UHGV virus genome: UHGV-1734872
Strand: one strand, 5' to 3'
Origin: a virus
DNA length: 14,126 bases
Shown here: in pieces, positions 1-14,126 of the stretch
Layout of the letters: every line of letters starts with the position of its first letter
Position numbering within the stretch: position 1 is the stretch's first letter
Translations under genes and position numbers: made by a program
Notes under the pieces: model-generated
What the model saw: the letters and a program-made list of their open reading frames with translations, nothing else
The model's database searches: none
Told to the model about the DNA's origin: nothing

Positions 1-133
1 TGAGGGGGAATGTTTCGGCATCCGCATCGCTGGCCGTGCAGACCATGCCGACGATTGCGGTTGCTACAGTGGAAATGACGCGGGTGCCGTCGTTAATTTC
101 AAGCACCTGCACGCCGTGGTGAAAATCACTCAT
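1..133 (-). CDS. FI: Tail sheath protein, N-terminal 44 codons only (gene runs off the window start)
   Basis: Reverse complement of 1-133 translates [44 protein letters not shown], matching the N-terminus of P2 tail sheath gpFI from memory. GGAG lies 8 nt upstream of the ATG (complement of 131-133). Position directly downstream of G fits P2 order. Confidence 0.7.
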
Positions 134-234
134 CCGGTTAACTCCGTGGTTAGTGGGCGAGTGTTATTGTCCTGGCTGGTCTGGTGAGTGGCTATTTGTC
201 GGCGATGGATAGCCGATGGCACATAAACAAATCA

Positions 235-259
235 TAAAAAAGACGGGCATCAGCCCGCC
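235..259 (-). terminator. Rho-independent terminator downstream of G (end of the V-W-J-I-H-G tail operon)
   Basis: On the minus-strand transcript: GGCGGGC-UGAU-GCCCGUC stem-loop (plus 242-259, one mismatch) followed immediately by UUUUUUAU (plus A-run 235-241). It starts about 5 nt after the G stop codon (264-266). Confidence 0.6.
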
Positions 260-263
260 TTGC

Positions 264-860
264 TTATTCTGGCTTAAGCGGCCATTCGATATCCGGTGCC
301 GTGGAGGTGTCGACCGCGTTCAGCGCCTGAATGTATTTCATCCACGCAATCAGGCTGACCTTGTCATCGTCGCTGATGATGCCGAGCTGCAGCTCAGTCT
401 GCCACAGGCTGATTGTGCTTTGCGCCTCAGCCAGCAATGCGAATTTTTGCTGCTCCGCCTCCAGCACCTGACCGCTTTTCTGCGCATCCGCATCCGTAAC
501 CCATTCGCTACCGTTCCAGCGGTCGTAAGGCGTTGATGGGGCGATAGTGGTCACATCGTCAGCATAGTCACCCGGCGTGGTAATCTTGACAGGTTTACCT
601 GTTGCCGTGTCATAAACCATTTCGCCTCGGTGGTCTGGCACCAACTCCCAGCCATCAAATCCAACAGTGCGCAGAATAGCAAAACCAGCTTCAGCCTCAC
701 CCGGTGGCGTGGTGCAGGCATTCGCGGGAATACCCACGCCCACAGCCAGAAACTCGACAGATGAAGCCAGATATTCGCGGGTTTCACCGTCGAAGTTATA
801 GACGGTCATATCACCGGCCTTCGTGGCAATGCCATTTTTATTCAGTGTTGCTTTCGCCAT
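264..860 (-). CDS. G: Tail fibre assembly (chaperone) protein
   Basis: 198-aa ORF immediately downstream of the tail fibre gene, with its start overlapping the H stop. Sequence and position are typical of the P2 gpG tail-fibre assembly family. Confidence 0.8.
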   Translation of the reverse strand: MAKATLNKNGIATKAGDMTVYNFDGETREYLASSVEFLAVGVGIPANACTTPPGEAEAGFAILRTVGFDGWELVPDHRGEMVYDTATGKPVKITTPGDYADDVTTIAPSTPYDRWNGSEWVTDADAQKSGQVLEAEQQKFALLAEAQSTISLWQTELQLGIISDDDKVSLIAWMKYIQALNAVDTSTAPDIEWPLKPE

Positions 861-1903
861 TATGCCGCCCTCACGATGTAGTTAAATGCAATGTTGCGTG
901 GTCGGTTTTCTGCTGCGGTCGGCACTATGCGGGACGCTGCAAAATCCCAGTAAAACCAGTTTGTTGAGATTGAACCTGATGTTGCACCAGCCGCATATAC
1001 CCGCCCACCAACGCTATTAATTTTTATAGCCCCCACACCATCAGTGGACTTAATTTCACCATTAGCCAGCCATCCGTTGTAATTACTTACAGCGGTTCCC
1101 CCTGTAATATCCCTGATAGCATCGCCCTGCGATGTCAGAATTCCACGACCGCTATCAACACCACGTCCGTCATCCCACCCGCGCAAAAACTCACCGCGCA
1201 AATCAGGCAGATTACCGGATGGATAAGCGACGGCCAGCTTTGGATATTTCGCCTTGTCAAAAGCCGCACCGTTGCATTTCAGCCAGCCATCTGGCGGCGT
1301 TGCCTGCGGCCACGGCAGCGGAAACCCGACCGGAATATATTTATCAATATCCGCTGTCTTGAGGTACTGAGCGTGCGGGTCTGCAGCGGCGAGATGTGCG
1401 GCCAGCAGATTATCGGCATAGGCTTTCACCTCAATAACCTTATCGTCGACATACTGGCGCGTTGCCAGCACGACCGACGGGTCGATTTTCAGGGTAATAG
1501 CCGACGTGCTCGACACAATCAGAATCATGCGAATGGTCTGCGTGCGGCCGCTTCCCTCCTGCAGTTGCGGCTTGTAGGTTTCCGGGCAGTTCGCCACGGC
1601 AATAAGTACACCGGCATCATCATAGAGACCAATCTCGCGGATCCAGAAACCGCCCTCATTCTCGGGAATAATCTGTTCCGCGATAATCTGGCTGGTATTG
1701 GCCGGGTCAACGGTCAGCAGGTTCAGCGGTGCGATGCGCTTCTGGTTAATGAGCTTCGTCTGCGCCGGGTCAGGGGTCGGCAGCGTACCATTCGCATCAC
1801 CGACGGCCATCTGCGTCAGGTTGAGTTTGGTACCGAGTGCCGCCGCGTTCGCCAGCCGCGCCGCGCCCTGATTGGTCAGAATGGCAAAATATTTTGCGGT
1901 CAT
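860..1903 (-). CDS. H: Tail fibre protein (short form; conserved P2-H-like N-terminus, collar-type C-terminal region)
   Basis: 347-aa ORF. The N-terminus MTAKYFAILTNQGAARLANA... resembles the baseplate-attachment end of P2 gpH; the C-terminal part contains a GEFLRGWDDGRGVD-type tail-collar motif. Start overlaps the I stop. Confidence 0.85.
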   Translation of the reverse strand: MTAKYFAILTNQGAARLANAAALGTKLNLTQMAVGDANGTLPTPDPAQTKLINQKRIAPLNLLTVDPANTSQIIAEQIIPENEGGFWIREIGLYDDAGVLIAVANCPETYKPQLQEGSGRTQTIRMILIVSSTSAITLKIDPSVVLATRQYVDDKVIEVKAYADNLLAAHLAAADPHAQYLKTADIDKYIPVGFPLPWPQATPPDGWLKCNGAAFDKAKYPKLAVAYPSGNLPDLRGEFLRGWDDGRGVDSGRGILTSQGDAIRDITGGTAVSNYNGWLANGEIKSTDGVGAIKINSVGGRVYAAGATSGSISTNWFYWDFAASRIVPTAAENRPRNIAFNYIVRAA

Positions 1904-2508
1904 GCGTTCACTCTCAGGTTATCAATCAAATGGATGGCCGAGGCCGGATAATATTCACCACCAACGACAATTTCCTCGGGGGTGTAGGGGTAAACGGTCA
2001 GCGCGTCACCGTCGTAACATCCCGCGCCGACATACAGCTCGCCGGTTGCACTCAGGCTGATAGCCAGCCCGGTCAGGTGGCGGCTTGCCGGTTTGGCGTC
2101 TTCAATCAGGCGCTCAAGTTCCTGATACATTTCGTCAGTAATGCCGCTATCAAGCACACCGACAACGAGGCGGAATGTGCCTGGCTCCTCGTCGAGCTGC
2201 CACCACTCGCGCACCTCAATCAGAAAGCCGAGCGGCTCAACCACCCTACGCAATGCGCTGATGGTGCCTTTGTGCTGATGGACGAAAAACGAGGACGCGC
2301 AGACGCTGCGCTTTGTCGCCTCCGGCCACTTCTCATCCCATCTGTCGACCGACAGCGCCCACGCCAGATACGGCAGTAGCTTTACCGGGCAGGTGCGCCA
2401 GTTCCACAGGGTGCGCAGCGGTACCGGCACGCGCTGAATCTCAGAGAGCGCGGCAGCGGCGGCAACCTCCAGCGACGACGAGCCAACGGGTAACAGCCGG
2501 TCACTCAT
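1900..2508 (-). CDS. I: Baseplate assembly protein gpI
   Basis: 202-aa ORF. Position between J and H and its sequence are consistent with P2 gpI. Start overlaps the 3' end of J by 8 nt. Confidence 0.85.
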   Translation of the reverse strand: MSDRLLPVGSSSLEVAAAAALSEIQRVPVPLRTLWNWRTCPVKLLPYLAWALSVDRWDEKWPEATKRSVCASSFFVHQHKGTISALRRVVEPLGFLIEVREWWQLDEEPGTFRLVVGVLDSGITDEMYQELERLIEDAKPASRHLTGLAISLSATGELYVGAGCYDGDALTVYPYTPEEIVVGGEYYPASAIHLIDNLRVNA

Positions 2509-3409
2509 CCGAGCCCCCGATAGTTATCTGGTACTTGGTGCAGTTCGACGCCTGCGACTTACTCAGCACAATATCGGCCTGAGGTGATGCCAGCTCGACA
2601 CGCTGCACCCCCTCAACATGCAGCGCCGCGTAAATGGCCGACAGACGGATATCACGCCCGAGGCGGTGCTGCGCGCTGATGTAGCTCTGCAGCTTCTGCT
2701 CTGATGCCTGCCTGATGGGCTCAGATTCGGGGCCGGGGTAAACGTAGAGCGTCGCGTCAATCTGGTACGGCACAATCTCGGCTGACTGGACGGTCACCCG
2801 ATCGGCCACCGGGCGCACATCTTCGGCGTTCAGAGCTTTATCAACAATCGCCAGTAGTTCAGCGCTGGCAGTGCCGTCACCCTCGCGCGATAGCACGGTA
2901 ATCGTCACGCAGGCTGGCGACGGACTTGCGACTGAGACGTCAGCGACCCGCCCGTCGGCGCTGCGACCGTGATACTCATATGCGCCGACCGGCCCCGCCA
3001 CGCTCAAGCCCTCAAACGCCTGTTGCGTGCGCAGACGCAGGTCGGTATCGGATTCCATAACGGCAGGTGTCGGCGGGATAGTGGTGTCATCCGCCGGGGT
3101 GATGGTCAGGCGCTCGGTATTGTTGTTCCCTGCCACGACGTCGAGGTCATTACCGGCGGAATAGGCCAGCGTCACCGCCTGCGCGGCTTCGTTCACTCGC
3201 TGACGCCAGATAACCTCACGGTAGGCGTTTTCCTGCAGCAGCTTAACAACCGGCTCAGACTCAAGCGCGAGCGTCCGGGCGACGGCTTCCTGCTGGTCTT
3301 CTGGATAGAGCGAAATCAGCGTCGCAATGCGTTCCGCAAGGATAGTTTCATAGTCCAGTTCCTCGACCACATCGGGAACAGGTAGCAGGCTCAGGTCAAC
3401 AGTTGCCAT
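2501..3409 (-). CDS. J: Baseplate protein gpJ (baseplate wedge)
   Basis: 302-aa ORF, the same length as P2 gpJ as I recall it, with conserved position W-J-I. Baseplate_J family by similarity. Confidence 0.88.
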   Translation of the reverse strand: MATVDLSLLPVPDVVEELDYETILAERIATLISLYPEDQQEAVARTLALESEPVVKLLQENAYREVIWRQRVNEAAQAVTLAYSAGNDLDVVAGNNNTERLTITPADDTTIPPTPAVMESDTDLRLRTQQAFEGLSVAGPVGAYEYHGRSADGRVADVSVASPSPACVTITVLSREGDGTASAELLAIVDKALNAEDVRPVADRVTVQSAEIVPYQIDATLYVYPGPESEPIRQASEQKLQSYISAQHRLGRDIRLSAIYAALHVEGVQRVELASPQADIVLSKSQASNCTKYQITIGGSDE

Positions 3410-3415
3410 AGTGAT

Positions 3416-3763
3416 TTAACTCAGTGAAACAGTGGTTGAAACTGACGCACCGGTATCGGTACGCACCCCGGTAATATCGACATACATTTCGCCAGTGTCG
3501 CCGTGCTCAAAGCTGATGGATGTAAGCCTGATACGTGGTTCCCACTTCTGGATCGCGGAATAGCACGCCACCATGATTTGCAGCCTGAGCGCCGGGGTTT
3601 GTGGCATATCAATCAGCGCAGACAGGAGCGAGCCATATTCACGGCGCATTACCCGCGAGCCGACCGGCGTCAGCAGAATGTCGCGCATGCTCTGGCTGAT
3701 ATGCTCACTGTCACGGATAGCGAGGCCGGTATTGCGGTTCATCCCCATATAACGCGCCGTCAT
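3416..3763 (-). CDS. W: Baseplate protein gpW (GPW/gp25 family)
   Basis: 115-aa ORF, the same length as P2 gpW as I recall it. Its start overlaps the V stop in an ATGA-type junction. Confidence 0.88.
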   Translation of the reverse strand: MTARYMGMNRNTGLAIRDSEHISQSMRDILLTPVGSRVMRREYGSLLSALIDMPQTPALRLQIMVACYSAIQKWEPRIRLTSISFEHGDTGEMYVDITGVRTDTGASVSTTVSLS

Positions 3764-4401
3764 TTAGTGCCCTCCGTCCAGCTCCCGCCCCGTTGCACGC
3801 CACCGTGACCGTGGTCATCAACCTGCACACCGTTTGATTTCAACGTGCCGCCGGTATGTTCGATATTTCCCCGCATGGTGCCGCCTTTCTGCACCTCAAG
3901 CGTCGCCGTCGTCAGTTTGTTGGTGCAGACCACCTCCGGGCTGTCGAGGGTGATGCGGGTTTCTGCTTTCACAAGCACCACCGGCACAGTGGCGGTGATG
4001 GACTCCGATGCCGTCACATCAGCAGTCTTAATGCCACTGACCGTCAGCGCACCGGTTTCCGGCTCATACTCCATAACCGCGCCATCAGGGAACACCACAT
4101 GCCACGCATCCGCCGAGGCAGACGGGGCGGGGTTATCGTCTGAGAAAATCCCCGGCAGCACGAAAGCGGTATCAAGCTCGCCACCAATCGCCAGCAGCAG
4201 TACCTGCTCACCGACCGAGGGAGCCCACCATGTACGCGAACGACCGGCGCGGGTAGTAAGCCAGTTCAGCCATGTAGTCTGGATCCCGCCGCTTTGTACG
4301 CGGCACAGCCCCTGCACGGTATCGACCTCAGTCACCACACCTGAGCGGATGAGATTGCGAATTGCACGAGCTAGTTCTTGAATGCTGTTTAGTGTGTTCA
4401 T
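3760..4401 (-). CDS. V: Baseplate spike / assembly protein gpV
   Basis: 213-aa ORF starting MNTLNSIQELARAIRNLIRSG..., containing the RAGRSRTWWAPSVGEQVLLLAIGGELDTAFVLPGIF block that matches P2 gpV from memory. No obvious Shine-Dalgarno sequence precedes the ATG. Confidence 0.9.
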   Translation of the reverse strand: MNTLNSIQELARAIRNLIRSGVVTEVDTVQGLCRVQSGGIQTTWLNWLTTRAGRSRTWWAPSVGEQVLLLAIGGELDTAFVLPGIFSDDNPAPSASADAWHVVFPDGAVMEYEPETGALTVSGIKTADVTASESITATVPVVLVKAETRITLDSPEVVCTNKLTTATLEVQKGGTMRGNIEHTGGTLKSNGVQVDDHGHGGVQRGGSWTEGTK

Positions 4402-4589
4402 GTAGCAAGAATGACGCAGTTAAAACTATGGGGCTACCGAGGGAAAATTGTTCAGCAATGGGACAACAAACATCGAGGTCTAGACCTTAAAAAAACAGCC
4501 TTGTTCTAGATCGCCCTTCCAATTACACTTGATTTAATCTCGACAGAGATGGAATTCTAAATGGCTAGCTTATAATTCAGGATTGAAAA
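4402..4589. promoter_or_regulatory. Divergent intergenic control region between V (minus) and the moron ORF (plus); expected site of the V late promoter and the moron promoter
   Basis: 188-bp spacer of lower GC. It contains a perfect TATAAT at 4571-4576, probably too close to the ATG to be the -10 box for the moron since it lies upstream of the AGGA at 4579-4582. A weak TTGTTC-N17-TACACT candidate lies at 4501-4529. A GGTCTAGACC palindrome (4477-4486) and a second TCTAGA (4505-4510) are present. Promoters are not resolved with confidence. Confidence 0.35.
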
Positions 4590-5453
4590 ATGGAAGAATC
4601 TAAAAGAATACGCCAATTAAAAGAAAACCTCATAAAGGAACTACCTTTCTTTCCAAATGAAAAATCAATACGCACTGAACTAGAAAATCAAAGTTTAAAT
4701 GGGGTTTTAATCGCTTACCTCCACTGGAAAACAAGAATTGTGCCGACCCGCAGAAGGAGAGTTCATATATATCCAGAAGTAACGAGCGATAAAAGATGGA
4801 AAGAACTAAAACTTGGTATTCATGGGTTACTGGATAAGGTCAGAAAAGGTGAAGACTTATACCCTCATCTTTCATTGCGCGCACATAAGTATGGCTACAC
4901 TCCTGTTGAAAGAATTCGTAATGGAGATGCTGATTCATGGGAAGACAAAGATCAGTTATTAAATACGAAAGGTTTTCATCATTTTCATTTGAGCATGAAT
5001 ATTCAAAGTACAGGCTTGGCCGAAAGGACAAATAATGTTCTTTTTGCCTTCGTTTCTCGCGACCAGTTTCGTGCTGTGGGGATATTTGATCATAGTGTAT
5101 TTGATAAACCCGATAGTTTAAATGGCATGACTGAGGAACGTGAAAGAATGTGGACCCTGCATGAAAAATACATCACATTCGGAATGAAAGCTGGCACAGT
5201 GTATATAAACAATCTGATAACAGCATCCGGGCATCCTGTAAATCTTATCATGCTCGCCGATCGTTATGCTGCAATCATCCGAGAATATGACCAGAAGGCG
5301 GAAGACAGAATTTTTGTAAATGAGCTTTATGCTCAAAGCCCACTTCCCTCTCCAGAAAGGTTTAAATTTGAGTGGCGCATAGAGGGTTTGGATCTTGTTC
5401 TTTTTGATAAAAAAAACAGAGTGGCCTTTAACGTCTACAAAGCTCACATTTAA
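4590..5453 (+). CDS. Hypothetical protein of unknown function; AT-rich moron on the strand opposite the phage late genes
   Basis: 287-aa uninterrupted ORF in DNA of roughly 35-40% GC (two 60-nt lines counted by hand gave 33% and 43%), where random long ORFs are unlikely. AGGA lies 7 nt upstream of the ATG. Flanking phage genes are about 55-65% GC. A perfect hairpin follows immediately. I recognise no family or catalytic motif. Confidence 0.8.
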   Translation: MEESKRIRQLKENLIKELPFFPNEKSIRTELENQSLNGVLIAYLHWKTRIVPTRRRRVHIYPEVTSDKRWKELKLGIHGLLDKVRKGEDLYPHLSLRAHKYGYTPVERIRNGDADSWEDKDQLLNTKGFHHFHLSMNIQSTGLAERTNNVLFAFVSRDQFRAVGIFDHSVFDKPDSLNGMTEERERMWTLHEKYITFGMKAGTVYINNLITASGHPVNLIMLADRYAAIIREYDQKAEDRIFVNELYAQSPLPSPERFKFEWRIEGLDLVLFDKKNRVAFNVYKAHI

Positions 5454-5470
5454 GCATGTGAATATATTTT

Positions 5471-5500
5471 TCTCTGCTGCTATTAAATTAGCAGCAGAGA
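5471..5500. terminator. Perfect 12-bp stem / 6-nt loop hairpin between the convergent moron ORF and S; putative bidirectional terminator
   Basis: TCTCTGCTGCTA-TTAAAT-TAGCAGCAGAGA, perfectly complementary arms, AT-rich flanks (TATATTTTTC upstream). It sits 18 nt after the moron stop and 10 nt after the S stop. No clean U-tract on either strand, so terminator function is inferred. Confidence 0.5.
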
Positions 5501-5509
5501 ATTAATCAA

Positions 5510-5962
5510 TTATCTTAGGAAAAGATACTGTAAGACCACTTCCTCCATCAATGTCACTTCATCTTGGTTAAATCCGAGCAACGGGCGCGCCTCGTACTGC
5601 ACATCGCGGCTGTTGCGGTTTGGCCGGTCTTTGAGGCCATACTGATGCACCCGCGCCATGCGCTGCACCCTGCCGGTAAACTCCACCACAGCCGAACTGT
5701 CGCTGCCTTTGGCTTTCATAAAACGACTGGTGCGCAGTCTGGTGAACATCTCGCGCTTAATGCGGCCTTTCTTGCTCCGCACAGGCTGGCGCTTTCGCGC
5801 GGCATACGGGGTGCCGTCGGGTGCCTGCTGCCGCTTAATTCGCTGTTGCTGGCTGGCGCGCAGCTTTTTCGCAATCTCAGCCGCCATTTGACGACGCGCC
5901 GCCGGTGACAGGCTGGCAATCAGACCGGCAAGGCGCTCCTGCAGCACGGTTAACTCACTCAT
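5510..5962 (-). CDS. S: Tail completion / virion morphogenesis protein gpS
   Basis: 150-aa ORF; MSELTVLQERLAGLIASLSPAARRQMAAEIAKKLRASQQQRIKRQQAPDGTPYA... matches the P2 gpS family. Position R-S is conserved. The last ~21 codons lie in AT-rich DNA. Confidence 0.88.
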   Translation of the reverse strand: MSELTVLQERLAGLIASLSPAARRQMAAEIAKKLRASQQQRIKRQQAPDGTPYAARKRQPVRSKKGRIKREMFTRLRTSRFMKAKGSDSSAVVEFTGRVQRMARVHQYGLKDRPNRNSRDVQYEARPLLGFNQDEVTLMEEVVLQYLFLR

Positions 5963-6422
5963 CCCACTTACTCACCAGCTCACCGTTAACGTACAGCTCG
6001 ACCGGGCGCGTCACCGGCTCAGGCAGCGACGGTTCCGGCGCATAGCTGACGTGCAGTGCGCCGTCGACCTCTTTGACGAGCGTGCGCTCGGTGAGTCTCA
6101 GGCTGATACTGATATCGAGCGAATCGTCATTATTGATATCAATCATCCAGGTGAATCCTTTCTCCCGCCCGTCGTCGGTGGTCATAATGTCCGGCTGATG
6201 TTCACGCAGCCACGCCTGCACCGGCACGAATATCAAATCGAGGTCGCCGGTGAAGTCAGTCACCACCACGTTAAGCACGTACACTTTTTCAAACGACAGC
6301 GAGCTCGCCAGTCGGGAATCCGTATGCCCGTTATCAGCGAACAGGCGCAGCATATCGGGATTATTTCGGAGCTGCGGCACGGCGTTAATCAGCGCTTTGC
6401 GCAGGCTTTTGTGCTTCTGCAT
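5955..6422 (-). CDS. R: Tail completion protein gpR
   Basis: ORF 5955-6467 in the track. The preferred start is the Met of MQKHKSLRKALINAVPQL... at 6422, with AGGA 8 nt upstream, giving 155 aa, the length I recall for P2 gpR. An alternative start is at 6431. Confidence 0.8.
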   Translation of the reverse strand: MQKHKSLRKALINAVPQLRNNPDMLRLFADNGHTDSRLASSLSFEKVYVLNVVVTDFTGDLDLIFVPVQAWLREHQPDIMTTDDGREKGFTWMIDINNDDSLDISISLRLTERTLVKEVDGALHVSYAPEPSLPEPVTRPVELYVNGELVSKWDE

Positions 6423-6675
6423 CGAGTTCATCCTGACAGTGTTTGACGGTTTTGACCTGCAGCGCACAGGCAGTCAGCGCGCCCTCAAGACGGCGAATAT
6501 CCGCGCTCAGGTCACCATTTGTTTTTGGGTCACTTCCCGGCATCGGGCAAAGGCTCACCTTCGGGCATCCGTTGACCACAATCACCTGCGCTGGCGCAGG
6601 CGGGGCGGGTGTGCAGCCGACGCACAACATCAGGCAGAGCAGCGTTATACCAGCGGCGAAAGGCTTCATTCTCAT
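6385..6675 (-). CDS. lysC: Outer-membrane spanin lipoprotein (Rz1-like, o-spanin), embedded out of frame in lysB and extending into R
   Basis: MRMKPFAAGITLLCLMLCVGCTPAPPAPAQ... shows a signal peptide plus lipobox (LCVGC) followed by a proline-rich segment. It starts inside lysB in another frame and overlaps the R start, the P2 lysB/lysC arrangement. GAGG lies 7 nt upstream. Confidence 0.75.
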   Translation of the reverse strand: MRMKPFAAGITLLCLMLCVGCTPAPPAPAQVIVVNGCPKVSLCPMPGSDPKTNGDLSADIRRLEGALTACALQVKTVKHCQDELDAEAQKPAQSAD

Positions 6676-6943
6676 TAAGTAACCTCGTTATCGTCTGCTC
6701 ACGGCGGCTGGCTTCTGCGCTTGCCTTTGCGAGCTGTTCGCGCAGTGCCACCTGCGCGGATTCATTACGTCTGGCGAGCTGACCGGCAACACTGAGCTGA
6801 TTTTTCAGCATGCCAATCGTCGTCTTTTGCTCGCTCGCGACACGGTTTGCCGTCTCAAAGGAGCGGGATAAATTGCCGTTCTCATGACGCAACCACAGCA
6901 GCCCGAGCACGGCCAGCACAAGCAGCGTTATCAGGACTTTCAT
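6530..6943 (-). CDS. lysB: Inner-membrane spanin (Rz-like, i-spanin)
   Basis: The start is taken at MKVLITLLVLAVLGLLWL (N-terminal transmembrane helix) at 6943, with GGTGG upstream, rather than the upstream extension in the ORF track. A coiled-coil-like charged region follows. The start overlaps the K stop. Confidence 0.8.
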   Translation of the reverse strand: MKVLITLLVLAVLGLLWLRHENGNLSRSFETANRVASEQKTTIGMLKNQLSVAGQLARRNESAQVALREQLAKASAEASRREQTITRLLNENEAFRRWYNAALPDVVRRLHTRPACASAGDCGQRMPEGEPLPDAGK

Positions 6944-7437
6944 GCCACCACCCCGCCAGCCGTGCGCCAGACAGTGACCAGTTTTTCGAGGCTGTGCTCG
7001 CGCTGGCCGTAACCGGCACCCGGTAATGACGCCCAGATATTGCGACAACGGGAAACAGCACGCTCAATACGCCCCGCCCGGATATCATCAATAGCGCCAC
7101 GCTCCCGGATTAACTGGAGCGCGAGCTTGTCCTGCGACAGTGGGCTGAAATCAGGCAGTGAGAGCTGTTTTTTATAGTGCGGCCAGAACAGATAAAGCTG
7201 CTGGTAACGCCCCGATGCCGTGGATTTCTCGCCACGGCGATTAAACACTTTCGGTGGTCGGCCATGTGCGAAAGGGTGGTCGCTGTAATCGGTGAAAATC
7301 TCTGGCTTACCATCAAGGCCGGTGACAATGACGTCATAGCCACGGTTTTTCGTCAGCGGATGGTTCGCTGTTCCTTCGGAATACGCCAGCATGTCCAGAA
7401 AGGCGGCGATATTCTGGTGAGTATTAATGACCGGCAT
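6940..7437 (-). CDS. K: Endolysin (phage lysozyme, P2 gpK family)
   Basis: From the Met of MPVINTHQNIAAFLDMLAYSEGTANHPLTKNRGYDVIVTG... (start 7437, AGGGGAAG upstream) the product is 165 aa and nearly collinear with P2 gpK from memory. The longer track ORF to 7668 is an upstream extension overlapping Y. Confidence 0.9.
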   Translation of the reverse strand: MPVINTHQNIAAFLDMLAYSEGTANHPLTKNRGYDVIVTGLDGKPEIFTDYSDHPFAHGRPPKVFNRRGEKSTASGRYQQLYLFWPHYKKQLSLPDFSPLSQDKLALQLIRERGAIDDIRAGRIERAVSRCRNIWASLPGAGYGQREHSLEKLVTVWRTAGGVVA

Positions 7438-7720
7438 CGTCTTCCCCTTTCTGTGACTTAAAGCGGCGCTGTATGGCGATTTCCACCACCTGATAACCGG
7501 CAATGCCGAGCATGGATCCAATCCCGCACACGGCAGGCAGTGACATATCAGGAAACTGCACCAGAACAACACCGGCGACCATCGAAACGAAACCGCCGAG
7601 CAGCATGCGTCCGACAAACAGGCGCGGGGTGATGGGCTCACCACCTGCCAGCACTTTCCCGACAACAATCATCACGCCAATCACAAACAGTGACAGGACG
7701 CCTTTTTCCCCTTCTGTCAT
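7424..7720 (-). CDS. Y: Holin (P2 gpY family)
   Basis: 98 aa; MTEGEKGVLSLFVIGVMIVVGKVLAGGEPITPRLFVGRMLLGGFVSMVAGVVLVQF... has hydrophobic helices and a charged C-terminus, and matches P2 gpY from memory. Confidence 0.88.
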   Translation of the reverse strand: MTEGEKGVLSLFVIGVMIVVGKVLAGGEPITPRLFVGRMLLGGFVSMVAGVVLVQFPDMSLPAVCGIGSMLGIAGYQVVEIAIQRRFKSQKGEDDAGH

Positions 7721-7723
7721 GGT

Positions 7724-7927
7724 TTACTCCCAAAGATTGATAGTGTTAGTTACTGGTGAAGACGGCACATCGGGCAGGTCAATCTCCGTGCCATGCGGCA
7801 GAATGACACCCAGCTCAGACAGACCCGGATTAGCCTGCAGCACCGTCTCGACCACGCCCTCAGTGCGCCCGTAATACCGGGCGCAAATCGCATCGAGGGT
7901 GTCGCCCTGCATTGCCCTGACTTTCAT
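7724..7927 (-). CDS. X: Tail protein X (LysM-like)
   Basis: Start at MKVRAMQGDTLDAICARYYGRTEGVVETVLQANPGL... (7927) gives 67 aa and matches P2 gpX. Its start overlaps the L stop as TGATG. The longer track ORF is an upstream extension. Confidence 0.85.
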   Translation of the reverse strand: MKVRAMQGDTLDAICARYYGRTEGVVETVLQANPGLSELGVILPHGTEIDLPDVPSSPVTNTINLWE

Positions 7928-8433
7928 CAGAGCTGACCCACAATGCAGCGCGGCTTGTCCTGCAGACGCGCAACTGACCAGCGCATATCCCGCCACAGGT
8001 CATCAATGGTGGTTTCCACACTGTCGGCTTTTTTGTCACCCTTGCCGGTGGCCTCAACGCCGCGATAGCGCTCATACAGGGTGGCGGTTGCCATCGCCGT
8101 CACGGCGCTCAGATAATGGAAAACACGCACATTCTCGCCGTCGATTTCCTCGGCAGGCACGTCGGCCAGTTGCTTAAACCCGGCGGCCGTCTGGCGCAGC
8201 CGGTAGTCATAAAGCTCCGCATTGGTCTCGGCCATGCCGGTCTTGATGGCATTGCGCAGGCGCGCATCGGAAACCGTCTGCTCAAGGCGCATCAGTTCGC
8301 GCACGCGCTTCGGATCCACATCAGGGAAAAAGAACGTGTTTTTAATCACTGCACCGCCCGTCTCCGGTGCGGGAATCACCACGCCCGGTACGTCCTGCGG
8401 TTCGTCGGGCTGATTCAGTATTACTGTCGTCAT
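7927..8433 (-). CDS. L: Head completion / stabilisation protein gpL
   Basis: 168-aa ORF in the conserved M-L-X position. GAGG lies 5 nt upstream of the ATG (complement of 8431-8433). Confidence 0.85.
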   Translation of the reverse strand: MTTVILNQPDEPQDVPGVVIPAPETGGAVIKNTFFFPDVDPKRVRELMRLEQTVSDARLRNAIKTGMAETNAELYDYRLRQTAAGFKQLADVPAEEIDGENVRVFHYLSAVTAMATATLYERYRGVEATGKGDKKADSVETTIDDLWRDMRWSVARLQDKPRCIVGQL

Positions 8434-8450
8434 GACAACCTCATTAGGTT

Positions 8451-8508
8451 GGGCGGTGGACGCCGGTCGCCGTCAGGGTCAAAACCTGCTTTGACCGGCG
8501 TGCCGCCC
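8451..8508 (-). promoter_or_regulatory. Extended GC-rich imperfect hairpin in the M-L intergenic spacer (RNA structure of unknown role)
   Basis: Arms GGGCGG (8451-8456) / CCGCCC (8503-8508) and CGCCGGTC (8461-8468) / GACCGGCG (8493-8500), about 14 bp of pairing with a small internal bulge and a 24-nt apical region that can form an alternative GGTCAAA/TTTGACC stem. No U-tract follows on the transcribed minus strand. Confidence 0.4.
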
Positions 8509-8526
8509 GGCTCGGGGAGCGTTCAG

Positions 8527-9276
8527 TTAACCGGCGGTTTTTGCCGCCTTTGGTGGACGCCCGCGCTTTGCTGCCGGTTTGCTGGCAGGTTTGCGCGTGC
8601 GCGGTTTAGTCGTTTTACGGAGTGCGGTCTCTGGCTTTGGCTTCAATGCCCGTTCCAGTCGCTCAATCTCCTTGCGCACACCGGCATTGCGGTCGAGCTG
8701 CATCGCGCGCTGAAACTGCGCCAGCGCCTCTGCATTCATACCGACATCACGCAGGGTCAGGCCTGTCACCTTATGCAGACGGGCGCGCACCATGTCGGGA
8801 ACGTCAGCACCGTCGGTCAGGTCGATAGTGGTCTGCAGCCAGGAAAGGTCGACAGACTCACCGGCATCGCGCAGACGCTGCGCGGCAAGCGCCACCTCCT
8901 CAACCAGCATGTAAGGTGTTGTGCGGCGATGGTCAGAGGTGAGGCCGTATTTCAGCGCGTAGGGGGCAATTTCCAGCGCGCCAGCGATATCACCGGCATC
9001 GAGACGCCACAGCATGACAGTCATGACAATGTCATCCTGCGCACCACGGCCATCAGCCAGCACACCGGCGACCCACGGCGCATAGAACGGCAACAGCTCG
9101 CGCTTTTTCGCGGCTTTCAGTTCGTTTGAACGGATGGTTTTTAACGTGCGACGGTCATCGGCCAGCTTTACCAGCATCTGCTCGTAGGCGGTTGCATGGC
9201 GCAGCGGGGCTTGTTCCCGCTGCGCGGCTTGAGAGGCCGAGACCCGCATCATGTGACGCTGTGCGGGGCTCGTCAT
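8527..9276 (-). CDS. M: Terminase small (endonuclease) subunit gpM
   Basis: 249-aa ORF with a basic Lys/Arg/Pro-rich C-terminal tail (KPRTRKPASKPAAKRGRPPKAAKTAG); position N-M-L and size match P2 gpM. Confidence 0.88.
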   Translation of the reverse strand: MTSPAQRHMMRVSASQAAQREQAPLRHATAYEQMLVKLADDRRTLKTIRSNELKAAKKRELLPFYAPWVAGVLADGRGAQDDIVMTVMLWRLDAGDIAGALEIAPYALKYGLTSDHRRTTPYMLVEEVALAAQRLRDAGESVDLSWLQTTIDLTDGADVPDMVRARLHKVTGLTLRDVGMNAEALAQFQRAMQLDRNAGVRKEIERLERALKPKPETALRKTTKPRTRKPASKPAAKRGRPPKAAKTAG

Positions 9277-9279
9277 GGT

Positions 9280-10347
9280 TTAGGCTCCGCTTTCCGGTGC
9301 TGCAGGTGCGGTGAAATCGCCCAGGGTGATGTTTTCCAGCAGGCACCCGGCGGCATACGCCTCGACCACATAGTCGATATTCATCGACTCGTAGTTTTCC
9401 ACGCGGTCTTTTTTCGGGTTTTCATCAATGCTGCGGCGGTGGCTCTCATCCATGAAATAGATAGAGAGGTTTTCCAGTGTGGTCACTAACACGGCATTCG
9501 CCGGGAAGTACGGCACACGCACAGCAGGCAGGTTGCCGATTCGCTTCTGGCTGATGATGATATCTGCCGCAAGCGCCTCGCTGTTTTCCTGCGGCTTGTT
9601 CACCAGCGGGAAATATTTGTCGGCCAGCAGCTTACGGCCAACGATGGCAACGAGTTTCGGGTCATCCTGATAAACCTCGTCAATCAGGTTGTTGGTCGCA
9701 TCCATCACCAGCGCGTCGAGGTTCTCATAGTCGCCGTTTCGACCGACACGAATCACTGCCGAAACGACCTTACCGTCAGCATCGGTGATATTGCTCATCA
9801 CACGCGTCGGGGCTTCATTGCGGTATTTCTGCAGCCAGCCGACGGCCACATCCTGCAGCATCGGATTTTTGGTGCGGTCAGAGGTGGCGGCACGGGTGGT
9901 ACCGTTAAAACCGGCCATGATGAAATCGAGCGCCTGACGCTTGACAATGGCGTCGCGGATGCGGCGCTGGAAGTCCTGAAAACGCGCCCACAGGTCGAGG
10001 GTTTTATATTTCAGATGGAAGTCAAAGTTAATCTGGTCGCACTCGTACTTGTTGGACTCAAGCGCGGTGAAGTCTGCGGTCTTACGCTCATCATCGCCCG
10101 AGGTGTCGGTCGTGCTGGCGATAGTACCGGTCACACCGACGCCGATTTTCTCACCCTTCATTTCTGCGACCGGCAGAATGTTAATCGTCTGCAGAAACGC
10201 GGACGACTCCTGCACTTTGTTCATCAGCGTTTGCGTGACGGACGGCTCGACAGTGAATTTTTTACTGACATCATCAGTGCTGATGCCGTTCAGCTCAGCG
10301 ACGCGGGTCAGATAGGCATTGAACTTAAAACGGGTTTCCGGGCGCAT
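9280..10347 (-). CDS. N: Major capsid protein gpN
   Basis: 355-aa ORF (P2 gpN is about 357 aa as I recall), in the conserved position O-N-M. AGGA lies 6 nt upstream. Confidence 0.9.
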   Translation of the reverse strand: MRPETRFKFNAYLTRVAELNGISTDDVSKKFTVEPSVTQTLMNKVQESSAFLQTINILPVAEMKGEKIGVGVTGTIASTTDTSGDDERKTADFTALESNKYECDQINFDFHLKYKTLDLWARFQDFQRRIRDAIVKRQALDFIMAGFNGTTRAATSDRTKNPMLQDVAVGWLQKYRNEAPTRVMSNITDADGKVVSAVIRVGRNGDYENLDALVMDATNNLIDEVYQDDPKLVAIVGRKLLADKYFPLVNKPQENSEALAADIIISQKRIGNLPAVRVPYFPANAVLVTTLENLSIYFMDESHRRSIDENPKKDRVENYESMNIDYVVEAYAAGCLLENITLGDFTAPAAPESGA

Positions 10348-10385
10348 AGTATTTCCTGTTTGAAATTATCGGTTAGTCACTGCAT

Positions 10386-10404
10386 CGGGCGGGGTTGCCG
10401 CCCG
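10386..10404 (-). promoter_or_regulatory. GC-rich hairpin between scaffold O and capsid N (possible attenuator or processing signal)
   Basis: CGGGCGG-GGTTG-CCGCCCG, a 7-bp all-GC stem with a 5-nt loop, 19 nt after the O stop and about 40 nt before the N start. No U-run follows on the minus-strand transcript, so it is not a canonical terminator. Confidence 0.4.
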
Positions 10405-10423
10405 GGTTCTGGTTTGCGGCTTA

Positions 10424-11278
10424 TCAGCAGTCGGTCAGCAGCTCATCGCCACCGCCGCCGCTGGCTTTCGTGCGTCGCGGCTGGCTGAAACTTTCGGTTT
10501 TATCGAGGGTGGTTTTCAGGTCGGAAAATGCCTGGCTGGTTTCTTCAACCTTGCCGGTCAGTTCCTGTTTAAAGGTGGCAAATGCGGTTTCCATATCGGA
10601 AAGGCGCTTATCCTGCGTAGTGAGGTTGGTCTGCACATGCTCGCTGACGGCGGTCACCGCTTCATGCACATCATTCATGCGCGCATCGTCGCTGACCTGT
10701 TTACGGCTGAAAATGGCTTTCACCTTATCAGTCAGGGCGGTAAATACCGTTTCCGGCTGGTCTTCAAACTCAAGCTCCGCAAGCGTTGCCGCTGAAATCA
10801 GGTTTTCAGGGTTAGCCTTAAAGCGGTTAAGCGGGTTGTTTTTTGCATTGCGACAGAATTCGAGGTATTCGGTGCCGAGGCTTGCCGGGTCATCGGTCAC
10901 AGCCAGACCAACGAGATAGCATTTGCCGGTATTGGCAAAATTCGGCTGAATTTCCATTGAGGTGTAGACCTTCTGCAATTTTTTATTCATTGCAATCAGG
11001 TCATCGGTCGGGGTGATTTTAGCGAACAACGCCCATTTGCCGTTAAGCGCAGAGTCGTCATCAATCTTCTCGGCTTTCAGCTCAACCACATCACCCAGGC
11101 GCTTAAAGTCGCCGTCAGGGAAAAGACCGCGAATATGCTCAAGATTGATGCGGCAACCGTAGACGCGCGGGTCAAACGTGTCGGCCATTTCCTGAATATC
11201 ACTGGCGCTGATAATGCGCCCGTCGCAGGTATCACCCTCGACGCCGATACGAAAGAATTTTGAGACTTTTTTTGCCAT
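10424..11278 (-). CDS. O: Capsid scaffolding protein gpO
   Basis: 284-aa ORF (P2 gpO is 284 aa as I recall), first gene of the minus-strand head operon, divergent from P. Confidence 0.9.
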   Translation of the reverse strand: MAKKVSKFFRIGVEGDTCDGRIISASDIQEMADTFDPRVYGCRINLEHIRGLFPDGDFKRLGDVVELKAEKIDDDSALNGKWALFAKITPTDDLIAMNKKLQKVYTSMEIQPNFANTGKCYLVGLAVTDDPASLGTEYLEFCRNAKNNPLNRFKANPENLISAATLAELEFEDQPETVFTALTDKVKAIFSRKQVSDDARMNDVHEAVTAVSEHVQTNLTTQDKRLSDMETAFATFKQELTGKVEETSQAFSDLKTTLDKTESFSQPRRTKASGGGGDELLTDC

Positions 11279-11443
11279 TGTCAGGAGTCCTGAGGTTAGG
11301 GTTACTGGTCAACGCCAGTTTCCAGACTCAGGGCACGCCAGACCACTAACGACGGCTGGACAATCGCCCACACAACAGCACCTTAGCGAATCACTGACGG
11401 CCATTAAGTAGCCTTGCCCTGAATCCACTACGGCGAGGCATCA
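11279..11443. promoter_or_regulatory. Divergent O/P intergenic region; expected location of the two divergent late promoters
   Basis: 165-bp spacer between divergent O and P, the established P2 location of the Ogr-activated late promoters. Contains the dyad ACTGG-N6-CCAGT (11304-11319) and a CCAGAC direct repeat (11322-11327 and 11338-11343). No canonical TGT-N12-ACA box was found by eye. Confidence 0.4.
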
Positions 11444-13213
11444 ATGACCATTTCCACCGATACAACCTTGTTGCATGACCCGCGACGACAGGCATCGCTG
11501 CTTTACTGGCAGGGCTTTTCCGTGCCACAGATTGCCGAAATGCTGCAGGTCAAGCGCCCGACCGTGCAGAGCTGGAAGCAGCGCGACGGCTGGGACGGCA
11601 TCGCACCGATTTCCCGCGTTGAAAGCAGCCTTGAGGCGCGCCTGATTCAGCTCATCGCGAAACCACAGAAGACGGGCTGTGATTTCAAAGAGATTGACCT
11701 GCTCGGGCGGCAGATTGAGCGGCTGGCGCGCGTCAACCGCTACAGCCAGACCGGCAACGAAGCCGACCTTAACCCCAACGTCGCCAACCGCAACAAAGGG
11801 GAGCGCAAAAAGCCGAAAAAGAATTTTTTCAGCGACGAGGCTATCGAGAAACTGGAGGAATTATTTTTCGACCAGTCTTTCGAGTACCAGTTGCAGTGGT
11901 ACCGCGCAGGACTGGAGCACCGTATTCGTGACATTCTCAAATCCCGCCAGATTGGTGCGACGTTCTATTTCTCCCGCGAGGCGCTGCTGCGCGCGCTCAA
12001 AACAGGCCATAACCAGATATTTTTATCAGCCAGTAAAACGCAGGCTTACGTGTTTCGCGAATACATCATCCAGTTTGCACGACTGGTCGACGTTGACTTG
12101 ACCGGCGACCCGATTGCCATCGGTAACAACGGCGCAAAACTGATTTTTCTCGGTACCAATTCCAACACCGCGCAGAGCCATAACGGCGACCTGTATGTCG
12201 ATGAAATATTCTGGATCCCGAACTTTCAGAAACTGCGCAAAGTCGCCTCGGGCATGGCTTCGCAGAAGCACCTGCGCTCGACCTACTTTTCGACACCCTC
12301 AACACTGGCGCACGGGGCTTACCCCTTCTGGTCTGGTGAGCTGTTCAACAAGGGGCGCGCCAGTGCCGCTGACCGCATCGAAATCGACATCAGTCACCGC
12401 GCGCTCGCCGGTGGTCAGCTCTGCGACGATGGCCAGTGGCGGCAGATTGTCACCATTGAGGATGCCCTTGCCGGGGGCTGCACCCTGTTCGACCTCGACC
12501 AGCTCAAACGAGAAAACAGTGATGATGATTTTAAAAACCTGTTTATGTGCGAGTTTGTCGACGATAAAGCATCGGTATTCCCGTTCGAGGAGCTGCAGCG
12601 CTGCATGGTCGATGTGATGGAAGAATGGGAGGACTTTGCCCCGTTCGCCGACCATCCTTTCGGTTCTCGCCCGGTCTGGATTGGCTACGACCCGTCGCAC
12701 ACTGGCGACAGTGCCGGGTGCGTCGTGCTCGCACCGCCGGTGGTCTCGGGTAGCAAGTTCCGCATGCTGGAGCGCCACCAATGGAAAGGCATGGACTTTG
12801 CCGCGCAGGCAGAGGGCATCCGCAAGCTGACCGAGAAATACAACGTCGAATACATCGGCATTGACGCAACCGGCCTCGGCCTCGGCGTGTTCCAGTTGGT
12901 GCGCTCATTCTACCCGGCAGCACGCGGCATCCGTTACACACCTGAAATGAAAACCGCAATGGTGCTCAAGGCAAAAGACACCATTCGCCGTGGCTGTCTG
13001 GAGTACGACGCAGGGGCAACCGACGTCACGCAGTCGTTTATGTCGATTCGCAAAACCATGACCAGCAGCGGGCGCAGCGCCACCTACGAGGCCAGCCGCA
13101 CCGAGGAAGCCAGTCACGCCGATATCGCATGGGCGACCATGCACGCCCTGTTAAACGAACCGCTTTCTGCCGGTAGCGGCATGCAGCCTAAATCTATTCT
13201 GGAGTTTAATTAA
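11444..13213 (+). CDS. P: Terminase large subunit (ATPase plus nuclease) gpP
   Basis: 589-aa ORF (P2 gpP is about 590 aa as I recall). GAGG lies 5 nt upstream. It has an N-terminal HTH-like segment (YWQGFSVPQIAEMLQVKRPTVQSW), an ATPase core with SRQIGAT, LYVDEIFW (Walker B-like) and FSTPST (coupling-motif-like), then a C-terminal region with IGIDATGLG typical of terminase nuclease domains. Confidence 0.92.
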   Translation: MTISTDTTLLHDPRRQASLLYWQGFSVPQIAEMLQVKRPTVQSWKQRDGWDGIAPISRVESSLEARLIQLIAKPQKTGCDFKEIDLLGRQIERLARVNRYSQTGNEADLNPNVANRNKGERKKPKKNFFSDEAIEKLEELFFDQSFEYQLQWYRAGLEHRIRDILKSRQIGATFYFSREALLRALKTGHNQIFLSASKTQAYVFREYIIQFARLVDVDLTGDPIAIGNNGAKLIFLGTNSNTAQSHNGDLYVDEIFWIPNFQKLRKVASGMASQKHLRSTYFSTPSTLAHGAYPFWSGELFNKGRASAADRIEIDISHRALAGGQLCDDGQWRQIVTIEDALAGGCTLFDLDQLKRENSDDDFKNLFMCEFVDDKASVFPFEELQRCMVDVMEEWEDFAPFADHPFGSRPVWIGYDPSHTGDSAGCVVLAPPVVSGSKFRMLERHQWKGMDFAAQAEGIRKLTEKYNVEYIGIDATGLGLGVFQLVRSFYPAARGIRYTPEMKTAMVLKAKDTIRRGCLEYDAGATDVTQSFMSIRKTMTSSGRSATYEASRTEEASHADIAWATMHALLNEPLSAGSGMQPKSILEFN

Positions 13214-13959
13214 TGAAAAATAACGTTTTCTCACAAAGCCAGATTCAGGCAATGACCGATATTCTGCACAATGACAGCTTTGACTATCAGGCAACATGGT
13301 TGCGTGTCGGGAAACTCAATACCGACCGCAGCATCACAAAATCGCGCCAGATTGGCGCAACGCAGCTCTTCAGTCGCGAGGCGCTGCTCGATGCGCTGAC
13401 AACGGGCGATAATCAGGTCTGGTTTGCTCACACCGTTGAGCAGGCGCGCGTGGCGCTGATGTACATGAACAACCTTTCAGCACGCGTCGGCGTCCGCCTG
13501 GCGAGTAACGGCCACAGCCTGCAGCTCGACGGTGGGGCGGTTATCAGCTTTGTCGGCGAGGAATCCCATTGCGCCGCACTGGCGGGTAACGTCTACCTTG
13601 ATGAGTTCGGGTGGTTCAGTAACCCGCGAAATGCGGCAAAAGTCGCGGCGGGTATCACCTGTCATAAGCGCCACAGACTGACGATGTTCACCTCTCCCTC
13701 TGATAATCATGACGCTTTCCGGGTATGGAATGGCACGTTCCGCAATCACCGACCGTCACCGCTAATCAATACCGGCGACAGCGTATTTTGCACAGATGGT
13801 GTCTGGCGTCAGTCGGTCACTCTGGATGCAGCATGCCAACGCGGATGCAATCTCTTTGCGCCTGAGGAAATTAAACGCGAATACAGCGACGATGATTATC
13901 GTCTGCTGTTTGGCTGCGACTGGTCTTTCGCTGTTGCAGCGGGTGAGGTGGCAGCATGA
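13213..13959 (+). CDS. Stand-alone terminase-large-subunit ATPase-domain paralog (no HTH N-terminus, no nuclease domain)
   Basis: 248-aa ORF alignable by eye to P residues ~125-375: FDYQ..W.R.G, KSRQIGAT in both, SREALL.AL.TG.NQ, VYLDEFGW versus LYVDEIFW, FTSPSD versus FSTPST, DGVWRQSVTLDAA versus DGQWRQIVTIEDA, REYSDDDYRLLFGCDW versus RENSDDDFKNLFMCEF. The ATG overlaps the P stop (TAATG) with GGAG 8 nt upstream, and its stop overlaps the Q start (ATGA). GC is similar to the surrounding phage DNA. Confidence 0.8.
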   Translation: MKNNVFSQSQIQAMTDILHNDSFDYQATWLRVGKLNTDRSITKSRQIGATQLFSREALLDALTTGDNQVWFAHTVEQARVALMYMNNLSARVGVRLASNGHSLQLDGGAVISFVGEESHCAALAGNVYLDEFGWFSNPRNAAKVAAGITCHKRHRLTMFTSPSDNHDAFRVWNGTFRNHRPSPLINTGDSVFCTDGVWRQSVTLDAACQRGCNLFAPEEIKREYSDDDYRLLFGCDWSFAVAAGEVAA

Positions 13960-14126
13960 GCAAGCGCAAGCCACGCAAAACAGTCGCCACGACCGCCAGC
14001 GCCCCGCAAAAAATGGAGGCGTTCACCTTCGGCGAGCCGGTGCCGGTACTCGATAAGCGTGACATTCTGGATTACGTCGAGTGCATCAGTAACGGCAAAT
14101 GGTACGAGCCGCCGGTCAGCTTTTCA
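13956..14126 (+). CDS. Q: Portal protein gpQ, N-terminal 57 codons (runs off the window end)
   Basis: The open frame from ATG 13956 translates MSKRKPRKTVATTASAPQKMEAFTFGEPVPVLDKRDILDYVECISNGKWYEPPVSFS, which resembles the P2 portal N-terminus from memory. GGTGAGGTGG lies upstream. It is absent from the ORF track because it is truncated by the window edge. Confidence 0.8.
   Translation, partial: MSKRKPRKTVATTASAPQKMEAFTFGEPVPVLDKRDILDYVECISNGKWYEPPVSFS

Follow-up and report, generated by a model that had tools for sequence, protein, structure and literature searches.

The window (the whole 14,126-nucleotide stretch analysed, from the virus genome UHGV-1734872) carries towards its end a large terminase gene, a 248-aa open reading frame that we refer to as W, and the 5' end of a portal gene, preceded by a probable late promoter:

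11357..11376, no strand assigned: probable late-activator B site between divergent late promoters (position transferred from a U32222 protein_bind feature)
11384..11421, plus strand: probable B-dependent late promoter (186 p12) of the operon holding terminase, W and portal (position transferred from U32222)
11444..13213, plus strand: large terminase subunit (TerL), 589 aa, homolog of P2 gpP and 186 Orf12 (Pfam)
13213..13959, plus strand: W, 248 aa, stand-alone paralog of the TerL ATPase domain (ATG-initiated reading frame, BLASTP, Pfam, AF2)
13285..13290, plus strand: equivalent in W of the adenine-binding Q motif, Tyr25-Gln26 (SFDYQ), from conservation
13339..13362, plus strand: Walker A of W, K43-S-R45-Q-I-G48-A-T50, lambda-type with an N-terminal lysine, from sequence
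13591..13605, plus strand: Walker B and catalytic glutamate of W, V127-Y-L-D130-E131, from sequence
13690..13701, plus strand: equivalent in W of the coupling (C) motif, T160-S-P-S163, aligned to the terminase S-T-P-S
13795..13923, plus strand: C-terminal lid of W, D195-G-V-W-R-Q ... L-F-G-C-D-W237 (consensus, dN/dS, AF2)
13956..14126, plus strand: 5' end of the portal gene, homolog of P2 gpQ and 186 Orf2, cut by the window end (tblastn)

The promoter and the B site are given as positions only, transferred through a single ungapped 93.5% match of window positions 11000-14126 to the phage 186 record U32222. The terminase is 98% identical in amino acid sequence to 186 Orf12 and carries Terminase_5/HTH (8.5e-27), Terminase_6N (5e-60) and Terminase_6C nuclease (5.5e-44) domains in Pfam, and the cut portal matches 186 portal residues 1-57 at 96% identity by tblastn.

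A sequence-only reading of this DNA had placed the similarity of W at terminase residues ~125-375, and BLASTP put that similarity well beyond chance, with W residues 2-237 aligning to residues 125-371 of the adjoining terminase at 38% identity (94/248 identities, E 4e-47). Terminase_6N (PF03237, an ASCE P-loop fold) is the sole Pfam domain in W (residues 41-237, E 9.1e-24, 84.7 bits where 22 is the cut-off), and W matches phrog_3746, 'terminase large subunit', at E 6e-123. As had been stated, W lacks both the N-terminal Terminase_5/HTH segment (residues 1-124), its start corresponding to terminase residue ~125, and the Terminase_6C nuclease domain (PF17289) that the terminase possesses; its reading frame stops about 10 residues past the ATPase domain. 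The motif pairs named earlier are all present (SRQIGAT, within KSRQIGAT, in both proteins; VYLDEFGW in W versus LYVDEIFW in the terminase; FTSPSD versus FSTPST). No match to W was found in NCBIfam, nor to the W profile among PDB sequences.

Both junctions are as previously described. The terminase stop codon TAA shares bases with the start codon of W (TAATG, 13211-13215), as does the stop codon TGA of W with the portal start (ATGA, 13956-13959), and good ribosome-binding sites, GGAG and GAGGTG, lie upstream. This sharing of bases between stop and start codons implies that W is produced in step with terminase and portal. The GC content is 55.2% in W versus 55.5% in the whole window.

W had been presented as an extra gene, and it is one, but it is not new. 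Its product is 92% identical to the 'W protein' of phage 186 (AAC34147.1, U32222 1215..1961) and 89.5% identical to gp2 of PSP3 (AAN08364.1), both also 248 aa, and both genes occupy the same position between P and Q homologs with the same overlapping junctions. We found no substantive difference between these genes and the window gene, which is, judged by its sequence, orthologous to both and another allele of them. The orthologous group (89.5-95% amino acid identity, 248 aa) takes in 186, PSP3, SI22, Midge, Citrobacter and Erwinia loci, which have the terminase-W-portal synteny and the overlapping junctions in common. U32222 labels its copy 'W protein; similar to Orf12' and AY135486 (PSP3) labels gp2 'similar to 186 W; similar to orf3'; the gene has thus been annotated in GenBank since the phage 186 sequence, and reporting it is no discovery. 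The name itself is used inconsistently, since U32222 tags the portal ORF as gene W too and in the MDG45 record it is the portal that is named 'W gene'. Annotations and the searchable literature on 186, PSP3, P2-like phages and terminase paralogs record no function for W, and nothing on the gene was found in the Eganvirus, BIS20, Yersinia phage, P2-diversity and hotspot papers or in searches on the lambda Walker A.

W is predicted to be a complete TerL ATPase domain, with a RecA-like core and lid and with neither HTH nor nuclease. The AF2 model (pLDDT 91.9, pTM 0.90, helices at 204-247) reached this confidence once terminase ATPase domains joined the alignment; a 20-sequence alignment gave a pLDDT of 60. 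The best Foldseek matches to the model were the T4 gp17 ATPase (2o0h, E 1.6e-9, TM 0.67), D6E TerL and the P74-26 ATPase domain. With the 38% identical ATPase domain of P2-like TerL (P2 gpP, 186 Orf12), W shares the lambda-type KSRQIGAT, the Walker B and its glutamate, the C motif, the lid and the predicted fold; TerL differs in having residues 1-124 and the nuclease domain, and in evolving about four times more slowly. We take Tyr25-Gln26 to be a Q motif by analogy with T4 and lambda TerL; Q26 is kept in 54/56 W-like proteins and 72/74 terminases. K43, R45 and G48 are invariant across the subfamily of the window W, and S163 of the C motif is found in 47/58 W-like proteins. The lid is the best-conserved and most terminase-like part of all W-like proteins, with the consensus DGxWRQxVTxxDA..G..L....L..E.S...F..L.MC.W across 34 diverse paralogs. 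The charge of W gives no sign of DNA mimicry, its pI not differing from that of TerL ATPase domains (median 6.4 versus 6.7).

The sequence-only reading had flagged an alanine where a canonical Walker A has lysine. The remark is correct as an observation, but it marks no anomaly: the motif is of the type found in lambda TerL (KSARVGYS; PMC6379665), with an N-terminal lysine, here K-SRQIGAT, and this is the normal state of the family, the N-terminal lysine being invariant in 74/74 P2-family terminases sampled.

ATPase-only short paralogs of 222-285 aa form a large and diverse family. In all of the roughly 60 loci inspected (15 close loci, 3 distant proteins and about 42 IMG/VR contigs), the short paralog lies between a complete TerL and the portal, abutting or overlapping both, and reading frames of this length with the same domain boundaries are intact down to 23% identity in hosts among the Gamma- and Betaproteobacteria. 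A database search with a terminase query returned near-identical clusters only and added no diversity. In a neighbour-joining tree, 53/58 short paralogs fall in one clade with no terminase inside; a perfect split between paralogs and terminases was recovered in 1/100 bootstraps, and a single origin of all short paralogs is likely on this tree. As far as we found, this family between terminase and portal, optional, allele-swapping and catalytically relaxed, has apparently not been described before. Annotation pipelines call its members 'terminase large subunit', so many genomes seem to hold two large terminases.

W is an optional gene, dispensable in natural relatives. An E. coli prophage (401651) is 99.6% identical to the window with exactly the W ORF missing, and in Yersinia phage MDG45, an isolated, plaque-forming 186-type Eganvirus, the portal gene directly follows the terminase. 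Among the 80 nearest IMG/VR relatives W is present in 22 and absent from 57. The window allele occurs in 8/5426 complete E. coli genomes. Several P2-like prophages per genome are common, with a median of 2 matching places (up to 7) in each E. coli genome that matches. TerL is not adapted to W: two TerL sequences recur unchanged in phages that have W and in phages that lack it, and its presence is tracked by no TerL site.

W is also swapped as whole alleles between phages. In one pair of loci (L021 and L026) the TerL and portal proteins are 99% identical and W is merely 36% identical, with nucleotide identity collapsing exactly at the W boundaries. The portal N-terminus reads MSKRKPRK... in relatives with W and MGKQKSRKAAAQK... 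in relatives without it, and the first ~20 portal codons move together with the W cassette. We considered this N-terminus as a functional partner of W but rejected it as evidence; because the same two loci have identical portal N-termini beside their divergent W proteins, the co-variation in 186-type phages looks like linkage.

W is under purifying selection, weaker than that on TerL. Its dN/dS is ~0.16 versus ~0.04 in the terminase (ranges of 0.12-0.37 for W and 0.00-0.10 for the TerL ATPase domain), its protein evolves 3-4 times faster than its neighbours, and constraint is concentrated in the Q-motif/P-loop region (0.04-0.09) and the lid region (0.03-0.07). We detected no positive selection among 186-type alleles, in which sliding-window dN/dS never rose above 0.30. 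The earlier view of W as an old, selected paralog, neither assembly debris nor a recent duplicate, is borne out by its conserved length and fixed position at 23% to 95% identity together with this dN/dS range.

Catalytic residues are relaxed across the family. All of K, R, G, T/S, D and E are kept in 74/74 TerLs versus 14/58 W-like proteins, leaving 44/58 paralogs altered, whereas Q26, R39, R45, G48 and E56 are retained in 53-56/56 W-like proteins. Half of the family carries a swap of the Walker A Thr to Asp together with the Walker B Asp to Ser, Gly, Pro or Ala, as in the Yersinia clade, where D130G accompanies T50D. Glu131 of the window W and of 186 is Asp in PSP3 gp2, and the equivalent substitution of the catalytic Glu is lethal in lambda TerL (PMC6379665). 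Catalysis thus appears dispensable across the family as a whole. The window W may nevertheless be an active ATPase, because it retains every canonical catalytic residue (K43, R45, G48, T50, D130 and E131).

With moderate confidence we see W as an accessory protein, optional for the phage, that serves the packaging apparatus by binding and not as a motor or nuclease. W would be translated from the late terminase-W-portal message and hold nucleotide in its conserved pocket, and its conserved, TerL-like lid would dock on an invariant partner, for which the TerL ATPase ring and the portal vertex are the most plausible candidates; there W would modulate or shield packaging proteins. The nucleotide binding, the docking partner and the benefit to the phage are what we infer beyond the data above. 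A plain assembly helper does not explain the allele exchange and the presence/absence of W well, and both are also expected of a conflict gene such as a decoy or an anti-defence protein. The auxiliary subunit suggested earlier may be right, as may a decoy.

One such conflict role, which we consider unlikely, is that of a counter-defence decoy or shield, a mimic of the TerL ATPase domain that would soak up or blunt the bacterial immune sensors Avs1-3 and Upx, which detect this domain, as TerL is made. The TerL ATPase domain by itself is enough to activate EcAvs2 and Upx, and Avs2 and Avs3 read the Walker motifs, bound ATP and Mg2+ (bioRxiv 10.64898/2026.04.30.721860). W resembles that domain and is predicted to be co-translated with TerL, it comes and goes among near-identical phages with whole alleles swapped, and it varies at exactly those active-site residues that are immutable in TerL. 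However, no window of W exceeds a dN/dS of 0.3, and W and four divergent family members gave 0 matches to the PADLOC-DB defence models (E <= 0.01). Moreover, T4 vs.8, a stand-alone TerL-like ATPase, activates EcAvs2 and does not block it (bioRxiv 10.64898/2026.04.30.721860), so an extra ATPase domain could be a liability. Like W, vs.8 (NP_049732.1, 219 aa) is phage-encoded, free-standing and terminase-ATPase-like, but hhalign detected no homology between it and the W family (probability 0.3%, E 0.22) and it has no match to Terminase_6N. Its neighbours between regB and denV are further vs.N genes and small hypothetical ones, in a stretch whose 37 features do not include the T4 terminase or portal; it is at most an independent analogue. 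The wider proposition that P2-like phages make widespread use of these exchangeable 'pseudo-terminases' to counter Avs1-3 and Upx, their active-site changes being the trace of an arms race, also strikes us as rather unlikely; such a W would be made in step with TerL and would bind or mislead the sensor.

It is improbable that W is instead an essential second motor subunit required in mixed TerL/W rings, corresponding to the genetically defined head gene W of phage 186. The U32222 product name 'W protein', the fixed position with TerL and portal codon overlaps kept across very divergent lineages, and the Walker A, Walker B and catalytic Glu that the window W retains intact would all fit such a role. 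Viable 186-type phages and near-identical prophages nonetheless lack W with TerL unchanged, and most members of the family have degenerate catalytic residues, with E131D in PSP3; the name W is also ambiguous, being applied to the portal in U32222 and MDG45, and an amber in the W ORF is probably polar on the overlapping portal gene. W would be essential in 186 if the W ambers map in the W ORF and are non-polar on the portal. Still less probable is an interference weapon against the terminase of a co-resident P2-like phage or the packaging of a P4-type satellite. A truncated ATPase subunit could plausibly act as a dominant-negative, one genome often carries several P2-like prophages (the median of 2 and maximum of 7 places given above), and W is optional and variable. 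Against this, TerL is the same protein whether or not the phage has W, so that a W producer could not spare its own terminase, and the earlier suggestion that W poisons the terminase of competitors is disfavoured on this ground. Furthermore, W alleles only 36% identical lie beside TerL and portal proteins that are 99% identical, no satellite-specific target is evident, and W-carrying 186 itself appears in a list of helpers for P4-like satellites (PMC9122126). That W is a functionless, decaying leftover of a partial tandem duplication is very improbable: fast protein evolution (3-4 times that of the neighbours), frequent absence and often degenerate catalytic motifs would be expected of such a remnant, but frames of 222-285 aa are still intact, and their domain boundaries unchanged, at identities as low as 23%, dN/dS lies far under 1 and at only 0.03-0.09 in two regions, the codon overlaps are conserved, and the truly degraded copies (in Symbiopectobacterium and in loci L010 and L011) look different, being truncated.

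The accessory role proposed for W has a parallel in TerI (TERi system) of Listeria prophages, whose targets are the terminase complex and the packaging of DNA (bioRxiv 10.1101/2025.02.27.640495) and which, like W as we propose it, is phage-encoded and not part of the core motor. The likeness is conceptual only, as TerI is a small protein, unrelated to W, that is expressed in lysogeny and accompanied by dedicated self-immunity proteins, whereas W is a TerL paralog in a late operon with no partner genes. If W-like proteins modulate the packaging motor, they would be a natural tool for studies of terminase ring assembly; if W deals with terminase-sensing immunity, it would represent a new class of counter-defence.

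The window comes from a P2-like prophage of the 186 type (genus Eganvirus) and covers its late region; positions 11000-14126 align with phage 186 (U32222) as a single ungapped match at 93.5% nucleotide identity. Two overlapping genes precede the portal gene:

11444-13213, + strand: large terminase, 589 aa, with Pfam domains Terminase_5/HTH, Terminase_6N (ATPase) and Terminase_6C (nuclease)
13213-13959, + strand: W, 248 aa, with Terminase_6N as its sole Pfam domain (9e-24)

We found that the additional ATPase-like ORF that the sequence-only reading had described between terminase and portal is real, with W residues 2-237 matching terminase residues 125-371 at 38% identity (BLASTP, E 4e-47). The architecture claimed for it also stood: the stop codon of the terminase gene overlaps the start of W (TAATG), that of W overlaps the start of the portal gene (ATGA), both starts are preceded by plausible Shine-Dalgarno sequences, and GC content is 55.2% for W versus 55.5% for the window. 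Because the HTH segment and nuclease domain were both tested for and are absent, as had been proposed, W is not functionally a large terminase. The AlphaFold2 model of W (pLDDT 91.9, pTM 0.90, from a 46-sequence alignment) has as its best PDB matches the ATPase domains of T4 gp17 (2o0h, E 1.6e-9, TM 0.67), D6E TerL and P74-26 TerL (250-258 residues), and W is therefore a whole terminase ATPase domain, lid included, and nothing else.

The gene is not a new find: W is already known from earlier annotation and belongs to the 186 W/PSP3 gp2 orthologous group and the Terminase_6N fold family. The phage 186 ortholog (U32222 1215..1961, AAC34147.1, 92% amino acid identity) is annotated "W protein; similar to Orf12", Orf12 being the P2 P homolog, and PSP3 gp2 is annotated "similar to 186 W; similar to orf3"; W also occurs in EtG, Midge, SI22, SW9 and BIS20, usually labeled as a second "terminase large subunit". 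The gene name is itself used unevenly across the records of 186 (L001, U32222), PP516624 (L101) and PSP3 (L013, AY135486), denoting the terminase-like 248-aa ORF in some and the portal in others. U32222 gives the W name to the 248-aa ORF and places /gene=W on the portal ORF as well, and for Yersinia phage MDG45 the portal is entered as "W gene; P2 Q-like". The head gene W of 186, classically described as essential, may therefore be the 248-aa ORF, the portal, or both. We found no published description of the distribution, optionality, exchange or catalytic residues of W-like proteins as a family.

Homologs of W (245-254 aa, 45-94% identity) are present in Escherichia, Salmonella, Citrobacter, Enterobacter, Edwardsiella, Erwinia, Hafnia, Pectobacterium, Symbiopectobacterium and Yersinia. 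When 1.8 billion cluster representatives were searched exhaustively with a profile, many stand-alone proteins of 222-285 aa came up beside full-length terminases, including Klebsiella and Iodobacter (betaproteobacterium) members, and these align to the whole profile starting at their first residues. The sequence-only reading had called for a survey of P2-like genomes for an ORF between P and Q; in every W-like context checked, comprising three distant proteins (P0164 from Limnobaculum and the metagenomic P0290, at 23% identity, and P0315) and about 42 IMG/VR contigs, the short gene has a complete HTH-ATPase-nuclease terminase on one side and the portal gene on the other, and it abuts or overlaps each of them. 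When the hit was a terminase itself, the portal gene came directly next. In a neighbor-joining tree, 53 of the 58 short proteins grouped in a clade that contains none of 74 terminase ATPase domains, with poor bootstrap support for a clean split, and a single old duplication is the likely origin on this sequence evidence. Separately, the isolated Yersinia phage vB_YpM_MLG42 (Elveevirus) encodes a divergent 241-aa W-like allele directly 3' of its terminase gene (L102:2941-3666, "hypothetical protein"), and some degraded prophages show true decay of the locus, with a frameshifted terminase or truncated W (L004:2234-3998 in Erwinia tracheiphila; L010 and L011 in Symbiopectobacterium).

W is dispensable in nature. 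A prophage of E. coli 401651 is 99.6% identical to the rest of the window, yet in it the stop codon of the terminase gene directly overlaps the start of the portal gene; the gap in the alignment is precisely the 248-codon ORF, from stop to start, and apart from it the difference is confined to the first ~20 codons of the portal. In the isolated Eganvirus vB_YpM_MDG45 of Yersinia (93.7% identical over the region), the portal likewise follows the terminase at once. Among the 80 IMG/VR contigs closest by terminase nuclease domain (88-100% at the amino acid level), a W-like gene is present in 22 and absent from 57, with 1 undetermined, and the two states are interleaved among contigs whose nuclease domains are identical. 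Two terminase protein sequences are identical between W+ and W- contigs, the window terminase is one residue from a W-less terminase, and at none of the 102 variable terminase sites does the residue follow the presence of W (frequencies differ by at most 0.20). Of 5426 complete E. coli genomes, 1818 match some part of the window, but only 8 have the window allele.

Elsewhere in the window, we noted a further ORF:

4590-5453, + strand: ORF of 287 aa; the baseplate and tail genes that flank it are on the other strand

Its GC content is 38.5%, versus 55.5% for the window, and residues 23-168 match the single-gene defence system PD-T4-7 in PADLOC (E 4.8e-9), its only annotation, with no Pfam or PHROG match; RefSeq lists it in E. 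coli 401651 as "hypothetical protein". We take it to be a probable defence cargo gene, inserted among the tail genes.

W is a sharply bounded, exchangeable cassette, because identity collapses at its edges between loci L021 and L026: their terminase ATPase domains and portals are 99% identical while W is only 36% identical, and at the first codon of W nucleotide identity drops from 0.9-1.0 to 0.3-0.6, to be restored at the portal start. Across 51 loci, terminase ATPase domains that are 80-90% identical accompany W proteins averaging 41% identity, and between clades the terminase (72-75%) and portal (67-74%) are better conserved than W (45-53%). In two IMG/VR loci (L174 and L175), nuclease domains are 88% identical to that of the window and the W-like genes only 32-34%, a further sign of allele replacement. 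In 186-type phages, the portal begins MSKRKPRK... with W and MGKQKSRKAAAQK..., 8 residues longer, without it over its first ~20 codons (window 13956-14020; L016:14712-14800). The association was borne out in the ~85 loci examined, and it places the right edge of the exchanged cassette some 60 nt into the portal. W is nevertheless under moderate purifying selection, with within-clade Nei-Gojobori dN/dS of 0.12-0.37 (terminase ATPase domain, 0.00-0.10; portal, 0.00-0.14). Constraint is strongest at residues 21-60 (Q motif and Walker A) and 181-240 (lid region; dN/dS 0.03-0.09) and weakest in the middle (0.14-0.30); no window along W exceeded 0.30.

Alanine at the position of the T4 gp17 Walker A lysine, pointed out earlier as worth checking, is correct and is the normal state of P2-family terminases. 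W and the terminase share K-S-R-Q-I-G-A-T, in which the lysine stands at the N-terminal end, as it does in lambda gpA (KSARVGYS, versus LSRQLGKT in T4; Table 1, PMC6379665). The Walker A Lys, Arg, Gly and Thr/Ser, the Walker B Asp and the catalytic Glu are invariant in 74/74 P2-family terminases (dereplicated at 90%). The equivalent set (K43, R45, G48, T50, D130, E131) is complete in the window W, 186 and most close relatives, but in only 14 of 58 dereplicated W-like proteins. PSP3 gp2 (L013:3414-4160), from a viable phage and 89.5% identical to the window W, carries E131D (LDDFGW), whereas the equivalent E179D in lambda terminase is lethal (PMC6379665). Another 28 of the 58, which we call GAD type and which include the Yersinia phage alleles, replace Walker A Thr with Asp and Walker B Asp with Ser, Gly, Pro or Ala (K.RQ.GAD and [SGPA]E[YF]AW):

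L002:4001-4765: GAD-type W-like gene
L012:4001-4765: GAD-type W-like gene
L021-L052: loci with GAD-type W-like genes
P0164, P0167, P0184, P0198 and others: GAD-type proteins

The other 16 are truncated or no longer have the Walker A Lys, the catalytic Glu or some other canonical residue. In 29/29 dereplicated W-like sequences with the Walker A Asp (the GAD type plus one of these 16, in which the Walker A Lys is missing too), the Walker B Asp is absent, a swap seen in 0/74 terminases that resembles relocation of a Mg2+-binding carboxylate. The GAD sequences probably form a single clade, so few origins of the swap would be enough to account for them. Conserved across W-like proteins are Q26, R39, R45, G48, E56, T157 and a C-terminal DGxWRQxVTxxDA...MC.W. 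Judged from sequence, canonical catalysis appears not to be required across the family, and the pattern fits selection for a nucleotide pocket and lid, not for motor-subunit-like ATP hydrolysis.

As to the role of W, decay of a pseudogene is contradicted by the dN/dS values and conserved ORF architecture, which uphold the earlier view of W as a selected paralog and not debris, and an essential subunit is contradicted by natural W-less phages. The proposal that W is a decoy poisoning the terminase of competitors is disfavored because the producer's terminase is indistinguishable from all others, W+ or W-. The main rival is a role in counter-defence: the terminase ATPase domain is by itself enough to trigger EcAvs2 and Upx, and its active site is read by Avs2/Avs3 (bioRxiv 10.64898/2026.04.30.721860), while the presence/absence pattern, allele exchange and active-site variability of W would suit a conflict gene. 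However, the stand-alone terminase-like ATPase T4 vs.8 activates EcAvs2 (bioRxiv 10.64898/2026.04.30.721860), and no positive selection was seen in W. T4 vs.8 is at most a functional analogue, with undetectable homology to W, and TerI of Listeria prophages is a conceptual parallel only.

In general terms, we consider it about an even bet that W is an accessory binder of the packaging apparatus. W would act by binding through its nucleotide pocket and lid, its two most constrained parts, the lid being the part most like the terminase's own. Since very different W alleles sit beside identical terminases and portals, W probably has a conserved partner, for which the terminase ATPase ring or the portal vertex is the most plausible candidate.
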